From Patescibacteria group bacterium (GTDB taxonomy: Bacteria > Patescibacteriota > UBA1384 > XYA2-FULL-43-10 > 1-14-0-10-43-13): a stretch of 64,000 bases of DNA. This document shows, one piece after another, positions 1 through 64,000 of the stretch. The stretch lies in contig JBAYVE010000001.1 of the NCBI GenBank assembly GCA_041674765.1, forward strand, positions 262,177 to 326,176, in the 5' to 3' direction. Made by a program: the position numbers and the translations under genes. Under the pieces are notes generated by a model. That model searched no databases. It had not been told where the DNA came from and saw only the letters and a list, made by a program, of their open reading frames with translations. Numbering within the stretch: the stretch's first letter is position 1; each line of letters opens with the position of its first letter.

Positions 1-1058
1 ATGTCTATATATTTGCCTTCATATCGTCCAGCGGTTAACCCTTCGGCGGTTGCGACCTTTATCTCTTTGGGTTCTTCGGATCTTGTAATAATTTCAAGAT
101 TGACCGTTGGCTGGATCATTTGGCTCTTCAATGCCGCCAATGTTTTGTCAGCATCGATATAAAGTCCCTCGACGCCCTCAGTGATGACTGCTCCATCTGC
201 GCTGTTAATTTTTCGGTCAACTTTTTTTATTACAAATTGTGCTCCTATCTTGTTGAGATAAGCCTTAATATTGGAGTCATCTAAATTAGCGGCGATTTGG
301 CCGTTGTTGTTAGAAAAAGTAATCCAGTTACCAATCTCGTTTTTTGTCGGAATAAACTTTTTATCTTTATTTGCCAATACAATTTTTTTGTTTAGATAAT
401 AATTTGCCTGAGAAATTGCATTATCAAAATCAGCATTTTGCACCTTGGCGTCCTTTGATCTGGATGTCAAAATAATCTCTGTCTGGCCGTTTCCCGCTGC
501 AGACACTATTTGATCTGCCAGGGCAGAAGTGTCTACTACCTGGCCGCTTTTTGCGGCAGTGCTCTTGACCTCGCCATTGTCAATGGCTAGCGTTGCATCC
601 GATGGTTCTGAATTTAATTGTGCAACTGCAATTTCTAAGAAATCGTTATAGCTTTTTTGATCAATTCTCGGTGCAACTGACAGTGTGCTTTTAGTAAAAA
701 ATGTTTTCGTAGACGCGATTAGGCTATCGAGAAAGCTACCCGTCCTGCCGATTGAATAGCCGCTGTTAATAGCTTCTTCGATGTTGAAGGTTAAGCCAGT
801 GTCGGCAAGATTTGCTCTAACTTCCTTCTCTGGAGTCCTAAGAAGAATCTCCGTACCCAAAATAGTACGAAATTTAGAGCTAAGCAATGTCTCAGCTTGT
901 TTTTTTGTTTTACCTGAGAGATCGATGTCAGCGAAGATAACATTCTTATAAATTTTCCCGGCATAAACTTTCTGGTAGCTAAAAAGAGCTCCCGCCATTC
1001 CCAATAACACAAGAAATAGGGCGGCAATAGTCAAAAATAGAACTTTTTCAGATTTCAT
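1..1058 (-). CDS. Partial CDS (N-terminal portion; the 3' end lies beyond window position 1). Membrane-anchored VanW/YoaR-like cell-wall associated protein.
   Basis: My own translation of the minus strand from the ATG at 1058..1056 reads MKSEKVLFLTIAALFLVLLGMAGALFSYQKVYAGKIYKNVIFADIDLSGKTKKQAETLL... and stays open to position 1. It has an N-terminal TM helix and then a KIYKNVxxxDIDLSGKTKxxA segment that resembles VanW/YoaR-family N-termini. It is absent from the ORF track because no stop codon falls inside the window. Confidence 0.45.
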   Translation of the reverse strand, partial: MKSEKVLFLTIAALFLVLLGMAGALFSYQKVYAGKIYKNVIFADIDLSGKTKKQAETLLSSKFRTILGTEILLRTPEKEVRANLADTGLTFNIEEAINSGYSIGRTGSFLDSLIASTKTFFTKSTLSVAPRIDQKSYNDFLEIAVAQLNSEPSDATLAIDNGEVKSTAAKSGQVVDTSALADQIVSAAGNGQTEIILTSRSKDAKVQNADFDNAISQANYYLNKKIVLANKDKKFIPTKNEIGNWITFSNNNGQIAANLDDSNIKAYLNKIGAQFVIKKVDRKINSADGAVITEGVEGLYIDADKTLAALKSQMIQPTVNLEIITRSEEPKEIKVATAEGLTAGRYEGKYID

Positions 1059-1168
1059 CAGCCCCCGCTTTTCAATTATTTAAACTAACGATTTCTATTT
1101 CTCAATTAGTGATCTTCTTATGCGGCCTAAAAACAGCAATTGATAAACGGCAATCATAAATAAAAGGA

Positions 1169-1244
1169 TGGTGGGCCTGGCTGGGTTCGAACCAGCGACC
1201 AATCGGTTATGAGCCGACTGCTCTAACCACTGAGCTACAGGCCC
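1169..1244 (-). tRNA. tRNA-Ile2 (anticodon CAU, lysidine-type) or tRNA-Met
   Basis: The reverse complement folds as a cloverleaf: GGGCCTG-TA-GCTC-AGTGGTTA-GAGC-A-GTCGG-CTCATAA-CCGAT-TGGTC-GCTGG-TTCGAAC-CCAGC-CAGGCCC-A-CCA. The anticodon is CAT. The variable/T region TGGTCGCTGGTTC and the overall sequence closely resemble E. coli ileX (tRNA-Ile2 LAU). tilS is present at 9088. Confidence 0.8.
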
Positions 1245-1423
1245 ACAGCCTCTAATCACTCATATAAATGTAACAGAATTGAAGATCATTTTCAATAAAA
1301 GCAGTATAAGATGCCGTGAAATAATCCATTCTCAAAGTTAATTTAAAATCATAGCGAGCCTAAGCATTCATTTTTTACAATTGGTAGATTTGGTTGGAGA
1401 AGTCAGATTAGGGCAGCAACCCC

Positions 1424-1452
1424 TTGACAAATCGTGTTCTAATTGATATAAT
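1424..1452 (+). promoter_or_regulatory. sigma70-type promoter of the CAP-domain gene
   Basis: TTGACA (1424..1429), a 17 nt spacer, then TATAAT (1447..1452), about 10 nt upstream of the 1462 start. Confidence 0.5.
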
Positions 1453-1461
1453 GGTCTAATT

Positions 1462-2043
1462 TTGAAAAACCAAGTTATGAAAAAATCATACAAAAAATCT
1501 ACAGCCATTTTCTTCTTGGCTATAATTGGGATATTTGGTCTGTTATTCGCGGGCAAACCGGTTTTGGCATCTGAGATTAGTCAAGAAAATATTTTATATT
1601 TGATCAATAAAGAGCGAATTTATTATGGTCTCAATCCTTTGAGAATTGACGACGATCTAAACAAAGCTTCTCATTGGAAGTCGAATGATATGATTTTTAG
1701 AAATTACTTTGAACATTACGCCTATGGTTTATCGCCCTGGGATTTGTTTGTCAACGCCGGATATGAATACTCGGTTGCCGGTGAAAATTTGGCCATGGAT
1801 TTTGAGACTTCTGAGGGGATTGTCGATACATGGATGCAATCGCCGGCTCATAGGCAAAATCTTTTGAACCCTAAATTTGAAGATTTGGGCATCGGAATTG
1901 CCGAAGGATCTTTTCTGGAGGGCGGAAAAGAACGTTATACAAAAATAGTATCAGGACTAATTGGCCATCGTAAACCCAAAATGGTCTCATCGCTTTCAGG
2001 TATTATTTCCACTCTGGCGTCCGTTTTCAGTTGGAATAAGTAG
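1462..2043 (+). CDS. Secreted CAP/SCP/PR-1-like domain protein (YkwD family)
   Basis: Signal peptide/TM at the N-terminus, then ...NKERIYYGLNPLRIDDDLNKASHWKSNDM..FEHYAYG...GENLA...WMQSPAHRQNLLNPKFEDLGIG, which matches the CAP domain signature pattern. Confidence 0.7.
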   Translation: MKNQVMKKSYKKSTAIFFLAIIGIFGLLFAGKPVLASEISQENILYLINKERIYYGLNPLRIDDDLNKASHWKSNDMIFRNYFEHYAYGLSPWDLFVNAGYEYSVAGENLAMDFETSEGIVDTWMQSPAHRQNLLNPKFEDLGIGIAEGSFLEGGKERYTKIVSGLIGHRKPKMVSSLSGIISTLASVFSWNK

Positions 2044-2473
2044 CGTATTATTTCCATCTGATTAATTTTTATGCTGTGGATAACTAATAATTTTGACTCT
2101 GGAAGCGCACATTAGACGATCGTTGACAGTCTTGGGTCTTGCTATATACTAAGTACACGAGGTCAAGCGTGTCTATGGTTAAAAGTATGAAAAAGTATGA
2201 CAAATCATGGGCTGATATCGTTTGATTATTTAAAAAACAAAAATATAAAGGTTTAAGCGCAAGTTTGGGCCGCTGATAATAGTTAGATGTTTCTTGCCAG
2301 AGGGGCAGCAGGGATTTTTTTATCCTGCAGTTTAGTGATATTCTTTTTGCTCTTTTGGAGGGAAATGTCATTATGTGGTTAATCTATAATTTTATAAAGC
2401 GAAAAGTGAAGTTTACGATTCTAGCTTTATGACTTTATAAACTTTTAATTTTTAAAACTAATTTGGAGCGGTT

Positions 2474-4654
2474 ATGAAACAATTTTTAACAAAATCACTC
2501 ATCTACCTTTTGACCTTTATGCTAGTCGTCCCAACGTGGCTGGTTATTGGTATGAGTCCAGAACATGCAAAAGCAGCTTCGCTCATTTATGAGCATTTTG
2601 ATCAGGAAGTGTTTGGAGCTCCTGACGGTTGGACTTTTACTAGTGGTATCTCTGAATATACCGGTGCAACTAGTTATAAAAGCGCGCCGAGATCGCTTGC
2701 CTTGAAAGAGACGGGCGACCAGGTCTATACGACATTAATCTCTGGTGCATCAAATCTATATTTTTGGACAAAAGGGATGGCGATAAGTCCTGATTCTTAC
2801 TTGTTAATCGAAGGTACTGCTGATCAGCAGAATTGGGATGAGGTCGGCAAGCTGAGCAATATCACAAATTCGGGGGTAAATCAGCATCTCTCTTTGCCGT
2901 CAGACCTTTACAAATTGCGGTTTACTTATCACAAAGTAGCGGGAGGAGTCGCTCTCGATGATGTCGAGGTTACTTCCTTACCGAAACCGGTTTTGAACAG
3001 TACTGTATCTGGTGCAACTAACGTCTCTCCAATCCCTGTTTCTGCGTCTTTTTCTGATGATGTGACCGGAGTAGACGGTACTTCCTTTGAGATAGTAAAT
3101 GGTATCGTAACGACTTTTGAACAGGTCAGCCCTAAAAAATACAATCTTTTAATCACACCAGAAGAACAAGGACTGGTGACCGTCCAAGTGAAGGCAGACG
3201 TCGCTACAAGTCTTATATATGAGGGTGAGAAGAATATCGCTTCCAATGTTTTCTCGGTTATATATGATGACGTTCCGCCGGCTGCAGAAATTAGTAATCC
3301 TCCGGCACTATATACAACTGCAAACTCTTTCAGCTTCAACGTTACGGGTGATGATGTTGTGGAATATAAGTATTCTATCAATGGGGGTGAATACTCTCCT
3401 AAGTATCCTATAAGTGGTGCTTTGATTGAGAATAATTTGCCAGATGGCCAATATATCTTGAATTTGGTTGGATTGGACATCGCTGGCAATTTGCAGGAAA
3501 TTCCAACTACCACTGTTTGGAATGTGGCTGCGAATAGACAAGTAACATTGCCGATAATAAACGGGGTTGACCAGGACACTTATACTTTAGCTAGCAATAT
3601 GACAATTGCTACAACCTTACTAGAAAAAGAAATAAGCATCTTTCTGCCTGCTGGAACTACAATTACTGGACCGTCAGCTTGGGATGGCAAGTTCAGTCTG
3701 CCGGTGTTAACAAATAATTCTTTGGCTTATGCCGTAGGCACGGGGATGGCAGGGAAGGGAATCACACAATTTGAAATAGGTGCTGGGGATCTTGGATTAT
3801 CGTTCGATGCTCCGGCCAAGATTGTTTTGAGCGGAGAAAAAAACAACTTGGTAGGTTTTGTCCGTGAAGGAGTCTTTGCGCCCATAAAAAAAGTATGTGT
3901 TCTTGATGATAAAGATGTTCCCAATAACATCGTTGCTGGTGAGGAGTGCAGAACTTCTTCCGGTAATGATCTGGTTATTTGGACCTATCATTTTACTAAC
4001 TTTGCCACATATGGAGAGGCTGTTGCTATCCCAAATAATCTCACGGCTTCTTCATTCGTAAAGGATAACGCAAATTATATTAAAGCCAGTTGGACGGCTA
4101 CCGGAGCCTCGTCCTATAAAGTTTATGTAAACAATATCCCGGTAGATACTACTACTAACAGCGCTGAAATCAAAGTTGCCTCATCGGGCCAGTATTTGGT
4201 TAAAGTCTCGGCTGTAGTTGATGGGGTGGAGTCTGTCCTTTCGGAAATTGCAACTGTCAACATTACGGAAATTCCGGCAACGGTTGTGCCTGTCAGGACT
4301 GTTCCTGTCGAGGCTGCTCCTGTAGTAAATGTGGCGCCGAATAAGGCGAAAGCGGCCGCTCCTGCTCCGGTCGAGAGTAAAGTTGAGACACCAAAGGACG
4401 AAGGACAAATCAAAGGAGTCGAGGATACAAGCGAAGAGGAGGAGAGCGTAAATTGGACGCCATGGATAGTTTTATTCTCGCTCATTATTTTGGCTGGTGC
4501 AGTAACTGGAGGGTATTTCTACTGGTTTTCTGGACGAGATGAGGCCATCGAAGCCAGCGAAAAGACAAAGAAAGACATAGTTAAGCCAGAAAAAGTTAAT
4601 GTGACTGTTCGGAATAAAAACCAGAAGAATCAGAAGAAGCAAAAGCGCTGGTAA
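2474..4654 (+). CDS. Large cell-surface protein with signal peptide, Ig/Fn3-like beta-rich repeats, an Ala/Pro/Val-rich linker, a C-terminal TM anchor and a Lys-rich cytoplasmic tail
   Basis: N-terminal hydrophobic signal (LIYLLTFMLVVPTWLVIGM...AKAAS). Repeated beta-strand-rich modules (e.g. SSYKVYVNNIPVDTTTNSAEIKVASSGQYLVKVSAVVDGVES is Fn3-like). Linker TVVPVRTVPVEAAPVVNVAPNKAKAAAPAPVESK. C-terminal TM WIVLFSLIILAGAVTGGYFYWF followed by KNQKNQKKQKRW. RBS GGAGCGG 5 nt before the ATG. Confidence 0.55.
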   Translation: MKQFLTKSLIYLLTFMLVVPTWLVIGMSPEHAKAASLIYEHFDQEVFGAPDGWTFTSGISEYTGATSYKSAPRSLALKETGDQVYTTLISGASNLYFWTKGMAISPDSYLLIEGTADQQNWDEVGKLSNITNSGVNQHLSLPSDLYKLRFTYHKVAGGVALDDVEVTSLPKPVLNSTVSGATNVSPIPVSASFSDDVTGVDGTSFEIVNGIVTTFEQVSPKKYNLLITPEEQGLVTVQVKADVATSLIYEGEKNIASNVFSVIYDDVPPAAEISNPPALYTTANSFSFNVTGDDVVEYKYSINGGEYSPKYPISGALIENNLPDGQYILNLVGLDIAGNLQEIPTTTVWNVAANRQVTLPIINGVDQDTYTLASNMTIATTLLEKEISIFLPAGTTITGPSAWDGKFSLPVLTNNSLAYAVGTGMAGKGITQFEIGAGDLGLSFDAPAKIVLSGEKNNLVGFVREGVFAPIKKVCVLDDKDVPNNIVAGEECRTSSGNDLVIWTYHFTNFATYGEAVAIPNNLTASSFVKDNANYIKASWTATGASSYKVYVNNIPVDTTTNSAEIKVASSGQYLVKVSAVVDGVESVLSEIATVNITEIPATVVPVRTVPVEAAPVVNVAPNKAKAAAPAPVESKVETPKDEGQIKGVEDTSEEEESVNWTPWIVLFSLIILAGAVTGGYFYWFSGRDEAIEASEKTKKDIVKPEKVNVTVRNKNQKNQKKQKRW

Positions 4655-4688
4655 ATTTCGAGAGCCATTGAACAGTATATCTAGAAGG

Positions 4689-4724
4689 AAATTTCCCCCG
4701 GGTTAATCTCGGGGGAAATTTTGT
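4689..4724 (+). terminator. Rho-independent terminator after the surface-protein gene
   Basis: Perfect 12 bp stem AAATTTCCCCCG / CGGGGGAAATTT (4689..4700 and 4710..4721) with loop GGTTAATCT, followed by TTTGTG. Confidence 0.6.
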
Positions 4725-4738
4725 GTATAATATGATTG

Positions 4739-5143
4739 ATGAAGGATCGTTTGAACAAATTGCGAGAAATTGTCGACAAAGTTATCCCGATGACGTTCGG
4801 GAGTCTTTTGATGTTTTTGTTTGTTATTTACTTGCTTATTATTGTCGGCAAGACGGTCGCTACAAATTATAAATCCAACAAAGATATTGAAAGTCAGGCG
4901 GTCAAATTGATTGATTTAGAATCACAAATTCACCAATTGCAAAATGAAATCAATTATTTCCAAACTTCTTCATATAAGGAAAAAGAGGCGAGGGCTAAGC
5001 TCGGATATAAATTATCCGGCGAAACTGTTCTATCGATGCCGATAGATACAGACGAAGAGAAAGTACCGGATAGTAGTCTACTAGAAGCGAAGGTAAGGGA
5101 GCCAAATTATCGTTTATGGTGGCGGTATTTTTTTGGAGAATAA
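4739..5143 (+). CDS. Septum formation initiator family protein (FtsB/DivIC-like)
   Basis: Single N-terminal TM (FGSLLMFLFVIYLLIIVG) followed by a coiled-coil (LIDLESQIHQLQNEINYFQ...KEKEARAKLGY), the typical FtsB/DivIC architecture. The track start is TTG 4736; the ATG at 4739 is more likely. A TATAAT (4726..4731) lies only 8 nt upstream, so the mRNA may be leaderless. Confidence 0.55.
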   Translation: MKDRLNKLREIVDKVIPMTFGSLLMFLFVIYLLIIVGKTVATNYKSNKDIESQAVKLIDLESQIHQLQNEINYFQTSSYKEKEARAKLGYKLSGETVLSMPIDTDEEKVPDSSLLEAKVREPNYRLWWRYFFGE

Positions 5144-5170
5144 ATAAACAATTAATTGTTGAGGAGTAAA

Positions 5171-5836
5171 ATGCGTGAAATGAGACCGATTTGGGTTATT
5201 GTGATCATTGTTTTTACAACTGCAATCCTTGCTAGCGGTGTGACTTATTATTTTGTGGATGCCAAAGTATCAAAAGATAAAGATCAATTGCAAGCACAGA
5301 TCGATGATTTAACTGGCAAATTAGCGAACACCAATTCAAGCTCTACTATCAGTGAGGTTACAAATACTAATGCCAATATCAACTCCAATAATAATTCCAA
5401 CTTAAATTCAAATAATATCTCTCAAAGCGCCGATTGGAAAACTTATACCAATAATGATCTTGGCCTTTCTCTTCAGTACCCGAGTGATTGGACTTACAAC
5501 AAATTTGATCAGACCGCTGGAGAAACGACTTTTAATGATGCGGACGATCATTGGGTAATAAATATTGGTGTTGGTAACACGACAAAAAAGTTAGATGAAA
5601 TTGCCAGGGCAAAGATTATGGAACTTGGAGGTGGAGCGGCTGGCGGGAGCGGGGTCGTGAATACGGATGCTTCAATCGGAGGAATTGCTGCTAAGAAGAT
5701 TACCGCTCCTGTCGAGGGCGCAGGACAAAAGATTATGTATTTAGTTTTAAGCAACGGTAAATTATTTACGATCAATCTTTTTGCCGAAGATAATACGACT
5801 GATAAAATTATTTCAACTATTTCGTTTATCAAATAA
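5171..5836 (+). CDS. Hypothetical membrane-anchored secreted protein with Asn-rich and Gly-rich low-complexity tracts; paralog of 16697..17263
   Basis: RBS AGGAG (5162..5166) before the ATG at 5171 (the track used TTG 5156). N-terminal TM, then conserved TYYFVDAKVSKDKDQLQAQIDDLTGKLANTNSSSTISE, which is shared almost verbatim with the 16697 gene. Confidence 0.5.
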   Translation: MREMRPIWVIVIIVFTTAILASGVTYYFVDAKVSKDKDQLQAQIDDLTGKLANTNSSSTISEVTNTNANINSNNNSNLNSNNISQSADWKTYTNNDLGLSLQYPSDWTYNKFDQTAGETTFNDADDHWVINIGVGNTTKKLDEIARAKIMELGGGAAGGSGVVNTDASIGGIAAKKITAPVEGAGQKIMYLVLSNGKLFTINLFAEDNTTDKIISTISFIK

Positions 5837-5863
5837 TTGTACTGTGTAGCTGGTTAACAAAAG

Positions 5864-5893
5864 AATCACTCCGACATATCGGGGTGATTTTTT
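5864..5893 (+). terminator. Rho-independent terminator (member of a repeated hairpin family)
   Basis: AATCACTCCGA-CATA-TCGGGGTGATT with a 10-11 bp stem (one G-U), then TTTTTT. A near-identical copy lies at 8549..8577. Confidence 0.6.
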
Positions 5894-5938
5894 GGCAACA
5901 ATTTAGTAATTATCGAGCGTTTGGTTTATAATTAGACC

Positions 5939-6925
5939 ATGAAAAACAAAAATTCACTCATCAAAAAACCAAACGCGTTTTTAAAAGTTCTAGAATGGAT
6001 TGGACTAAGTCTGGTCGCTCTTGTATTACTTGGCTTTATCTATGAGCAAATTTCAGAATATTGCGATAAAAAAACTTTAAAAGCATCCGGTCAAATGATT
6101 CAAGTTGGCGATCATAAAATGCATATTTACTGTACTGGTGAAAACAAGAGCGGAAGTCCAACAGTGATACTTGAAGCAGGAGCAGGTAACTTTTATGTCA
6201 CATGGAGTAAAATTCAGCCAGCAATTTCCAAAGAAACAAAAGTGTGTTCTTATGATCGGGCTGGTCTGGGCTTCAGTGAAGATGGTAGGGATAAGTCAAT
6301 TAAAGAAGTTGCGGCAAACTTACATGGCCTACTACAAGGATCTGGAATTACCGGGGATATGATCTTAGTTGGTCATTCAATCGGCGGTGCTTATGCAAGG
6401 GTTTATTATGGTAAATACCCCGATAATATTAGAAGCTTAGTCCTTATTGATCCGGCTGAAGAACATATGGCAGAATATATTATCAATAATATATCGCCGA
6501 TTGGCCAGCAAATTTTAAATAATTTACTATACTTTGGGTCATATTTTGGACTTGGTCGTTTGGCAGATACTGTAAACCCCTATCTATTATCGCCATCTTA
6601 TAGATCAATATCGAAAAATGATCGCAAATTAATTCATGCGCTAGGAACCAAGCCAAAAAGTGTTCACAATGCTTTATATGAAGGGTCTTACAATTCTGCC
6701 AAGAGTAGTCTACCCGCATTGAGAGAAGTTGAGAAAATAAAAGTGCCAGTGATTGTTCTTGGCGCTGATTATCTTGGCGAATATACAGCTTGTCAAAATG
6801 GTCACAAGGAGCTCGCAAATCGATCACCATTTGGAGAATGTGTTTTAGTGAAAGATACGAATCACTATATTCAAATTGATCAGCCAGAAATAGTTATTGA
6901 AAAAATAAAAGAATTACTCAAATGA
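5939..6925 (+). CDS. Alpha/beta hydrolase fold protein
   Basis: N-terminal TM; nucleophile elbow LVGHSIGGAYA (GxSxG); ends with a HYIQIDQPE-like catalytic His region. Confidence 0.65.
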   Translation: MKNKNSLIKKPNAFLKVLEWIGLSLVALVLLGFIYEQISEYCDKKTLKASGQMIQVGDHKMHIYCTGENKSGSPTVILEAGAGNFYVTWSKIQPAISKETKVCSYDRAGLGFSEDGRDKSIKEVAANLHGLLQGSGITGDMILVGHSIGGAYARVYYGKYPDNIRSLVLIDPAEEHMAEYIINNISPIGQQILNNLLYFGSYFGLGRLADTVNPYLLSPSYRSISKNDRKLIHALGTKPKSVHNALYEGSYNSAKSSLPALREVEKIKVPVIVLGADYLGEYTACQNGHKELANRSPFGECVLVKDTNHYIQIDQPEIVIEKIKELLK

Positions 6926-7476
6926 AGAAAGATATTGGTCTTAAAAAAGGCTTTGTTAAAGTAGAAAAATATAATCCTAAATGGCAAGAAGAGTTTGATA
7001 AAGAAAAAGAAAACTTAGGGAAAATATTTGGCAATGTAGCCAAATCGATAGAACATGTCGGTTCTACCGCTATCGTCGGTTTATCCGCAAAACCAATAAT
7101 TGATATTGCCATTGGCGTTGACGCACTCGAAGATATAAATAAAGTAAAAGAAAAAATATTAAAATTCCCGCATTATACAATCAAGCAAGATAATGCAATT
7201 GGCGAAATACTTATGAGAAGAGGTACGCCAGTAAATCCAGGAGAAATTAAACCAGACTACGTAACTCATTTCATACATATTATGGAAATAGGTGGTAGGA
7301 AATATAAAGAAACGTTTACCTTCAGAGATTATTTAAGAGCAAACAAAGAAGTGCTAAAAGAATACGATAATTTAAAACAAAAGTTAGCTATAAAATTTGA
7401 AAATGATAGAAAAGCTTATACAGAAGCTAAAGATGAGTTTATAAAAAGTGTTTTGAGTAAATGTGATTTAAGCTAG
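6922..7476 (+). CDS. GrpB family protein (UPF0157 nucleotidyltransferase-like)
   Basis: IEHVGSTAIVGLSAKPIIDIAIGV matches the hallmark GrpB segment (HxGSTxVPGLxAKPxIDI). The start overlaps the stop of the upstream gene by 4 nt. Confidence 0.65.
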   Translation: MKKDIGLKKGFVKVEKYNPKWQEEFDKEKENLGKIFGNVAKSIEHVGSTAIVGLSAKPIIDIAIGVDALEDINKVKEKILKFPHYTIKQDNAIGEILMRRGTPVNPGEIKPDYVTHFIHIMEIGGRKYKETFTFRDYLRANKEVLKEYDNLKQKLAIKFENDRKAYTEAKDEFIKSVLSKCDLS

Positions 7477-7550
7477 CCACGAACTATTTGTAAATAAAAA
7501 GTAAATTCTTAAAGAATAAATATAAATAAATATACAACTATGGAGCAAAT

Positions 7551-8495
7551 ATGGAGATTTCGCCCGAACAGTCAGAGATTTTGTCACAATATAATCACAA
7601 TTCTCATCCGGCCCGAATAATATTAACAAATATCCAGTCATTGACTCTAGAACCAGAAAGTATAAACAAAGAAAGCAAATATTACTATTGGGATATTATC
7701 AAATGCTTTTATAGTTTCTCGCTATTGATGAATCAGATGGATGGATGGGCTCTCTCTATAATGGCTTTTATTGATAAAGGTTTTTCTAATTCATACTTAC
7801 TAATTCCTACTTTTTTTGATTCTTGCTCGTTTTCTGCCTTTATGTTTCGAGAAAAACTTGGGATGTTATTGATTAATGAATATTTTGATTATAAAGATTA
7901 CAAGACAGAAGAGCTAAAAGGTATAAAAGGAATGGATTTTCTGAATAATGCTTATAGGGGTATGGATTCTAAGGAGAGAAATAGAAAAGGATATCTGGTA
8001 ATTCAGGCCTTTAACAAATCCAAGAAAATGATGAAATTGATTTCGATAAAAAACGACGCACATGATAAATACCGTATCTTCTGTGAAATAACGCCACTTA
8101 AACTAGCATTTCCAAACCCTGGGAGAGTAGCATTTAGTGAACCAAAAAATTTCCCTAAATATTACAAAGCAACAAGAGATTATTATCATGAAGCGTTTCA
8201 TGAGATGCAAATTATTTTCGAAGAACTTACAAGATTAATTAATTACGGAAGAATTAACTTTGACGCTTACGAAGTGATTAAAAAACAACCTCAAGGAATA
8301 ATTATCAATGGCGAAAAAGTACAATATAGTCTTAAATCCCCAAAAAAACTGTTTTTTGCCTATAAAAGTCAAGGTTTCTCTATCGATCGTCCTAAAAATT
8401 TTAATATGAGAGGCATTGAGGAAGCAATATCAAAGTGCATTGATAGATGGAATAAAGAACAGAGCAAATGCAATCGTCCGATAGCAGATCTGTAA
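7551..8495 (+). CDS. Hypothetical protein (314 aa), AT-rich orphan gene adjacent to a tRNA cluster
   Basis: Long ORF with no motif I can assign. It is noticeably more AT-rich and Tyr/Lys/Phe-rich than the flanking genes. Confidence 0.45.
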   Translation: MEISPEQSEILSQYNHNSHPARIILTNIQSLTLEPESINKESKYYYWDIIKCFYSFSLLMNQMDGWALSIMAFIDKGFSNSYLLIPTFFDSCSFSAFMFREKLGMLLINEYFDYKDYKTEELKGIKGMDFLNNAYRGMDSKERNRKGYLVIQAFNKSKKMMKLISIKNDAHDKYRIFCEITPLKLAFPNPGRVAFSEPKNFPKYYKATRDYYHEAFHEMQIIFEELTRLINYGRINFDAYEVIKKQPQGIIINGEKVQYSLKSPKKLFFAYKSQGFSIDRPKNFNMRGIEEAISKCIDRWNKEQSKCNRPIADL

Positions 8496-8548
8496 AATAG
8501 TGATTTCGTTCATCAAATAATTATCTTATTAAATTGAGTCAAACCAAA

Positions 8549-8577
8549 AATCACTCCGAAATATCGGGGTGATTTTT
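8549..8577 (+). terminator. Rho-independent terminator (second copy of the repeated hairpin)
   Basis: ATCACTCCGA-AATA-TCGGGGTGAT followed by TTTT. About 90% identical to 5864..5893. Confidence 0.6.
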
Positions 8578-8614
8578 GGTAGGGCGCTAAGCGTCCTAAA
8601 TGCCAAGCTGATCT

Positions 8615-8691
8615 TGGTAGCAGGGGGGAGATTCGAACTCCCGACCCCAGGCTTATGAGTCCTGTGCTCTAACCAACTGAGCTACCCTGCC
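8615..8691 (-). tRNA. tRNA-Met (elongator, anticodon CAU)
   Basis: Reverse complement: GGCAGGG-TA-GCTC-AGTTGGTTA-GAGC-A-CAGGA-CTCATAA-GCCTG-GGGTC-GGGAG-TTCGAAT-CTCCC-CCCTGCT-A-CCA. The GTAGCTCAGTTGGTTAGAGCAC...GGGGTC pattern matches bacterial elongator tRNA-Met. A stem-loop AGGACGC-TAA-GCGTCCT follows the 3' side. Confidence 0.75.
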
Positions 8692-8873
8692 ATATTTTGA
8701 AAAAAACCAAATTTCAAGCAACAAATTACAAACAAATTTCAACATTCAAATCCAAAAATATTGGAGGTTGTAAATTGGAACTTATTTGGAACTTGATATT
8801 TTGTTATTTGGAATTTCCCAAAATCTTTAAATTTTTGGTAGGACGCTAAGCGTCCTTAACACCAAGCTAAGTT

Positions 8874-8950
8874 TGGTAGCGGGGGTTGGATTTGAACCAA
8901 CGACCTTCTGGTTATGAGCCAGACGAGCTACCGGACTGCTCTACCCCGCA
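8874..8950 (-). tRNA. Initiator tRNA-fMet (anticodon CAU)
   Basis: Reverse complement: TGCGGGG-TA-GAGC-AGTCCGGTA-GCTC-G-TCTGG-CTCATAA-CCAGA-AGGTC-GTTGG-TTCAAAT-CCAAC-CCCCGCT-A-CCA. This is nearly identical in architecture to E. coli tRNA-fMet (CGCGGGG...GGTAGCTCGTCGGGCTCATAACCCGAAGGTCG..GGTTCAAATCC..CCCCGC). Positions 1:72 are unpaired (U:U, where E. coli has C:A), which is the initiator hallmark. Confidence 0.8.
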
Positions 8951-9087
8951 TCAACATTAGAATTTTAGCACGAAAGGAACTTTTAATCAAGCAATCTTAT
9001 CATTAGTAAAGGGAAACGACTATCCTTTTATTGATTATTCACGCTCAAAATGCTTTAATTAACAAGAGGGATGATATATAAAACGGA

Positions 9088-10152
9088 TTGACTATTGATA
9101 AAATGATTCATCCTGTAAATCAGCCATCCGGTAAATCTGTTATCCATATTATTATGAACAAATACCCCCAAAAATCAATCGAAGGTAAGGTACTCCGGGA
9201 TATCCGGACTAATTTTTTGATTGAAGAAGGCGACGATATTATTGTGGCTGTGAGCGGGGGAGCAGATTCTCTAAGTCTCTTATATATATTAAATGAGCTG
9301 AAAGATACTCTTCAATTTACAATTTCCGCTTGTCACTTCAATCATCGCTTGAGGGGAGAGGCGAGTGACGAAGATGAGGCGTTGACGAAAAAAAATTGTG
9401 CTAAGCTTGGCATTGCTCTGGAGGTTGGTCGGGCTTCGGCAAAGAATTTATATAAAAGTGAGGATAAAGCCAGAGAAGCCAGATACCGTTTTTTTGAAAA
9501 ATTAGTAGGGGAGAGGACAAATACGAAGGTTGCTTTGGCTCACAATTTAAATGATCTCGCGGAGACATTCCTCTTCAACGCGGTCCGTGGTTCAGGATTA
9601 AAAGGACTCTCCTCTATCCCCGCTTCTAGAAAAAATATAATTCGGCCACTATTGTCGGCCGGCCGTGCCGAAATCGAAGATTATTTGCAAAAAAAAGGTA
9701 TTACCTATTCAATTGATCGTACCAATTCTGATCTTAAATACTCACGTAATTGGATTCGCCATAAGTTAATCCCAATGTTGAAAAATATAAACCCCAATGT
9801 CGTGGAAACACTTGGCAACAGTGCAAAGATCTTTGGGGATGATTTCGATTTCATCAAAAATTCTGCTATCGCTTCCCTATCTGATACTATGGTCTTGGAA
9901 ACGAAGAATCTGATTGTTCTTGACAATAAAAAATGGTTGAGGCTGCCCCCTGCTCTGCAGAGGATGGTGCTCCGCCTTGCTCTCTCGAAAATTGACTCGT
10001 TGCTCGATATCACTTTTAAACAGTTGGAAGAAGTAGAAAATATGCTGAAAAAAGGCCACGGAGGCAAATACAAATTACTGCCTCATTCATTGCGTATCGA
10101 GCTTGCAAATGATAAAATAACTATATTCAAATCCAAAAAAGAAAGCAATTAG
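9088..10152 (+). CDS. tilS: tRNA(Ile)-lysidine synthetase
   Basis: PP-loop motif VAVSGGADSLSLLY (SGGxDS) with the N-terminal ATP-PPase fold; conserved position immediately upstream of ftsH. Confidence 0.85.
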   Translation: MTIDKMIHPVNQPSGKSVIHIIMNKYPQKSIEGKVLRDIRTNFLIEEGDDIIVAVSGGADSLSLLYILNELKDTLQFTISACHFNHRLRGEASDEDEALTKKNCAKLGIALEVGRASAKNLYKSEDKAREARYRFFEKLVGERTNTKVALAHNLNDLAETFLFNAVRGSGLKGLSSIPASRKNIIRPLLSAGRAEIEDYLQKKGITYSIDRTNSDLKYSRNWIRHKLIPMLKNINPNVVETLGNSAKIFGDDFDFIKNSAIASLSDTMVLETKNLIVLDNKKWLRLPPALQRMVLRLALSKIDSLLDITFKQLEEVENMLKKGHGGKYKLLPHSLRIELANDKITIFKSKKESN

Positions 10153-10170
10153 TAACTAAACGAGAAAAAT

Positions 10171-11979
10171 ATGAAACCAAATTACAATCGAACCATCATT
10201 TATATATTAATAATCATCATTGGCTTATTCCTTTTGTCGAACTACCTTTTTCCAAAGGGAGATCAGCCCAAGAGCGTTCCGATATCAGAGATTTCTCAGG
10301 ACGTTGAGAGAGGTGATGTCAGCAAAATTGAGGTTAAAGATAATAATGTAATCGCTACATTGAAAGATGGACAGAAGCTCGAGGCGGTCAAGGAAACCTC
10401 TGTCGGCTTGATGGACTACGGAATTACTCCGGATAAAGTAGAGATTAACGTCAAAGATAGTTCTAGCGCTATGGCCTGGTATTCTATATTACAAATTTTG
10501 ATCCCAATCCTTCTAATCGGCGGTTTCATCTACTTCATGATGCGGTCAGCTCAGGGAGCAAATACCAAAGCGATGAGCTTCGGCAAATCAACGGCCAAGC
10601 TTTTTATGGGTAACAAGAAGGTGGTCTTCGATGATGTAGCCGGATCGGCTGAAGCCAAACAGGAACTTTATGAAGTTGTCGATTTCCTGAAAAACCCAAA
10701 GAAATACCGGGATCTTGGCGCTGAGATTCCTCGCGGTGTCCTTTTGGTCGGCTCGCCTGGTACCGGTAAAACTTTGCTTGCCAGGGCGGTCGCCGGTGAG
10801 GCTGGTGTGCCCTTCTTCTCTATCTCGGCTTCAGAGTTTGTAGAAATGTTTGTCGGTGTCGGTGCCTCTCGGGTTCGAGATTTATTCCAGAAGGCGAAAA
10901 AGAACGCCCCTGCAATCATCTTTATTGATGAACTTGATGCTGTGGGCCGTCAGCGTGGAGCCGGACTCGGCGGTTCTCATGACGAACGTGAGCAGACATT
11001 GAATCAAATATTAGTGGAAATGGATGGCTTTGAGCCGTCAGACAATGTAATTGTCGTTGCTGCGACCAACCGTCCCGATGTGTTGGACCCGGCCCTTTTG
11101 CGTCCAGGTCGTTTCGATCGTCAAGTCTACATTGATCTACCGGATCGGGCTGAGCGAGAGGCTATTTTGAAGGTACATACCAAAAATAAGCCAGTCGAAA
11201 CTGAGGTAAATCTCGAGCGGATCGCCGCTTCAACTCCGGGTTTCTCTGGTGCAGATCTAAGAAATCTGACAAATGAAGCCGCTATCACAGCTGCCAGGAA
11301 TAATAAAAAGACAGTTTCGCAAGAGGATCTGACAGAGTCTATTGAAAAGGTGATGATGGGACCGGAAAAGAAAACGAAAGTCCTATCTGGCAAGGAAAAG
11401 GATATCACTGCTGTTCATGAGGCCGGACACGCTGTTGTCAGTCATTTTTCGCCCAACGCAGATCCTGTCCATAAAATCTCAATCATTTCACGTCGGATGG
11501 CTTTGGGCTATACTTGGAACATGCCGACTGAAGATAGAAAACTACAAACAAAAGCTCATTTCATCGATGAGATTGCAACATTGATGGGCGGGCGAGCGGC
11601 AGAGGAGGAATACTTTGGCATCGGCAATGTGACAACAGGGGCCTCAAATGATATGAAACGAGCTACACAAATCGCCCGGGCCATGGTCACTGATTATGGT
11701 ATGAGCGAACGGTTAGGTCCCCAAATCTATGGACACAAAGAGAGTATGCCGTTTTTGGGCAAGGATTATAACGAGCAGCGAAATTATAGCGAGGAAGTCG
11801 CCAAATTGATTGATGAGGAAGTGGCTAAATTTATCTCTCAGGGCAAAAAGCAAGCAACGGAGATTATCAAGAAACACCGCAAGACTATTCGTCAGATCGC
11901 TGATGATCTGCTAAAGAAAGAAACAATCAACGATCAAGAATTCAAAAAATATTTCGAAGCCGACAGTAAAACAAAATAA
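10171..11979 (+). CDS. ftsH: ATP-dependent zinc metalloprotease FtsH
   Basis: N-terminal TM, Walker [24 protein letters not shown], Walker [13 protein letters not shown] region, and the HEAGHAV zinc-binding motif. Confidence 0.95.
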
Positions 11980-13545
11980 ATGAAGAAATTTTTAAACCTA
12001 TTTCATCGGGAAAGTTCCATTCGCGGTGCAAGTCTTGTGTTGATTATAACGCTAACTTTGAGCAACGTCTTGGGGCTTTTTAGGGACCGTTTTCTTACGA
12101 AAACTATTTCTACTTTCAATTTAGATATCTATTATGCTTCGTTCCGAATTCCTGATCTTGTCTTCAATACTTTGATTCTTGGTGCTATTACTTCAGCTTT
12201 CATCCCAATTTTTTCTGATCATCTGGCAGCAAAAAATCAAAAAGAGGGTTATCGAATTACCAACTCCTTGATAAATCTTGCTTTAATTTTTACCATTGTT
12301 TCGGCTATTATTCTTTTCTTTTTAATGCCGTATATTACTCCTCTGGTAGTTCCAAAGTTTGATGCCGGTCGAATGGCTGAAACAGTCAAGTTCTCACGTC
12401 TTTTGATGCTGACTCCGATTTTCTTTTCTCTGTCTTATATCATCGGAGGAGTCCTCAATAGTCATAAAAGATTTCTTGCATATTCCCTTTCTCCCCTGAT
12501 CTACAATGGCGCAATTATTATCGGTGCTTGGTTTGTAGCGCCACGGTATGGTCTTATCGGCGTAGTTTATACAGTACTAATAGGATCTGCGTTACACGTT
12601 TTGATTCAGCTGCCGACGGCAATTCGTCTCGGTTACCGTTATATGCCGGTCATAGATTATAGTAAAAACATTCAAAAAATCTTATCATTGATGCTCCCCC
12701 GGACTATCAGCCTTGGGGCTAGCCAAATTATGTTGATTGTTTATACTGCCGTTGCTTCAGCCATGGCCGCTGGTTCGATTTCGGCTTTTAATTTAGCAAA
12801 TAACATTCAAACTATGCCAATTATTGCTCTCGGCACCTCTTTTGCCACCGCCGTTTTTCCGACTTTGGCACAGAAAATATCGCAGAATAAAGAGGAAGAA
12901 TTTTCATTTTATCTGAGTAGAGCCCTCCGGGTGATCGGCTTTTTGCTGATACCATCATCAGTTATTTTTATTTTACTTAGGGCACAGATTATCAGATTGA
13001 TTCTTGGTTCGGGAAAATTCAGTTGGGACGACACCAGAATGACCGCATTAGCTTTGGGATTCTTTTCAATCTCAATTTTGGCTCAGGGTCTGATCCCCTT
13101 ATTAGCCAGGGCTTTCTATGCTCTAAAAGATACAAAAACACCGATGAGGATTTCTATATACACCGTCATCATCAGTGTATTAATCGCATTTCCTCTCTCA
13201 AAATATATGTCGGTGGCCGGACTGGCGCTGGCTTTCTCTATTGGCAGTTATTTTAATGCTTTTATGTTGATCTACTATTTACGCAAAACATACCCTGCCA
13301 TTTTGGACAAGGATTTATTTTTCTCTTATGCCAAGACGACTTTTATTTCACTTTTGATGGGAGTTGTTGTCTGGGGCTCGATGCATATAGCAGCTAATCA
13401 GGTAAATATGTCAAAATTCTTCGGGGTGCTGGAACAAACTGTTTTCGCTTGCGTTGTCGGGCTTGTGACTTTCACTGTTCTAAGCATTGTTTTAAAACAG
13501 GATGAACTCAAATGGGCGTTCAAGAGAAAGATTGATGGGAAATAA
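11980..13545 (+). CDS. murJ: Lipid II flippase MurJ (MviN)
   Basis: 521 aa polytopic membrane protein whose N-terminus LGLFRDRFLTKTISTFNLDIYYASFRIPDLVFNTLILGAITSAFIPIFS is typical of MurJ. The start abuts the ftsH stop. Confidence 0.85.
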   Translation: MKKFLNLFHRESSIRGASLVLIITLTLSNVLGLFRDRFLTKTISTFNLDIYYASFRIPDLVFNTLILGAITSAFIPIFSDHLAAKNQKEGYRITNSLINLALIFTIVSAIILFFLMPYITPLVVPKFDAGRMAETVKFSRLLMLTPIFFSLSYIIGGVLNSHKRFLAYSLSPLIYNGAIIIGAWFVAPRYGLIGVVYTVLIGSALHVLIQLPTAIRLGYRYMPVIDYSKNIQKILSLMLPRTISLGASQIMLIVYTAVASAMAAGSISAFNLANNIQTMPIIALGTSFATAVFPTLAQKISQNKEEEFSFYLSRALRVIGFLLIPSSVIFILLRAQIIRLILGSGKFSWDDTRMTALALGFFSISILAQGLIPLLARAFYALKDTKTPMRISIYTVIISVLIAFPLSKYMSVAGLALAFSIGSYFNAFMLIYYLRKTYPAILDKDLFFSYAKTTFISLLMGVVVWGSMHIAANQVNMSKFFGVLEQTVFACVVGLVTFTVLSIVLKQDELKWAFKRKIDGK

Positions 13546-14131
13546 AAAAGAGGAAAATTCATGGGATTTGCCTAAACCTACCCTGTCGGTCACTTCGGTA
13601 ATTATCATTTTGGCTGCCCTGCTTCTGGTCTGCTCTGGATTTCTTTTTTTTCTAAAATTCAATAATGTTTTCAAAGATTTTCGGTTCACTAAGGATAATA
13701 TCAACAAGCCCTCTGTTTTTCAGACTATCAAATCGAACATAGATGATATTCAGGGCCCGGACGTTTTTTTGAAAATTACAGAGGACCAACTCGCTGAAGC
13801 AATCGGAGTCGAAGATGTAGATTTTCCTATCCAGAAAGCGAAACTATCAATAACAAATGACGGTATAATCCTAAATGGTAAGTCTTCTAATTCAATTTTT
13901 GGTTTGAATCTGGAAGTTAAGGCCTTACCTAGAGCAGAGAATGGCAAAATAATGATTGACATCAATGAGATCACGGCAGCCGGCATTAAGGCACCGCCCA
14001 AGATTGCCGATCCCTTAAAGGACCAAATCAATACTTTGGTTGCGAATAATATTCCCGGACAGGACGAATTGAAAGTTGAAGAAATAAAATCGAATCCTGG
14101 ATTTTTGCTTTTGTCAGGAACAAAGAGATAG
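13535..14131 (+). CDS. Hypothetical membrane-anchored protein
   Basis: ORF overlapping the murJ 3' end. The track start is 13502; the ATG at 13535 (MGNKKEE...) is inside the murJ stop region. One TM (VTSVIIILAALLLVCSGFLFFL); no recognisable domain. Confidence 0.4.
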   Translation: MGNKKEENSWDLPKPTLSVTSVIIILAALLLVCSGFLFFLKFNNVFKDFRFTKDNINKPSVFQTIKSNIDDIQGPDVFLKITEDQLAEAIGVEDVDFPIQKAKLSITNDGIILNGKSSNSIFGLNLEVKALPRAENGKIMIDINEITAAGIKAPPKIADPLKDQINTLVANNIPGQDELKVEEIKSNPGFLLLSGTKR

Positions 14132-14132
14132 A

Positions 14133-14753
14133 ATGAAGGCTTTTCTTTTTGCTGATATTCATGGCAACTATAAACAAATTGCCAATATAGAAAAATTTCT
14201 CAAAAATGAAGATATTGATCTTATTCTATTCGCCGGTGATCTTATCAATATGGGAGAGCCGGTTTCTTTTGCTAAATACTCTGTCGAGATGATAAAGAAG
14301 ACTAGTCTACCTTTCTTCTGGGTACCAGGCAACAATGACTTTGGACGCGGTTATTTTAAGCTTGATGCTGCTTTCAAGTCACTGGAGGGCAAGATAATGG
14401 AACTCGGCAACCGTCATTTTACCGGGGTTGGCGGTTCTCCAGCTTCATGGGCAGGGCAATATTCCGGAGAGTCAATGATTGAGCAAAAGGTAATAGGCGG
14501 CAGCATTTTTGTCTCGCACGTACCACCGCCAGGGATTCTAAATTACCGGAAGGATGATGATGTTCACATCTCAACATCAAATAGGAAGTTTTCAAATTCA
14601 CCCCTGGTTCATATCTGTGCGCATATTCATCATCAGTGGGGAGTAGCATATCTTGGCCAGACGAGAGTAATAAAACTGGCTGCTGCTGAATCCGGCCATT
14701 ATGCTATAATGGATCTAGAAAACCTTAACGTTGAGTTTTCTAGGTTTTCTTAA
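14133..14753 (+). CDS. Metallophosphoesterase (calcineurin-like phosphoesterase)
   Basis: Motifs FADIHGN, FAGDLIN, VPGNNDF and SHVPP match the metallophosphatase signature (D-x-H ... GD ... GNH[DE]). Confidence 0.75.
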   Translation: MKAFLFADIHGNYKQIANIEKFLKNEDIDLILFAGDLINMGEPVSFAKYSVEMIKKTSLPFFWVPGNNDFGRGYFKLDAAFKSLEGKIMELGNRHFTGVGGSPASWAGQYSGESMIEQKVIGGSIFVSHVPPPGILNYRKDDDVHISTSNRKFSNSPLVHICAHIHHQWGVAYLGQTRVIKLAAAESGHYAIMDLENLNVEFSRFS

Positions 14754-14832
14754 ATTTAAATAATCAAATCCACCGGCCGGCGGACTAATTAATCTGGGTG
14801 TTAAGAAGATCAATTAGAAATTGGAGTGTATT

Positions 14833-15666
14833 ATGCGACTTGGTTGCCATATTTCAACTGCAAAACCTTTTTCTGACTCGATTTTACGAGCCAGGGAAGT
14901 TGGATGTGAATGTATGCAGATTTTTGTGAATCCGCCTCAGCGCTGGAATCCCATAGCGATCGCAGAAGAAGAAATTATCAGGTTCAAGGAATTAAATCGT
15001 GAAGCAAAAATTAATCCAATAATCATTCATAGTATTTACCTGAATAATCTTGCCTCCGCTAATTCATTTTTCTACGAGGCATCGGTCAAATCGTTGACTG
15101 ATGATATGCGGAAAGCAGAATTAATCGGAGCACTTGGTGTCAATACTCATCTTGGCTCTACTAAAGGCGGCGATTTTGATGAACTTCTGCCGAAAGTGAC
15201 GAACGCTATCAAGCAAATATTAGATCAAACTGATCCATCTACCTTTTTTATCATTGAAAATGCTGCCGGCGCCGGCAATATTATTGGCGATACGATCGAG
15301 GAAATAGCAAAAATCATACAAAGTGCGAAATCTGACAGAGTCAAAGTGTTGATTGATACGGCTCACGCTTTTGAATCAGGTTATGATTTGCAAACACCTC
15401 AATCCATTGAGGTGTTTATCCGAAAGTTTGAAAAAGAGATTGGACTCGACAAATTGGTTGGTTTCCACTTAAACGATTCTAAGACAGAGTTGAATTCGAG
15501 AAGAGACCGTCATGCTGATATTGGGGAAGGCTGTATCGGAGTTGAAGCTTTCAAATCTCTACTGAACAATTCAAAGCTTCAGGATAAATTTGGTATATTG
15601 GAAACACCACAGGACAAGATGAGCTGGAAGGACCAGCTCAAACTTTTGAGAAGTTTTAAAATATAG
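14833..15666 (+). CDS. nfo: Deoxyribonuclease IV (endonuclease IV, AP endonuclease family 2)
   Basis: MRLGCHIS start (ATG 14833; track TTG 14821; RBS GGAG). Nfo-type motifs IIHSIYLNNLAS, NTHLGS, ENAAGAG, IDTAHAFESGYD and FHLNDSK. Confidence 0.8.
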   Translation: MRLGCHISTAKPFSDSILRAREVGCECMQIFVNPPQRWNPIAIAEEEIIRFKELNREAKINPIIIHSIYLNNLASANSFFYEASVKSLTDDMRKAELIGALGVNTHLGSTKGGDFDELLPKVTNAIKQILDQTDPSTFFIIENAAGAGNIIGDTIEEIAKIIQSAKSDRVKVLIDTAHAFESGYDLQTPQSIEVFIRKFEKEIGLDKLVGFHLNDSKTELNSRRDRHADIGEGCIGVEAFKSLLNNSKLQDKFGILETPQDKMSWKDQLKLLRSFKI

Positions 15667-15715
15667 AGGCTATATATTTGTATTATCTTTCAGTTTGTTT
15701 TTTTAAAGGAGATTT

Positions 15716-16549
15716 ATGAAGATCGGCTTAGCGCTATCGGGCGGTGGAATGCTTGGGGTTGCTCACATTGGACTCCTTCAGGAGCTTGATAAAAATAACA
15801 TCAAGATTGGTGCAATCGCTGGTGTATCAGCTGGTGCAATCATAGGATTGCTGTATTCGTCCGGAGGAGTAAAAGCCATCGATAATTTCATCGAAGATCT
15901 GGGAAAGGCCGGCTTATTTTCACGCGGAGGGCTAATCTTAAATATGACCCCTGACAAAATTTTTGATCAAATAAGATCGGCGCTAAGAAAAAATGTTGCT
16001 GAGGAACATTTCTATGAGCTTCCGGTTAAATTTCAATGTGTCTTAACAAATCTCATCACTGGTGAAGCAGAGGTGATAAAACACGGTAATCCCGTTGATG
16101 CCGTGATGGCTTCGGCGGCTTATCCGGGGGTATTCTCGGTTCAGAAACTCGGCGGCAACTTTTACATCGATGGCGCTATTACCTTGAATCTACCTTGTAA
16201 AACAGCAAGGGAAATGGGTGCTGATTTTGTGATCAGCTCATCTCTTTATAGCGTGGGTAAAATAAACAGCTTTGATGATAAGGGTAATCTAAAGACCAGC
16301 AGAGCAACTATTGCACTCAGAGCAGTAGATATTATGCAAAAAGAACTTGCCAAAATTAGTATGAAAAAGTGTGATTTTTGTTTTACTCCACCAATTGAAA
16401 GCTATAACTGGTGGGATTTCAACCGAATAGCTGAGATTAGAAAAGTCGGCGAGGAATATGCCAGAGAAAACATTGGCGCGTTGGAAGGAAAGTTAGGTCT
16501 TACGAAGCCAAAAAAGAGAAACTTCCTTGAGAAGCTATTAGGAAGTTAA
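15716..16549 (+). CDS. Patatin-like phospholipase
   Basis: Oxyanion GLALSGGGMLGVAHIGLLQEL; lipase serine GVSAGAIIG (GxSxG); catalytic Asp in DGA. Confidence 0.75.
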   Translation: MKIGLALSGGGMLGVAHIGLLQELDKNNIKIGAIAGVSAGAIIGLLYSSGGVKAIDNFIEDLGKAGLFSRGGLILNMTPDKIFDQIRSALRKNVAEEHFYELPVKFQCVLTNLITGEAEVIKHGNPVDAVMASAAYPGVFSVQKLGGNFYIDGAITLNLPCKTAREMGADFVISSSLYSVGKINSFDDKGNLKTSRATIALRAVDIMQKELAKISMKKCDFCFTPPIESYNWWDFNRIAEIRKVGEEYARENIGALEGKLGLTKPKKRNFLEKLLGS

Positions 16550-16696
16550 ATTTAAACATTGCCATTCCCGAGCAGGCGGAATTATAAGGAGTTGTCCTGC
16601 ATACTATGGTTGGATCAGTGTGCCTTTGCATGACCTGCAGTACTACCATCTGGGTTGAGTGTTATAATTTAAAATAAAAATATAATAGGGAGGATC

Positions 16697-17263
16697 ATGA
16701 AAATTTGGTTACAAGTGTTAATTACGGTGCTCATTACGGCTGGTGTTGCAGGAGGTGGAACATATTATTTTGCAAATGCAAAGGCAACAAAAGACAAAGA
16801 TAATTTGCAGGTACAGATTGATGAACTCGGCGCCAAATTGGCAAAAGAAAATATCAATAGCACAATCAGTGAGACATATACAAACACAAAATATGGTTTT
16901 CAACTAACATTGAATGATTTGTGGCTAGGTTATAAATGGCAGGAGATACCTTCGACGAGTTACCAAACGAGTTTCATTCGGTTTTATGCCCCTACGGTTG
17001 ATCCAAATATAAAAACAGACACAACATTAGGAGGCAAATATGCTAACATTTTTAATATCGTAATATATACACTGACCCAATGGGCGGCTATTCAAGCTGC
17101 TGGTGATGCAGATGCAAAAGACTTAAAAGCAAATAATATATACTTAACTAAAAATTCGAATTATGTTTTCGCGTACACTCGTCCTACTGTAACTGCATCG
17201 GATTTAACTGGAAAGGATTTTAAGATTAGCGCGGTCGCAGCAAGTTTTGGATTAACTCAATAA
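16697..17263 (+). CDS. Hypothetical membrane-anchored secreted protein; paralog of 5171..5836
   Basis: RBS GGGAGG before the ATG. The N-terminus TGGTYYFANAKATKDKDNLQVQIDELGAKLAKENINSTISE parallels the 5171 gene. Confidence 0.5.
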   Translation: MKIWLQVLITVLITAGVAGGGTYYFANAKATKDKDNLQVQIDELGAKLAKENINSTISETYTNTKYGFQLTLNDLWLGYKWQEIPSTSYQTSFIRFYAPTVDPNIKTDTTLGGKYANIFNIVIYTLTQWAAIQAAGDADAKDLKANNIYLTKNSNYVFAYTRPTVTASDLTGKDFKISAVAASFGLTQ

Positions 17264-17333
17264 ACTAATGGCTCGTAATATTTCAATTCGCCAATTAGCT
17301 TGCTAGAAAATGGGTATGATTTGTGGTATAACA

Positions 17334-17362
17334 AAAGTGTCCCAACCGGGGCACTTTTGTTA
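17334..17362 (+). terminator. Rho-independent terminator
   Basis: AAAGTGTCCC-AACC-GGGGCACTTT (10 bp stem, one G-U) followed by TGTT. Confidence 0.55.
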
Positions 17363-17544
17363 AAAAATAATCATCGTTTACTACTCTTCGAAAGGCGTTA
17401 GCCATTGAGAAGTTTAGAATAGTTCTCACTTCGAGAACATCGTTCGAACAATAGACATTATGAATCAAGCCAATATTCGAAATTTTTGTATCATCGCCCA
17501 TATCGATTGCCTTACTTCGCTTAAGCTACGCAGGGCGAGTTTAG

Positions 17545-19461
17545 TTGGATTGGAGGATCTTGAAACAGAGTAATATCCGTAATTTCTGTATCATTGCTCA
17601 TATTGATCATGGTAAGTCCACACTGGCTGACCGGATGTTGGAAATCACCGGTACTATTCAAAAGCGTGATATGAAAGAGCAATTGCTCGATACTATGGAT
17701 TTAGAGCGTGAGCGAGGAATTACTATCAAACTAGCACCAGTACGGATGCGATGGGCACATTCACAAACTCCAAGTATTAAAAATCAACATCCAATCAACA
17801 ATCAAGAACCAAATTCCACATTGGAACTCGAAAAATTGAGTGGAAATTGGGGGTTGGATGCTGAAAATTCAAATTCAGTGTTTGAGTTGAATTTGATTGA
17901 CACTCCGGGGCATGTCGACTTTCAATATGAGGTCTCAAGGTCACTCGCAGCCGTTGAGGGAGCTATTTTATTAGTTGATGCCACACAGGGCATCGAAGCT
18001 CAAACTTTATCAGTGCTTTATTCTGCGGTAGATAACGACTTAAAAATTATTCCGGTAGTTAACAAAATTGACCTGCCAGCTGCTCGTCCGGAGGAAATCT
18101 CTGAAGAGATAATAAAAATACTGGGTTGCCAAAAAGAAGAGATACTTTTTGCTTCCGGCAAGACCGGTGAAGGTGTTAGAGAAATTCTTGATACAATCAT
18201 CGAAAAGATACCTGCTCCTGCTGGGTCAGAGGACAAGCCGCTAAAGGCCCTAATATTTGATTCAATTTATGATTCGTATAGAGGAGTAGTCGCCTACCTG
18301 CGAGTCTTTGACGGCTCCATCGCCAAGAATGACTCATTCTTTCTGATGGAAACAAAAAGCGAGGGAGAGGCGATAGAGGCAGGCTATTTCAGTCCGAAAT
18401 TTATTGCAGAATCCCCTCTTTCAACCGGAGAAATTGGCTATATTATTACCGGCTTCAAGAGCGTTGCCGAAGCTCGTGTCGGCGATACCGTGACTCTCAA
18501 AAAAAATCCGACTGACTCTCCCCTGCCTGGCTACAAAACAATTCAGCCATCTGTTTTTGCTTCGATTTTTTGTACCGAAGGGGATGATTACCCGGATCTG
18601 AAGGTTGCAATAGAAAAGTTAAAATTAAATGACGCTTCTTTGGTTTACGAACCGGAACAATCTGATGCACTTGGTTTTGGCTTCCGCTGTGGCTTTCTGG
18701 GCCTTCTTCATATGGATATCGTCCGCGAACGATTGGAGAGGGAGTATAATTTGTCGCTTGTGGTCTCTAGCCCGACAGTCCGATACCTTCTAACTAAAAC
18801 AAGTGGTGAGGAATTAGAGCTCGAGAAGCCAGGCGATCTACCCGAGAAGGGAACTTTTAATGAAATCAAAGAGCCATGGATTGATCTAGATATTTTTACC
18901 CCCAAAGAATATGTGGGTAATTTAATGGATTTGGTTCAGAAGAAGAGAGCGGTTTATAAAAATATTGAATATCTTGACGATGAGAGGGCGATTATCCGCT
19001 ATGAAATGCCGCTCGCCGAGGCTATTATCGACCTTTATGATTCCCTAAAGAGTGTGTCTAAGGGCTATGCTTCGATGAGTTATGAGCAGATTGATTATCG
19101 TGTTGCGGACCTGGAAAAAGTCGATATTTTGATAAATCTTGATAAAGTTGATGCTTTAAGCTTTATTACTCACAGATCAAAGGCCGATAGCGAAGGAAGG
19201 CGCATTACCGAGCGGCTAAAAGAGCTTATCCCTAGACAAAATTTCGAGATTAAAATTCAGGCGGCAATCGGCGCCAAGATCATTGCTTCGGAGAGAATCT
19301 CACCCTACCGCAAAGATGTGACGACAGGTCTCTATGGTGGTGATATAACTCGAAAAAACAAGTTGCTTGATAAGCAGAAAAAGGGTAAAAAGAAGATGAA
19401 GTCAATTGGTAGGGTAGAAGTGCCAAGTGATGTTTTTATCAAGGTCTTAAGAAACGAATGA
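17545..19461 (+). CDS. lepA: Translation elongation factor 4 (LepA), with an extended insertion in the G domain
   Basis: NIRNFCIIAHIDHGKSTLADRMLE (G1), DTPGHVDF (G3), NKIDL (G4), plus the LepA-specific C-terminal domain. About 35 extra residues (AHSQTPSIKNQHPINNQEPNSTLELEKLSGNWGLDAENSNS) lie between ITIK and LNLIDTPGH. The start is uncertain: ATG 17545 or TTG 17561 with GGAGG just upstream. Confidence 0.9.
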   Translation: MDWRILKQSNIRNFCIIAHIDHGKSTLADRMLEITGTIQKRDMKEQLLDTMDLERERGITIKLAPVRMRWAHSQTPSIKNQHPINNQEPNSTLELEKLSGNWGLDAENSNSVFELNLIDTPGHVDFQYEVSRSLAAVEGAILLVDATQGIEAQTLSVLYSAVDNDLKIIPVVNKIDLPAARPEEISEEIIKILGCQKEEILFASGKTGEGVREILDTIIEKIPAPAGSEDKPLKALIFDSIYDSYRGVVAYLRVFDGSIAKNDSFFLMETKSEGEAIEAGYFSPKFIAESPLSTGEIGYIITGFKSVAEARVGDTVTLKKNPTDSPLPGYKTIQPSVFASIFCTEGDDYPDLKVAIEKLKLNDASLVYEPEQSDALGFGFRCGFLGLLHMDIVRERLEREYNLSLVVSSPTVRYLLTKTSGEELELEKPGDLPEKGTFNEIKEPWIDLDIFTPKEYVGNLMDLVQKKRAVYKNIEYLDDERAIIRYEMPLAEAIIDLYDSLKSVSKGYASMSYEQIDYRVADLEKVDILINLDKVDALSFITHRSKADSEGRRITERLKELIPRQNFEIKIQAAIGAKIIASERISPYRKDVTTGLYGGDITRKNKLLDKQKKGKKKMKSIGRVEVPSDVFIKVLRNE

Positions 19462-19536
19462 TGATGCCAAAAACGAAATTAAACTAAACAACTAAAATTT
19501 TCGTATTTGCGTTTATTTTAATATTTAGCGTTTGCA

Positions 19537-20400
19537 ATGAAAAAGAACTTACGGATTGGAACTATTCTGGCAATATCCGCAGCCTTGCTTTGGGCGGTGA
19601 ATATTATTATTACCAAATTCATCCTGCGAGCTGGTGAAAATCCCATCAATATAATCTTTTGGATCACTCTCTTTGCATTGCCATTCTGGCTGGGGCTTTT
19701 TCTGCGCAAAAGGCAAGAGGCTGCGAAGATAACGAAGAAGGATATCTGGATACTCCTTGCAATAGGGATTATTAGTACTCTTTTCATCGCGGTCGTTGAA
19801 GCATTCGCTATCAAATATACGCCGGCGATTAATTATTCCTTTCTAATACGTTCAACCTTGCTTTTCACTATTGGTTTTGCGGCGATATTTCTTGGTGAAA
19901 AAATCACATTAAAGAAGATAATTTTAGGCGTTTTGATTCTCTTGGGAGCGTATTTAGTTGCAACTGGTGGTAAAGTTATTAGCCTTAGTGTAGGCGACGG
20001 CCTGACTTTATTGGAGGCAGCCTTAATCGCCTTTGGTAACACGATACTTGGAAAAATTGCGACAAAAACGATGAGTTCACAATTATCCTCTTCTGGCAGT
20101 TTTATGTTTGGTCTCCTGCCGGTAATAGCAATTACTTTTTTAACAAAATCATTTGCTTTTCCTCACACGATTCCACTTCTGATACTCCTGAGCCTGCTGG
20201 GCGTCATTTCGTCATCAATTAGATTTCGTGCCTATGAGCACTGCTCGGCATCATTTCTAGCTATGACTTATTCGCTGACGCCGGTATTTGTTTCAATTAT
20301 TGCCTTTTTCCTGTTAGGAGAAAGATTGACGCCTATTCAGCTGATCGGCGGATTGCTAGTTGTTTCAGGGGGAGTCTTTGCTGAAAAAATTAAATTATAA
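19537..20400 (+). CDS. EamA/DMT-family transporter (10 TM)
   Basis: 287 aa with two internally repeated five-TM halves, typical of drug/metabolite transporter EamA proteins. Confidence 0.55.
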   Translation: MKKNLRIGTILAISAALLWAVNIIITKFILRAGENPINIIFWITLFALPFWLGLFLRKRQEAAKITKKDIWILLAIGIISTLFIAVVEAFAIKYTPAINYSFLIRSTLLFTIGFAAIFLGEKITLKKIILGVLILLGAYLVATGGKVISLSVGDGLTLLEAALIAFGNTILGKIATKTMSSQLSSSGSFMFGLLPVIAITFLTKSFAFPHTIPLLILLSLLGVISSSIRFRAYEHCSASFLAMTYSLTPVFVSIIAFFLLGERLTPIQLIGGLLVVSGGVFAEKIKL

Positions 20401-20416
20401 TTTTGACCATTTTTTT

Positions 20417-20448
20417 CGGGATATTTGAACGATCGTTTAAATATCCCG
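20417..20448. repeat. 32 bp near-perfect palindrome centred on CGATCG
   Basis: CGGGATATTTGAACGATCGTTTAAATATCCCG. The arms differ only by a G/A that becomes a G-U pair in RNA. It is flanked by a T6 tract on the 5' side and an A5 tract on the 3' side, so it is not a canonical terminator in either orientation. Confidence 0.6.
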
Positions 20449-20510
20449 AAAAATAAAAATGATTGATTAGTTGAAAACAGGGAATTGATAATTGTAAAAT
20501 TATATAAAGA

Positions 20511-20726
20511 ATGCATACAAACTTTCACAAAGGAACGCCGATATTTATCATTTTTAAGGACGATAGCACTACTTGCGGCAAATTTTCTGATCACAAAAGC
20601 GGTAAAGTTTTGCTTGAGGACGGCAGATCTATTGAACTCTCAAAAGTCCGGACTATGACAATCCGAAAACTCAAAACCTCGGAGGGGGAGAAAAGTGGTA
20701 AAAAAATTATTTTTCGAAAAAAATAA
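20511..20726 (+). CDS. Small hypothetical protein (71 aa, Lys-rich)
   Basis: ORF only; MHTNFHKGTPIFIIFKDDSTTCGKFSDHKSGKVLLEDGRSIELSKV... No motif recognised. Confidence 0.3.
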   Translation: MHTNFHKGTPIFIIFKDDSTTCGKFSDHKSGKVLLEDGRSIELSKVRTMTIRKLKTSEGEKSGKKIIFRKK

Positions 20727-20740
20727 TAAATGCTGGTAAT

Positions 20741-20774
20741 AAAAAAAAGCGTAGCCCTGTACAAGCGGCTACGC
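20741..20774 (-). terminator. Rho-independent terminator of the 20780..21316 gene
   Basis: On the minus strand, GCGTAGCC-loop-GGCTACGC (8 bp GC-rich stem) followed by a U8 run (the plus-strand A8 at 20741..20748). Confidence 0.6.
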
Positions 20775-20779
20775 CTCGG

Positions 20780-21316
20780 TCAGCATACCGAGAAGATGAT
20801 CTCGATAGCTTTTGTTATTAGGATTCGGTTCCTGTCCTCCGGAGAGTCCATTGTGGCAGCCTTCAAGTGGGCTGCCAACCGAGCCAATTTGTCTGCTTGT
20901 TCAGCATCGGGCAGTTTGAGCTGTGATCTTAGACTTGGGCTAAGATGTATCCATTGATCTCTCCTGTCAATCGAGACTGATGCTAAGATATTAAGAACCA
21001 GGTAGTTGGCAGAGTATTTTGGCCCCTCTTCGCGACTTTTCAAAGCGTTGGCAACAACATTCAGTAGGCAATAAAATTTGTTGCTGACTCTACCTTCCTT
21101 ATCGCAGAAGAACCAAAGAAGAAAGATGATGAACGATGGCAGGCTGTCACCTGGCAACAAACGTTCGTCTAATGCAAGCTGCATTGCTTTTAGCCTTGCT
21201 TCATCAGTGTATTGTATAGCAGACATCGATATTACTCCTTTGTCAGAACAGAATGGGGTATTATAGATACTAAATATTAAAATTAGGCTTTTGTCAATAT
21301 TTTTATACCAGCTCAT
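20780..21316 (-). CDS. Hypothetical protein (178 aa). Its 3' half is GC-richer than its surroundings.
   Basis: ORF only; the start may be the internal Met (MSAIQYTDE...). No motif recognised. Confidence 0.4.
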   Translation of the reverse strand: MSWYKNIDKSLILIFSIYNTPFCSDKGVISMSAIQYTDEARLKAMQLALDERLLPGDSLPSFIIFLLWFFCDKEGRVSNKFYCLLNVVANALKSREEGPKYSANYLVLNILASVSIDRRDQWIHLSPSLRSQLKLPDAEQADKLARLAAHLKAATMDSPEDRNRILITKAIEIIFSVC

Positions 21317-21372
21317 CTTTCCCTAGATTGACTTCAACCTCTTTTTAAGGTACTATTCTATAGTAAATATAG

Positions 21373-21447
21373 GGGCGGTTAGCTCAATGGTAGAGCAGTG
21401 GCCTTTTAAGCCATTGGTTCCGGGTTCGAGTCCCGGGCCGCCTACCA
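21373..21447 (+). tRNA. tRNA-Lys (anticodon UUU)
   Basis: GGGCGGT-TA-GCTC-AATGGTA-GAGC-A-GTGGC-CTTTTAA-GCCAT-TGGTT-CCGGG-TTCGAGT-CCCGG-GCCGCCT-A-CCA. It is followed by an A8/T-rich imperfect stem-loop. Confidence 0.85.
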
Positions 21448-21509
21448 AAAAAAAGACCAGAATTATTTCTGTTCTTTTTTTGATTAGGGCTCGTAATGCA
21501 TGTTGTAAA

Positions 21510-21872
21510 CTATTTGGGGCGAATAACTTTTACTTTGTTGCTGCGATCGAAATAATTAAAGAGAGTAATCACAATTGAGTAAATAAAGGCACCCCAAAAT
21601 GCTGACCAAAAATCGGTGACTTCAAATCCTTTGACTATTGTGCTTGCCAGCCAGAAAATGAGGGCGTTAATAATGAAAGTAAATAGACCTAAGGTTAAAA
21701 TGTTCACAGGAAGGGTTAGTAAAATCAAAATTGGCCTGATGAGCGCATTGAGAAAACCAAGTACTAGAGCGGCTATCAACGCTGACCAAAAGGAAGAAAA
21801 ATGTATGCCTGGCACTAGTGAAGCGACAAATATCAATATTAATGTGTTTAGGAGCCAGCGGAGCAAAATCAT
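21510..21872 (-). CDS. DUF360 / phage holin family IV (YvlD-like) membrane protein
   Basis: MILLRWLLNTLILIFVASLVPGIHFSSFWSALIAALVLGFLNALIRPILILLTLPVNILTLGLFTFIINALIFWLAS matches the 4-TM DUF360 (YvlD / mycobacterial phage holin-like) pattern. Confidence 0.65.
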   Translation of the reverse strand: MILLRWLLNTLILIFVASLVPGIHFSSFWSALIAALVLGFLNALIRPILILLTLPVNILTLGLFTFIINALIFWLASTIVKGFEVTDFWSAFWGAFIYSIVITLFNYFDRSNKVKVIRPK

Positions 21873-21877
21873 AGTTT

Positions 21878-21957
21878 AAATGCTAAAGGCTAAAATAAAC
21901 GAAATAACGAAATCATAATTTTTAGTTCTTTAGTTTCCTTTCGTTTTTAGCATTAAT
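21878..21957. repeat. Left arm of an ~80 bp imperfect inverted-repeat pair bracketing the 21958..22464 gene
   Basis: AAATGCTAAAGGCTAAAATAAACGAAATAACGAAAT...TTTAGTTCTTTAGTTTCCTTTCGTTTTTAGCATTAATT. Its reverse complement aligns (about 88-90% over both sub-blocks) with 22559..22637. Confidence 0.65.
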
Positions 21958-22464
21958 TTATTTATCTTTCTTCTTCCAGTTGATAACTATTAACATAATT
22001 GGCGGGGTGATAACAAAAAGAGCTCGATACAAATAAAGATAGTGAGCTGATTTTGAAATTTCTAGGTAATGGTTTCGTGAAGCTTCAGGCAAAAAGCCCA
22101 AAATTGAAGAAAGGATGAGGGCGACCGTCAGAACGCTGTAGAAAAAAACCTCAATAACTGAGATATCATCGGACTTTTTCCCTCTGGAATTGATTGCTCC
22201 CGAAACAAATATCACAGAAATCAAAAAAAGAACAATTGCAATTGTCGAAGCTGAGGCGTTACCTTTGATCCAGACTTCGTTTGCGATGACTTTATTGCCG
22301 TTGAAAAAATCAAAAACTGTTTGCGAGAAGCTCGTAGCAATCACAATTCCGATATAAACTGAGCATAGGTACGTAATAACTTTGTCTTTTTGCAAAATAA
22401 AGCCATAGCCGATGCCAAAAGCAAAAATAAGTCCTATAAATACATCCGTGCTCGGAAGCTGCAT
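21958..22464 (-). CDS. Hypothetical polytopic membrane protein (168 aa, 4-5 TM) carried between the inverted repeats
   Basis: ORF with RBS GGAGGGG before the ATG; hydrophobic segments FIGLIFAFGIGYGFIL, LCSVYIGIVIATSF, TIAIVLFLISVIFVSGAI, FFYSVLTVALILSSILGFL and LFVITPPIMLIVI. Confidence 0.55.
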   Translation of the reverse strand: MQLPSTDVFIGLIFAFGIGYGFILQKDKVITYLCSVYIGIVIATSFSQTVFDFFNGNKVIANEVWIKGNASASTIAIVLFLISVIFVSGAINSRGKKSDDISVIEVFFYSVLTVALILSSILGFLPEASRNHYLEISKSAHYLYLYRALFVITPPIMLIVINWKKKDK

Positions 22465-22558
22465 TAAATATTCCCCTCCAAGTATAAATTAGCAACTCAG
22501 AATTAACTTTCTTTTATATTATCGGTCAAAAGATGCCATAAGTCAATAAAAAACTCTC

Positions 22559-22637
22559 AATGCCAAAAGCGAAAAGAAACTAAAGAACTAAAGGGGGAAT
22601 TTTCGTTATTTCGTTATTTTAGTTTTTAGCATTAAAT
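22559..22637. repeat. Right arm of the inverted-repeat pair
   Basis: AATGCCAAAAGCGAAAAGAAACTAAAGAACTAAAGGGGGAATTTTCGTTATTTCGTTATTTTAGTTTTTAGCATTAAAT, which is the reverse complement counterpart of 21878..21957. Confidence 0.65.
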
Positions 22638-22657
22638 ATCGAAACCTGGGAATTGTT

Positions 22658-23293
22658 CTATCCCCACCACCCCCGTTTTTTTTGATCTTCTGCTCTTAAC
22701 TTTTCCCAGAGTTCTTTTTGTTCTTTCGAAATATGTTTTGGCATTTCGATTGAGATAGTAAGAATGAGATCACCTCGCTTACCATTTTTGTAAGGCCTGC
22801 CCTTCCCCGGAAAACGATATGAGACGCCTGATTGAGTGCCAGCAGGAAGATCGAAAGAGACTTCTTCTCCACCAATTTCAATATTTATTTTATCCCCTAG
22901 GACTGCCTGTGCCGGCGATATCTTTAGCTCTGCTTGAACTTGTGACATGCTGGCGCCAAAAAAATCTTCAAATATGTCTCCAAGCCCGCCGAAGCCCGAG
23001 AAACCACTAAAATCACCTTGACCAAAGCCTGAAAAACCACCTCCGAAACCTTGTCCGTTCCCAAATCCGCCATTCTTGAAGGCAGCATCTCCAAACTGGT
23101 CATATTGTTGTCTTTTTTGCTGATCTGAGAGTATTTGGTAAGCTTCATTTACCTCTTTGAATTTAACCTCATCTTCTTTGCTTCCACCACGATCAGGGTG
23201 GTACTGCAAAGCGAGCTTGCGGTAAGCTTTCTTTATTTCATCAGCGGAGGCATTCTTTGACACCCCCAATATTTTGTAATAATCGGTTGACAT
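22658..23293 (-). CDS. J-domain co-chaperone (short DnaJ-like, no zinc-finger domain)
   Basis: [34 protein letters not shown] (J domain with HPD) followed by a Gly/Phe-rich region ([17 protein letters not shown]) and a C-terminal domain. No CxxCxGxG repeats. Confidence 0.8.
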
Positions 23294-23378
23294 AATAATA
23301 AAGCAATGAGAAATAAGTGGTAAGTAGCAAGCTAAGAATCAAAGCTTACGGCATATTACTTATATCTTATTGCTGATA

Positions 23379-24044
23379 TTATTCCGTAATTTGTTTGCCC
23401 GAGCTGGCATCTAATGTTATCACATAATTACTATTTTGGCCTTTGTATTCCACAACCCAGACCAGCCAGCCTTTTTGAGGAATGGTTTTAAGAGTCAGCC
23501 TCAATTCAAGTAATGTATTTTCTTCTCGCCATTTGAGACCGCCAGCCTTCTCTGCCAGCTGCAGAGCAGTAACATAATTGTATTTCCAGAGTTTGGTATC
23601 GACTGTTGCCAGATTACCGGCATAGTCTTCCTTCGGCACCAGCGCTCGGCTATAGGAATTATCTTTTTGCAGCACCGTAATCATCCAGTTATTCGATGTA
23701 TCATTTGCGGCAGAGAATATATAGCGCAGTGACGTTCGATCGGCTGTCATCGAATCATCAATTGAAACTTCGATTGCCGATAGAGCATTATTTGGGTTTT
23801 GCAGAGTTGCCTTCTCTACTGCCAGTGCATACTGCTGTCTCACGGAAGAGTCAAAATCTGTAGGATCAAGATTGGTCAGATTGGAAACCACCGAAGGGCT
23901 GTAAGCATTGGTATTGATGTTGGTCTGCGTCTGCGCTGTCTTTTTGGCCTCTTGGCGCTTGGAAATAAAATTCCAGCCGAAAGCGATCAAGATCGCAACA
24001 ACAAAGAGAATTAGCACAACAGGTTGACGGAAAAAATTATTCAT
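23379..24044 (-). CDS. Hypothetical membrane-anchored protein (221 aa)
   Basis: RBS AGGAGGGG; N-terminal TM VVLILFVVAILIAFGW; no recognised domain. It sits between dnaK and the dnaJ-like gene. Confidence 0.45.
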   Translation of the reverse strand: MNNFFRQPVVLILFVVAILIAFGWNFISKRQEAKKTAQTQTNINTNAYSPSVVSNLTNLDPTDFDSSVRQQYALAVEKATLQNPNNALSAIEVSIDDSMTADRTSLRYIFSAANDTSNNWMITVLQKDNSYSRALVPKEDYAGNLATVDTKLWKYNYVTALQLAEKAGGLKWREENTLLELRLTLKTIPQKGWLVWVVEYKGQNSNYVITLDASSGKQITE

Positions 24045-24240
24045 TTTCTAACTAGTTGAACTAGCCCCTCCTAATTTTAAACCTACTTTATTTTATCCTT
24101 CTTTGGCCGCTGAAACAAGATGGTGGCAACCGCCCCTATGGTACTATATACGGTGTATCTTGGAGGTGAAGGATCTATCAGTATCCATTGTGATAGATCC
24201 TTCAGTCCTCAGGATGACAGATCGAAAAGAAACTCTGACT

Positions 24241-26133
24241 CTATTTTTCTTCTTCTACCTTTTCGGCTTTTTCTTCCTCTGTCTTCTCGTCTTTTTCTTC
24301 TGTTTTTACCTCTTCTTGTTTAGCTTGGCTTGCCTGCTCGTACATCTTCGCACCGACTTCTTGTAAAGCTTTGCTTAAAGATTCGGTTTGTGTCTTGATC
24401 TCCTCCAGATTGTCTTTGTCTTTCACTTCTTTAAGCGCCTTAATTTTTTCCTCAACGTCGGACTTCAAGTTGCTATCAACTTTATCACCGGCATCACCCA
24501 AGGTTTTTTCAGACGTATAAATCAGAGTATCAGCCATATTTTTGGCTTCGATCAACTCTTTTTTCTGTTTATCTTCGTCGGCGTGCTCTTCGGCTTCCTT
24601 CTTCATTCTCTCAATTTCTGCTTCAGAAAGACCAGACGAGGCAGTAATGGTGATCTTCTGCTCTTTGCTGGTTGCTTTGTCGACGGCCTTTACGTTTACA
24701 ATGCCATTGGCGTCGATATCAAAGGTAACTTCGACTTGAGGCACGCCTCGGGGTGCTGGTGGAATACCGTCGAGCATAAACCGGCCAAGAGTTTTGTTGT
24801 CAGCTGCCATTTCGCGTTCGCCCTGTAAAACGTGGATTTCCACGGAGGTTTGATTGTCGGCTGCTGTTGAGAAAATCTGTGACTTGGAAGTAGGAATTGT
24901 GGTATTTCTTTCAATCAATTTGGTCGAAACGCCTCCAAGTGTCTCGATGCCGAGGGAAAGGGGAGTGACGTCGAGTAAAAGCAAATCTTTGACCTCGCCG
25001 CCGAGAACGCCGCCCTGGATGGCAGCGCCAAGAGCGACAGCCTCATCAGGATTGACAGAGTGATCCGGCTCTTTGCCGAAGAATTTTTTGACGGCTTCTC
25101 GAACTGCCGGCATTCTGGTCATTCCGCCGACTAGAATTACTTCATTGATATCATTTTTTTCAACCTTGGCATCCTTCAAGACCTTTTCGCAAGGTTTCAA
25201 GGTTTTCTCGATCAAAGGCTCTACCATTTTTTCCAGCTGCGCTCGGGAAATGGTCATTTGCAAATGCTTAGGGCCTGATTGATCGGCAGTCACAAATGGC
25301 AAATTAATCTCTGTCTCTTGAGCTGTTGAGAGCTCAATCTTGGCTTTTTCGGCTGCTTCTTTGACGCGTTGGATGGCTGCTTTGTCTGAGTGGAGATCAA
25401 CACCCTGATCCTTTTTAAATTCATCGATAATATAATCCATCACGACCTGATCGAAGTCGTCACCGCCGAGATGAGTATCGCCGTTGGTTGCCTTGACCTC
25501 AAAAACGCCATCGCCAAGTTCCAAAATGGTAATATCAAAGGTACCGCCACCGAGGTCGTAGACAGCAATTTTTTCATTCTTTTTCTTATCAAGACCGTAA
25601 GCGAGTGATGCTGCTGTCGGTTCGTTGATAATTCTTTTGACGTCTAGCCCGGCGATTTTACCGGCATCTTTGGTAGCCTGTCTCTGTGCATCATTGAAAT
25701 AAGCAGGTACAGTAATTACCGCTTCGGTGACTTTTTCGCCGAGATAGGTTTCGGCATCTGCCTTCAATTTTTGCAAAATGAAAGCTGAAATCTCTTGTGC
25801 GCTATAATCCTTGCCGTTCATAATGACTCGAACGGAACCGTCGGAGGCCTTTTTGCTCTCATAAGGCATTTTCTTGAGATCAGCCTGGACTTCAGGATCG
25901 TCAAATTTTCGTCCGATAAATCTCTTGACTGAAAAAATAGTGTTTTCTGAATTCGTTACTGCTTGACGCTTCGATAGTTGTCCGACCAATCTGTCGCCTT
26001 TTTTTGTTTCGGCAACAATTGAAGGAACCGTTCTTCCACCCTCGGAAGAAGTAATAATTTTTGCCTCGCCACCTTCCATCACAGCCACAGCCGAGTTGGT
26101 CGTGCCAAGATCGATACCAACTATTTTACCCAT
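24241..26133 (-). CDS. dnaK: Molecular chaperone DnaK (Hsp70)
   Basis: [26 protein letters not shown] and [13 protein letters not shown], i.e. the full NBD+SBD. The acidic/Lys C-terminal tail ends [11 protein letters not shown]. Confidence 0.97.
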
Positions 26134-26210
26134 TGTGTCTCCTTGAATTATTTTTTAATAATGCTCTCAATCAGTCAAAAGCAACTGACCAAGAAATTAA
26201 TTGTATACTA

Positions 26211-26241
26211 AAAATGTAAAGTATACTTTACATTTTGTCAA
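26211..26241 (-). promoter_or_regulatory. dnaK promoter (TTGACA-17-TACATT on the minus strand) overlapped by a 26 bp perfect palindrome (candidate operator)
   Basis: The minus-strand TTGACA is the reverse complement of 26236..26241. AAAATGTAAAGTATACTTTACATTTT (26211..26236) is a perfect palindrome occupying the spacer and -10 region, about 80-100 nt upstream of the dnaK ATG. It does not match the CIRCE consensus. Confidence 0.45.
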
Positions 26242-26760
26242 GAGGGATATTATTAATATACAGATTTCTTGCTTGCAAACAAATTTGGCTAGTCATAGAA
26301 TTAGCTTAAAACAAGGAGATCATTTGGATATCTATAAGATCGAATTCTTCAAAAAGAGGACTGTTATTCATCTATTAATTCCGCCTGCAATCAGGAAGAC
26401 AAGTCAATTGCCCGGTTTCGCCAAAACTTTGATTTTACAATTGCCAAGATTGAAATATCATCTTTGTGATAACGAGCAGCATCAATCATTTGCCGACGAA
26501 CTAGAGAATACCGAATTGGCTCATGCCTTTGAGCATACATTGATTGACTTGATAAGAGGGATAAAAAGGTCGAAGTAATTAAGGCGGTTACTTCTTGGGA
26601 TTGGTCTAAATATCCAAGAAATTCTTTTCAGATAGAAGTAGAATATTCAAAGAAAGACAATATGTTAAAATCGTTGATGAAAAGCGGAGAAGATAATTAA
26701 GGGATTAATATTGCAAACAACAAAGAAGCAAGGTCAGTCTTTGATTTTAAGAGATTACAT

Positions 26761-26804
26761 ATATTGTTGAATTAATTTGCGATCGCAAATTAATTCAACA
26801 ATAT
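26761..26804. repeat. 44 bp perfect palindrome (copy 1), centred on GCGATCGC
   Basis: ATATTGTTGAATTAATTTGCGATCGCAAATTAATTCAACAATAT reads identically on both strands. The 40 bp core is identical to the copy at 27332..27371. Confidence 0.9.
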
Positions 26805-26879
26805 GGCATACATTTATTGTTCGCAAAAAAAAGAATTATAAAAATTCTTTGTGCTCTAGGCAAATATTAGAAGGATCCT

Positions 26880-27358
26880 TTATTTATCCCAGCCTCGATC
26901 TTCTTTGCGCATTTCTTCGGTTTCGGTCGGTCTATTATTGTCATCTTCGAGCCTAAAAGTGTTGCCGATCTCAGGAATTGAGGATTCGATGAAAACTATA
27001 TTCGAGACGGCTGTGACTCGATGGATTTGTCCTGGCTGCATAAAATAGCCTTTGTTCAACTCCATCGGAATCTCAATCGTCTGGCCTTTTTCATCAGACA
27101 AAGTTATTTTTGCTTCTCTTCAATCAGGCATAGAGTTTCGATCTTTTCATCATGATATTGCAAGCTTAAGCGTTTGCCGGCATTGACATGCAAAATCTTG
27201 CCGACGGCTGGTGCTTCGGGCGGGGTATAGACAATCTCAAAACCCCAAGGCTTTTCAACTCTTGTTTGAAAGGGAGTTGTGTAATAATGTTTAGGATTAA
27301 AATTGTTGCTCATTGTAATTTCACTTACTGCAATTGTTGAATTAATTTGCGATCGCAA
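26880..27358 (-). pseudogene. Cupin (mannose-6-phosphate-isomerase-like, cupin_2) gene disrupted by a -1 frameshift in an A5 homopolymer
   Basis: The upstream piece (...EKPWGFEIVYTPPEAPAVGKILHVNAGKRLSLQYHDEKIETLCLIEEKQK*) and the downstream piece (LSDEKGQTIEIPMELNKGYFMQPGQIHRVTAVSNIVFIESS...) together form a complete cupin barrel (PWGxE ... LSLQYHxxRxE ... G ... P.G..HR). Adding one A to the run at 27107..27111 restores a single ORF (...QKITLSDEKGQ...). The likely true start is ATG 27313 (MSNNFNPKHYY). Confidence 0.6.
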
Positions 27359-27372
27359 ATTAATTCAACAAT
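27331..27372. repeat. 42 bp perfect palindrome (copy 2)
   Basis: AATTGTTGAATTAATTTGCGATCGCAAATTAATTCAACAATT; lies 20-45 nt upstream of the cupin start on the minus strand. Confidence 0.9.
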
Positions 27373-27465
27373 TTTATGACACAGGAACCTTAACACTTAG
27401 GGCGAATATTCGACTCTGGCGACAGATGAAAGAACAAAGTTGGGTATAGTACTGATTTTTTTTAT

Positions 27466-27936
27466 CTATTTCCCCGCCGATACCTTCACTTTGGCAGGCC
27501 TAAGTACTGAGTCATCAAACTTGTATCCACTGGTTAGCTCTTCGACAATTATATCAATAGGTTCGTCACTTTGGATATGTTCAATTGCCTCATGAAGATG
27601 GGGGTTAAATTGCTCTCCGACTGTAGGAATTTTCGAAAGGCCGGAATTTTCCAAGATTGATTCTAGCTGTTTCTCGATCTGCTTAACACCTATAACCCAA
27701 TTATTGCTTTCCAATTCAGTCGGCACGTGTTTGGCGGCTAGTTGAAAGTTATCAAGAACCGGCAGGATTTCCATTATTAGATCGGTGTTGGCTTTTTTAA
27801 TCAGCTTTTTTCTGTCTTCTTCTACCTGGCGGCGGAAATTTTGAAAATCAGCCTGGGTTCGTTGCCAACCTGCAGTTAATTCTCCGATTTTCTGGTTTAA
27901 TTCTTCGATTTGGGGATTCTGTTTTTCTTTTTTCAT
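27466..27936 (-). CDS. grpE: Nucleotide exchange factor GrpE
   Basis: ADFQNFRRQ (GrpE ADFxNxRKR motif), N-terminal coiled-coil, C-terminal beta-domain; 156 aa. Confidence 0.85.
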   Translation of the reverse strand: MKKEKQNPQIEELNQKIGELTAGWQRTQADFQNFRRQVEEDRKKLIKKANTDLIMEILPVLDNFQLAAKHVPTELESNNWVIGVKQIEKQLESILENSGLSKIPTVGEQFNPHLHEAIEHIQSDEPIDIIVEELTSGYKFDDSVLRPAKVKVSAGK

Positions 27937-28121
27937 AATTATGCTCCGATTTTGTCATCCTCGGAGCAGGCAAAGCCATGGCCCGGGGATCCAATTCCTT
28001 ATTTTCTGGATTCCCGCCTCCGCGGGAATGACAGGTAAATAATATTACTAATGACTATTAACTCTATAACTTTAAACTATCCTTATGCTATCATAATATT
28101 AAATTAACCTATTTAATAAAA

Positions 28122-29537
28122 GTGGGCAAGGTTTTCAAAAACCTGTATTTCCCTTTTAGAATTTTTACAGTTCTTTCTTTTTCGTTTTTGCTTGGTACAC
28201 TCTTCGTTACTTTCATCAATCTCGATTTCAACCGGTCGTGGCCGGTTTTTTTATTTATAATTCCATTCTTTCTAATCTCGGCGTTTATTAATTTTATTTT
28301 AAATAATAAATTGATTGTCCTATGGAGTTTTGCGTTGCTAGCTTTCAGTTTTTCGCTCTTCTATTATTCATATTTCGAAGCCAAGAACAAGGTCAATCTT
28401 CCTTATGACCAGGAGATCGAAATCACCGGCCGGATTGAGAAGCGGCCGGAGGTTGACTGGGAGAAACAGAAATTGGTTGTTCTGGCTCAAATAAATGATC
28501 AAACGATCAATATTTTGGTCAACGCTCCCCATTTTCCCGAGTACCATTTTGGTGAAACCGTGAGAATCAAGGGCAAGATCGTAGAGCCTGTGAATCTCGG
28601 TGATTTTGACTATAAAAGTTATCTAAAACGCTATCTGATTTTCGGCCTTATCAATAATCCTGAAATTTCCTTTGAAAATGAGAACCATGGGATTTATTGG
28701 AAAACTTGCGAATATCTCTATAATATCTCGATTGCCTTCGAGACGACAATAAATAGGTTGATTTCCGAACCTCATGCTTCTCTGGCAGCAGGACTAATTC
28801 TGGGAGTTAAGCGCAATATTCCAGATAATTTGATTGATCAGTTAAAGATTACCGGATTAACGCATATTATCGCACTATCGGGTTTTAATGTAACGATTCT
28901 AATCGCCGTATTTAGCAATTATTTAGTCGGAATTGTCGGCCGGAAGAGGGCGTTTTGGCTCGGGCTTCTTATGGTTATAGGATTTGTTTTAATGACGGGT
29001 GGGGCGCCAAGTGTTGTTCGGGCCTCAATTTTTTCACTGTTAATTCTCTTTGGTCGTACGGTCGGCCGTCAGGCTGATCAGACAAATTTGATGTTGTTGG
29101 CAGCCTTTGTTATGGTAATTTTCAATCCTTTTATCGTTCGATATGATATTGGTTTTCAGCTTTCTTTTATAGCTTTTGCCGGCCTAATTTATTTAACTCC
29201 AGTAATTGAGAAAGGGATTGAAAAGTGGCGAACCAGAGCTTTGCCCCAATTTGTAAAATCAATGCTAGCCGAAACACTAGGGGCTCAGTTCGCTGTTATG
29301 CCGATCTTGTTTATTCAATTTGGTACCATTTCCCTAATTTCTCCATTTGCTAACATTCTAGTTGTTTGGATTGTTCCGTGGGCCATGTTGGCAGCATTTA
29401 TCGCCGGCTTAATTGGCATTATTTATTTCCCATTGGGCAAATTAGTCGCATTATTGCTCTGGCCATTTCTCGAATACATTATTAAAATAGTGGAGTGGCT
29501 AGCGCAAGTGCCGGGAGCGGCGATTAATTTTAAATAA
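28122..29537 (+). CDS. comEC: ComEC/Rec2-family DNA internalisation channel (DUF4131 + competence domain only)
   Basis: N-terminal TMs plus an OB-like DUF4131 region; competence-domain core LAAGLILGVKRNIPDNLIDQLKITGLTHIIALSGFNVTILIAVF. No fused MBL domain. GTG start in the track. Confidence 0.8.
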   Translation: MGKVFKNLYFPFRIFTVLSFSFLLGTLFVTFINLDFNRSWPVFLFIIPFFLISAFINFILNNKLIVLWSFALLAFSFSLFYYSYFEAKNKVNLPYDQEIEITGRIEKRPEVDWEKQKLVVLAQINDQTINILVNAPHFPEYHFGETVRIKGKIVEPVNLGDFDYKSYLKRYLIFGLINNPEISFENENHGIYWKTCEYLYNISIAFETTINRLISEPHASLAAGLILGVKRNIPDNLIDQLKITGLTHIIALSGFNVTILIAVFSNYLVGIVGRKRAFWLGLLMVIGFVLMTGGAPSVVRASIFSLLILFGRTVGRQADQTNLMLLAAFVMVIFNPFIVRYDIGFQLSFIAFAGLIYLTPVIEKGIEKWRTRALPQFVKSMLAETLGAQFAVMPILFIQFGTISLISPFANILVVWIVPWAMLAAFIAGLIGIIYFPLGKLVALLLWPFLEYIIKIVEWLAQVPGAAINFK

Positions 29538-29665
29538 TTAGTAACAAAAATATTATTGTTCGACTCCGTGTTCTCGCGGGTGGAGAACCTGGAAATAGAA
29601 CTGCTCCAACCTCGCAGCACCGAGGGGTCGAAGAATAATAGGTAAAATTAGAAATTTAAAGAAAT

Positions 29666-30520
29666 ATGTCAAAGCTAACCAAAACCTTACTATTTCTCTT
29701 TCTGCCAGTTGCCGTTTTGATTTGGGTGGAAATTGCAAAGAGTCCGACCGCTGATTCACGAAAAGATCCGGCGGTCTATTTTCTCGATGTCGGTCAGGGG
29801 GATGCGCAATTAATCCAAAATGGTAATTATCAAATTCTAATCGATGGCGGTCCTGATGATAAAATTTTGCCAGAACTCGGTAAATATATGCCGGTAGGGG
29901 ATAGAGAGATCGAAATTGTCATACTTTCTCATCCGCATGCCGATCATTTGGTGGGCTTAAATCAGGTAATCGATCGGTATCAGATAGGGAGAATTTATAC
30001 CAACGGCGTGCTTTATGATTCCAATCAGTACGAGGAATTTATCGATAAAATTAAAGATAAAAAGATTGAGACGGTAATACCCAAGATCGGTGAATCGATT
30101 ATCCCATTTACCAATTCTGCTCTAACATTTCTCTGGCCTGGCGAAAAATATAAGGATCAAATAATTAAAAATCTTAACAATAGTTCGGAGGTAGTTAAAT
30201 TTTGTTATCTTCTAAAATGTGTTCTGTTTACAGGAGATCTGGAAGAAGATGAGCAAGCGAATATGTTTACCTTTTATTCTTCAAGCGCCGGTGATAATTT
30301 CAAGGCAGATATCCTCAAAGTTCCGCATCACGGTTCATCAACTGGCCTTTCGGACGACTTATATAATTTCGTTGCGCCTACAGCGGCGATTATTTCAGCA
30401 GGGATTGATAACAGATATGCCCATCCGCACAAACAAGTAATTGATTATTTAAGTAGCAAAAACATCGAAATCAGGCGAACGGATTTGGAGGGAACTATTG
30501 TAACTGGATTGGGTCAATAG
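29666..30520 (+). CDS. MBL-fold metallo-hydrolase (ComEC C-terminal beta-lactamase-like domain as a separate, membrane-anchored protein)
   Basis: Signal/TM, then DVGQGDAQLI, ILSHPHADHLVGL and LKVPHHGSSTG, which are the motifs of the ComEC/Rec2 lactamase domain. Confidence 0.7.
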   Translation: MSKLTKTLLFLFLPVAVLIWVEIAKSPTADSRKDPAVYFLDVGQGDAQLIQNGNYQILIDGGPDDKILPELGKYMPVGDREIEIVILSHPHADHLVGLNQVIDRYQIGRIYTNGVLYDSNQYEEFIDKIKDKKIETVIPKIGESIIPFTNSALTFLWPGEKYKDQIIKNLNNSSEVVKFCYLLKCVLFTGDLEEDEQANMFTFYSSSAGDNFKADILKVPHHGSSTGLSDDLYNFVAPTAAIISAGIDNRYAHPHKQVIDYLSSKNIEIRRTDLEGTIVTGLGQ

Positions 30521-30652
30521 TCTATTGGATTGAAAAAACGGTGATTTTGGAGTAGATTACAAATGAATTATGAATTACGAATTACGAATAATGGTAATAA
30601 TGAAGTAATCAAACTTTAATTCTTAATTCTTTATTCTTAACTCAAATTAAAT

Positions 30653-31384
30653 ATGAGCGGTCATAGCAAATGGGCTACAACCAAGAGAAAAAAAGGCGCA
30701 ATCGACGCAAAGCGATCGAAGGTTTTTACGAAGGTGGCAAAATTAATCACAATTGCGGCTAGAGACGGTAAAAGTGGGGATCCGAATATGAATCCCTCGC
30801 TTCGAATTGCTGTCGACAACGCCAAGGCCGTGAGCATGCCCAAGGAAAACATTGAGAGAGCAATTAAGCGTGGTATTGGCGGCGGCGAGGGCGGGGCTGA
30901 TCTGGCTGAAATCACCTATGAAGCCTATGGGCCAAACGGCGCGGCTATTTTGATTGAGTGTTTGACTGATAACAAAAACCGGGCGCTTGGCGAGATCAAA
31001 GCCGTTTTAAGTAAGGCTGGCGGTTCTCTGACTAGTGCTGGCAGCGTTTCCTATCAATTTAAAAAAGTTGGCCAATTCATTATCGACGAGACAAAAAATG
31101 GTCTTAAAGGGGAAGATATGGAAATGGTGATTATCGACTCTGGAGCGGAAGATTTCGCGCGGGAAGATGATATCTATGTCGTTACTTGCGCATTTACCGA
31201 CCTAAATAATGTCAAACACAAGCTCGAAGAGTCGGGTGTAATTATCGAGAGCGCGGAAGCCGTCCAGACTCCAACTTCTTATGTAGATATTCCGGAAGAG
31301 AAAAAAGAATCTATCGAGCGTCTTCTGGAAAACTTAGACGATCTGGATGATGTGAATAATGTATACAGCAACGCAAATCTTTGA
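30653..31384 (+). CDS. yebC: YebC/PmpR family DNA-binding transcriptional regulator
   Basis: MSGHSKWATTKRKKGAIDAKRSKVFTKVAKLITIAARDGKSGDPNMNPSLRIAV is canonical. Confidence 0.95.
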   Translation: MSGHSKWATTKRKKGAIDAKRSKVFTKVAKLITIAARDGKSGDPNMNPSLRIAVDNAKAVSMPKENIERAIKRGIGGGEGGADLAEITYEAYGPNGAAILIECLTDNKNRALGEIKAVLSKAGGSLTSAGSVSYQFKKVGQFIIDETKNGLKGEDMEMVIIDSGAEDFAREDDIYVVTCAFTDLNNVKHKLEESGVIIESAEAVQTPTSYVDIPEEKKESIERLLENLDDLDDVNNVYSNANL

Positions 31385-31507
31385 GTAAATACAAAATACC
31401 AAGCACCAAATAACAAATAAATCCTAAATATCAGTTATCAAAAATTGAGAGTTAGGATTTGAAGATTATTTGGAATTTGTTATTTGTAATTTGGAATCTT
31501 AATTTTT

Positions 31508-31999
31508 ATGTCAATAAAAATATTAGGTATTGATCCGGGTACAGGTCTTATGGGCTGGGGATTAATCGAAAAAACCGGAGTGAAAATTATTCCTCTCAAA
31601 TACGGCTGTATCAGAACTCTTCCAAACAGTAATAAATTTGACCGACTTTTGCATATTTATCAATCCTTATCTGATATAATTGAGAAGTGCTGTCCTGATG
31701 AACTTTCTATCGAAGAGCTTTTTTTCTTCAAGAATCAAAAGACAGTAATTTCAGTAGCTGAGGCTCGCGGAGTTGCGGTGGCGGTAGCAATGAAATTTGG
31801 GCTTAAGGTTTTTGAGTACACTCCGCTCCAGGTGAAACAAGCGATCACGGGCTATGGGAGGGCCGATAAAAAGCAGATTCAAGAGATGGTAAGGATCACT
31901 TGTAATTTGAAGGAATGTCCGAAGCCGGATGATGCAGCCGACGCTTTGGCTATTGCCATCTGCCATGCACAAACTAATCAACAGCTAACTGTTGATTAG
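31508..31999 (+). CDS. ruvC: Crossover junction endodeoxyribonuclease RuvC
   Basis: ILGIDPGTGLMGWGLIE plus the later catalytic acidic residues (DAADALAIAICHA). Confidence 0.9.
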   Translation: MSIKILGIDPGTGLMGWGLIEKTGVKIIPLKYGCIRTLPNSNKFDRLLHIYQSLSDIIEKCCPDELSIEELFFFKNQKTVISVAEARGVAVAVAMKFGLKVFEYTPLQVKQAITGYGRADKKQIQEMVRITCNLKECPKPDDAADALAIAICHAQTNQQLTVD

Positions 32000-32092
32000 T
32001 AAACTCCAAATCCCAAAAAACAAATTCCAAATAAATTCCAATTCAAAATGTTAAAGTTATTTGTTGCTTGAATTTTATTTGTTTTTTGTAAT

Positions 32093-33112
32093 TTGCGATT
32101 TGTTATTTACTCCGAAGGAGGGTTTGTGCCAGAACTAAGACAAAATATTATCACCGGAGATTGGGTAGTTATTGCCCCAGAGCGGGCCAAGCGGCCTCAG
32201 GACTTTGTGATCCCAAAGGGTGTTCGGATCACAGATAAAACAAAATGTCCGTTCTGTGTTGATTCAGACGGATACAAAGCAAACAAGAAATTAATAGAGT
32301 TCGAAACCGATGAACTATATGTCGTTCCGAATAGATTTCCTGCTTTTATTGAAGATGAAGCGCAAAAATCAGTTAGGAGTTTTTATCCGGAAAAAGGATT
32401 CTATCGGGCCAAACCTTCGGTTGGGAGGCATGAGGTTGTTGTCATAAAAGATCATAACGAAAGATTAACTACGTTCAGTCGGCCGTTAATAGGCAAAATA
32501 TTAGAGGCGATAAGAGACAGATATCTGGCGCTGAAAAAGGATAATAGGATTTCCTCTATTATGCCGATATACAATCACGGTGCTGAGGGCGCTGCGTCGA
32601 TTGATCATCCGCATGCTCAAATTTTTGCCTCAGGTATTGTCGCCAATACAGTCGGGCGGGAAATTGATGGAGCAGAGGATTATTATGGGATAAATGGAGC
32701 TTGCGTTTACTGCGATATGATTAAGCATGAGGAAAAAGAAAAAGCCAGAATTGTTTACCAAAACGATCAATTCATTGCGATAAACTTTTTTGCCTCTAGA
32801 TTTCCATTTGAGACATGGGTTCTGCCCAAAAAACATGAGAGCCAATTTGAAGAAACCAGTAAAGAGAGCATGACAGAATTCGCCGATGCCTTACATAAAG
32901 TCTTCCATATGCTGGACAAGACCTTGCAGAATCCACCGTTAAATTTTTATATTCATACTTTGCCAACTATTCATGAGAATTCAGCTTCTTATCACTGGCA
33001 TCTGGAAATTACGCCAAGAGTCTCAAATTTTGGCGGGTTTGAATTAGGAAGTGAGGTAATCATAAATGTAATGTCTCCGGAGGAAGCCGCCGGATATCTA
33101 AAAGAGGGTTAA
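32093..33112 (+). CDS. GalT-branch HIT-family nucleotidyltransferase (galactose-1-phosphate uridylyltransferase-like)
   Basis: GDWVVIAPERAKRP N-terminus, Zn-ligand KCPFC, and the active-site IDHPHAQIFA (HxHxQ). Confidence 0.7.
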   Translation: MRFVIYSEGGFVPELRQNIITGDWVVIAPERAKRPQDFVIPKGVRITDKTKCPFCVDSDGYKANKKLIEFETDELYVVPNRFPAFIEDEAQKSVRSFYPEKGFYRAKPSVGRHEVVVIKDHNERLTTFSRPLIGKILEAIRDRYLALKKDNRISSIMPIYNHGAEGAASIDHPHAQIFASGIVANTVGREIDGAEDYYGINGACVYCDMIKHEEKEKARIVYQNDQFIAINFFASRFPFETWVLPKKHESQFEETSKESMTEFADALHKVFHMLDKTLQNPPLNFYIHTLPTIHENSASYHWHLEITPRVSNFGGFELGSEVIINVMSPEEAAGYLKEG

Positions 33113-33115
33113 AGC

Positions 33116-34663
33116 TTATCGGCTTGAGCCACTTTTTTTGAGATGTTGATTTATAACTTTTATCATTTTTTTATAATATTCTTCAGCCTCTTCAGCGCTC
33201 TGGCCAATGCAGATGGCACCAAAACGGCCGTATTCTTCTAGCATACCAGTAATATAGAGAAGGACACCTTGTTTTGTTTCTTTATTGAAGGAAATTTTGC
33301 TATTCTTGACCAAGTTGATCAGCTCCTCTGAGTTGAATTGCCGATATTTCTGATCCTCTATAAAATCCATGGCATAGTAATGGATTGGAGTCTTGCCGGA
33401 CATTAGATTTCCTGTCGTCGGATTATAGATGGCCCCCGTCAGGAAGAAAGCAGTTCTAAAAGGATGCGTGGTACCTCCTTTTCGGAGGTTAATTTCGATT
33501 GGCCAAACGATCGGATTTTTATGATTTTTGTCGTATACTACAACATAATCAATCGCAAAGTTACCAATAATGCCCTTCTGAGCTAGCACATTTGCGATTT
33601 TTTCGCCCTCTTTTATTATGAGTCTTCGGTGTGAAGGTATGGTCGGAAACTTGCAACCCAAAAATAATTGATTGTCCGGTCCGCCGAGAATTTGCTCATG
33701 AGTAGATACAATCCTGGCCTTTTTATCGGCGTTGATCAGAACCTGAGTGCTTGGGGAATATTTTATTTGTCCTGGGATATATAACTCAATAATTCCGCCA
33801 CTTTGGTTGAATTTTTTCACATAGTCGGCGTAAACCTCGTCCTCTTTTTGAAATATCATGTAATCTTTTAAATTAGCCTTGATGATTTTTTCTAGTTTTT
33901 GGGAGTCTGTCCTAACTGAATCGACATTGTGATCCTCAAGGAGGTGACCGATTCTTACGATGCAGTTGCCTTTGCCAGATGAAGAATAATTGCGTTTAAT
34001 CATCAATTTCTTGTAATTGGGGTATTTCTTGATTAGTTTGACGATGCTTGCGATCAAATCATTGAAATGCATGATGTCCTCAAAACCAGGGATTGTGTTT
34101 GCTTTGGCCAACCGGAACATTTTTCTGGCCCCGCTCTTAGTGCCGATAAAATCAAACTTCTGGCCAGATCCAAAAAGAGGCACCCCTAATTTTATAGCCA
34201 GTTCCCTTTCTGCTTCGGTGACATTGTATGTGCGTAGAACCGTTCTTTCAGGGTTATCGAGCTCATTTTTGATTTTTTCGATTATTCCCGGATTATCTAA
34301 AACTTTATGAACAAGCGCCATATTCTTTTTGTTATCAACTTCAATATGAACAAGTCTTTTTAGGCGTTCATTCATGTCTGCCTCGTCTTCTGAAATCAAC
34401 CCTACATAATAATTAAACAGATCTTTGTTGAAGCCTTTAGTAGTGACATAAACAATCTTGGTGTTTTTATATTTTAGGAGAAATAGAAAAAAGAACATTC
34501 TTTCCTCTGTATACTTAAGACCCTGAACCTTTGACAAGTCGACATACTTCGGGTGATTTAATCCCGGTACAACGACAAAAGTCCTTTCACCACGATAGCG
34601 ATAGTTCAATATTTTGGAATTCCGTTTTAGAATCTTTTGTAAGTTGGAAAAACTGTCTTGCAT
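33116..34663 (-). CDS. Large ATP-grasp family ligase (515 aa; PGM1-like / pre-ATP-grasp architecture)
   Basis: ATP-grasp C-terminal core NFAIDYVVVYDKNHKNPIVWPIEINLRKGGTTH (E-x-N-x-R Mg-binding motif) and upstream IIELYIPG. The long N-terminal region has no match to amino-acid/peptide ligases that I can recognise. Confidence 0.5.
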   Translation of the reverse strand: MQDSFSNLQKILKRNSKILNYRYRGERTFVVVPGLNHPKYVDLSKVQGLKYTEERMFFFLFLLKYKNTKIVYVTTKGFNKDLFNYYVGLISEDEADMNERLKRLVHIEVDNKKNMALVHKVLDNPGIIEKIKNELDNPERTVLRTYNVTEAERELAIKLGVPLFGSGQKFDFIGTKSGARKMFRLAKANTIPGFEDIMHFNDLIASIVKLIKKYPNYKKLMIKRNYSSSGKGNCIVRIGHLLEDHNVDSVRTDSQKLEKIIKANLKDYMIFQKEDEVYADYVKKFNQSGGIIELYIPGQIKYSPSTQVLINADKKARIVSTHEQILGGPDNQLFLGCKFPTIPSHRRLIIKEGEKIANVLAQKGIIGNFAIDYVVVYDKNHKNPIVWPIEINLRKGGTTHPFRTAFFLTGAIYNPTTGNLMSGKTPIHYYAMDFIEDQKYRQFNSEELINLVKNSKISFNKETKQGVLLYITGMLEEYGRFGAICIGQSAEEAEEYYKKMIKVINQHLKKSGSSR

Positions 34664-34797
34664 TTTATTATTATAGTAAATTATTGTTTTCTTAGCGATA
34701 GATTGTAAAGAGCTCAGAGTTCAAGTATATTATTTAGGAATTTATCTATAAACTTTTACCATAAAAAAGAACTTCTTACAAATTTTATCGGAGAAAA

Positions 34798-35787
34798 ATG
34801 TTATCAAACTTCAAGGGATCTAATAAAACACTGATTGAGGAAGCCTTGAGCTGTGGAATAAACTTAGTAGATACTATTGGTGAAAAAGTAGCTTTGCTGG
34901 AACATGACGGTCATTTTGAATACATTCATTCCCGTACCAGTTCCAAAACCGGGGCATTCGCTCATATAGTATGCAAAAATAAAGAATTATCCAGCGAGAT
35001 TCTATCAAGAGCTGGCATATCTTTACCGAAATATGCTTCTTTTCATAGTGGAGACTTCAAAGACGGGGTCAAATTTGCGAAGTCATTTCAATGGAAAGTA
35101 GTTATCAAACCGAGCGATTCGTCCGGAGGAGAAGGGATAACTACTTTGATCGAAAATGAAGATGATTTCGAAGCAGGCTGGAAGATTGCCGGCCCTGGCA
35201 AAATAATTATCGAAGAAAAATTTTTCGGATGTGAATATCGGATTTTTACTACCAGGGATAGATTCATCGCTGCTACTCTCAGAGATCCTGCAAATATTAT
35301 CGGCGATGGCGTTAACACTATCCAAGGATTAATAGATAAGAAAAATGCTGATCAGGGGAGATCACGAGAAGGCGAGATAGACAAGCCTCTGTATTTTATT
35401 AAAGTTGATGAAACAGCATTAAATTTTCTGAAAAAGAATAATTTGTCTACTGAATCAGTACCCGATAAAGATCAGAAGGTTTATCTGAGGGAGAACAGTA
35501 ACCTGTTGACGGGGGGAGACAGCATCGACGTTACGGACGAAGTTCATAGTTCGGTCAAGGAAATATGCTTGAAAGCAATAAAATCTATACCAGCCTTGCC
35601 ATATGCCGGCATAGATTTTATGACAAAGGATATTTCTGCCGTCCAGACTCAAGATAGTTACCGGATTTTGGAAATTAATTCTAACCCGGGCATAGAGATG
35701 CATCATCGACCGATGGTAGGAACGAGCCGTAATGTGGCTCGGGAAATTGTTGGAGTGATTTTTCCGGAGGTAAAGAATGAAAAATAA
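34798..35787 (+). CDS. RimK / cyanophycin-synthetase-N-terminal-like ATP-grasp ligase (paralog A)
   Basis: WKVVIKPSDSSGGEGIT (B-loop); IIGDGVNTIQGLIDKKNADQGR; NSNLLTGGDSIDVTDEVHSSVKEICLKAIKSIPALPYAGIDFMTKDIS...ILEINSNPG, which is very similar to the CphA N-domain/RimK core (NANLSTGG..DVTDEVHP...G.D....D...LEVN..PG). Confidence 0.7.
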   Translation: MLSNFKGSNKTLIEEALSCGINLVDTIGEKVALLEHDGHFEYIHSRTSSKTGAFAHIVCKNKELSSEILSRAGISLPKYASFHSGDFKDGVKFAKSFQWKVVIKPSDSSGGEGITTLIENEDDFEAGWKIAGPGKIIIEEKFFGCEYRIFTTRDRFIAATLRDPANIIGDGVNTIQGLIDKKNADQGRSREGEIDKPLYFIKVDETALNFLKKNNLSTESVPDKDQKVYLRENSNLLTGGDSIDVTDEVHSSVKEICLKAIKSIPALPYAGIDFMTKDISAVQTQDSYRILEINSNPGIEMHHRPMVGTSRNVAREIVGVIFPEVKNEK

Positions 35788-36760
35788 TATTGATTTATCA
35801 ACACAATTGATTGTTGAAGAAGCCGTCAGTCGGAATATTGCTGCTGTGCGTCTAGGAGAGAGAGACATCTTCGAACTAAAGTTGGGCAGTCATACTGATT
35901 ATGTCTGTGATCAGAGTTTGTCATCTTTTGGTCTCATAGCCAGGGCTTGTTGTGCAAATAAGGAAACCACTAAATACTGCTTAAATAGAGCCGGCATAGC
36001 CATAGCAGAAGGGGATATTTTTGCTAGCGGCCAGATTGAAGAAGCGCTCATATACGCAAAAGAAATTGGTTGGCCAGTTGTAATTAAGCCCAGTAACTCA
36101 AAATTTGGTAACTCAGTTTTTCTTGATATTAATTCGGCTGATGATTTCATTGATTCTTTCCAGAAATGCGTCAAAAATTTTGACAAGATAATTGTTGAAA
36201 AATATGTCGAAGGGACCGAATACCGGATTTTAGCAACCAGGGAGAAGGTAGCAGCTATCACAAAACGGGTACCAGCCAATGTAATCGGTGATGGTCTAAA
36301 GACATTGAGCGAATTGATTAAAGAAAAAAACAATGATCTAAGAAGAAAAGAGAAGAAGGGCCTGTTTCCAATAGTTATTGACGAGGTTGCAAAACGAAGC
36401 TTTGAGAGAAAAAGCATTCTTTTAGAAACGGTACCCGAAAAAGGAAAGCAAATCTTTTTGAGGGATAATTCAAATCTCTCTACCGGCGGCGATAGTATCG
36501 ATTTTACTGACATGGCTCATCCAAGTGTAAAGGAAATTGCTGTCAGGGTGATAAAATCCATTCCAGGACTACTTTATGGCGGCGTGGATTTCCTAACCAA
36601 GGATATCACCAAATTCCAGACAGATGACTCATATATTATCGTTGAAGTTAACTCAAGCCCGATGATTTCGATGCACCACTATCCTTACAAGGGCAAACCT
36701 AGAAATGTTGCCAAGGAAATCATCGATATCGCCTTTCCCGAAACCAAGGAGAAAAAATGA
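35777..36760 (+). CDS. RimK / cyanophycin-synthetase-N-terminal-like ATP-grasp ligase (paralog B)
   Basis: WPVVIKPSNSKFGNSV; VIGDGLKTLSELIKEKNNDLRR; NSNLSTGGDSIDFTDMAHPSVKEIAVRVIKSIPGLLYGGVDFLTKDIT...IVEVNSSP. It overlaps the upstream paralog by 11 nt and ruvA by 4 nt. Confidence 0.7.
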   Translation: MKNNIDLSTQLIVEEAVSRNIAAVRLGERDIFELKLGSHTDYVCDQSLSSFGLIARACCANKETTKYCLNRAGIAIAEGDIFASGQIEEALIYAKEIGWPVVIKPSNSKFGNSVFLDINSADDFIDSFQKCVKNFDKIIVEKYVEGTEYRILATREKVAAITKRVPANVIGDGLKTLSELIKEKNNDLRRKEKKGLFPIVIDEVAKRSFERKSILLETVPEKGKQIFLRDNSNLSTGGDSIDFTDMAHPSVKEIAVRVIKSIPGLLYGGVDFLTKDITKFQTDDSYIIVEVNSSPMISMHHYPYKGKPRNVAKEIIDIAFPETKEKK

Positions 36761-37323
36761 TTTCTTATCTCAAAGGGAGAGTTATTATCAGCAAAGTCGG
36801 CTTTGCAATTATCGAGACTGGTGGAGTCGGCTATGGTATTAACATCAATCAATCTGTCGTTTTGAAAAATAATGAGAGTGTTGAGCTCTTCATTCATGAA
36901 CATATACGGGAAGATAGCGATGATTTATATGGTTTTCCGTCATATGAAGAGTTGGATTTATTCCAAAAATTAATTTCCGTAAATGGGGTTGGTCCGAAAG
37001 CCGGCCTCAATATTATGTCACAAGCAAAACCGGGCCGAATTATTCAAGCAATTTCAAGAGATGACCTCAGCTTTTTTATCGCTATTTCGGGGATCGGTAA
37101 AAAGGTAGCCGCAAAAATCGTTCTTGATTTGAAATCAAAGTTATCAGGCGATAAAAACATTGGCGTTTTTTCAGAACTTGACGGAGCTGGCGATGTTATG
37201 GACGCTCTTGTTTCTCTCGGCTACAAGCAGACGGAGATTCAAAGTCTTATCATCAAAATTCCTGGCGAGGTAGTCTCGAGCGAAGATAAAGTGCGCTGGT
37301 GTCTCAAGAATCTAGGACGTTGA
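36757..37323 (+). CDS. ruvA: Holliday junction branch migration protein RuvA
   Basis: MISYLKGRV...GVGYGI start, HhH motifs (LISVNGVGPKAG; ISGIGKKVAAKIV), and a C-terminal RuvB-binding domain. Confidence 0.9.
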   Translation: MISYLKGRVIISKVGFAIIETGGVGYGININQSVVLKNNESVELFIHEHIREDSDDLYGFPSYEELDLFQKLISVNGVGPKAGLNIMSQAKPGRIIQAISRDDLSFFIAISGIGKKVAAKIVLDLKSKLSGDKNIGVFSELDGAGDVMDALVSLGYKQTEIQSLIIKIPGEVVSSEDKVRWCLKNLGR

Positions 37324-37398
37324 TTTTTGGAATTTGTTTACATCGTTCGATAGACTCTCTATAATAATATTGCTTATTCAGTAAGAGCAGTAACTTTT

Positions 37399-38418
37399 AT
37401 GGATCTTGAAATCGACAATTTAGAGACCGATCTTTTGGCGGGAACAGCGTTAAATGACGAAGACCTGAGACTAGATATTTCGTTGCGTCCGGCAAAATTT
37501 TCTGAGTATATCGGACAGCAACAAATAATCGAAAATCTCTTAATTTTTATTGAAGCAGCAAGAAAAAGAGGGGAGCCGGTTGAGCACCTCCTCTTCTATG
37601 GTCCTCCGGGATTAGGTAAAACTACACTTGCTAATATCATTTCTAATGAGATGGGAGTAAACTTCCGCCTGACCTCCGGGCCCGCTATCCAACGTTCGGG
37701 TGATCTGATCGCGTTGCTTACAAATCTTTCCGAGAGCGATATATTATTCATAGATGAAATTCACAGACTTAACCGGACAGTAGAAGAAGTCCTGTATTCG
37801 GCGATGGAGGATTTTGCGGTAGATCTGATTCTCGGTAAAGGCCCTTCGGCGAAGGCGATGAGAATCAATCTGCCAAAATTTACTCTTATCGGTGCGACTA
37901 CAAAGTTTGGGGCCTTATCCTCGCCGCTTCGAGACCGTTTTGGCTTCATTCATCGACTGGAGTTTTACAACGAGAAGGAGCTCTCTAAAATTATAAAGCG
38001 CTCTGCCGGCATTCTTAACATAGCGATTGATGATGGAGGAACGGCTGAAATTGCTAAAAGAGCAAGAAGAACTCCGAGAATTGCCAACAGAATCTTAAAG
38101 AGAGTTCGTGATTATGCCGAAGTTAAGCATAATGGGAAGATCGACGGTAAGATTGCAAGAGAAGCGATTGATAAATTGGACATCGATCATCTGGGACTTG
38201 ATAAAAACGATAGGGAATATCTAAATTGCATAATTAATAAATTTGAGGGCGGTCCTGTCGGCCTGGATACGATTAGTGCTGCTCTTTCGGAAGACAAAGA
38301 CACAATCGAAGATGTAATTGAGCCCTATTTACTTCAGCTTGGATTTATAAATCGTACGAACAGAGGTAGAATTGCGACAGTTCATGCCTATGAACACTTC
38401 AATAAAAAGGGACAATGA
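37399..38418 (+). CDS. ruvB: Holliday junction DNA helicase RuvB
   Basis: [12 protein letters not shown], Walker [12 protein letters not shown], Walker [11 protein letters not shown], and a winged-helix C-terminus. Confidence 0.95.
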
Positions 38419-38444
38419 AACACAGTGAATAATTAATTTATAAA

Positions 38445-39029
38445 ATGAATCAGCCCTTAAAGAAAATTTTAGTTCATACTTGTTGCGCTCTCTGCAGCAG
38501 CCATGTCTTGAAGCAATTGGAGCACGCTGGTTTTAAAGTTGTTATATTTTTCTACAATCCTCAGATCTCTGACCCTGAAGAACATCAAAAGCGGTTGGAT
38601 GATGTCAGAAGAATTTGTCAGGACAAAGATTATGAGTGGATTGCCCCGGATTTGAAAGTCAGTGATTTTTCCAACTTAGTTGAGCCCTATAAAAATAAGC
38701 AAAATATTAAATATATAAGTGATAAAGACCGATATCAGCGCCGTCGTTGCAATATCTGTAATACTCTTCTCATGCAAAAAACTGTTGAACAGGCAAAGAA
38801 GGCAAGGATTAAATTTTTTACGACAACTCTTCTCTGTTCGCCCTACAAAGATCATGATTTGATTATTGAAGTTTGCAATGAGAGGGCACTGGATTATAAC
38901 GTGAACTTTTACTATCAAGATTTTCGTAAGGGCTATTGGATGGGTAGAAATTATGGCCGGAGCCATGACGCTCATATTCCTGCATTCTGCGGTTGCGAAG
39001 AATCAAGGGAGGAAAGGAGATTAGAATAG
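38445..39029 (+). CDS. queH: Epoxyqueuosine reductase QueH (DUF208)
   Basis: ILVHTCCALCSSHVL...FFYNPQI...CQDKDYEWIAPD and later Cys residues match the QueH pattern (HxCCxxC ... FFYNPNI). Confidence 0.65.
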   Translation: MNQPLKKILVHTCCALCSSHVLKQLEHAGFKVVIFFYNPQISDPEEHQKRLDDVRRICQDKDYEWIAPDLKVSDFSNLVEPYKNKQNIKYISDKDRYQRRRCNICNTLLMQKTVEQAKKARIKFFTTTLLCSPYKDHDLIIEVCNERALDYNVNFYYQDFRKGYWMGRNYGRSHDAHIPAFCGCEESREERRLE

Positions 39030-39232
39030 CTAGTATTATCTTAATTTATTCAGTTTTTGTCTGTTCTTTTGCCGCAGCAAGCTTGCTTGCAATCTTTTCG
39101 TTAACCAGGTATGCCGATGCCAGTAAACTTGCTAAGCGGATTTCAACTATTTATGGTGCCTTGTGTGTTGGTATTATTGTCGCTACCTATATAATTTTGA
39201 TTATTAGAGCTTCATCAAATGAACAAATGTGA
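38993..39232 (+). CDS. Small hypothetical membrane protein (79 aa), overlaps the queH 3' end
   Basis: ORF only, with two hydrophobic helices; the start is uncertain. Confidence 0.25.
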   Translation: MRRIKGGKEIRIASIILIYSVFVCSFAAASLLAIFSLTRYADASKLAKRISTIYGALCVGIIVATYIILIIRASSNEQM

Positions 39233-39968
39233 AAAAAAATTATTTCCTACTCAGGAATCTTCCGAAAAAGTTTTTATTCTTATTCGGAAACATTGGTTTG
39301 CTTACGCCTTATTTTTCTTTTTAGCTCTAATTTTCGTTATTCCCCTTATAGCTCTAATTATTTATTGGAGCTATAATCCAGTGGTTTTTTCTGGATTTGC
39401 AGGAAACATTGCGGTAATCTGTTCCAGTATCTATTTCTTGGTAATTTTAGGAATTGAATTTTACGGCTTTATTGATTTTTATCTTGATGTTGACATTGTG
39501 ACCGACAGGAGAATCGTTGATATCACTCAGGGAGGCCTATTTAAAAGATCAATCGCCGAATTGCATTTGCGGGAAGTTCAGGACGTTCATGCTAAAGTCC
39601 ATGGCTTTTTCCCTACGATGCTGAATTATGGTGATGTTGTGATCCAGACTGCAGGGGAGCGAGCCAATTTTATTTTTTCCTCAGTACCAGATCCTTACTC
39701 TGTCGCCAAAAGAATTATCGATTTGCATGAACACCAAATCCAGATTATTGATGGGAGTGAAGACGGTACTAACTGCGATCATCTTACCGAAAAAAGGGGG
39801 GAGGGTAAATTCAACTTTAGGGCTGGCTCGGAATCAGAACATTTAGTTAGGACAACTTTGTCAGAGAGCAACAATGTTTTACATGTCGGTCATAAAAACT
39901 TAAACCAATTGAGAAACGGCGAGTCTAATTCAGGTGAATTATCAGCAGGTAAAGAGGTCAATCTATGA
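39219..39968 (+). CDS. Membrane protein with a bacterial PH domain (YdbS/YdbT-like)
   Basis: Two N-terminal TMs, then RRIVDITQGGLFKRSIAELHLREVQDVHAKVHGFFPTMLNYGDVVIQTAG, which is typical of bPH_2. Confidence 0.55.
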   Translation: MNKCEKKLFPTQESSEKVFILIRKHWFAYALFFFLALIFVIPLIALIIYWSYNPVVFSGFAGNIAVICSSIYFLVILGIEFYGFIDFYLDVDIVTDRRIVDITQGGLFKRSIAELHLREVQDVHAKVHGFFPTMLNYGDVVIQTAGERANFIFSSVPDPYSVAKRIIDLHEHQIQIIDGSEDGTNCDHLTEKRGEGKFNFRAGSESEHLVRTTLSESNNVLHVGHKNLNQLRNGESNSGELSAGKEVNL

Positions 39969-41023
39969 TGAAGTTATCGGATTTTGATTATCTTATCACA
40001 GATGATCTAATCGCCGACAAACCGGTGCCGAAGAGGGATTCCTCCCGTCTGCTTTTTCTTAACCGTGAGAATGGAGCGACCGAAGATTGTGCTTTTGGCG
40101 ATTTAAAAAAATATTTAAAAGACGGTGACCTACTAATTTTAAATAATTCCAAAGTCTTTCCAGCCCGTCTTCTTGGCGAGAAAAAAACTGGAGGGCGATT
40201 TGAAATATTGCTTGATCGACAAATCTCTAGCAATACCTTTTTGGCGATCGGAAAGGGCCTAAAAGTTGGACAGAGTTTGTCATTTCCGGGGAGTAGATTG
40301 ATAGCAAAAGTGACCGCCAAAGATGACAACGTCTATACTATAAAATTTAACTTTGCCGGGAGTCTACTATTCGATGAGTTAGAAAAAACCGGTCAGATTC
40401 CGCTGCCTCCCTATATTGAAAAAAGACGCATCAAGAATGGCTTCACGGGGTTTGATGATAGATCACGTTATCAGACAGTTTATGCAAAAGAGACCGGCAG
40501 CGCGGCAGCGCCGACGGCTGGTCTTCATTTTACGAAAGAGCTTCTTTCCGAAGTGGAGGCTATGGGCGTAAAGCGGCTCGAGATAACTTTGCATGTTGGG
40601 CTGGGTACATTTTTGCCTGTAAAAACCGATAATATTCTCGAACATAAGATGCACGAAGAGTATTTTAGTGTTGATCCACAGGTTCTCGCTGAAATATCAA
40701 AAGCAAAGCATGAAGGGCGGAGGATTATTGCTGTAGGTACGACCACCACTCGGGTGCTCGAACATTTAGCCAACGCTTTTGATTTAGAAAATTCAATTTC
40801 ATTGCCGTCCTCAATAAGCGGGACAACTGATATATTTATTTATCCAGGCTATAAGTTCAAATGTATCGACGGTTTGATAACCAATTTTCATTTACCGAAA
40901 TCAACACTTTTGATGCTTGTATCGGCCTTTGCCGGGAAAAATGCAGTAATAGAGGCATATAAACATGCAGTTAAAGAAAAATACCGATTTTTTTCGTATG
41001 GTGATGCCATGCTCATTTTGTAA
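39965..41023 (+). CDS. queA: S-adenosylmethionine:tRNA ribosyltransferase-isomerase QueA
   Basis: LSDFDYLITDDLIADKPVPKRDSSRLLFL N-terminus, plus the conserved middle and C-terminus (LHVGLGTF; TTTRVLE). Confidence 0.85.
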   Translation: MMKLSDFDYLITDDLIADKPVPKRDSSRLLFLNRENGATEDCAFGDLKKYLKDGDLLILNNSKVFPARLLGEKKTGGRFEILLDRQISSNTFLAIGKGLKVGQSLSFPGSRLIAKVTAKDDNVYTIKFNFAGSLLFDELEKTGQIPLPPYIEKRRIKNGFTGFDDRSRYQTVYAKETGSAAAPTAGLHFTKELLSEVEAMGVKRLEITLHVGLGTFLPVKTDNILEHKMHEEYFSVDPQVLAEISKAKHEGRRIIAVGTTTTRVLEHLANAFDLENSISLPSSISGTTDIFIYPGYKFKCIDGLITNFHLPKSTLLMLVSAFAGKNAVIEAYKHAVKEKYRFFSYGDAMLIL

Positions 41024-41190
41024 TTTTTGCTCTCATTCTAACGGCAGAAAAAAATTTAGCTCAATCAGTTTGCCGTGTTTATAGAATATTGCCAACCGAA
41101 CACGAAAATGTTAGAATTTTAACTTCGGCGAAGCTGCCGGCAGCCGGATAGAAGTGAGTTGTGAACTATTATCGGTAGTTTGTTTGAATT

Positions 41191-41616
41191 ATGGAATACA
41201 TTTGTAAAACCGAGCAAGAGACTGCTGATCTTGCTAAGAAGGTCGCGAGTGGAGCAAAACAGGGGGATATCTTCGCCCTTTTTGGCGAACTTGGTTCCGG
41301 AAAGACAACCTTTGCGAAATCATTTTCCAGTGCTTTGGGCGTCAGGCAGGTTGTCACTAGCCCAACCTATTCGATAGTTAAATCCTACAAGATAGATAAA
41401 GATGGAGAGATCGGAAAAGTTTATCATCTAGATTGCTATCGGCTAAGTAATTCCTTGGAGATAGAAACTATTGGCCTGGAAGAAATCTTGTCTGACGGTG
41501 ATGCCGTTTTTCTGCTGGAATGGCCAGAGCGTGTTATGGAAATATTGCCTAAAGATAGACTAAAATGCATCTCGTTTTCTTATGTTGACGGCGATACAAG
41601 AAAGATTACGATATGA
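41191..41616 (+). CDS. tsaE: tRNA t6A biosynthesis protein TsaE (YjeE P-loop ATPase)
   Basis: FALFGELGSGKTTFAKSF and VTSPTYSIVKSY. Confidence 0.8.
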   Translation: MEYICKTEQETADLAKKVASGAKQGDIFALFGELGSGKTTFAKSFSSALGVRQVVTSPTYSIVKSYKIDKDGEIGKVYHLDCYRLSNSLEIETIGLEEILSDGDAVFLLEWPERVMEILPKDRLKCISFSYVDGDTRKITI

Positions 41617-41972
41617 TTTTGTTTATTGATACTTCGTGCCAGGAGACACTAATAAAATTAATCTACGGGCAGAAGACCATTCGTAGTAAGACTTGGCAAT
41701 CAATGCAGAACCATTCTGAAGAGCTATTGCCAGAGATTAGCATCTTGCTCGGTGAGGATAAGTCGAATATAAAGAAAATCATCGTGAACTCTGGCCCAGG
41801 CTCATATACCGGACTTCGTGTCGGTATTACGGTGGCAAATCTGTTAGCGTTTGCCTTTGATATTCCGGTCGACAAAAAGGGCGTATCGAGTAGGGAAAAA
41901 TCATTCCAATTGCCAGTTCTTCCCGAATATGGCCGTGACCCTTTTATCACCAAGTCCAGATCTGGATTATAG
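41613..41972 (+). CDS. tsaB: tRNA t6A biosynthesis protein TsaB (YeaZ), short form
   Basis: MILFIDTSCQETLIKLI...IIVNSGPGSYTGLRVGITVANLLAFA (Kae1/YeaZ N-terminal fold); only 119 aa. Confidence 0.6.
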   Translation: MILFIDTSCQETLIKLIYGQKTIRSKTWQSMQNHSEELLPEISILLGEDKSNIKKIIVNSGPGSYTGLRVGITVANLLAFAFDIPVDKKGVSSREKSFQLPVLPEYGRDPFITKSRSGL

Positions 41973-41995
41973 AGAACGATTCTGTTAAAATTAGT

Positions 41996-43411
41996 TTGTC
42001 AGCATTTATTATGAATTTTTTAAGAAAAAAACAATTTTCCAATGAGCTATCGAAAAAGCCATTTTACAAGAAACGTGGCTGGAAGATAGTATTTTTAATA
42101 ATTTCTGTGCTCTTTGTAGTTGGACTCTCCTTTGCTTCCTATTTATTTTCAAAAGGCAGCAAGATTTTTGAAGGAGGCTTTAGCGGCTCTGAAATTATTA
42201 AAACCCTTTATGGCCAGGAATTACTGAAAGGTGAGAAGGAAGATCGAATTAACGTTTTACTTATGGGTATAGGAGGCCAAAATCATCCCGGTGGATACCT
42301 GGCTGACTCGATTATCATGATCAGCATCCAGCCATCAACAAAGAAAGCTGCGATGGTATCTATTCCCCGCGACTTATATGTCTCAATTGAAGGTCACGGA
42401 GAAGCTAAAATCAACGAATCCTTTGCTGATGGTTATAATGATTACATAAATAAAAATTGCAAGAAGTCCCAGAAACAGTGCCAAAGCTCGGCAATTTCGG
42501 CCGGGGCTGAATTGAGCTCCAAGACGGTTGGAACAACTTTAAACCAGCCAATACAATATTATGTCGTGGGTGATTTCTCGGGCTTTGAGAAGATTATCGA
42601 TCAGCTGGGCGGAGTCGATGTCTACGTGGACAAAGCTTTGTATGATCCTTTTTTTCCGGCTGACGACATGGTTAACTACGCACCATTTAGGATCAATGCC
42701 GGACAGCAACATTTGGATGGAAAGACGGCGCTAAAGTTTGCGCGATCCCGTGAGACAACATCGGACTTTGATAGAGCCGCACGTCAACAGAAGGTAATGG
42801 CTGGGATCAAGAATAAGGCTATGAACGCTGGTATACTAGCCAATCCCAAGAAAATATCTGACCTTGTTTCGACCTTAGGTGACTCTGTTCATACGAATTT
42901 TTCTCCGTCCGAATTGCGTTCTTTCCTCAATATTATCAAAGATTTGAATGATGGCGATATGATCAATAAGGTTTTGAAAACTGGCGCCGACGGGGAACTA
43001 ATCGACTCTAACAATGGTACATATTACCTTAAGCCGAAAAGTGGAAGCTATAGAGAAATTCAAAATACAATAAAAAATATTTTCACGATCGGTAATAGTG
43101 ACGAAAAATTTGAGGTTGAGGTTATAAACGGCTCAGGGACATCGGGACTCGCTTCAAAAGCATCAAAAAAAATTGAAGATATATCAAATTTAGAAATTGT
43201 TAGTATCTCCAGCTCTACATCAAAAGTCGCTAAATCAGTAATCAACGACTATTCAGACGGAAAGAGTAGTCAAACAATTGAACTTATAAAAAAGAACCTT
43301 GGTATTAATTTGGTTGTTAAAAAGACCGTTGGCGCCAGTAATAATTCCAATGCCAACAAACAAGTTGATATCTCTATTATTATCGGCGGTGACTACAAAA
43401 TAGCAAATTAA
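41996..43411 (+). CDS. LytR-CpsA-Psr (LCP) family cell-envelope phosphotransferase
   Basis: N-terminal TM; INVLLMGIGGQ...LADSIIMISIQPSTKKAAMVSIPRDLYV...LKFARSRE; C-terminal LytR_C-like region. Confidence 0.75.
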   Translation: MSAFIMNFLRKKQFSNELSKKPFYKKRGWKIVFLIISVLFVVGLSFASYLFSKGSKIFEGGFSGSEIIKTLYGQELLKGEKEDRINVLLMGIGGQNHPGGYLADSIIMISIQPSTKKAAMVSIPRDLYVSIEGHGEAKINESFADGYNDYINKNCKKSQKQCQSSAISAGAELSSKTVGTTLNQPIQYYVVGDFSGFEKIIDQLGGVDVYVDKALYDPFFPADDMVNYAPFRINAGQQHLDGKTALKFARSRETTSDFDRAARQQKVMAGIKNKAMNAGILANPKKISDLVSTLGDSVHTNFSPSELRSFLNIIKDLNDGDMINKVLKTGADGELIDSNNGTYYLKPKSGSYREIQNTIKNIFTIGNSDEKFEVEVINGSGTSGLASKASKKIEDISNLEIVSISSSTSKVAKSVINDYSDGKSSQTIELIKKNLGINLVVKKTVGASNNSNANKQVDISIIIGGDYKIAN

Positions 43412-43419
43412 AATTATTT

Positions 43420-43995
43420 ATGGCTTTTTTACATAACCAAATCTTTCGGAGGGTTGTTTTGAGTCTTATTTTGTCGTGGGGAGTTTTTACTTTCTACTGG
43501 ACAAATCCCGGCAATTGGTTCCAACTGATTTCAATTTTCCTCATAGGGGTGGTCTGTCTTTTCTTGATTTGGCGAGAATATTCGCCTGTTTTTATACTTC
43601 TTTTTCTCTCGTTCACTTCATCTTACTCCTTCAATGTTTTTCTAGCCCAGATGAATTTACCTGTTTGGCTAATAATGGTTGCATTATTAATTATTTTCGG
43701 ATACCTTTTCATTTATTTGGAACAAAAAATCGGAATTTTAGGGAATAAGCGTTTGATATATCTTATTCTTTTTAGTTTGATTACTTTAGAGATTTTTCTG
43801 TCTTTGACATATTTTTTAATCAGTCCTATTAGTCAAAGTCTGATTATTGCAACTACGAGTTATCTGTTCGTAGGGTTTTGTTATACTATCTTAGCGAAGC
43901 ACGTAGATAACAAATTCTCGACTTACTTAATTATTTCTGGCATAGTTATATTACTTGTGTTTCTCACGTCCAGCTGGGGAGGCGGCCTTGCTTAA
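43420..43995 (+). CDS. Hypothetical polytopic membrane protein (191 aa)
   Basis: Five or six hydrophobic helices; no motif. Confidence 0.4.
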   Translation: MAFLHNQIFRRVVLSLILSWGVFTFYWTNPGNWFQLISIFLIGVVCLFLIWREYSPVFILLFLSFTSSYSFNVFLAQMNLPVWLIMVALLIIFGYLFIYLEQKIGILGNKRLIYLILFSLITLEIFLSLTYFLISPISQSLIIATTSYLFVGFCYTILAKHVDNKFSTYLIISGIVILLVFLTSSWGGGLA

Positions 43996-44039
43996 GTTTG
44001 AGATTAATCCTATAATCAAATAAATCAATTGGAGAAATT

Positions 44040-45089
44040 ATGTCTGAAACCAAAAACGGGAATAAAAAAGTTAGTTTAAAGCTTCCAAAGATAGCGATTC
44101 CGGATAAAGGCGTCATCTTTTTAAGAAAGATCGGCGAAATCTTCAAAGGATGGAAAATCAAGCTAGTAAAGTGCATTAGAACCTTTTTAAAATCAAGGCT
44201 TGCTGGAGTTCTTTCTAAAGTATTGATTGTCGTCGTTATATTATTTGCATTCGTTGAAGTAGCCGCCGGAGTGATGCTATATGGGCTCCACCAGGAAAAC
44301 AAGTTTCTAAACATCATGGCTAAGATAGTACCCATGCCTGTTGCTGTTGTTAACTACGATTTCATTACGTACAATGATTACCTTCGAGAAAAAGAATATA
44401 TTCATCACTTCTATGATGCAACTCAGCAGGGAGATGTTAGCTTCGGAGAGATTGACAGTCAAATTTTAGATCAGCTTATCGAAAACAAGATTATTGTTTT
44501 TGAAGCATCAAAGAGCCATATTAAGGTTGATAGGAAGGAGATCGATATCACTATTAACACAATTATCGATCAAAACGGAGGGCAGGAAAAAGTTGAAAAG
44601 GTCTTAAGCGATCTATATGGTCTCTCCTTGAAAGACTTTCGAAAATTAGTCACTACTCAACTTCTCCGAGACAAAGTCAATAACAGTGTTATCGCAAAGG
44701 TTGAGGTTGGACATATCTTAATTAGAGTTGATCAGGATGCGACTGAAGAAAAAGTCACTGAAGGAAGAACAAAAATCGAGGGAATACTAGCCGACATCAG
44801 AGATGCAAAGATATCTTTCGAAGACTCTGCAAAGAAAAACTCTGAAGACATCGGCAGCGCTGAGCAGGGGGGCAGACTGGAGGCTTTTGCAGCCGGAGAA
44901 ATGGTACCAGAGTTCTCAGACATGGCTTTTGAGACGAATGTTGAGGAAATATCTGAGCCGGTTAGGACCGAGTTCGGCTGGCACATTATAAAAGTCTATT
45001 CAAAGACCGGCTCTGTCGAAATGAAATTTGCTGACTGGGTGCAAAGTCTTCGCAGCAAGAGTTTGATTTTAAAATTATATAGTTTATAA
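44040..45089 (+). CDS. Membrane-anchored parvulin-type peptidyl-prolyl isomerase (PrsA/SurA-like)
   Basis: TM, SurA-like N domain, then a PpiC-type segment VGHILIRVDQDATEE...SAEQGGRLEAFAAGEMVPEFSDMAFE...FGWHIIKV. Confidence 0.6.
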   Translation: MSETKNGNKKVSLKLPKIAIPDKGVIFLRKIGEIFKGWKIKLVKCIRTFLKSRLAGVLSKVLIVVVILFAFVEVAAGVMLYGLHQENKFLNIMAKIVPMPVAVVNYDFITYNDYLREKEYIHHFYDATQQGDVSFGEIDSQILDQLIENKIIVFEASKSHIKVDRKEIDITINTIIDQNGGQEKVEKVLSDLYGLSLKDFRKLVTTQLLRDKVNNSVIAKVEVGHILIRVDQDATEEKVTEGRTKIEGILADIRDAKISFEDSAKKNSEDIGSAEQGGRLEAFAAGEMVPEFSDMAFETNVEEISEPVRTEFGWHIIKVYSKTGSVEMKFADWVQSLRSKSLILKLYSL

Positions 45090-45103
45090 ATATTCCAATC
45101 AAA

Positions 45104-45134
45104 TAAAAAAAGAGGCTTGAAGCCTCTTTTTTTC
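45104..45134. terminator. Bidirectional rho-independent terminator between convergent genes
   Basis: A7-AGAGGC-TTGAA-GCCTCT-T7. Confidence 0.7.
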
Positions 45135-45756
45135 AACTACTTTTTGAATGATCTCTAATCTCTTTTCTAATTACATTGCCAGAATCATCGATCTCGTAAA
45201 TATAGAGGACGCCAGTCCCGAGCACAACTTCCGGAATGTCTTCATCTGATATCTCCTCTAAATGTTTAACGATGGCGCGAAGAGAGTTTCCGTGAGCGGC
45301 AACAATGACATTATGTCCAGCTTTAACGTCTTTCATTATCTCTTGTTCGAAGTAAGGCAAAGCCCTCTCGGCCGTGTCCTTTAGGGATTCGCCATTTGGT
45401 GGAGCAATGTGCCAGCTTCGGCGGTAGAGTTGAAATTTTTCTGCGCCAAAGTGTTTTTTAGCCTCATCTTTATTCATACCGGCTAGATCACCGTAGTCCC
45501 GTTCTTTGATTGCCGGATGCTTTTTTACTTCGATATGTTGTTGGTTGGTTCCTGCCAGAATTATCTTGAGTGTCTCCTGAGCTCTCTTTAGGTCGGAGGT
45601 GTGTGCTTTGTGCAGAACTATATCCGATAACAGCCCTGCGGCCTTTCGGGCCTCTTCTCTACCTTGTTCGGTTAATTCAACATCGGTATGTCCTGTGAAT
45701 TTATTTATAACATTCCACTCTGATTGGCCATGTCTTACCAAAACTAAATATGCCAT
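45133..45756 (-). CDS. Histidine-phosphatase family protein, phosphoglycerate mutase-like (short GpmA/GpmB type)
   Basis: LVLVRHGQSEWN (RHG catalytic motif), ...GHTDVELTEQG..., and a later H in the HGNSLRA region. Confidence 0.75.
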   Translation of the reverse strand: MAYLVLVRHGQSEWNVINKFTGHTDVELTEQGREEARKAAGLLSDIVLHKAHTSDLKRAQETLKIILAGTNQQHIEVKKHPAIKERDYGDLAGMNKDEAKKHFGAEKFQLYRRSWHIAPPNGESLKDTAERALPYFEQEIMKDVKAGHNVIVAAHGNSLRAIVKHLEEISDEDIPEVVLGTGVLYIYEIDDSGNVIRKEIRDHSKSS

Positions 45757-45832
45757 GTTTTCTCCAAATTACAATTTAATAGTTCCTAAAATAAAAAATT
45801 AACCGGTTATGCATCGATTGAATTATGTTAGG

Positions 45833-47128
<1,296 letters not shown>

Positions 47129-47253
47129 CTAAATTATCTATTTCGAACTAAACTTTATCATTTTACGTTCAGAATTGGAAGCCACGATTTTTTTGCAAAA
47201 AGACCTAATGATTTCCGTGTTCTATTATTTCTTAATATACAGGAAGGAGAAAA

Positions 47254-47445
47254 ATGATAAAAAAATATTTATGCATGAAAGAGGGAGAAGAATTTGTAAC
47301 TGAAGATGAGCACGAAGCGATGGATCATCTCGACTTGGGGATGGATCATGAAATTGTCGAGATAGAGATGCAAGATCACCGAGTTGAGAGTCATGTTCTC
47401 GGAAGAATCGCCGGTCCAGAAATAGAAGAAGAATATGAGGTTTGA
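47254..47445 (+). CDS. Small acidic His/Glu/Asp-rich protein (63 aa), translationally coupled to ku
   Basis: RBS AGGAAGGAG before the ATG; its TGA stop overlaps the ku ATG (TGAATG). Sequence MIKKYLCMKEGEEFVTEDEHEAMDHLDLGMDHEIVEIEMQDH... Confidence 0.5.
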   Translation: MIKKYLCMKEGEEFVTEDEHEAMDHLDLGMDHEIVEIEMQDHRVESHVLGRIAGPEIEEEYEV

Positions 47446-48228
47446 ATGAGAGCGATTTGGTCAGGTTCTATCAGCTTTGGGCTGGTCAATATACCGGTTA
47501 AGCTTTATAGCGCCGTAGGCGATGAACGTCTTGATTTTGATATGCTTCACAGGGACGACCTTTCACCAATTCGTTTCGCACGTTTTTGTAGGGTCGAGGA
47601 AAAAGAGGTCCCATATGAAGAGATAGTTAAAGGGTTTGAATACGAGAAAGGAAGATATGTTGTTATTACCGATGAGGATTTTGAACGCGCTAATGTTAGA
47701 GTAACGCATGCAATTGTAATCCTAGATTTCGTTGATCAGAATGAGATAGAACATAAATATTTCGAAAAACCATATTATTTGGAACCGGACAAGGGTGCAG
47801 ACCGCTCTTATGCATTAATGAGGGAGGCGTTAAATCGATCTGGTAAAATTGGGATTGGTAAATTCGTACTAAGAAATCGTGAGCACTTAATTGGATTGCG
47901 TTCCGAAAAAGGCATTTTGGTTTTGGAGCAGCTACGCTTTGCTAGCCAAATCAGAAAAACAGCGGGGCTGAATAAGGCTGATAATATTGAATTAGACGAG
48001 AGAGAGGTCGAGATGGCTCTAGATCTGATTAACCGACTCTCTCGACCTTTCAAAATCGAAGAATACAAAGATACATATACGAATGAGTTGAAGAAGGTGA
48101 TAGCAGAAAGAATTTCCGGAAAAACTCCTTCAGCTGTTGGTACTCCTCCATTGCCGACACCTGTTCCAGATTTGATGGAGATGCTTAGAAAAAGTTTAGA
48201 AGAACAAAAAGGGAAAAGCAGAACTTAG
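47446..48228 (+). CDS. ku: NHEJ DNA end-binding protein Ku
   Basis: MRAIWSGSISFGLVNIPVKLYSAV is the canonical bacterial Ku N-terminus. Confidence 0.85.
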   Translation: MRAIWSGSISFGLVNIPVKLYSAVGDERLDFDMLHRDDLSPIRFARFCRVEEKEVPYEEIVKGFEYEKGRYVVITDEDFERANVRVTHAIVILDFVDQNEIEHKYFEKPYYLEPDKGADRSYALMREALNRSGKIGIGKFVLRNREHLIGLRSEKGILVLEQLRFASQIRKTAGLNKADNIELDEREVEMALDLINRLSRPFKIEEYKDTYTNELKKVIAERISGKTPSAVGTPPLPTPVPDLMEMLRKSLEEQKGKSRT

Positions 48229-48267
48229 ATGCTTAGGACGAGAGGAATGAAATAGAATAAGGAGTCT

Positions 48268-49830
48268 ATGCCTTTCAAAGAATATGAGAAAAAACGAAAG
48301 TTTAGCTATACCCCGGAGCCAAAAGGCAATATAAGACCGAAAAAAGGCCAACTGACTTTTGTGGTACAGAAACACGATGCTTCTCATCTTCATTATGATT
48401 TAAGGCTTGAACTAAATGGAGTCTTAAAGAGCTGGGCCATACCCAAAGGGCCGACTATAAAGCCTGCTGGCAGACGTCTGGCGATGATGGTTGAAGATCA
48501 TCCCTATAATTATAAGGACTTCGAAGGCATAATCCCGGAAGGCAACTACGGTGCTGGCACTGTGATGATCTGGGATAAGGGACAATATCATGCCACATCA
48601 ACCGCTGATTCCACGGAAAGCGAAAATCAACTAAACGAAGGTCTAAAGAAGGGTCATTTGAGCTTTGTTTTGGAGGGCGAAAAGCTCAAAGGTGAATTTG
48701 CGCTGGTTCGAATGAAGAATGCTAGAGAACCGAATGCCTGGCTCCTAATAAAAGCGGATGATTCAGGATCGAGCGAAGAAGATATTTTGAAAAAAAATAA
48801 GTCAGTTCTCTCTGGCAAAACGATCGAGGAAATTGAAGGCCAGTCAGAGGACTTTTGGAATTCTCGATTAGGAGGAATTATTATCTCTGAGGCTCCTAAG
48901 GAAAAAATGCCAGACAGAGTTAGACCCATGCTCACAACATTTGTAGACTCGCCATTCAACGGCAAGGACTGGCATTTTGAGATAAAATGGGATGGCTATC
49001 GTATTATCGCATTTAGGGATCACGATAGTTTTCGGCTACAATCGCGAAATTTCAAATCATTAAATCAAAAATTCAAAGAAATTGTTACTGACTTACAATT
49101 ATTTCCACACCAGATCATCTTGGATGGAGAAGCTGTTGTCTTAAATCAAGAAGGTATGCCTGATTTTCAACTTCTTCAGGACTATGATAAAAGCCATAAC
49201 GGGCGCTTAGTTTTTTATGTTTTCGATCTTCTTTATCTGGAGGGACGTACCCTAGAAAGATGCCCATTGTCTATGAGGAGGGAAGTGCTGGAAAAGATTA
49301 TGCCCAAATGTCCATATATTAAAATAAGCGAGGCAATCATCGAGAAGGGCGAAGGTCTTTTCGATGCAATCAAACAAAAGGGACTAGAGGGAATGATCGC
49401 TAAAAAACTAGAAAGTCCATACCGACAAGGTGTTAGATCCGGAGATTGGTTAAAAATTAAAACTCATTTAGAGCAGGAGGTGGTGATCGGCGGGTACTCT
49501 GCGCCCGCCGGAAGCCGGATGTACTTAGGTTCATTAATTGTGGGAGTTTACGATCAAAAAAAACTAATTTATGTCGGCAGTGTTGGAACGGGGTTCGGCA
49601 ATATGGTTTTGAAGGAGTTGAAGAAAATGCTGGACAAAGAGATTATAAAGAGTTCCCCTTTCGCAAACATTAGTCATATAAAAGGGGCTACTTGGGTAAA
49701 CCCAAAGTATGTAGCAGAGATTAAATTTCAGGAGTGGACCAGAGATAATCTTCTTCGCCAACCGGTCTTCCTGGGTCTCAGGGAAGATAAGGATCCAGGA
49801 GAAGTAACCAAAGAAATTCCTAGTAAATAA
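48268..49830 (+). CDS. ligD: DNA ligase D (3'-phosphoesterase domain + ATP-dependent ligase domain)
   Basis: PE domain FVVQKHDASHLHYDLRLELNGVLKSWAIPKGPT; ligase adenylation motif I FEIKWDGYRII (KxDG) and downstream ligase motifs. Confidence 0.8.
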   Translation: MPFKEYEKKRKFSYTPEPKGNIRPKKGQLTFVVQKHDASHLHYDLRLELNGVLKSWAIPKGPTIKPAGRRLAMMVEDHPYNYKDFEGIIPEGNYGAGTVMIWDKGQYHATSTADSTESENQLNEGLKKGHLSFVLEGEKLKGEFALVRMKNAREPNAWLLIKADDSGSSEEDILKKNKSVLSGKTIEEIEGQSEDFWNSRLGGIIISEAPKEKMPDRVRPMLTTFVDSPFNGKDWHFEIKWDGYRIIAFRDHDSFRLQSRNFKSLNQKFKEIVTDLQLFPHQIILDGEAVVLNQEGMPDFQLLQDYDKSHNGRLVFYVFDLLYLEGRTLERCPLSMRREVLEKIMPKCPYIKISEAIIEKGEGLFDAIKQKGLEGMIAKKLESPYRQGVRSGDWLKIKTHLEQEVVIGGYSAPAGSRMYLGSLIVGVYDQKKLIYVGSVGTGFGNMVLKELKKMLDKEIIKSSPFANISHIKGATWVNPKYVAEIKFQEWTRDNLLRQPVFLGLREDKDPGEVTKEIPSK

Positions 49831-49897
49831 AGGTCAATATAAATAATAGTTATAAGGTGTTAAGAAATAAACATCCAAGCTAAATAGGATATCATAA

Positions 49898-50833
49898 ATG
49901 TCCAATAACAGTTTAATAGAACAACAAGGGAATCAGGAATTAGAAATTGAGGGCAAGATTTTAAAATTGACTAATCTTGGTAAGGTTTACTGGCCGGAGG
50001 AAGGTTTTACCAAGGGAGAACTTTTAAATTACTACTTACATGCTTCAGAGTTTATCCTGCCTTATCTTAGAGATCGACCCGAATCTCTGCATCGTTATCC
50101 TAATGGGATTAAGGGCAAAAATTTTTATCAAAAAAATGTCGACCACCAGTTTCCGGATTGGATAAAGACCGCCGATATTTATTCTGAGGGTGGAGACAAA
50201 ATCATAACCTATATGATCATCAATGATCTTCCCTCTCTCCTTTATGCTGTCAATCTGGGTTGTATCGATTTGAATCCTTGGAGCTCACGGCTTGGAACTT
50301 TGGATAATCCCGATTATCTTTTGGTTGATCTAGACCCTGAAACAATTCCTTTTGATTATGTGATCAGTACGGCTTTAGCGGTTCAAAAGATTTTGGATGA
50401 TTTGAAAATTGTTAGCTATCCGAAAACCTCGGGAGCTACCGGTATACATATTTATATCCCTATGCAAGCGAAATATTCGTATGAACAAGTAAGACAGTTC
50501 GCAGAGTTGCTTGTTGGCCTAGTCCATCAGGAAGTACCAGAATACACCAGCTTAGTTAGAACTGTGAAAGAGCGGCGGGGCAAAGTTTATCTTGATTGGT
50601 TACAAAACTCCTGGGGACAAACTTTAGCGGCTCCATACTGTGTTCGACCGAAGCAAGGTGCCACGGTCTCAACGCCGCTCGAGTGGAATGAAGTTCAAAA
50701 AGGATTGAGTCCTGGTGATTTTACAATCAAGAATGCAATGAGTAGATTCAAAAATAAGGGTGATATTTTTATGGGAGTCCTTAACTCAGGGGTTATAATA
50801 GAGGAAGTTCTATCTAAATTAAAACATGTCTAA
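49898..50833 (+). CDS. LigD polymerase/primase domain protein (NHEJ PolDom, archaeo-eukaryotic primase fold)
   Basis: KVYWPEEGFTKGELLNYY, LLVDLDP and YPKTSGATGIHIYIP match the LigD-Pol pattern. Confidence 0.75.
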   Translation: MSNNSLIEQQGNQELEIEGKILKLTNLGKVYWPEEGFTKGELLNYYLHASEFILPYLRDRPESLHRYPNGIKGKNFYQKNVDHQFPDWIKTADIYSEGGDKIITYMIINDLPSLLYAVNLGCIDLNPWSSRLGTLDNPDYLLVDLDPETIPFDYVISTALAVQKILDDLKIVSYPKTSGATGIHIYIPMQAKYSYEQVRQFAELLVGLVHQEVPEYTSLVRTVKERRGKVYLDWLQNSWGQTLAAPYCVRPKQGATVSTPLEWNEVQKGLSPGDFTIKNAMSRFKNKGDIFMGVLNSGVIIEEVLSKLKHV

Positions 50834-51162
50834 GAAGTCTTACCCCTCACCATTGTCAGCATCATTTTAAAAGGTTTTTTGGCAGTTAAGGAGTGAGGAT
50901 GATCCGCTGGCAAAATGATAATTTCGCCGCTTTTTGCTTCATGGGTTACTCCATCGATTGTAATTAGAGCTTCCCCGTCTATAATGTAAACCAGCGCTTC
51001 GTAGGGGGCAGTATGTTCGCTCAGGCCTTGGCCTTCACCGAAGGCAAATAGAGTAACAGTTCCTGCCTCGTGATTCAGCAAGGTCCGGCTGACGACTGCG
51101 TCTTCCTGATATTTGACTAAATCTTTAATTTTCTTAACTTCTCCTAGGCAATCTATGCTCAT
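50830..51162 (-). CDS. Cupin domain protein
   Basis: 110 aa beta-barrel pattern with GEGQGLSEHTAP...YIIDGEALITIDG...EIIILPADHPHSL. Confidence 0.55.
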   Translation of the reverse strand: MSIDCLGEVKKIKDLVKYQEDAVVSRTLLNHEAGTVTLFAFGEGQGLSEHTAPYEALVYIIDGEALITIDGVTHEAKSGEIIILPADHPHSLTAKKPFKMMLTMVRGKTS

Positions 51163-51180
51163 TTTATCTCCATTAAAAAT

Positions 51181-51480
51181 TCATTTTAATACTTGTAAAA
51201 GCCAATTTTCAAGTGTCTTATTTAAATTCTCTTCGAAGTCATGTGGAGAGATAGGTACGCTGTCATGGAAGATAACATAATGCTTAAAAAATTCTTTATT
51301 TGAATCTAGTCCGATTATATCGACAGAGGAGTTATAAAGATTGTTTTTGGTCCTTTCCCAATCGAATTTTAAAAAATAGCCTGATTGCCTAAAGCCGTCA
51401 TTAACTTTGTCAAAGCTTTCGTTGATTATTTTTTCAATATGTTTTTCGAACGTTTCATACTTTTGCTTACGATTGAACAT
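51181..51480 (-). CDS. Hypothetical protein (99 aa)
   Basis: ORF only; a TATAAT lies 7 nt upstream of the ATG on the minus strand. Confidence 0.35.
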   Translation of the reverse strand: MFNRKQKYETFEKHIEKIINESFDKVNDGFRQSGYFLKFDWERTKNNLYNSSVDIIGLDSNKEFFKHYVIFHDSVPISPHDFEENLNKTLENWLLQVLK

Positions 51481-51535
51481 ATAGTGATTATAGACATAAA
51501 AAATAACAATTTCTTTGGCATAAAATAAAATATAG

Positions 51536-51615
<80 letters not shown>

Positions 51616-51620
51616 ATCAT

Positions 51621-52298
51621 CTATCTCGGTGTGCCGTCGATATCGATCTTCATCAATTGGAAAGTGAGCGCTCCATTTAACGCCTTAATCTTTCCATTTT
51701 TATCGATCAGATAGCTTTGTGGTGTGCCTGAAACCCCGAGTTCTAGAGCTGATGCAATATCAGCTTCGACTTTGGAAGACGTTTCTTTGCTTTCAAGATC
51801 GGTTTTAAATCTGTCAATGTCGAGTCCAAGATCAACGGCATATCGCAAAATATCCTCTTCCCTAATTCCGGCTCCATCGGCTTTCGAATTTTCCATCATT
51901 TTATCGCTAAACTCCCAAAATTTGTTTTGTAGAGCAGCAGCTTCAGTAGCAATAGCTGCCTGATTTGAAAATTGATGTGAGGAAAGTGGAAAATGGCGGT
52001 AAATCCATTTAACCTTTTTGGGGTAGACATCCATCACTTCTAACATTGTTTTGTGAAATTTGACGCAGTATGGGCACTGGAAGTCAGAATATACAATAAT
52101 GGTGTTCGGTGCGTCTCTGTCTCCGCGGACTTGATCTTTCTCTAATAACTTGAGGACTTCACTTTTTTCGGCCGTAAGCTGACTATTCTCCTGATCGGTC
52201 TGGTATTCTTGATACCGGTTGAATAGGTTGATAAGAACAAAAATTCCAATTATCCCGGCTACAATCATAGTTCCTATTTTCATAATTTTGTTGTCCAT
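51621..52298 (-). CDS. DsbA-family thiol:disulfide oxidoreductase (membrane-anchored)
   Basis: N-terminal TM; thioredoxin active site FQCPYCVKF (CPYC). Confidence 0.7.
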   Translation of the reverse strand: MDNKIMKIGTMIVAGIIGIFVLINLFNRYQEYQTDQENSQLTAEKSEVLKLLEKDQVRGDRDAPNTIIVYSDFQCPYCVKFHKTMLEVMDVYPKKVKWIYRHFPLSSHQFSNQAAIATEAAALQNKFWEFSDKMMENSKADGAGIREEDILRYAVDLGLDIDRFKTDLESKETSSKVEADIASALELGVSGTPQSYLIDKNGKIKALNGALTFQLMKIDIDGTPR

Positions 52299-52394
52299 AA
52301 TCTTATTATATCGTAAATTGGCGTCCTATCAAATTGCCCAAAACTGGAAAAGTGATATATTATATTAAAGAAGTTATTAATCTTTGAGGAACTG

Positions 52395-53132
52395 ATGGAG
52401 AACATTTTAGAAGTAAAAAATTTACAAAAGTCCTATGGTCTTTTTCAAGCCGTTGATAAAATTAATTTTAAGGTCCCTAGGGGCGAAATTTTTGCACTGA
52501 TCGGACCAAACGGCGCTGGTAAGTCGACTACTTTAAAAATGGTGTCAACGCTTCTTTCTCCTTCAGGAGGTGAAATTAAGGTGGCTGGGTACGACATCAT
52601 CAAGGACGCCGATGCGGTTCGCCGTCAGATTAGCTATCTTCCCGAGGATTCTGGCGCTTATAAGAATTTGAAAGGTGGCGAGTATCTGGAGCTAATGGCT
52701 GGTTTGTATGCAGACAATTCAAAAAAGGCCGTTGAATTTGCAAAGAGAGGGAAGGAGATTTCTGGTCTAAATGAAAGGTTGAATAATAAAACAAGCACCT
52801 ATAGTAAAGGAATGGTTCGCAAACTTTTGCTTGCTCGGACAGTGATGATCGATCCAACTCTTGCAATTTTGGACGAACCGACAAGCGGTCTTGATGTTAT
52901 TAATGCAATGGAAATCCGGAAGATGATTAAAGGTCTTGCCAAAAAGGGGATGACAGTGCTTCTGTCCAGTCATAATATGCTAGAAATTGAATTCTTATCC
53001 GACCGAGTGGCAATTATCGACAGGGGCAAAATCCACGAAATTGGTACTCCGGCTGAGTTGAAGAAGAAATACGGCGTTTCAAATCTTGAGGAAGTCTTCG
53101 AAAAAGTAGTTGAGAAAGGGTTTGTGAAATGA
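52395..53132 (+). CDS. ABC transporter ATP-binding protein
   Basis: Walker A GPNGAGKST, signature LSGGM-like motif (YSKGMVRKL), Walker B ILDEPTSGLD, H-loop. Confidence 0.85.
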   Translation: MENILEVKNLQKSYGLFQAVDKINFKVPRGEIFALIGPNGAGKSTTLKMVSTLLSPSGGEIKVAGYDIIKDADAVRRQISYLPEDSGAYKNLKGGEYLELMAGLYADNSKKAVEFAKRGKEISGLNERLNNKTSTYSKGMVRKLLLARTVMIDPTLAILDEPTSGLDVINAMEIRKMIKGLAKKGMTVLLSSHNMLEIEFLSDRVAIIDRGKIHEIGTPAELKKKYGVSNLEEVFEKVVEKGFVK

Positions 53133-54394
53133 GAAAATTCTTGCTTTTAGTCAAAAAAGAGATAAAAGAATTGCTGACAGCACAGGTAATTTTGCCTTTA
53201 GTTTTTACTGCCTTACTCTTCCTCGTTATCGGAAATATTATGGGCAAAGAACAGGAAAAAGCGAAAAAGCCTCAGGAAGTCGCAGTTGTCAATGAAGATG
53301 GGGGAATGGTCTCAAATGTTTTGGTGGAGACATTAAAACAAAGCAGTTTAAATGTTGAATTGATGAGTGGCGATAATGCGCTCGAGTCGAGCCAAAAGGA
53401 GAATAAAGTTTCTCTAATCAAGATTCCGGCTGGATACTCTGAAAGCGTTCTCAACTCTGAGCCGAAGAAAATTGAGATTCATACATTCGTTCGGAATTTT
53501 TCAATGATAGGCGGTCAAAATTATGCTTCCGTGATGGCTGCAGTAGCCAAGGCAAACGAAGCAATCAGTAACAGTATTATTAGCGAGAGAGCTTCCGGTC
53601 TTGATCCTATTCAACTCAAAAACCCAATTCAGCCAGATGAATTTACTGTGGTTGGTGATAAACAAGCCAATATCAGCCCCAATGCCATTATGGGGTTTGT
53701 TACTCAACAGACAACTTTCATACCCATCATCCTTTTTATAGTCATTGTCTTTTCTTCACAAATGATCGCGACTGCTATAGCTACCGAGAAAGAAAACAAA
53801 ACTCTGGAAACCTTGCTTACAACTCCGGTAAATAGAAAAGTCATTGTGGTGGCCAAGATGGTGGGTGCTGGTTTTATCTCCCTTATCGCCTCTGTGTTTT
53901 ATATGTTTGGATTTAAATATTATATCGGCGGCTTAGCGGGTAATGTCCAAGCAACTGGTGATATTAACAATTTCATCGAGACACTGGGACTGACCTTTAC
54001 GCCGGAAGGATATATTCTGCTCGGGGTTAGCTTGTTCATCGGCATCTTGATTGCTCTTTCAATTTCACTGATTTTAGGAGCCTTTGCTGAGGACGTGAAG
54101 AGCGTGGCCGGTCTTACTTCACCGATAATGGTTCTAGTGATGATCCCTTATTTCCTAACGATGTTTTTAGATATCAATTCTTTGCCCAGTACCTTAAAAT
54201 ATATAACTTATGTGATCCCGTTCTCGCATGTTTTTCTGGCCGCACCTAATCTTTTTTTGCATAATTATGCAGGCGTGATTTGGGGGATATTATATCAGCT
54301 TATCTGGCTTATTATCGCCATCTTAATTGCCGCCAAGATATTCTCAACTGATTTAATTGTGACAATGAAGCTGAATTTCTCAAAGAAGAAATAA
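53129..54394 (+). CDS. ABC-2 family transporter permease
   Basis: N-terminal TM, large extracytoplasmic loop, then five C-terminal TMs; overlaps the ATPase gene by 4 nt. Confidence 0.6.
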   Translation: MRKFLLLVKKEIKELLTAQVILPLVFTALLFLVIGNIMGKEQEKAKKPQEVAVVNEDGGMVSNVLVETLKQSSLNVELMSGDNALESSQKENKVSLIKIPAGYSESVLNSEPKKIEIHTFVRNFSMIGGQNYASVMAAVAKANEAISNSIISERASGLDPIQLKNPIQPDEFTVVGDKQANISPNAIMGFVTQQTTFIPIILFIVIVFSSQMIATAIATEKENKTLETLLTTPVNRKVIVVAKMVGAGFISLIASVFYMFGFKYYIGGLAGNVQATGDINNFIETLGLTFTPEGYILLGVSLFIGILIALSISLILGAFAEDVKSVAGLTSPIMVLVMIPYFLTMFLDINSLPSTLKYITYVIPFSHVFLAAPNLFLHNYAGVIWGILYQLIWLIIAILIAAKIFSTDLIVTMKLNFSKKK

Positions 54395-54439
54395 CTTTTC
54401 AAGTTTTTAAAAAAAAAACGGTCTGGCCGAGGTGATACC

Positions 54440-54739
54440 TCAACCAGACCCCTGTTCAAGCTCCTGCAGCCGTTGCTCCTGTCCATCACACCAAACCAGG
54501 ATCTTTAGGTACTCTAACCGAATGCTTGGTATAAGGCTTTTGTTGCTATCTACCTTCTTGCAGATCTGCCGAATTTGCCTGATTTGATTGGTAGTAACTT
54601 TTTCCCTGGCGATGCGAACCAGGTATTCAAATCGATTATAATTGGTTATCTCTCCCCGGCGAGCGCCTTCGCCAAGCTCAGTTACAATCGTGTGAATTGG
54701 AACTACTCCGGCATGAAGTAGCCCTTGGAATTCTGACAT
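54440..54739 (-). CDS. Hypothetical protein in a GC-rich islet
   Basis: Strong RBS GGGGGGAGGG before the ATG (MSEFQGLLHAG...). GC is clearly above the local background. Confidence 0.4.
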   Translation of the reverse strand: MSEFQGLLHAGVVPIHTIVTELGEGARRGEITNYNRFEYLVRIAREKVTTNQIRQIRQICKKVDSNKSLIPSIRLEYLKILVWCDGQEQRLQELEQGSG

Positions 54740-54988
54740 AGTATTCCCTCCCCCCGATAAAGGCATATCAATTTTTGCCTATTTAATCAAATAAATCCAA
54801 GAGATCCGTTTGTGTGGAAGATTAGATCTTCGAGCCACATTTTATAAAGATCACTATCTTTATACCAAGCGGCATAATCGCTTGGCCTTGAAGCTTGAAT
54901 TGGTAAATTATGTATTGAGATAAGGAATAAAAAAACCGCCCTCCTTTTTCGAGGAGAGCGGGCGGTGACAGTTAATGGAGAAGACACT

Positions 54989-55363
54989 TCATTCGGCGAT
55001 ATCCCGTACAGTTTTTTCGCATAGCATACGGCATTCTTCGGAGCAACCATGCCAATACTGCCCACCGAAAAATATTATAGCCGAGTATCTGGATACTATT
55101 AGTTTTTCAACTCCATCCAGTGCCAGGACGGCGGCGATAAAAGTTATCGCTTCCGAACTGATTAGGTTAGTGCAGTTAAAGATCTCACCGGTCTCTTTCA
55201 TATAAGCCAGTGTTTGATCTGGAAATTGGATCACGTTCTCTGTCACGGTCAATTCACCGGCTCTGGATGCCGGCAATCCTTGCCAGGTCAAAAGGACGTA
55301 CCCGTTGCTCTGCGTGCAAACCAAGCTTTCCCGCAGGGTTTTACCCTGCGTTCCCTTTGTCAT
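54989..55363 (-). CDS. Hypothetical protein in a GC-rich islet (possible roadblock/LC7-like fold, weak)
   Basis: RBS GAAGGTGG before the ATG (MTKGTQGKTLRES...). Fold assignment is not secure. Confidence 0.35.
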   Translation of the reverse strand: MTKGTQGKTLRESLVCTQSNGYVLLTWQGLPASRAGELTVTENVIQFPDQTLAYMKETGEIFNCTNLISSEAITFIAAVLALDGVEKLIVSRYSAIIFFGGQYWHGCSEECRMLCEKTVRDIAE

Positions 55364-55533
55364 GTTCAACCACCTTCTTTCAACCAAGGCAAATGCCATT
55401 GGTTAGGGTTAACTTACTTATATCAAACCTTCAGTACCAAATGCAAAAATTACCAGCGATGATTTTTGCTTGGTAGTTTCTTACATGATTACTAGTTCTA
55501 CTTTTCGCATCCAAGGGGTTATCAAAATTTTCG

Positions 55534-56046
55534 TCACCTCTTCTGATTATAGAAGAGGGCTTCAATATGCTTTAATTCTGACCTCGGCTCCTCCAAGCTA
55601 ACACTCCTCATGATCTCACCTTTTTCGGTGTCTTCAAAAATAATTGTCCACTTGCCTTTGTCTTGATTGAACATACATTCAGGGAAAAACATATGATGAT
55701 GCCAAAATTTACCCTGTTTATTCAACTCTTTTGCCCGATCTATCATTGCCTGTACTTCTGGTGCCAGTTCAGTGTACTCATTATTTTCATTCTGAGCAAC
55801 CGAAGAGTCTCTGATCATATCTTCTTCATACAAAAGTTTTAACAAATTTTTGCCAAGTTCCGTCAAAGGCTTCGTCGAATATAAAACAAAGGATTCGTCG
55901 TCGGTAGTGTTTTCAAGCATCATCACGAAATCATTGCTCTGGTTTAATCGACAATCAGGCGTCAAGATATGAAAATGCCATTTTTTGCCTTTTTTCTTAT
56001 ATTCCTTTGCTAACTCTTCAATTTCTAGTTCAGTTATTTGAGTCAT
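55534..56046 (-). CDS. Hypothetical protein with an internal tandem duplication carrying a W-H-x-H-x-x-x-P-[DE]-C motif (possible metal site)
   Basis: KKGKKWHFHILTPDCRLNQSNDFVMMLENT and KQGKFWHHHMFFPECMFNQDKGKWTIIFEDT are clear internal repeats. Confidence 0.45.
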   Translation of the reverse strand: MTQITELEIEELAKEYKKKGKKWHFHILTPDCRLNQSNDFVMMLENTTDDESFVLYSTKPLTELGKNLLKLLYEEDMIRDSSVAQNENNEYTELAPEVQAMIDRAKELNKQGKFWHHHMFFPECMFNQDKGKWTIIFEDTEKGEIMRSVSLEEPRSELKHIEALFYNQKR

Positions 56047-56600
56047 GCTAGATCCTTTCCAATTTCTTGGAGTAATTCCTTAAATTCAGTGAATCCGGCC
56101 TTTTTGTTGAAATGACCGCATCTCGGCCGGAAGTTTAATTCTATACCTAGGTTTTCGGCCAGTTTCTTACCATTCTCGAGCCCAACATAAGGATCATCAT
56201 CAGAATGGAAAACAGTAAATTTTTTGCAGTTATTTTTAATTCTTGTCCAATTAAAAGGATGGCCGGTAAATGGCTGATCGCCTGACCAGTTTGTAATCGG
56301 AGGTATGCCGATCGGAGTAGCAACCAGAAAAGACGCTTTGACTGGCTTGTCTAAACTTTCGAGTACTCTTAATAAAAATGATCCACCAAGACTATGGCCG
56401 ATCAAAATTGTATCGGCACAAATCTTATCTCGATACTTATCAAAAACCTCAAACCAGGTCACAGGCGTTTGATTCTCCGGAGTAGGGAATTGTGGTATGA
56501 AAACTTTACACCCTTTTTCTTCTAATTTTCCCTTGAGCCATGGAAACCAATTCTCCTCCGGATAGCCACCGGTGCCGTGAAAAATGAATACATTTGCCAT
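56043..56600 (-). CDS. Serine hydrolase, YdeN/RBBP9 family (alpha/beta fold)
   Basis: VFIFHGTGGYPEENWFPWLK...ILIGHSLGG (GxSxG). Confidence 0.6.
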   Translation of the reverse strand: MANVFIFHGTGGYPEENWFPWLKGKLEEKGCKVFIPQFPTPENQTPVTWFEVFDKYRDKICADTILIGHSLGGSFLLRVLESLDKPVKASFLVATPIGIPPITNWSGDQPFTGHPFNWTRIKNNCKKFTVFHSDDDPYVGLENGKKLAENLGIELNFRPRCGHFNKKAGFTEFKELLQEIGKDLA

Positions 56601-56611
56601 AATATTTTCTC

Positions 56612-57091
56612 TTAATTTCTGATTAATAATTCGATGACGCTTCTATGAAAAGGATTGATATTATTTAGGTCTATTTTGCATAGATCAAACCATTCTATCG
56701 TTTCTACCTCTTCCATAGTCATTTTATTTTTGCGTTGTATTTTTGTGTCTATGTCGATGAGGGCAAAGTTAACCAGAGAATTATAAAATGAAGAGCTACT
56801 CATCGAATAAAAGCAATGCTTCTTTTGAAAAAAGTTTCCTCTGATTTCAGTGATTGAGTAGCCCGTCTCTTCCAACATTTCCCGCCTTAATCCTTGCTCT
56901 AACGTCTCGCCTTCCTCTATTTTTCCACCAGGAATTTCCCACTCAGGAAAATCTGGCGCCTTGATCAATAATATCTTGCCCTCCCTGATTGCGACACCGC
57001 AAACTGAAACACGCTTTATCGGCGCAATATCATCCGGTTTTATATGTTCATTGCCTAATCGATCGGTGTAAATATTATTTTGCATACTCAA
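56612..57091 (-). CDS. NUDIX hydrolase
   Basis: Nudix box GGKIEEGETLEQGLRREMLEETG. Confidence 0.8.
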   Translation of the reverse strand: MSMQNNIYTDRLGNEHIKPDDIAPIKRVSVCGVAIREGKILLIKAPDFPEWEIPGGKIEEGETLEQGLRREMLEETGYSITEIRGNFFQKKHCFYSMSSSSFYNSLVNFALIDIDTKIQRKNKMTMEEVETIEWFDLCKIDLNNINPFHRSVIELLIRN

Positions 57092-57425
57092 ATTTTATGC
57101 TCAAATGCAAAGCTTTTCAACCGCTTTGTTAATTTCCAATCCAAAGAGTCGATAAATCACACCTAATTTGATCAGTGCTCGCTGTAATAAATTAGATGCT
57201 ATAGCGAGTAATCTGTTACATTTCGAAAGTGGGGAAGGGAAAGTTTACTAGCAAATTAAATGATCATTGAATTATCTTTATATGGGTTGGCAACAATGGT
57301 GATTAAGTCAATTTTGGCAGATAGATGCCCGAAATCCTTCGAAGGCCAATGAAATTATCAAGACCCTTTACTTCGGCGAGGTCGAAGAAAATAAATCAGC
57401 TCTTGTATTCAACTGAAAACTTTGA

Positions 57426-57617
57426 TTAGTTTAGTTCTTTCAATATTTTCTCTAAATCGAGCTGATACATTCGGCAGATTTCTCCTATTGTCAAAGTATT
57501 TAGTTCCAGAGCCGCCATCGGACAGCTTAAGCAGGGGACTCCATTTTCTTGCAAAACTTGCGATCCTTTCTTGAGTGCTAAAATATCTCTGAGGGTGGTT
57601 TTGGAAGTTACTTTCAT
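57426..57617 (-). CDS. DUF1858-type small redox-disulfide protein
   Basis: 63 aa with TLRDILALKKG...GVPCLSCPMAALELNT, the pattern of the hybrid-cluster-protein-associated disulfide domain. Confidence 0.5.
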   Translation of the reverse strand: MKVTSKTTLRDILALKKGSQVLQENGVPCLSCPMAALELNTLTIGEICRMYQLDLEKILKELN

Positions 57618-57639
57618 AATGAAATCTCCTTTGTTTAAA

Positions 57640-58152
57640 CTATTTGGTTATTAAATAAAATATAATGCTAAGTATTATAAGAGGTAAGAGCGGCATTGCA
57701 ATCTTTTGAAATGGAAACCAGGGTTTGCCAAAGCGTACTCTTATCTCTATATAGAGAAGATGACCCAGATAAAAGAACATTGAACCCAAGATCATACCAA
57801 GTATGATCTTATCAATTCCCCATAGCGTTTTTTCCGGATGGCCGATTATATCCGCCATATACAATGGCACAACGATCGATCCGTAAGTAATAAAAAGTAC
57901 GAAGAATGAGCTTGCTTTGAAATCAAATTCTCTTTTTTTCAGCCAGTTATTGACCATTAATCCGGACGAAAGGGCAAATGCACCGATCCAAAGGCCAGAG
58001 ATAGTATTATCGACTCCATATTTCTCGAGCATTACCATTGCGCCGCCGACAGCTATTGTACACATCGGACACATCGCCGATATCTTTAGCGGTAGAAAAA
58101 GTGGCAAAGTAAAAAAGACGGATGCAATTGTTTTTAATATTCTCCTATTCAT
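57640..58152 (-). CDS. Integral membrane protein with a CPMC motif (candidate DsbB/VKOR-functional analogue, partner of the adjacent DsbA)
   Basis: Four or five TMs; its only cysteines are the CPMC pair after TM1. The gene overlaps the DsbA gene by 8 nt. Confidence 0.4.
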   Translation of the reverse strand: MNRRILKTIASVFFTLPLFLPLKISAMCPMCTIAVGGAMVMLEKYGVDNTISGLWIGAFALSSGLMVNNWLKKREFDFKASSFFVLFITYGSIVVPLYMADIIGHPEKTLWGIDKIILGMILGSMFFYLGHLLYIEIRVRFGKPWFPFQKIAMPLLPLIILSIIFYLITK

Positions 58153-58825
58153 TTAGGGGTGGGTCTAGCTTTTCTTTTAGCTGTTCGAAGGTCAGAGCAC
58201 CTCGAAGCTCTTCGATATTGTTATTCTGATCGATTAAGTAACTTGCCGGAGTACCTTTAATTTTTAAAGCGGTACCTGAGGCGGTATCATTCTCTACTTT
58301 AGCGATAACTTTCATGTCCTTTAAGTCATTTTTAAATTGATTTTCATTGAGTCCTAGCTCTTTGGCATATTCTAATAGATTCCTTTCCTGAAACTTACTT
58401 CCGTCTGGCCGAGATTTCTCGACAATTTTATTGTGAAATTCCCAAAACTTGCCTTGTTTGCCTGCTGCTTCGGCTGCGATCGCCGTGCCCTTGGAGTATT
58501 TGTTGGAAGGCAAAGGAAAGTGGCGGTAAACCCATCTAACTTGACCAGGATAGGATTCAACGATTTGCGTCATAGTTTTGTCGAAATTGATGCAGTAAGG
58601 GCATTGGTAGTCGGAGTAATTCACGATCGTAATCGGCGCGCTTTTGTCTCCTAAAATATTATCGCTGTCTGTTATTCTCAATATTTCTTCCTTGGAACTG
58701 TTGGAAAATGAAATTGTATTATTGCTTTCGTCGGTATTTTTGTTCTTGCTGATCGCGTAAATTCCCAAACCAATGATTGTAATAACTGCGCCCGCGATAA
58801 TTATTTTAATAAAGTTTTTCATCAA
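58145..58825 (-). CDS. DsbA-family thiol:disulfide oxidoreductase (paralog of 51621..52298)
   Basis: TM; YQCPYCINF active site; overall collinear with the 51621 paralog. Confidence 0.7.
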   Translation of the reverse strand: MMKNFIKIIIAGAVITIIGLGIYAISKNKNTDESNNTISFSNSSKEEILRITDSDNILGDKSAPITIVNYSDYQCPYCINFDKTMTQIVESYPGQVRWVYRHFPLPSNKYSKGTAIAAEAAGKQGKFWEFHNKIVEKSRPDGSKFQERNLLEYAKELGLNENQFKNDLKDMKVIAKVENDTASGTALKIKGTPASYLIDQNNNIEELRGALTFEQLKEKLDPPLNE

Positions 58826-58873
58826 TTAATTTCCAAATTAATTATTCAAATTTAGGGTCCATTAAAAATGCCG

Positions 58874-61363
58874 TTATTCTTGCATTTCTGTTTTTGGCAC
58901 TGCGACTGAAGAGGGAGCCTCTTTAGTCATATTTTTTTCTGACATTTGCGAACTGATTTTAGCGAATTGGAAAAACAGAAGCGAGAAAGCTATCACCATA
59001 ATTGCCGGAGCGACGATGGAGAGCCAATTCTTTTTGTGGGGCTTAAATCCCCGAAGGAGCATTGAATTGGTGACAACTGAGACGGAACTTAGCGCCATTG
59101 CGATACCGGCGAGCTCTGGTTTTAAAACCAAACCGAAGCCGAAGAAAATCCTGGCAGCGATCGGAATTCCCGCAACATTATAGAAGAGGGCGAAGAACAT
59201 ATTTTGGCGCACCTTCCCCATCGTTTCTCTTGAGAGTTCAATCGCTTTGACAACATCCCTAAGGTCATTTTTGATAATGACGATGCCGCCGGCTTCCATT
59301 GCGACATCAGTGCCCGAACCCATTGCGATGCCAAGGTTTGCTTGAGCCAAAGCCGGTGCATCATTGATGCCGTCCCCGACCATTGCCACCACCTGCCTAT
59401 GGCGGGAATTTCTAATTTCTAATTTCGAATTTCTAATCAAATCCCAATTTCCTAATTTTAAATTTTCGATATCATTCGACTGAATTGCTTTGACTGCCAG
59501 TGCTTTTTGATCTGGTAGTACCTCTGATAAAATATTTTCCGATGCTATTCCGACCTGCTTGGCGATTGCATTGGCAGTCCGCTGGTTGTCTCCGGTGATC
59601 ATCCAAACTTGGATACCCATTTTTTGCAGCTTTTCGACTGCCTCTTTGGAAGTTTCCTTGACCGTATCGGCAACCCCAATGACACCTAGAATTTCCTTGG
59701 AGTTTGCAAGAATCATTACGGTTTTTCCTTCTTCTTCGATTCGGGACATTTTGCGATTGATGCGATCTATTTCAAGTCCGACAATATCGGTGATAAGTCT
59801 TCTGTTACCGAAGTAATATTTTGTATGATTAATTTTGCCTTCAACACCATGGCCAGGGATTGCCTTGAAATCGGCAACTTCATCAGGTTTTATCCCTTCC
59901 TCCTCGGCATAATTGTAAATTGCCTCAGCCAGCGGATGTTCCGATGACTTTTCAAGGGAAGCCGAAATCTGCAAAATATCGTCTTCATCAGTATTTGAAA
60001 AGGATAAGATATCAGTTACTTCCGGTTTGCCGTTTGTAAGGGTGCCGGTCTTATCAAAAACTATTGTTTTAACCTTTTCGGCTGATTCAAGCGGTTCGCC
60101 GCCCTTGATTAGGATACCGTGTTCTGCTCCTTTGCCTGTGCCAACCATGATCGCGGTCGGAGTTGCCAGGCCAAGCGCGCAGGGACAAGCAATCACAATG
60201 ACGGCTGTAAAAGCCATAAGGGCGAAAGGCAGAGTCGCTCCAAGCAATAACCAAACGATTAGCGTTAATATTGCTAAGCCGATTACGGCCGGGACGAACC
60301 AGGCGGAAATCCGGTCTGCAAAAGCCTGAATAGGAGCCTTTGAGCCTTGTGCCTCTTCGATTAGGCGGATGATTTGAGAGAGAGTTGTCTCCGAGCCTAT
60401 TTTAGTAGCTTCAAACTCAAAACTACCAGTTTTGTTTATGGTCGCGCCGATAACAGTGTCGCCAACATTTTTCTCAACAGGCAAACTCTCTCCCGTAACC
60501 ATCGATTCGTCGAGCGCTGATGACCCTTTGGTAATCATACCGTCGACCGGAACTTTTTCCCCGGGCCGGACAAGGATGATATCGCCATGCACGACTTTAT
60601 CAACCGGAATATCGACAGTTTTGCCGTCGCGAATTACTCTGGCCGTCTTCGCCTGCAACCCCATCAGTTTTTTAATTGCATCGCTTGTTTTGCCCTTGGC
60701 TTTTGCCTCAAGCCATTTGCCAAGAATAACAAAGGTGATTAGAAAAGCCGCGGTTTCGAAATACATATCCGGAATTTTTTGGCCATTTTGGCCCAAGACT
60801 GAGCCTGTAGCAAAGACATATATCATGAAATTTATAAAGCTATAGAAGAATGCGGTCGAAGTTCCGATCGCAATCAATGAATCCATATTGAAAGTCCTCA
60901 TTTTGAAGGCAGACACCATACCTTTGTAAAAACCGGCCCCAATTATGAATTGAACAGGAATCGTCAAAATGAGCGAAACGATGCCGAAGTATGGCGGCAG
61001 AGAATTCCCGCCAGGGAGGCCTGGAAAGAAATCGAGCAGCATAAAATACAACATCGGCAGAGATAGGGAAAGACCAAGAATAAATTTTTTGAAAATATTA
61101 TCAATTTCACTTTTTTTATTCTTTCGGGCGGAGTCGATTTCTCTGTCGTTTATTTCCAATGCTTTATATCCCGCTTTCATTACTGTGGTAATCAATTCTT
61201 CTTTAGTGATTATATTATCGTCAAAAACAATCCTTGCTTTCTCGATGGCAAAATTCACACTTACTGTCTCTACCCCAGACAATTTTTTCATACTTTGTTC
61301 AATTATATTGGCGCAAGAGACACAATGCATCCCTGATATATTCAAATACATTTTCTTGTTCAT
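58874..61363 (-). CDS. copA: Copper-translocating P1B-type ATPase
   Basis: N-terminal HMA domain (GMHCVSC), TM CPC motif ([11 protein letters not shown]), DKTGTLT phosphorylation site, [10 protein letters not shown]. An in-frame low-complexity insertion encodes [24 protein letters not shown] just before [12 protein letters not shown]. Confidence 0.95.
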
Positions 61364-62733
61364 TCACTCCTACTTTTATTTTCAGTCACAATAAATTTGC
61401 CGGAATACATTCCCATAGAGCAGGAGAATTTAATCTCACCAAGCTCGGTCGGCGTAAATTGTATTTCGTTCATTCCAAGATTTAGGGCCTTGCGAATTTT
61501 TAGTTTTGATACAGATAAACTAGCGGCGCAGGAGCGATCTTCTTTTGAATCAATTTGCCATTTGACCGGGATATCTTTATAAATTGTGAATTTGTTTGGT
61601 TTGTAGCCGCTGGAAATTTGCGACATTTTTACTATTTGATATCCGTCTTTTTGGGTGACATTTGGATCATTGTAAGTCGATAATTCCTGTTTGTCGCTGC
61701 CGGCAAATATATTTTTCCAGCCGGTCAAATTATAGCCGTTTGAAATATTAAAGAAAGCCAGGAAGATGACAAGAAGCCCCACAAATTTGAAAAATTTTTT
61801 TGCAAAAGCCCCCTTTACAACAGAAGCAAGTCCACCCAAGCCCAAAAGTCCCGGAGCAGTTCCAACAGCAAAAATGCCCATAATAAGTGCGCCCTGCCAA
61901 AAGCTGCCTGTCGAGATGGCAAAAAGCTGCATCGCTTGAGTAAAGCCGCAGGGAAGGAAGAAGGTGAGTGCGCCGATCATTATAGAATTATTGTGACTGT
62001 ACTCTTTGTTGTGATGCTTTTTGATGCCCAATAACCTGGCCAAGGCTGGTGGCAAAGTAAATGAAGCACTTGAAATTCTGGGGAATAATTCGATCAGTTG
62101 CGCCCCCATAATTAGCATCACCACTCCGACAAAAATTGTTAGAGCGCCGAGCGTAGGACCGGAAAGTTGGAATGCTTTACCCAAGAGGCCGATCAAGCCA
62201 CCGAGAATTGCATAGGAAGTGATCCGTCCGATATTGAAGAAAAGATGGGGACGGAATTTTTGGATGGGACTCGCTTCGGGATGTTTCTCCGCGTGACGAG
62301 CGGCAATACTTAGAACCAGGCCACCGACAAGCGCCGCACACGTTGAAATTCCTGCTGTCAGGCCAATCAGTAAGACAATTAAGTAGCTGCCGCTCGCAGT
62401 TGAGCCGGCATTGATATTGAAAAATCCTAATTTGTTGCCGATTAGATAGAGGAGATAGAGAATTATTAGTGAAAAAAACAAGTCTTTGTAAGCTTTTGGA
62501 TCCCTGCTAATCCATGATTTTGAATCGTCGACACCAACCTCGTAGCCGGCCTCAATTATTGCAGTCTCCAAAGAACCTTGATTGATCGGATGTTTTGTAT
62601 AAATCAAAGCCTGCTTCTTCTTGTAGCTGACCTGGACATTTTTGATTTCTGGAAATTCTTTAAGCTTTTCCTCGATCAAAATCTCGCAAGAGCGGCAATG
62701 CATGCCTTTGATTGGTAATATAATTTTGTTCAT
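61360..62733 (-). CDS. HMA-domain membrane protein: N-terminal metal-binding domain, TauE/SafE-like permease core, C-terminal soluble beta-rich (cupredoxin-like?) domain
   Basis: GMHCRSC HMA motif; about 8 TMs with Gly-rich helices; C-terminal approx. 110 aa soluble domain with paired Cys. Overlaps the copA stop by 4 nt. Confidence 0.5.
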
Positions 62734-62865
62734 AACTTTTTGTCCCTCGTATATCTTGTCGTTCCAGACCTGATCTGGAATCTATTAATGAATTGATCCT
62801 GAATCAAGATACGGATCCCTCGGCTTTGCTCGGGACGACTGAGTCGGTTCAGGTTGACACCAATG

Positions 62866-63138
62866 TCACTTGTTTGCTAGCTTGGAAACCTTTAAAATTT
62901 CTTCGATCATTTCCCGTTTTCTATTCTCATTATTTGACTTCATCGCATTCTTAAAACAGGTATTTAGGTGCCCTTCCATCAGCATCTGGTGAGCAGATTT
63001 TAGAAGACCAAGCACAGCTAAATTTTGTTGCATCACGTCAATGCAGTATTCGCCATCCTCGATCATTGTAACGATTTTGTCAATGTGGCTTCTTGCCTTC
63101 TTAAAATTAATAATTGTTTTCTCGTGTTTTGAATCCAT
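62866..63138 (-). CDS. csoR: Metal-sensing transcriptional repressor, CsoR/RcnR family
   Basis: 90 aa, helical; YCIDVMQQ...HQMLMEGHLNTC carries the C-H-C ligand pattern of CsoR. It is the first gene of the copper operon. Confidence 0.7.
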   Translation of the reverse strand: MDSKHEKTIINFKKARSHIDKIVTMIEDGEYCIDVMQQNLAVLGLLKSAHQMLMEGHLNTCFKNAMKSNNENRKREMIEEILKVSKLANK

Positions 63139-63318
63139 TTTGGCTCCAATATTATTGTTATCCCATACCTATGGTGGGGGTATAAAGATTTTATCAACCC
63201 TGGCTCACATTGTCAACTATTTTTCGCCTTTTTAGAGAATGTTAGTAATTCATATAATTTTTTTACTTAGCTTTAGTGCTATAGCTTAAAGAAGCATCTT
63301 TTTGGGAGGGGGAAGCAA

Positions 63319-63558
63319 ATGCAGGATGATGAGCTAGCTCGAATAGAAGAAGTCGTGGACCGAGTTTTTGGGGAAATCTCTCATCAATTTACGGGATCGA
63401 GGGATGATCCTCTCGAACTGGCCCGTGTCCACGAGGTAGCGGTTGAGCAGGCTGAGGCAATTCTTCACGAGGAAGGCTTTACCCAGTTTGATCAATGGAT
63501 TACTCTGTCTGTTAGCCGTCGCTGGAAGGAGTGGACAGCTAGTCTACAAGCAGGGTAG
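63319..63558 (+). CDS. Small acidic hypothetical protein in a GC-rich islet
   Basis: RBS GGGAGGGGGAAG before the ATG; about 52% GC against about 38% background. Confidence 0.4.
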   Translation: MQDDELARIEEVVDRVFGEISHQFTGSRDDPLELARVHEVAVEQAEAILHEEGFTQFDQWITLSVSRRWKEWTASLQAG

Positions 63559-63586
63559 CTACAATTATCAACAGGGAGGTAGGAAG

Positions 63587-63835
63587 ATGTCAGGCAAAGG
63601 TTCTACTTCACAGCGCAAGAGAGCCAGGGAGATCGTGGCCGGCGTATTTGCCGAAAAAGTTTCTGATGACGTTTCAGATTATGGCACTGACCAGATGGCT
63701 GCTTTGAAAGTAGAAATATTTATGGAGGTCAAGCGCCGGATCAGTCAAGCTGAGCTGAATGTCACCCGCTTTTTGTGGGAGAGGGAGATCAACGAACATT
63801 GGACCGCTGTAGTCAGGAGGCACTATGGCGCCTAG
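63587..63835 (+). CDS. Small basic hypothetical protein in the same GC-rich islet
   Basis: RBS GGGAGGTAGGAAG 2-3 nt before the ATG (MSGKGSTSQRKRAREI...). The track extends this ORF to 63443 in the same frame. Confidence 0.4.
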   Translation: MSGKGSTSQRKRAREIVAGVFAEKVSDDVSDYGTDQMAALKVEIFMEVKRRISQAELNVTRFLWEREINEHWTAVVRRHYGA

Positions 63836-63838
63836 CAC

Positions 63839-63870
63839 GGGGAGTACCAAGAAGTACTCCCCCATTTTTA
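63839..63870 (+). terminator. Rho-independent terminator
   Basis: GGGGAGTAC-CAAGAA-GTACTCCCC (perfect 9 bp stem) followed by CATTTTTA. Confidence 0.6.
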
Positions 63871-64000
63871 TACAATTAAATTAATTGGGAATTGGGTTTG
63901 CCCTTGCTTTTTTGCCAAAAGTCCGTATAATATTTGATTGGCAATTTATTCGGGAGGTATTTTTTGATGATAGCTATTCGCTGTCATGTATTGTAGGGTA

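Follow-up and report, generated by a model that had tools for sequence, protein, structure and literature searches.

A conserved palindrome in the dnaK promoter of a Patescibacterium as the putative operator of an XRE-family heat-shock repressor

The dnaK locus and its promoter

The window analysed here is a 64-kb stretch of DNA in which dnaK is encoded on the minus strand (24241..26133). Its product of 630 amino acids matches the Pfam family HSP70 with an E-value of 3.5e-267, and it is the gene whose putative regulation is considered in this work. Downstream of dnaK, on the same strand, lie a gene (23379-24044) for a 221-aa protein whose N-terminal part includes a hydrophobic segment and which matches no Pfam family, and a gene for a short DnaJ of 211 aa, recognised by Pfam (22658-23293); these two genes (22658..24044) are probably co-transcribed with dnaK. 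Upstream of dnaK, and again on the minus strand, is grpE (27466..27936), encoding 156 aa with a Pfam GrpE match of E 1e-44. According to Pfam, the gene preceding grpE is a divergent comEC and not hrcA, in line with an earlier note on this DNA, made from the sequence alone, which had stated that no hrcA precedes grpE. Besides the dnaK neighbourhood, no other chaperone genes were found in the 64-kb window. The window DnaK is 100% identical to the DnaK of an NCBI metagenome-assembled genome (MAG) named 'Patescibacteria group bacterium', and its next relatives, among them several 'Candidatus Berkelbacteria' MAGs, show 81-90% identity. By this protein comparison the window genome is assigned to the Patescibacteria (Candidate Phyla Radiation, CPR) and is Berkelbacteria-like.

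A promoter scan of the minus strand upstream of dnaK found TTGACA-17-TACATT, in which 10 of the 12 consensus positions are matched, so that the dnaK promoter has the -35 and -10 hexamers and the 17-nt spacer of the sigma-70 type. The -35 hexamer TTGACA occupies 26236..26241 and is separated by a fixed gap of 2 nt from the adjoining conserved 8-nt arm of the palindrome described below in all Berkelbacteria-like dnaK loci. The -10 hexamer TACATT (26213..26218) lies inside the right arm of that palindrome, and its assignment agrees with the spacing in leaderless genes of relatives. On the basis of the TACATT-N6-ATG arrangement of these leaderless homologous promoters, we infer that dnaK transcription starts at the A at 26206, 7 nt after the -10 hexamer, which would give a predicted 5' untranslated region of approximately 73 nt (26134..26206, minus strand). 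This region carries the ribosome-binding site AAGGAG (26144-26139, minus strand).

The palindrome, AAAATGTAAAGTATACTTTACATTTT, extends over 26 bp (26211..26236, without strand) and is perfect, as the earlier note had claimed; its arms stop pairing at 26210/26237. It shares 1 nt with the -35 hexamer, covers the whole spacer and the -10 hexamer, and ends 2 nt past the latter. The placement over the spacer and -10 of a TTGACA-N17-TACATT promoter, proposed previously, was thus reproduced by the scan, and the proposed distance of about 80-100 nt upstream of dnaK on the minus strand corresponds to a measured 90 nt from the palindrome centre to the dnaK start codon. The conserved core, ATGTAAAG-TATA-CTTTACAT, has an 8-4-8 organisation (26214-26233). 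The half-site centres are 11 bp apart, approximately one helical turn, which fits a dimeric helix-turn-helix (HTH) protein.

Three perfect palindromes in the window reach a half-length of 10 or more, the one at 26211-26236 and two copies of an unrelated 40-nt palindrome. In shuffled sequences (n=50), a mean of 0.06 such palindromes was obtained, and none with a half-length of at least 11. Moreover, the 18-mer core of the palindrome occurs only once in the window at up to 3 mismatches, where 0.01 occurrences are expected. The shuffle counts and the uniqueness of the core together indicate that chance does not explain the palindrome. Further copies of the operator were not found in the window; the matches with 3-4 mismatches number five besides the true site, compared to about six expected by chance, and none above chance level lies at the window's grpE.

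Conservation at the dnaK loci of relatives

Nine dnaK loci were chosen for comparison by DnaK homology alone (81-89% identity). The arrangement TTGACA-NN-ATGTAAAG-N4-CTTTACAT is present upstream of dnaK in all nine relatives as well as in the window, and the base T right after the CTTTACAT arm is likewise found in 9/9 of the relatives' sites. The flanks of this promoter-operator unit are unrelated among the nine, and its distance to the dnaK ATG ranges from about 45 to 240 nt. Within the unit, the central four nucleotides vary (TATA, TCTA, CATA, TTTG, and TTTA), as do the two bases between the -35 hexamer and the arm (AA, TT, and AT), while both 8-nt arms are invariant at the dnaK loci and no compensatory substitutions were seen. 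The combination of invariant arms, a variable centre, and the lack of compensatory changes argues for a protein-binding dyad tied to the promoter rather than for an RNA or DNA hairpin. The gene order is also kept in the relatives, running through comEC, grpE, dnaK, a protein of approximately 220 aa of unknown function, and a short dnaJ. Taken together, the palindrome is, as judged from this comparison, a strongly conserved putative repressor-binding site within the dnaK promoter.

The operator and the small CylR2-like XRE family

A scan for the exact pattern ATGTAAAG-N4-CTTTACAT, made without regard to proteins and with a single genome for each GTDB species, returned at least 120 loci from many phyla. 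In exact-pattern scans of this kind the invariance of the arms among the matches listed is given by construction, and the counts are to be read as samples. Of 125 motif sites among the matches listed, 104 are not crossed by an open reading frame of 150 aa or more and are therefore mostly intergenic, a bias that is unexpected for chance occurrences because genomes are mostly coding. Clustering of open reading frames followed by an HTH profile search placed a protein of 60-85 aa of the XRE/HTH_3 type within 1.5 kb of the motif in 65 of the 120 loci among the matches listed. These stand-alone XRE proteins share the motif V-S-R-Q-T-I-x-x-I-E-x-G-x-Y-x-P-S-L. Most of their genes begin 0-30 nt after the palindrome, and others begin approximately 400-600 nt past it, preceded by the gene of a small membrane protein whose similarity to DUF2178 is sub-threshold. 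The XRE genes beside the motif in 65/120 listed loci point to the palindrome being the operator of a small CylR2-like XRE family, and it is therefore regarded as a putative autoregulatory operator of this subfamily.

In other phyla the palindrome adjoins XRE genes without a TTGACA hexamer. Patescibacteria, too, have stand-alone XRE paralogues beside this core operator, at three loci (L122, L028, and L117). The non-streptococcal matches show a weak preference for A at -1 and -2 in the flanks and, at the first base of the centre, for T or C; this preference explains the extension of the window site to 26 bp. Twelve matches in the Streptococcus mitis group, located upstream of parB, were set aside as an unrelated, lineage-specific longer palindrome that represents one evolutionary event.

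A fusion of an XRE-HTH domain with Hsp20

A protein combining the same type of HTH domain with a small heat-shock protein (sHSP) was found in Patescibacteria. In a Saccharibacteria MAG, a 249-aa protein has an N-terminal HTH_3 domain (E 6e-15) and a C-terminal HSP20 domain (E ~2e-23), and another Patescibacteria MAG (locus L041) likewise encodes an XRE-HTH::Hsp20 fusion. Both domains are present in all of the best 120 homologues of the fusion (120/120), which are approximately 240-265 aa long and several of which come from Berkelbacteria. In databases these homologues are named at most 'Hsp20 family protein'. A HMMER search over 1.84 billion cluster representatives gave 39 clusters at 50% identity with E-values up to 1e-30, nearly all of them aligned over the full length.

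The alignment of the fusion proteins shows an invariant recognition-helix motif S-R-Q-S (SRQS-I) and a variable linker. The sHSP part comprises an arm motif, EPWRPFRE..LRDAMDRLFED, an alpha-crystallin domain, and a K-K-I-x-I-K tail; it is the alpha-crystallin domain together with the I-x-I-like tail that identifies the C-terminal part as a small heat-shock protein. AlphaFold predicts with confidence a five-helix HTH at residues 10-70 (pLDDT ~90) and an alpha-crystallin beta-sandwich at residues 140-230 (pLDDT ~80), with a disordered linker between them. The overall confidence of the full-length model is low (pTM 0.36), which is expected for two mobile domains. The closest solved structures to the fusion HTH are a 65-aa PbsX-family regulator and CylR2, both at E ~1e-10.

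No regulator gene was detected within the 64-kb window by tblastn with six XRE and fusion proteins, the best E-value being only 0.018, and none of the 240 homologues listed lies on the 365-kb contig that carries the 100%-identical DnaK. A full-text search of the literature returned nothing on an HTH-Hsp20 fusion or on a heat-shock regulator of the CPR, an absence that is not proof in itself. The XRE-HTH::Hsp20 fusion is probably an undescribed heat-shock regulator.

The promoter-operator unit at fusion genes and chaperone genes

When fusion genes were selected solely on protein homology, the operator lay directly upstream in 4/4 cases. The promoter of one of them (L129) reads CTTGACAAAATGTAAAGCGTGCTTTACATTTAG, and that of two others (L130/L131) reads CTTGACAAAATGTAAAGTTTACTTTACATTTTAG, followed by the ATG 4 nt on; in the fourth (L252), the operator is present with TTGACA located 9 nt from the arm. 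The cognate HTH domain is therefore found both beside 65 of the 120 listed motif loci and in all four of the fusion genes picked by homology. A large number of the fusion genes lack a leader and keep the spacing TACATT-N6-ATG constant, which independently marks TACATT as the functional -10 hexamer.

Three Berkelbacteria-like genomes have the operator at dnaK as well as at the fusion gene. In two of them the fusion protein and the DnaK are paired by a common longest contig, of 200,483 bp (fusion P0135 with DnaK P0035) and of 175,466 bp (P0233 with P0120), respectively, and another pairing is given by the two fusion loci L130/L131, which come from the same two samples as the dnaK loci L003/L004. 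The operator also precedes dnaK in a Saccharibacteria MAG (L078). In one other Saccharibacteria MAG it precedes clpB (L119) and, on a second contig, the gene of the 249-aa fusion described above (L125).

A scan of JGI/ENA metagenomes for the directional exact unit TTGACAAAATGTAAAG-N4-CTTTACATT returned at least 119 contigs. Among the matches listed, the gene downstream of the unit is the XRE-Hsp20 fusion in 37 of 119 contigs, dnaK in 35, groES or groES-groEL in 6, grpE in 4, and clpB in 1; a small membrane protein follows in about 27, and the remaining contigs, about 9, are mostly ended by the contig edge. The approximately 27 membrane-protein loci were considered as members of the regulon and rejected, being assigned to a stand-alone XRE module of another, non-Patescibacterial lineage. 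The best protein match of these contigs is a Sumerlaeota MAG, their GC content is 42-50%, they show no similarity to the window, and where they are long enough a stand-alone XRE gene usually lies downstream.

One cis element is thus shared by several chaperone genes in the relatives, and in the window it is found at dnaK only. The earlier note had proposed to search the promoters of further chaperone genes for the palindrome and to identify repressor candidates that occur together with it. Both were encountered in relatives, the former at groES/groEL, grpE, and clpB, and the latter in the form of the XRE-Hsp20 fusion with its own operator. Its suggestion that a heat-shock repressor other than HrcA may use the palindrome as its operator gains support from this predicted regulon and from the fusion gene in relatives.

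Comparison with known regulatory systems

CylR2, the cytolysin repressor of Enterococcus faecalis, is what we take to be the best-known member of this XRE subfamily. In the cyl promoter, read from a pAD1-like plasmid, the sequence TTTTGTCAAGTG-T-CACTTGACAAAA immediately precedes cylR1, the gene of a small membrane protein, after which comes cylR2. The two systems have in common an AT-rich inverted repeat at the promoter with TGT(A/C)AAG half-sites. In the window, the spacer and -10 are overlain by a repeat of the CylR2 type, TGTAAAG-N4-CTTTACA; its counterpart in the cyl promoter, TGTCAAG-N5-CTTGACA, is one base wider in spacing and differs in one half-site base. As with CylR1/CylR2, the stand-alone XRE homologues of this operator family are putatively autoregulated and occur together with a small membrane protein. 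In contrast to CylR2, the Patescibacteria HTH is fused to a full sHSP, its predicted targets are chaperone genes instead of a lantibiotic operon, and no quorum-signal logic is evident in the Patescibacteria system. As a putative operator, the palindrome therefore groups with the CylR2-like XRE family, with differences in spacing and in the genes regulated.

Among heat-shock systems, HrcA/CIRCE couples the activity of the repressor to the availability of the chaperone GroEL. The present element resembles it in that a repressor is predicted to bind an inverted repeat at dnaK/groESL promoters. It differs in that the protein family is unrelated and the proposed sensor is an sHSP within the repressor polypeptide, not a separate chaperone. 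The canonical CIRCE, TTAGCACTC-N9-GAGTGCTAA, is missing from the window at up to 3 mismatches, as had been noted before, and no exact match was found in 251 loci. Furthermore, no hrcA was found before grpE either in the window or in the relatives' dnaK loci, where comEC occupies that place. HspR is a MerR-type repressor titrated by DnaK, and CtsR is a winged-helix protein that binds direct repeats. HspR/HAIR of Actinobacteria and Campylobacterota and CtsR are similar to the system proposed here as autoregulated repressors at the promoters of dnaK/clpB-type operons, from which the XRE domain and the 8-4-8 palindrome set it apart. Neither the HAIR repeat CTTGAGT-N7-ACTCAAG nor the CtsR heptads RGTCAAA-NAN-RGTCAAA was found in the window at up to 2 mismatches. 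As for the canonical sHSPs (Hsp20, IbpA, Hsp16.9), the C-terminal 140 residues of the fusion are alike, with matches to the PDB structures of Hsp21, Hsp16.9, and others at E ~1e-15, whereas the fusion has in addition an N-terminal domain predicted to bind DNA sequence-specifically. On this comparison, which gives good support, the element would represent a repressor-operator control of heat-shock genes that resembles the CIRCE, HAIR, and CtsR boxes in function but is distinct from them.

Proposed mechanism and alternatives

We consider it probable that an autoregulated XRE-sHSP repressor, whose gene would lie in another part of the genome, uses the palindrome as its operator, blocks RNA polymerase there, and would come off the DNA under proteotoxic stress. 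The binder at the sigma-70-type dnaK promoter would be a dimeric HTH repressor of the XRE family, CylR2-like in kind, and the most likely candidate is the protein of approximately 250 aa composed of the HTH, a disordered linker, and a complete sHSP with arm motif, alpha-crystallin domain, and I-x-I tail. When bound to ATGTAAAG-N4-CTTTACAT, it would fill the spacer and -10, thereby blocking RNA polymerase and keeping dnaK expression low. In relatives, the same repression may apply to grpE, groESL, clpB, and the fusion's own gene. Upon heating or in proteotoxic stress, unfolded proteins would draw the sHSP part into complexes, or its oligomeric state would change, and the HTH would then leave the DNA so that the regulon becomes derepressed. 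Negative autoregulation would supply more of the chaperone-repressor until the clients are cleared. Repression is preferred to activation because the site covers the spacer and -10, which suggests occlusion, and the fusion is preferred to a stand-alone paralogue as the presumed binder at dnaK because of its autoregulation and the chaperone regulon. Comparison of genomes shows the operator, the promoter, the predicted regulon membership, the link between the operator and the HTH family, and the operator on fusion genes. The hypothetical stress-release step would be a cis version of the chaperone titration in HrcA-GroEL, HspR-DnaK, and sigma-32-DnaK.

There are other ways of reading the same data, of which an unlikely but tangible one is that the operator is bound by a stand-alone small CylR2-like XRE repressor, perhaps with a DUF2178-like membrane partner in the manner of CylR1/CylR2, and that the fusion is merely a regulated heat-shock gene. 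It would account for the stand-alone XRE genes that adjoin the core palindrome in 65/120 listed loci, Patescibacteria included, and for the approximately 27 metagenome loci among the matches listed in which the identical unit belongs to a membrane-protein/stand-alone-XRE module; since stand-alone paralogues beside this operator exist in Patescibacteria, the binder at the window's dnaK could also be one of them, and cross-talk is possible. However, the HTH of the fusion is itself a member of this XRE family with the recognition-helix motif SRQS-I retained, and the operator stands in the promoter of each fusion gene examined, as is usual for a repressor that controls its own synthesis. The membrane-protein/stand-alone-XRE class, moreover, looks non-Patescibacterial from its Sumerlaeota match, its GC content, and its dissimilarity to the window, and a chaperone regulon is better suited to a regulator that has a stress-sensing chaperone domain.

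Much less probable is the absence of any dedicated regulator, the element being instead a housekeeping promoter that is typical of the lineage and very strong, or else an activator site, with incidental dyad symmetry. The -35 and -10 hexamers do lie in or beside the palindrome, and its conservation is partly that of the promoter. Nevertheless, conservation of a promoter spacer is unusual, but here the spacer holds the left arm ATGTAAAG, which does not vary and is the symmetric counterpart of the right arm; the same palindrome stands without TTGACA beside XRE genes in other phyla; the genes downstream of the unit are chaperones and not general housekeeping genes; and a site over the spacer and -10 is in the position of a repressor rather than of an activator. 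The slightest chance of all is left to a nucleic-acid structure, that is, an RNA thermometer or terminator hairpin, or a DNA cruciform. As RNA, the palindrome could form an 11-bp hairpin of -8.9 kcal/mol with a z-score of -3.7 against shuffles, but the inferred start of transcription is downstream of it, so that the dnaK mRNA would not contain it, its arms are conserved without compensatory change while the centre equivalent to the loop varies, and its distance to the start codon differs by about 200 nt among the relatives. The stem is also AU-rich, no T-run follows it, and the promoter scan listed no terminator there. The RNA-hairpin reading was rejected on account of the location upstream of the inferred start and the lack of compensatory changes.

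A broader form of the XRE-sHSP repressor proposal, to which we would give an even chance, is that in a large part of the Patescibacteria one polypeptide serves as both chaperone and master heat-shock repressor, replacing HrcA/CIRCE and sigma-32. Such a protein would sense stress in cis, through client binding or a temperature-driven re-assembly of the alpha-crystallin domain, and its HTH would thereby be pulled off the 8-4-8 operator that lies in the promoter of its own gene, often a leaderless one, and in those of dnaK, grpE, groESL, and clpB.

Concluding remarks

Heat-shock control is a textbook case of bacterial regulation for which few systems are known, namely sigma-32, HrcA/CIRCE, HspR/HAIR, CtsR, and RheA. 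The Candidate Phyla Radiation makes up a large share of bacterial diversity, and to our knowledge almost nothing has been established about its transcriptional regulation. The HTH joined to a complete sHSP and the CPR-wide heat-shock regulon proposed here are both absent from the literature searched, and databases label the protein only as Hsp20. The comparison therefore offers a concrete candidate regulon for the CPR, with a defined putative operator and a promoter architecture that includes leaderless autoregulated genes. The candidate regulator is of unusual design, in that a chaperone sensor would be fused to the DNA-binding domain and no separate titrating partner would be needed. In addition, an operator sequence can be tentatively assigned to the widespread, mostly uncharacterised 65-aa XRE regulators that are paired with small membrane proteins, and the database label 'Hsp20 family protein' probably conceals transcription factors in hundreds of cases.

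Genes around dnaK

Between dnaK and a short DnaJ gene (22658-23293, minus strand; 211 aa, comprising the J domain and part of the C-terminal domain) lies a gene on the minus strand at 23379-24044 for a 221-aa protein, which carries a hydrophobic segment at its N-terminus and for which no Pfam family was found. The arrangement of dnaK, 221-aa protein, and short DnaJ recurs in almost all of the relatives examined. In this Berkelbacteria-like lineage, the protein is a conserved and uncharacterised component of the predicted dnaK operon. Directly after the dnaK-dnaJ gene cluster, a tRNA-Lys (TTT) gene is found on the plus strand at 21373-21447, showing approximately 94% identity to the sequences at the same position in three relatives chosen by DnaK homology (L001, L005, and L006). 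Three tRNA-Met (CAT) genes, all on the minus strand, lie within the first 9 kb of the window (1169-1244, 8615-8691, and 8874-8950).

On the other side, an 84-aa ORF with a TTG start and the ribosome-binding site AAGGAG is divergent from dnaK (26324-26578, plus strand) and has its own promoter-like sequence, TTGCAA-17-TAGAAT, at 26273-26301. Its match to the Pfam cyanophycin synthase-like N-terminal domain scores 36.5 bits, above the cutoff of 27, and the ORF looks like an orphan piece of a larger gene.

The region between grpE and dnaK

A 40-nt perfect palindrome, ATTGTTGAATTAATTTGCGATCGCAAATTAATTCAACAAT, is present in two identical copies at 26763-26802 and 27333-27372, in which palindromy reaches 42-44 nt. 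The copies bracket two neighbouring ORFs on the minus strand (27104-27358 and 26880-27101), neither of which has a Pfam match and which together look like a single gene broken by a stop or frameshift. The block of palindromes and ORFs, approximately 1.3 kb in length, stands between grpE and the dnaK promoter of the window, whereas the grpE-dnaK distance is just 190-370 nt in several relatives. The 40-nt palindrome was not found in the first 251 fetched loci. The pair may mark the two termini of a small inserted element or, alternatively, serve as a second operator.

In the relative L001, the region between grpE and dnaK (3560-3710) contains a tRNA-like start, GTAGCTCAGAGGCAGAGCA, and a tRNA-like end, GGTTCGAATCGCCACC, over a length of approximately 140 nt. 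ARAGORN called no gene in this stretch; it may represent a remnant, or else a tRNA carrying a long insertion.

The core palindrome at other loci

In the promoter of the gene encoding an XRE-Hsp20 fusion (L252, 2420-2470), the distance from TTGACA to the operator arm is 9 nt rather than 2 nt. A 17-nt spacer would place the -10 element, TATACT, in the middle of the palindrome, and the predicted operator still overlaps the core promoter in a changed register.

The GTDB scan located the 20-bp core in at least 12 Streptococcus mitis-group genomes (L019, L056, L060, L065, L075, L085, L090, L101, L108, L114, L115, and L127), where a ParB/Spo0J-like gene follows it at a distance of 28 nt. The core is embedded there in a longer palindrome (ACATCT...AGATGT) adjoining TTGACA, and no XRE gene lies near it in these twelve loci. 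In seven loci of Paceibacteria and relatives (L046, L053, L055, L059, L102, L110, and L116), a conserved TATACACAG-N4 precedes the core; homologous proteins of 170-306 aa with an N-terminal hydrophobic signal-like segment are encoded downstream, and a stand-alone XRE gene is found approximately 560-650 nt away in most of the seven. They look like a distinct regulon, belonging to another CPR class, that shares this operator.

Among the matches listed by the scan, ATGTAAAG-N4-CTTTACAT also precedes two-gene modules in Bacillota, Bacteroidota, Pseudomonadota, Chloroflexota, Spirochaetota, and archaea (for example L024, L038, L051, L086, L094, L023, and L063), which consist of a CylR2-like XRE protein of 62-85 aa and a membrane protein of 120-150 aa. 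The latter shows sub-threshold similarity to DUF2178 and a conserved (D/E)-E-R motif, the same motif as in CylR1 of E. faecalis (K-D-E-R). The XRE-membrane protein pair is a very widespread and apparently uncharacterised system, the operator of which can now be predicted.

Follow-up and report, generated by a model that had tools for sequence, protein, structure and literature searches.

The grpE-dnaK locus in the window (the whole 64-kb stretch of DNA analysed here) raises the question of what two copies of one long palindrome are doing on either side of a broken cupin gene, and how they came to be there. An earlier note on this DNA saw in them either the ends of an inserted cassette or twin heat-shock operators. 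The pair was therefore compared with the same locus in relatives, with similar palindromes elsewhere and with the known classes of palindromic element.

The two palindromes, here W1 and W2 (Table 1), share the 40-mer ATTGTTGAATTAATTTGCGATCGCAAATTAATTCAACAAT with identity at 40 of 40 positions, and no third copy occurs in the 64-kb window at up to three mismatches. These exact and three-mismatch searches bear out the original description of perfect palindromes of 44 and 42 bp with an identical core, 527 bp apart. The claim that they lie far beyond chance also holds. Matches to the 40-mer were found in none of 100 dinucleotide-preserving shuffles of the window; the shuffled windows each held 0-5 palindromes with arms of at least 10, none near an arm of 20. 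Furthermore, 821 kb of related DNA from 80 more distant Microgenomates species contained 11 perfect palindromes with arms of at least 10, the longest being 34 bp. No perfect palindrome of that arm length in those 821 kb was centred on CGATCG, and the two CGATCG-centred examples among 16 near-palindromes were both short and imperfect. Within the window CGATCG is about two-fold over-represented (23 occurrences against 10.8 ± 3.2 expected), while the longer centre of W1 and W2, GCGATCGC, was observed four times in 64 kb against 0.66 expected, two of the four being inside W1 and W2 themselves.

Each strand of W1 and W2 is predicted to fold into a 20-bp hairpin, with a calculated energy of -26.4 kcal/mol for the W1 RNA hairpin (z -5.4) and -17.6 kcal/mol for the W2 DNA hairpin (z -7.9). 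W1 lies 75 nt beyond the cupin stop codon, just past an AT-rich terminator-like hairpin. W2 follows the grpE stop by 92 nt and precedes the cupin ATG by 18 nt, and a promoter scan found a -35-like TCAACA in its outer arm, separated by 17 nt from a TACAAT located where the cupin begins. Alignment of the flanks of W1 with those of W2 was no better than that of shuffled controls.

Read along the minus strand, the locus runs grpE, W2, cupin, AT-rich hairpin, W1, an 84-aa gene on the plus strand, the dnaK promoter and dnaK. The best matches of the window proteins are to Gottesmanbacteria, Roizmanbacteria and other Microgenomates. In this assembly, the cupin gene is split by a 1-nt frameshift near 27107-27116: tblastn with the intact homologues P0004 and P0001 placed residues 1-69 in frame -2 (27313..27107) and residues 67-144 in frame -1 (27116..26883). 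Repair of one base restores a 144-aa protein that is 78% identical over its full length to intact Patescibacteria homologues, so that the presence of a frameshifted cupin gene between the palindromes is confirmed. The further statement, that only a cupin gene lies between the copies and that it breaks the grpE-dnaK arrangement, needs one addition. It is the only gene between the palindromes, but it is not the only content of the spacer, because the 84-aa gene lies there too, outside the palindrome pair. Trial frameshift repair of this second gene gave no longer Pfam match. It is oppositely oriented, sits between W1 and the dnaK promoter and has no counterpart at that position in the related locus L002; it may be a truncated remnant.

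Table 1. Features of the grpE-dnaK locus and palindromes of the CGATCG-centred family. Coordinates are those of the window unless another locus is named.
Feature	Location	Strand	Description
dnaK	24241..26133	-	630-aa ORF; HSP70 call in L001
26-bp perfect palindrome AAAATGTAAAGTATACTTTACATTTT	26211..26236	.	Over dnaK promoter; not of the W1/W2 repeat family
84-aa gene	26324..26578	+	Partial Cyanophycin_syn N-terminal-like domain (PF18921, E 5e-9, profile positions 13-66 of 115)
W1	26761..26804	.	44-bp perfect palindrome; 40-bp core 26763-26802; centre GCGATCGC
AT-rich hairpin with U8 run	26825..26850	-	Terminator-like, 3' of cupin; from RNA fold of 26740-26890, minus strand
Cupin (MannoseP_isomer C-terminal-like), frameshifted	26880..27314	-	Two ORFs; repaired protein matches PF01050
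W2	27332..27373	.	42-bp perfect palindrome; 40-bp core 27333-27372, the same as the W1 core
grpE	27466..27936	-	PF01025, E 1e-44; NCBI protein MFA7253211
W3	20412-20453	.	42 bp, one mismatched pair, CGATCG centre; arms unlike W1/W2
L007 palindrome	L007		50 bp; upstream of rplJ, beside a terminator-like hairpin
L008 palindrome	L008		34 bp; 95 nt after PfkB-like sugar kinase gene, past a terminator
L009 palindromes	L009, 100-137 and 745-772		Two imperfect copies, 640 bp apart, around 211-aa PaaX_M/Cas2-like gene (148-783)
L010 palindrome	L010		44 bp; between VirD4-like ATPase gene and valS
L100 copies of TTCGGCCCTATTGCACGATCGTGCAATAGGGCCGAA	L100, 5397-5432, ~8074-8109 and 11633-11680		36-48-bp palindromes, CGATCG centre

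W1 and W2 have counterparts in other genomes. Their 22-bp centre, TTAATTTGCGATCGCAAATTAA, was found in six JGI metagenome contigs representing four distinct loci (L007 to L010), always within a longer palindrome whose outer arms differ from those of W1 and W2. The two L009 copies resemble W1 beyond this centre (TGTTGAAcTAATTTGCGATCGCAAATTAATTC). The gene between them encodes a winged helix-turn-helix (wHTH) and a PaaX_M/Cas2-like domain and is annotated by NCBI as Cas2 (MFA7254213/4). These accessions are about 1,000 away from that of the window GrpE (MFA7253211), and the window contig appears to come first in an NCBI Patescibacteria MAG with locus tags WC107_, so that L009 is either a later contig of a large MAG or belongs to a co-submitted one. 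The upstream copy is 20 nt before this gene and contains a TTGCGA 17 nt from a perfect TATAAT, while the downstream copy codes for the last 13 residues of the protein. Other members came to light independently of the centre search. One is W3 in the window, 12 nt beyond the stop of an EamA gene and between convergent genes; the third CGATCG-centred palindrome mentioned in the earlier note is thus real, and is best delimited as in Table 1. Besides its 44-bp palindrome, L010 has two more that are perfect (28 and 34 bp) and no further than 320 bp from it, all three being in a divergent promoter region. L100, from an organism whose GrpE is 75% identical to that of the window, carries three copies within 6.3 kb (three per 12.5 kb), and a tail of about 30 bp behind each copy is common to all three. 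All six of these additional palindromes are centred on CGATCG. That the centre seems better conserved than the arms is in part an effect of having searched with the centre.

Taken together, the family comprises palindromes of 28-50 bp that are perfect or nearly so and have CGATCG as their centre throughout, with arms that are common within a genome and different between genomes. AATTTG/CAAATT half-sites recur with the centre, at spacings that differ by 0-2 nt per side among members. The copies have sharp boundaries and unrelated flanks, and they are intergenic, locally clustered and missing at equivalent positions in relatives. Approximately 10 of 13 lie downstream of a gene 3' end in tandem or convergent settings. 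Several adjoin ordinary terminator-like hairpins (L007, L008, L100 copies 1 and 3, and W1), which argues that the palindromic element is not itself the terminator. The density is low, at two copies and one related palindrome (W3) in the 64-kb window. The earlier note had proposed that many copies scattered genome-wide beside unrelated genes would point to a generic REP element. Across genomes the neighbours are indeed unrelated (rplJ, valS, a sugar kinase gene and a Cas2-like gene), but within the window the 40-mer is confined to the W1/W2 locus.

The proposal that the palindromes are the ends of a cassette that brought in the cupin is not borne out by the orthologous loci. The P0002 contig (L003) has the order ComEC (minus strand), grpE, cupin, Vut_1, F420 ligase and dnaK, with a single nucleotide between the grpE stop and the cupin ATG and no palindrome. 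L002, likewise free of palindromes, has its cupin stop about 20 nt from the dnaK promoter. Compared with the repaired window protein, the two cupins show 76-77% identity. In two of the three close relatives with data, the gene occurs at the grpE/dnaK locus without a palindrome. Since two relatives hold it there in this form, the cupin is, judged from these sequences, old at the locus and was in place before the lineages of the window, L002 and the P0002 contig split. In L104, grpE is followed after 518 nt by dnaK, with neither cupin nor element, and L100 and L103 have other genes after grpE. Among the 80 more distant GTDB species, the cupin was never found within 6 kb of grpE, dnaK or dnaJ. 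The comparison of orthologous loci that had been suggested therefore gave a divided result: spacer content does vary between relatives, but the cupin is present at the locus in L002 and L003 without palindromes. The grpE-dnaK spacer is indeed variable across this clade, and the palindromes sit in extra DNA found only in the window lineage when it is set against the P0002 contig and L002. A strain-level empty site that could be aligned is absent, because the nearest relatives have a GrpE 76% and a cupin 78% identical to those of the window. Exact searches with DnaK and with the 84-aa protein turned up nothing more. The spacer of L104 (10517-11034) also contains a tRNA-like sequence whose halves are apparently parted by inserted DNA.

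With the cupin adjoining grpE/dnaK in two palindrome-free relatives, and with no recombinase or transposase domain, including Y1_Tnp and integrase, found among the genes of the 64-kb window, the proposal of cassette ends is not upheld. A wider form of the same idea is that the palindromes are recombination sites bounding a one-gene unit, with a core of the tyrosine-recombinase type and excision or inversion between the copies. Several observations fit this. Pairs bracket one gene both in the window and in L009, which may or may not belong to one MAG; read from the sequence, GAATTAATTTG-CGATCG-CAAATTAATTC is arranged 11-6-11 in the manner of dif- or lox-type sites; L100 copy 1 coincides with one junction of a ComEC-RuvC block whose orientation is opposite to that in the window; and the spacer differs in content between relatives. 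However, in addition to the native cupin and the missing recombinase, the remaining copies are single or several genes apart, palindromy extending to 44-50 bp with non-conserved outer arms is needless for a recombinase core, and a symmetric crossover region would give no directionality. Recombination sites keep some weight because of the two bracketed genes and the 11-6-11 layout, and are on balance quite unlikely. The resemblance to integron attC sites and dif/pdif modules extends to a single gene between two similar palindromes and to inverted arms around a 6-bp centre. Here, in contrast, there is no integrase or Xer gene nearby, there are no extrahelical bases, and relatives have the cupin as a native gene of the locus. 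Identity with attC was rejected: the order GTTGAAT...ATTCAAC is opposite to that of the attC R''/R' boxes (RYYYAAC...GTTRRRY), pairing is perfect and the window has no integrase.

The heat-shock proposal fared no better. Both W1 and W2 are found 3' of grpE, at a distance of 500-1100 bp upstream of the dnaK promoter, which the promoter scan placed at a -35 TTGACA and a -10 TACATT separated by 17 nt. Overlapping these hexamers is a different palindrome, AAAATGTAAAGTATACTTTACATTTT, which occurs once in the window and is identical at 26 of 26 positions upstream of dnaK in the window, in L002 (561-586) and in L104 (10866-10891). The GrpE and DnaK proteins of these three organisms are only 71-87% identical, and the surrounding spacer has diverged. 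AAAATGTAAAGTATACTTTACATTTT is therefore the likelier heat-shock operator, and a candidate for that role in this Patescibacteria clade. It is unlike CIRCE, and we know of no regulator for it. With dnaK equipped with its own conserved 26-bp promoter palindrome, and the 22-bp centre adjoining unrelated genes elsewhere, the reading of W1 and W2 as twin heat-shock operators is unlikely and not supported. They should be annotated neither as such nor as cassette ends, and AAAATGTAAAGTATACTTTACATTTT is the better starting point for heat-shock control.

More generally, the palindromes might be operators of a dimeric DNA-binding protein, be it a heat-shock regulator or, like the one encoded in L009, a PaaX/Cas2-like protein with a wHTH. 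The recurring CGATCG centre and AATTTG/CAAATT half-sites would suit such a protein, and the upstream L009 copy, with its TTGCGA-17 nt-TATAAT, has the layout of an autoregulated repressor. It is because this copy overlaps a plausible wHTH-gene promoter that operators retain some weight. Most copies, however, are 3' of genes or past terminators and not at promoters, the neighbouring genes are unrelated, half-site spacing varies, orthologous loci in relatives lack the sites, dnaK has its separate promoter palindrome and the window encodes no homologue of the L009 protein. We give this explanation a slim chance. As for CIRCE, the operator of HrcA, it shares with W1 and W2 a palindrome in a grpE-dnaK locus; identity was rejected, since they are unlike TTAGCACTC-N9-GAGTGCTAA, lie outside the grpE and dnaK promoters and belong to a family found at non-chaperone genes elsewhere.

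The stable predicted folds, together with the bias towards gene 3' ends, raise the prospect of a role in RNA. As long perfect hairpins in 3' UTRs or intercistronic stretches, the palindromes might stabilise 3' ends, be cut by RNase III or, in the manner of terminators, insulate grpE, cupin and dnaK from one another. The same bias to positions downstream of gene 3' ends is a property of E. coli REP elements. Against this, no U-tract or T-run follows W1 or W2 on either strand and the terminator scan flagged neither, so that an intrinsic terminator was rejected; the canonical terminators of the window, for instance that at 45105-45133, differ from them in look. Moreover, transcription of several family copies may be slight, since they lie past a canonical terminator, and the three in L010 are in a divergent promoter region. 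No Rfam family was matched: W1 and W2 stayed below gathering scores, with generic miRNA-hairpin matches alone, at 18-26 bits against thresholds of 56-249. A protein database searched for ORFs reading through the palindrome (peptide IVELICDRKLIQQ) gave no candidates. An RNA-level hairpin is thus unlikely as the explanation of the palindromes, and could be a secondary use that is compatible with a repeat element.

That CGATCG is common to all the long palindromes while the arms are locus-specific might also suggest a by-product of repair or methylation at CGATCG, in which template-switch 'quasipalindrome correction' builds outward using local sequence. The two-fold excess of CGATCG in the window agrees with this, as does the presence of Ku and LigD among its genes. 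Such a process would nevertheless leave unexplained both the identical 36-48-bp copies at separate sites in one genome and the identical 22-bp centre at unrelated loci of different organisms, and we consider it very improbable.

De Bruijn graph assemblers have difficulty with palindromes that exceed the k-mer, and Logan contigs do break at them, which could arouse suspicion of an assembly artefact. The strain of the window is present in Logan run SRR6484325 (L019; one mismatch in 4830 bp), where its contigs end at window positions 26238 and ~28006 and the span with the palindromes, 26239-28005, was not recovered. Logan contig L102, from the L100 organism, starts and ends inside two of the L100 palindromes, as expected for a palindrome exceeding the assembler k-mer, which itself argues that the palindromes are real. 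W1 and W2 lie, however, within a 365-kb MEGAHIT contig of an ENA metagenome assembly, which has been submitted to NCBI and JGI as well, and family members turn up in JGI, ENA and Logan assemblies made independently. An artefact is almost certainly not the answer. The breakage has a practical side, since perfect palindromes longer than the k-mer interrupt short-read assemblies and thereby affect the completeness of genome recovery.

The account that we favour, at about even confidence, is that W1 and W2 are lineage-restricted, low-copy, CGATCG-centred palindromic intergenic repeats, REP- or MITE-like, which landed twice in a variable spacer. It is preferred to a device specific to this locus because the copies are identical and sharp-ended, with unrelated flanks and genome-specific arms, and because they are intergenic, mostly 3' of genes and by terminators, locally clustered and patchy among lineages, with orthologous sites that lack the element. 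On this account the pair would be two copies of a small non-coding repeat from a family confined to a few Patescibacteria lineages and spreading as REP or MITE elements do. A trans-acting enzyme encoded elsewhere would recognise a hairpin or cruciform tipped by CGATCG, and copies would come to rest at sites that can bear an insertion, in this case a variable spacer with a decaying cupin gene. The centre shared across families may mean that the factor responsible for copying or upkeep reads the hairpin tip, or else that methylation or repair is directed at CGATCG. The effect of the element at the grpE-dnaK locus is probably neutral or minor; judging from its fold and hexamers, W2 would form a stable hairpin after grpE and might possibly provide a weak promoter for the cupin remnant.

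Some findings weigh against a repeat element. The known copies of the 40-mer in the 64-kb window number two, both at one locus; no target-site duplication is visible and no shared direct repeat flanks the copies; and no mobilising enzyme was identified among the window genes. Random landing, furthermore, sits uneasily with pairs that bracket a single gene in both the window and L009, loci that possibly belong to one MAG.

REP/BIME sequences of Proteobacteria (REPINs, with their RAYT/TnpA-REP proteins) are a close parallel. Like the present family, they are short, palindromic, non-coding extragenic repeats with stable hairpins, are genome-specific with several families possible per genome, are biased to the 3' side of genes and to operon spacers, and have most copies without an adjacent transposase. 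W1 and W2 (40-44 bp, intergenic, with stable predicted hairpins) also fit the description of a REP as a palindromic extragenic hairpin of 20-40 nt. Unlike REPs, these are perfect palindromes without a built-in loop and with a CGATCG centre common to different families, the GTAG-type 5' tetranucleotide is missing from the flanks of W1, W2, L100 and L007 to L010, the density is low (2-3 per 64 kb) and the window genes include no RAYT gene. MITEs such as Correia/CREE and Nezha are similarly small and non-autonomous, with inverted-repeat symmetry, sharp boundaries and sometimes promoter-like hexamers, but in W1 and W2 the arms adjoin with nothing between them, and target-site duplication is absent. 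A MITE with terminal inverted repeats was rejected, since here the centre is conserved and the outer ends vary, the reverse of terminal inverted repeats, and there is no direct repeat on either side of the copies.

At their centre W1 and W2 have precisely GCGATCGC, the HIP1 sequence of cyanobacteria. Two papers give CGATCG and GATC as targets of orphan methyltransferases in cyanobacteria (PMC4390886, PMC5861425). HIP1, however, is an 8-mer that occurs about once per gene and also inside genes, whereas the present element is a 28-50-bp intergenic palindrome in a non-cyanobacterium. Identity with HIP1 was rejected, as GCGATCGC occurs four times in 64 kb and HIP1 at about one per kb or more.

Searches further afield were negative. 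The exact 22-bp centre had no match in 185,579 GTDB species representatives, so that the species of the window and its element are not represented there. An 18-mer of the centre found no match in viral contigs, nor did the 44-mer and the whole 741-bp segment in phages and plasmids. A literature search returned cyanobacterial HIP1 work only, with no such palindromes described for Patescibacteria, and REPs in Patescibacteria are not described in the searchable literature. Repeats of the REP or MITE kind have barely been described in these reduced genomes, and a family with a shared CGATCG centre and genome-specific arms would point to a hairpin-recognising enzyme or a methylation-linked process.

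A bolder proposal is that CGATCG-tipped perfect palindromes form a previously undescribed class of hairpin element in Patescibacteria, mobilised by a dedicated protein that recognises the tip. By analogy with REP-flanked RAYT genes, the L009 pair with its wHTH-Cas2-like (PaaX_M) gene might then be the autonomous form, and W1 and W2 non-autonomous copies. Searches of the window, of about 1.1 Mb of other loci and of viral contigs yielded no homologue of the L009 protein. Each copy being its own reverse complement, a pair could drive both deletion and inversion; if true, this would help to explain the variable grpE-dnaK spacer. We see a small chance that this proposal is right.

Other features of the window were noted in passing. 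Upstream of grpE, at 27950-28045 (core 28008-28035), is a G+C-rich repeat, GGATTCCCGCCTCCGCGGGAATGACAGG, at which a same-strain Logan contig ends. Similar copies are present in six other Patescibacteria loci (L022, L023, L027, L056, L073 and L089), which suggests another repeat family with a wider distribution. ComEC is divided between two ORFs (28122-29537 and 29666-30520), one with DUF4131 and Competence and the other with Lactamase_B, as it is in all relatives examined. Ku and LigD, the latter as separate ligase and primase-polymerase ORFs, occupy 47446-50833 and make up a non-homologous end-joining set in a small Patescibacteria genome. Finally, the 7-nt unit ACTTAGA is repeated in tandem about 12 times in the intergenic region at 51530-51615.

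Follow-up and report, generated by a model that had tools for sequence, protein, structure and literature searches.

In the G domain of the cyanophycin synthetase CphA1, five residues (E215, H267, S396, G456 and R458) recognise the (beta-Asp-Arg) primer and the incoming Asp: E215 binds the primer Arg, R458 binds the alpha-carboxylate of the incoming Asp, and H267 lies in the P-loop (PMC9427784). Graspetide clusters exist in CPR bacteria (PMC8939145), and the Rlo system of Pseudomonas aeruginosa consists of the retropepsin RloA, the inactive transglutaminase RloB with its 7TM region, and the ATP-grasp protein RloC (PMC11957051).

We analysed a 64,000-nucleotide stretch of Patescibacteria DNA, called the window throughout, in which the gap between ruvC and ruvA holds four genes: a HIT gene, a 515-aa ligase gene and two tandem ATP-grasp ligase genes, A and B. 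The features, with positions counted from the first nucleotide of the window, are:

30653-31384, 5' of ruvC: yebC, with a Pfam YebC match
31508-31999, plus strand: ruvC, the upstream anchor (PF02075, E 6.5e-49)
32126-33112, plus strand: GalT-class HIT nucleotidyltransferase, probable GTG start (longest ORF 32093-33112, from TTG)
33116-34663, minus strand: predicted PGM1/BesA-type ATP-grasp carboxylate-amine ligase, 515 aa (PF24923, PGM1_C)
34664-34797, no strand: divergent intergenic region, AT-rich, 134 nt, a probable bidirectional promoter region
34798-35787, plus strand: ATP-grasp ligase A, predicted CphA-G/GshF type, the more divergent paralogue (TIGR02068, 249 bits)
35777-36760, plus strand: ATP-grasp ligase B, predicted CphA-G/GshF type (TIGR02068, 294 bits)
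36757-37323, plus strand: ruvA, the downstream anchor (RuvA_N, HHH_5 and RuvA_C matches)
37399-38418, plus strand: ruvB, a downstream anchor (RuvB_N, AAA and WHD_RuvB in the public gene call)

Ligases A and B overlap by 11 nt and B overlaps ruvA by 4 nt; the gene for the 515-aa ligase is convergent with the HIT gene and divergent from ligase A. Pfam recovers RuvC, RuvA and YebC, GalP_UDP_transf and HIT in the HIT gene, and ATP-grasp families in the remaining three genes. An earlier note on this DNA, made from the sequence alone, had counted the same four genes and the same overlaps, and its reading of three ATP-grasp ligases beside a GalT-branch HIT enzyme is borne out by Pfam and by the CPFC and HPHAQ motifs of the HIT translation. 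The GC content of the block (0.35-0.41) is the same as that of the flanks, which excludes a compositionally foreign island; with no compositional signal and with conserved synteny, horizontal acquisition of the block was rejected. A promoter and terminator scan of the region was uninformative: it counted 25 promoter-like sites where 21 +/- 4.7 were expected, and 5 terminator-like sites where the expectation was 6.8. The promoter-like hexamers on both strands of 34664-34797 occur at chance frequency for the region. The earlier claim that the block is welded transcriptionally to ruv stands insofar as B overlaps the ruvA start and the scan placed no terminator-like site between them. This linkage probably comes from the close packing of genes within a syntenic block that is conserved, and a role in DNA repair is not indicated. 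As a separate observation, an 84-aa ORF 5.5 kb upstream resembles the start of the CphA N domain; it is partial and is missing in relatives carrying the cluster. We rejected the idea that it is the remnant of a degraded cyanophycin synthetase gene, as M-domain or other remnants are absent and the relatives do not have the ORF.

Ligases A (329 aa) and B (327 aa) share 43% identity from end to end (E 3e-89). Their match to TIGR02068 is limited to profile positions 156-477, with A covering positions 160-476, and both scores lie below the trusted cutoff of 850. The same holds for the models of the other two related families, with 216 and 240 bits for A and B on NF002688 (GshF; cutoff 425) and 148 bits on TIGR03103 (Ngg; cutoff 569). 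The best PDB sequence matches of B are 7WAC (E 3.5e-50) and 3LN7 (E 1.7e-49), and its predicted structure (pLDDT 93.3) superposes on the TeCphA1 G domain with a TM score of 0.89 and an rmsd of 2.5 Å, and on GshF with a TM score of 0.85. Both ligases keep all nine catalytic residues of the TeCphA1 G domain (K220, K261, E300, R309, R323, N394, D431, E450 and N452); K220, K261, E300, R309, D431, E450 and N452 are invariant across 41 family members, as is the G-omega insertion with its large loop. Judged by profiles, residues and predicted fold, A and B belong to the ATP-grasp class of the CphA-G/GshF/Ngg type, which is a class of working mechanism. In a rough neighbour-joining tree the standalone Patescibacteria enzymes form a clade apart from CphA1 and GshF, and in a contig search with one protein query the matches listed were all true CphA1 and GshF of other phyla, with no Patescibacteria context among them. 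The two ligases represent an uncharacterised standalone clade in the ATP-grasp family of the cyanophycin synthetase G domain, GshF and Ngg.

The relation of the tandem paralogues to cyanophycin synthetase had been proposed in the earlier note and is confirmed by their mutual identity and TIGR02068 scores; of its placement of the core motifs in a joint RimK and cyanophycin-synthetase branch, the RimK half has to be given up. On the RimK model TIGR00768, A and B score 41 and 50 bits against a cutoff of 143.4, the RimK entries among the Foldseek matches (5ZCT, 7QYS; TM 0.53-0.56, E about 1e-10) rank below all CphA and GshF entries, and the RimK fold lacks the G-omega insertion that A and B possess.

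The ligases part from CphA1 at the residues that contact the substrate. At the positions of CphA1 E215, H267, S396, G456 and R458, A carries I, G, L, G and E, and B carries A, F, S, M and S (I57, the P-loop SDSSGGEG, L235, G296 and E298 in A; A57, the P-loop SNSKFGNS, M296 and S298 in B). In the 19 full-length CphA1 sequences compared, position 215 is D or E (A in one), position 267 is H or Q, and positions 396, 456 and 458 are S, G and R. The substrate-contacting positions vary strongly even between orthologous positions in relatives, suggesting that the chemistry may not be conserved.

The 515-aa protein matches PF24923 (ATP-grasp_IQCH) with 75.4 bits (cutoff 27) and PGM1_C with 29.6 bits (cutoff 22.5), and BesA (8YI6) aligns to its residues 43-498 (E 1.4e-21). 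The top fold matches of its AlphaFold model (pLDDT 92.7) are BesA 8YI6 (TM 0.76/0.85, E 3e-30), 8YND and 3WVQ/3WVR (PGM1; TM 0.65-0.78), and an EINLRKGG motif is invariant across its family. Modelling therefore predicts a full-length PGM1/BesA-type ligase, N-terminal region included: what had been described as a long unassigned N-terminal region is part of the fold. The protein has the entire architecture of the pheganomycin peptide ligase PGM1 and the L-propargylglycine--L-glutamate ligase BesA, that is, the N-terminal domain and PGM1_C, but its identity to BesA is only about 21%, it stays below the BesA equivalog NF042917 (100.9 bits against a cutoff of 750), and neither bes genes nor a natural-product cluster context were seen near its gene. 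It is one of the 'PGM1-related' ligases, a large and mostly uncharacterised family of proteins of about 520 aa that spans many phyla; to our knowledge only two of its members have been characterised. Outside Patescibacteria the gene is solitary, with an uninformative context.

For the HIT gene, the earlier note had the presence and the motifs right, while its start is better moved. A ribosome-binding site (GAAGGAGGG) at 32114-32122 precedes GTG 32126, where the public gene call also begins, so the start probably lies 33 nt downstream of TTG 32093, giving a protein of 328 aa. The protein matches PF01087, PF02744 and PF01230, is borderline on the galT_1 model TIGR00209 (102.5 bits, cutoff 102.1), and remains far under the cutoff of NF008724 (PRK11720; 128 against 448 bits). 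Its best solved structure is Arabidopsis At5g18200 (1Z84; E 1e-50, full length), characterised as an ADP-glucose phosphorylase; E. coli GalT matches more weakly (about 1e-19). Like At5g18200 and the class I GalT enzymes, it has a HIT fold of two lobes, with CxxC as zinc motif and HPH as nucleophile motif. It may be a GalT of the Leloir pathway, but its scores are borderline or low, and galK and galE, the partners in that pathway, are neither adjacent nor among the scanned ORFs of the window. Relatives share 62-74% identity across more than 100 clusters, and by this measure the protein behaves like a highly conserved, common Patescibacteria enzyme. The gene is far more conserved and widespread than the ligase genes, it is also present on long contigs to which nothing in the list of PGM1-like matches corresponds, and, being convergent with the PGM1-like gene, it is not co-transcribed with it. 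Its adjacency to the ligases may thus be a matter of synteny, not function.

How does the block compare with related genomes? The same gene order recurs in three relatives at about 50% identity (L013, L021, L023), and in L110 and L033 the unit occupies the identical site between ruvC and ruvA in inverted orientation. The block is therefore not the unusual or unique island it had been taken for, but a layout inherited across related genomes. Two of the three findings that the earlier note had said would mark the arrangement as lineage-conserved and not novel were made, namely the conserved gene order and a common GalT-like gene; the third, ordinary RimK paralogues, was not. Many Patescibacteria lineages have ATP-grasp clusters next to ruvC, in two forms, type I and type II, and about two thirds of the non-redundant locus architectures show a ruvC gene no more than 6 kb from a CphA-G-like ligase gene. 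The surroundings are a conserved core housekeeping run, dnaK-grpE-comEC-yebC-ruvC ... ruvAB-queH-queA-tsaE, and the site between yebC-ruvC and ruvA-ruvB is a long-standing variable site within it. Every type II locus keeps the divergent PGM1-like/CphA-G-like pair, including L031, which has no ruvC, and the match lists of the two families have 14 entries in common, judged by longest contig. Beside the PGM1-like gene stand non-homologous NDP-hexose enzymes: four loci have the GalT-like one, and L033, L110 and L031 have a ManC-type NTP-transferase. Some variants have, in place of the GalT-like gene, a ManC-type pyrophosphorylase together with PGM/PMM, an epimerase and a ROK kinase; in others GT4 glycosyltransferases are added to it. 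Near the module in relatives, GT4 or PGM/PMM genes recur, and no glycosyltransferase was found among the larger ORFs scanned in the window. In sister type I clusters an orthologous CphA-G-like ligase directly follows yebC-ruvC, accompanied by a 7TM_transglut protein, an ATPgrasp_ST protein with a RimB-like domain, RimK-type ligases and PBP1A. Our literature searches found no description of ruvC-linked ATP-grasp clusters in CPR, and the earlier supposition of an undescribed pathway stands as far as the product is concerned.

With moderate confidence, we read the block as a lineage-conserved feature of one Patescibacteria clade that encodes a stepwise non-ribosomal peptide-ligation module, maybe coupled to NDP-hexose supply. 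The block would have two components: the ligation module of three ATP-grasp enzymes, the PGM1/BesA-type gene being divergent from the tandem A and B, and a GalT-class HIT nucleotidyltransferase that would interconvert NDP-hexose and hexose-1-phosphate. Going by family chemistry, each ligase would convert a carboxylate and ATP to an acyl-phosphate that is then captured by an amine. The PGM1/BesA-type enzyme would form the first amide, between a carboxylate and the amino group of an amino acid or peptide, and A and B would each add one amino acid at the C-terminal alpha-carboxylate, as the GshF ATP-grasp module does with gamma-Glu-Cys and Gly and the CphA G domain with Asp. Together they would yield not cyanophycin but an amino-acid conjugate or a short peptide of non-ribosomal origin. 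The GT4, PGM/PMM, ManC-type pyrophosphorylase, epimerase and ROK kinase genes flanking the module in relatives suggest that the product may be joined to, or made alongside, a hexose-containing molecule, which is probably envelope-associated. In which order the ligations occur, what kind of product they give and that it is coupled to a sugar are inferred. A more specific version, which we put forward as speculation and hold to be improbable in its full detail, is that a dedicated multi-ATP-grasp pathway of Patescibacteria makes an undescribed small non-ribosomal peptide or glycopeptide, with a BesA-like first amide, possibly of gamma-glutamyl type, followed by GshF-like C-terminal extension. 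The product could be a glutathione-like peptide or an envelope-glycan decoration, and the pathway would have resided beside yebC-ruvC since the early radiation, as interchangeable Rlo-like type I and PGM1-like/NDP-hexose type II forms.

Other explanations deserve to be weighed against this module. If the standalone G-domain-like ligases polymerised a poly-Asp, poly-Glu or cyanophycin-like chain on a primer, with the other ligases priming or decorating it, the block would be a split poly-amino-acid synthase. In sequence and in fold, B does resemble the polymerising CphA1/CphA2 G domains most, sister clusters pair the ligase with RimK-type poly-Glu-type ligases, a RimB-like retropepsin domain and a MATCAP-like carboxypeptidase in a manner resembling polymer or tail trimming, and the 84-aa N-domain-like ORF lies upstream. 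We nevertheless consider a split synthase doubtful: tblastn with full-length CphA1 found the Mur-ligase-like M domain nowhere in the window, the primer and Asp contacts are replaced (E215 by I/A, H267 by G/F, R458 by E/S), the 84-aa ORF is incomplete and relatives with the cluster do not have it, and the single-residue adders GshF and Ngg are equally close relatives. Alternatively, the ligases could add amino acids to one particular protein at its C terminus, in the manner of RimK on ribosomal protein S6 or TTL on tubulin, with a peptidase elsewhere reversing the modification; RimK-type ligases, the RimB-like protease domain and the MATCAP-like carboxypeptidase neighbour the orthologous ligase in L019, L025, L031 and L110, and the CphA-G family does extend C-terminal carboxylates. 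Such tail modification seems quite unlikely to us, since a candidate target protein is not evident, the block in the window has neither a peptidase nor a RimK-type gene, and two features would go unexplained: the recurrent NDP-hexose genes and the presence of a PGM1/BesA-type ligase, an enzyme whose relatives, where characterised, use the amino groups of small molecules or peptides.

It is also conceivable that there is no joint pathway, and that a common sugar-nucleotide enzyme and independent ligases are unrelated neighbours retained by synteny in a small, packed genome. The wide distribution and strong conservation of the GalT-like gene, the differing block contents among relatives and the housekeeping nature of the region all fit this explanation. 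However, the PGM1-like/CphA-G-like pair stays together despite inversion (L110, L033) and relocation (L031), A and B overlap, and some type of NDP-hexose enzyme is always adjacent, which makes mere neighbourhood unlikely. A cluster of the microviridin MdnB/MdnC type that matures a graspetide or other RiPP from a small ribosomal precursor, a parallel drawn in the earlier note, is effectively refuted. Only the tandem ATP-grasp genes speak for it; A and B match CphA, GshF and Ngg, with no graspetide family match in NCBIfam or Pfam and no graspetide ligase among the top 50 fold matches. A precursor with a Thr/Ser/Asp/Glu-rich core is absent from both intergenic gaps, and 34664-34797 holds no credible small ORF, the ORFs there being of low complexity and 20-54 aa long, in agreement with the earlier failure to find a precursor-peptide ORF.

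Patescibacteria have very small genomes and few biosynthetic pathways. That three or four ATP-consuming ligases are kept at one site across many lineages suggests that the product of the favoured peptide-ligation module is important to them. With the tandem ligases, a third and uncharacterised branch joins two well-studied ones, GshF and the G domain of cyanophycin synthetase. Once the product is identified, hundreds of genes that are 'hypothetical' or mis-annotated as 'cyanophycin synthetase' or 'glutamate ligase' would gain a function, and chemistry of the cell envelope or of small peptides that is particular to these symbionts could come to light. The finding indicates neither a new DNA-repair principle nor a new enzyme fold.

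Finally, we would like to place the block among the named systems. Rlo-like partners occur in the sister type I clusters, the families ATPgrasp_ST and 7TM_transglut having reportedly been defined by Iyer et al. in 2009. The window is linked to the Rlo system only by ligase family and genomic site; tblastn with 7TM_transglut and ATPgrasp_ST/RimB-like seeds gave no match in the window, so the block is not an Rlo-like 7TM-transglutaminase ATP-grasp system. The S. aureus L-Asp--L-Met ligase LdmS (PMC9486568) was dropped as a characterised relative, as it is missing from the PDB sequence matches of B. With the G domain of CphA1/CphA2, its best sequence match (7WAC, about 33-35% identity), B shares the G-omega insertion, the large loop LRxNSNLSTGG and all residues that handle ATP, Mg and the acyl-phosphate. 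A and B are nevertheless not cyanophycin synthetases: CphA1 is a single N-G-M polypeptide, whereas they are standalone proteins of about 330 aa without N or M domain, fall in a separate clade and have lost the primer and Asp residues at the E215, His267 and R458 positions. Nor are they GshF, and they differ from Ngg (N-acetylglutaminylglutamine synthetase) too: they lack a fused GshA or GNAT domain, score under both family cutoffs and have P-loops different from that of GshF. In its P-loop B does carry a Phe where a Phe or Tyr stands in GshF, but the remainder of the GshF signature (L57, KSTN[FY]GLG, M/A296, M/H298) is not shared. Yet the C-terminal ATP-grasp module of GshF (GshAB) and Ngg are as close to B by sequence (3LN7) as the CphA G domain, and their chemistry, by which a small N-blocked peptide gains one amino acid at its C-terminal carboxylate, is the one proposed here for A and B.

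The best-supported explanation for the four genes that separate ruvC from ruvA is a conserved module for stepwise ligation by ATP-grasp enzymes. The ORF coordinates bear out the gene content described in the earlier note, together with an 11-nt overlap between the tandem paralogous ATP-grasp genes (ligases A and B) and a 4-nt overlap between ligase B and ruvA:

30653-31384, yebC
31508-31999, ruvC
32093-33112, plus strand, HIT-family (GalT-like) ORF in its longest form
33116-34663, minus strand, PGM1-like ATP-grasp ORF of 515 aa
34798-35787, plus strand, ligase A
35777-36760, plus strand, ligase B
36757-37323, ruvA
37399-38418, ruvB

The HIT gene most likely starts 33 nt downstream of the reported position, at GTG 32126, since a strong Shine-Dalgarno sequence (GAAGGAGGG, 32114-32122) precedes this codon and the public gene call begins there as well. 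Sites resembling promoters or terminators are about as frequent as expected by chance, none of them lies between ligase B and ruvA, and these two genes are likely co-transcribed. The contig that contains the window is 365 kb long and comes from an uncultured member of the Patescibacteria, and a comparison of GC content between the block (0.35-0.41) and its flanks (0.39-0.43) reveals nothing to suggest that the block arrived recently from a foreign source. A scan of the window's larger ORFs turned up no additional ATP-grasp gene, no glycosyltransferase and no Rlo component. The premise of a normally contiguous yebC-ruvC-ruvA-ruvB cluster was too strong, because ruvC and ruvAB are distinct transcription units in E. 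coli.

Ligases A and B, 43% identical over their full length, group with the G domain (an ATP-grasp) of cyanophycin synthetase (CphA) and with GshF and Ngg, and not with RimK proper. Pfam gives only weak matches to RimK and ATP-grasp_3. Among NCBIfam models, the cyanophycin synthetase G domain scores highest (A 249, B 294 bits; end-to-end alignment over profile positions ~156-477). The ATP-grasp at the C terminus of bifunctional GshF gives 216 and 240 bits, Ngg gives 141 and 148, and RimK proper no more than 41-50, well under its cutoff of 143. By sequence, the closest solved structures are those of TeCphA1 (7WAC, E 3.5e-50) and GshF (3LN7, E 1.7e-49). The AlphaFold model of ligase B (pLDDT 93.3) superimposes on the substrate-bound G domain of TeCphA1 with a TM score of 0.89 (rmsd 2.5 A), on GshF with 0.85 and on CphA2 with 0.82, compared with 0.52-0.56 at most for LysX and RimK. 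A graspetide function, also raised earlier, is effectively excluded: the top 50 fold matches of this model contain no graspetide ligase, and a search of the two intergenic gaps for a precursor yielded only low-complexity ORFs of 20-54 aa. In a rough neighbour-joining tree of G-domain-like ligases, built without support values, all standalone enzymes of Patescibacteria form one clade apart from CphA1 and GshF, within which ligases A and B cluster with the copies from the other type II loci (described below). The cultured Staphylococcaceae Jeotgalicoccus marinus DSM 19772 has two neighbouring genes (locus L010, 9809-12097) for standalone ATP-grasp enzymes of the CphA-G/GshF-like type, 353 and 398 aa long, which branch apart from this clade; this organism could be an experimentally tractable comparator.

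What, then, might these enzymes ligate? In an alignment of 109 G-domain-like sequences from the fetched loci, with residue roles taken from TeCphA1 (PMC9427784), the catalytic residues K220, K261, E300, R309, R323, N394, D431, E450 and N452 are invariant in every class, so both ligases appear fit for catalysis. By their residues at the positions that contact substrate, the classes can be told apart clearly.

Residues at substrate-contacting positions by class (TeCphA1 numbering)
True CphA1: position 215, D/E; P-loop xxGN[HQ]G[KR]G; positions 456/458, G/R
GshF: position 215, L; P-loop KSTN[FY]GLG; positions 456/458, M or A / M or H
Ligase A: position 215, I; P-loop SDSSGGEG; positions 456/458, G/E; L at the S396 position
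Ligase B: position 215, A; P-loop SNSKFGNS; positions 456/458, M/S

In CphA1, residues at these positions grip the primer Arg side chain, keep the acyl-phosphate stable and hold the incoming Asp by its alpha-carboxylate (PMC9427784). These residues are replaced in ligases A and B, which therefore should not produce cyanophycin. Patescibacteria orthologues vary at the same positions too, and specificity thus probably differs from lineage to lineage. The G core of CphA1 forms a dimer, through which a residue is contributed to the active site of the partner subunit.

The 515-aa protein matches ATP-grasp_IQCH and PGM1_C in Pfam. Its residues 43-498 align with BesA (8YI6), and its model (pLDDT 92.7) matches BesA with TM scores of 0.76/0.85, with further fold matches to 8YND and to 3WVQ/3WVR, structures of PGM1. 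The long N-terminal region that had been left unassigned is therefore the normal N-terminal domain of a PGM1/BesA-type ligase. Outside Patescibacteria, PGM1-related ligases are solitary genes.

Within the lineage, the arrangement is not the oddity that the earlier note took it for, as related loci of this kind (type II, with PGM1-like and CphA-G-like ligases) keep the same gene order or variants of it. L023, whose ligase is 52% identical to ligase B, reads yebC, ruvC, GalT-like, PGM1-like on the minus strand, two ligases, ruvA, ruvB and queH, in identical order. L021 adds a GT4 glycosyltransferase ahead of ruvA (11083-12342, plus strand), which matches PF20706, 'GT4 in conflict systems', at E 2e-16, more weakly than general GT4 models. 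L013 has a single ligase, with two GT4 genes and a PGM/PMM gene downstream of it. In L110 and L033, the site between ruvC and ruvA is kept and the unit is inverted, without a GalT-like gene; an apparent operon, which the PGM1-like gene heads and which continues with ManC-type NTP-transferase, PGM/PMM, NAD-epimerase/dehydratase and ROK kinase genes, runs into ruvA, and L110 carries a RimK-type ligase alongside two CphA-G-like genes. L031 retains the PGM1-like and CphA-G-like pair distant from ruvC, next to a RimK-type ligase, a MATCAP-like carboxypeptidase and another NTP-transferase. Encoded at 10983-12479 (plus strand), the carboxypeptidase is 498 aa long, has a MATCAP (tubulin tyrosine carboxypeptidase) domain and directly follows the RimK-type and CphA-G-like ligases, and an add-and-remove cycle for C-terminal residues is possible there. 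Fourteen of the sizes given for a match's longest contig recur in both the CphA-G-like and the Patescibacteria PGM1-like match lists, which suggests, from equal sizes only, that the pair occurs together in at least 14 lineages.

Both GalT half-domains are present in the HIT protein, along with the zinc motif CxxC and the nucleophile motif HPH. It is much closer to Arabidopsis At5g18200 (1Z84, E 1e-50), an ADP-glucose phosphorylase, than to E. coli GalT (E about 1e-19), and scores barely above the galT_1 cutoff. Its homologues, named galactose-1-phosphate uridylyltransferase by NCBI, span more than 120 clusters, Berkelbacteria among them, at 62-74% identity, compared with 45-65% for the ligases. 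As several lie on long contigs (156-687 kb) without a size match in the PGM1-like list, the gene is probably a common sugar-nucleotide enzyme of the phylum that only sometimes adjoins the ligases. A functional link of NDP-hexose enzymes to the ligases is nevertheless plausible, mainly because such an enzyme adjoins the PGM1-like gene in every type II variant, GalT-like or ManC-type by locus, the two types being non-homologous.

In the proposed module, the first amide would come from the PGM1/BesA-type enzyme, and ligases A and B would each add an extension at a C-terminal carboxylate, in the manner of the CphA G domain, GshF and Ngg. These reactions would give a short peptide or an amino-acid conjugate other than cyanophycin, and in this clade a hexose from the neighbouring NDP-sugar enzymes may be combined with it. 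The enzyme families and the conservation of the block are observed; the sequence of reactions, what they make and the involvement of sugar are inferred. A poly-amino-acid synthase is a rival reading, a system for tailing protein C termini is another, and a third is that unrelated neighbours were kept together through synteny. Nothing we found points to a direct role in Holliday-junction processing.

Elsewhere in the window, an 84-aa ORF between dnaK and grpE (26324-26578, plus strand, or from TTG 26201) resembles a partial cyanophycin synthetase N domain, matching its start (PF18921, E 5e-9; CphA1 residues 3-95, E 3e-7); it has no counterpart in the relatives checked and no M-domain remnant alongside. 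A perfect 40-nt palindrome, ATTGTTGAATTAATTTGCGATCGCAAATTAATTCAACAAT, is present at 26763-26802 and again 570 nt further on, at 27333-27372, and at no other place in the window. This pair flanks a segment with a broken cupin gene (26880-27358, minus strand) like the C-terminal domain of mannose-6-phosphate isomerase (PF01050, E 2.5e-4), which a TAA stop and a +1 frameshift split into 84-aa and 73-aa ORFs; it is likely a pseudogene or an assembly error. At 47446-50833 (plus strand), three genes stand in a row, for Ku (PF02735), for a LigD-type ATP-dependent DNA ligase that carries a 3'-phosphoesterase domain, and for a separate LigD primase-polymerase; together they give this small Patescibacteria genome a complete set for non-homologous end joining.

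Finally, we would like to place the block among known systems. Since its enzymes come from known superfamilies and its arrangement is inherited, it does not represent a new type of system. Uncharacterised are the clade of standalone CphA-G-like enzymes, the family of PGM1-related ligases and the ruvC-linked clusters in Patescibacteria, none of which we saw described in the literature that could be searched. Of the distinct locus architectures that extend 5 kb or more to either side, 10 of 15 have a CphA-G-like gene within 6 kb of ruvC, once L110 and L111, which are one locus, are merged (11 of 16 before merging). In more distant Patescibacteria the site beside ruvC holds another cluster, type I: yebC, ruvC, 7TM_transglut, ATPgrasp_ST (often with a RimB-like domain), one or more RimK-type ligases, an orthologous CphA-G-like ligase, PBP1A and SMC. 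These type I clusters resemble the Rlo system of Pseudomonas, whose retropepsins cleave Glu-rich peptides and whose mutants show defects in envelope, osmotic behaviour and morphology (PMC11957051).
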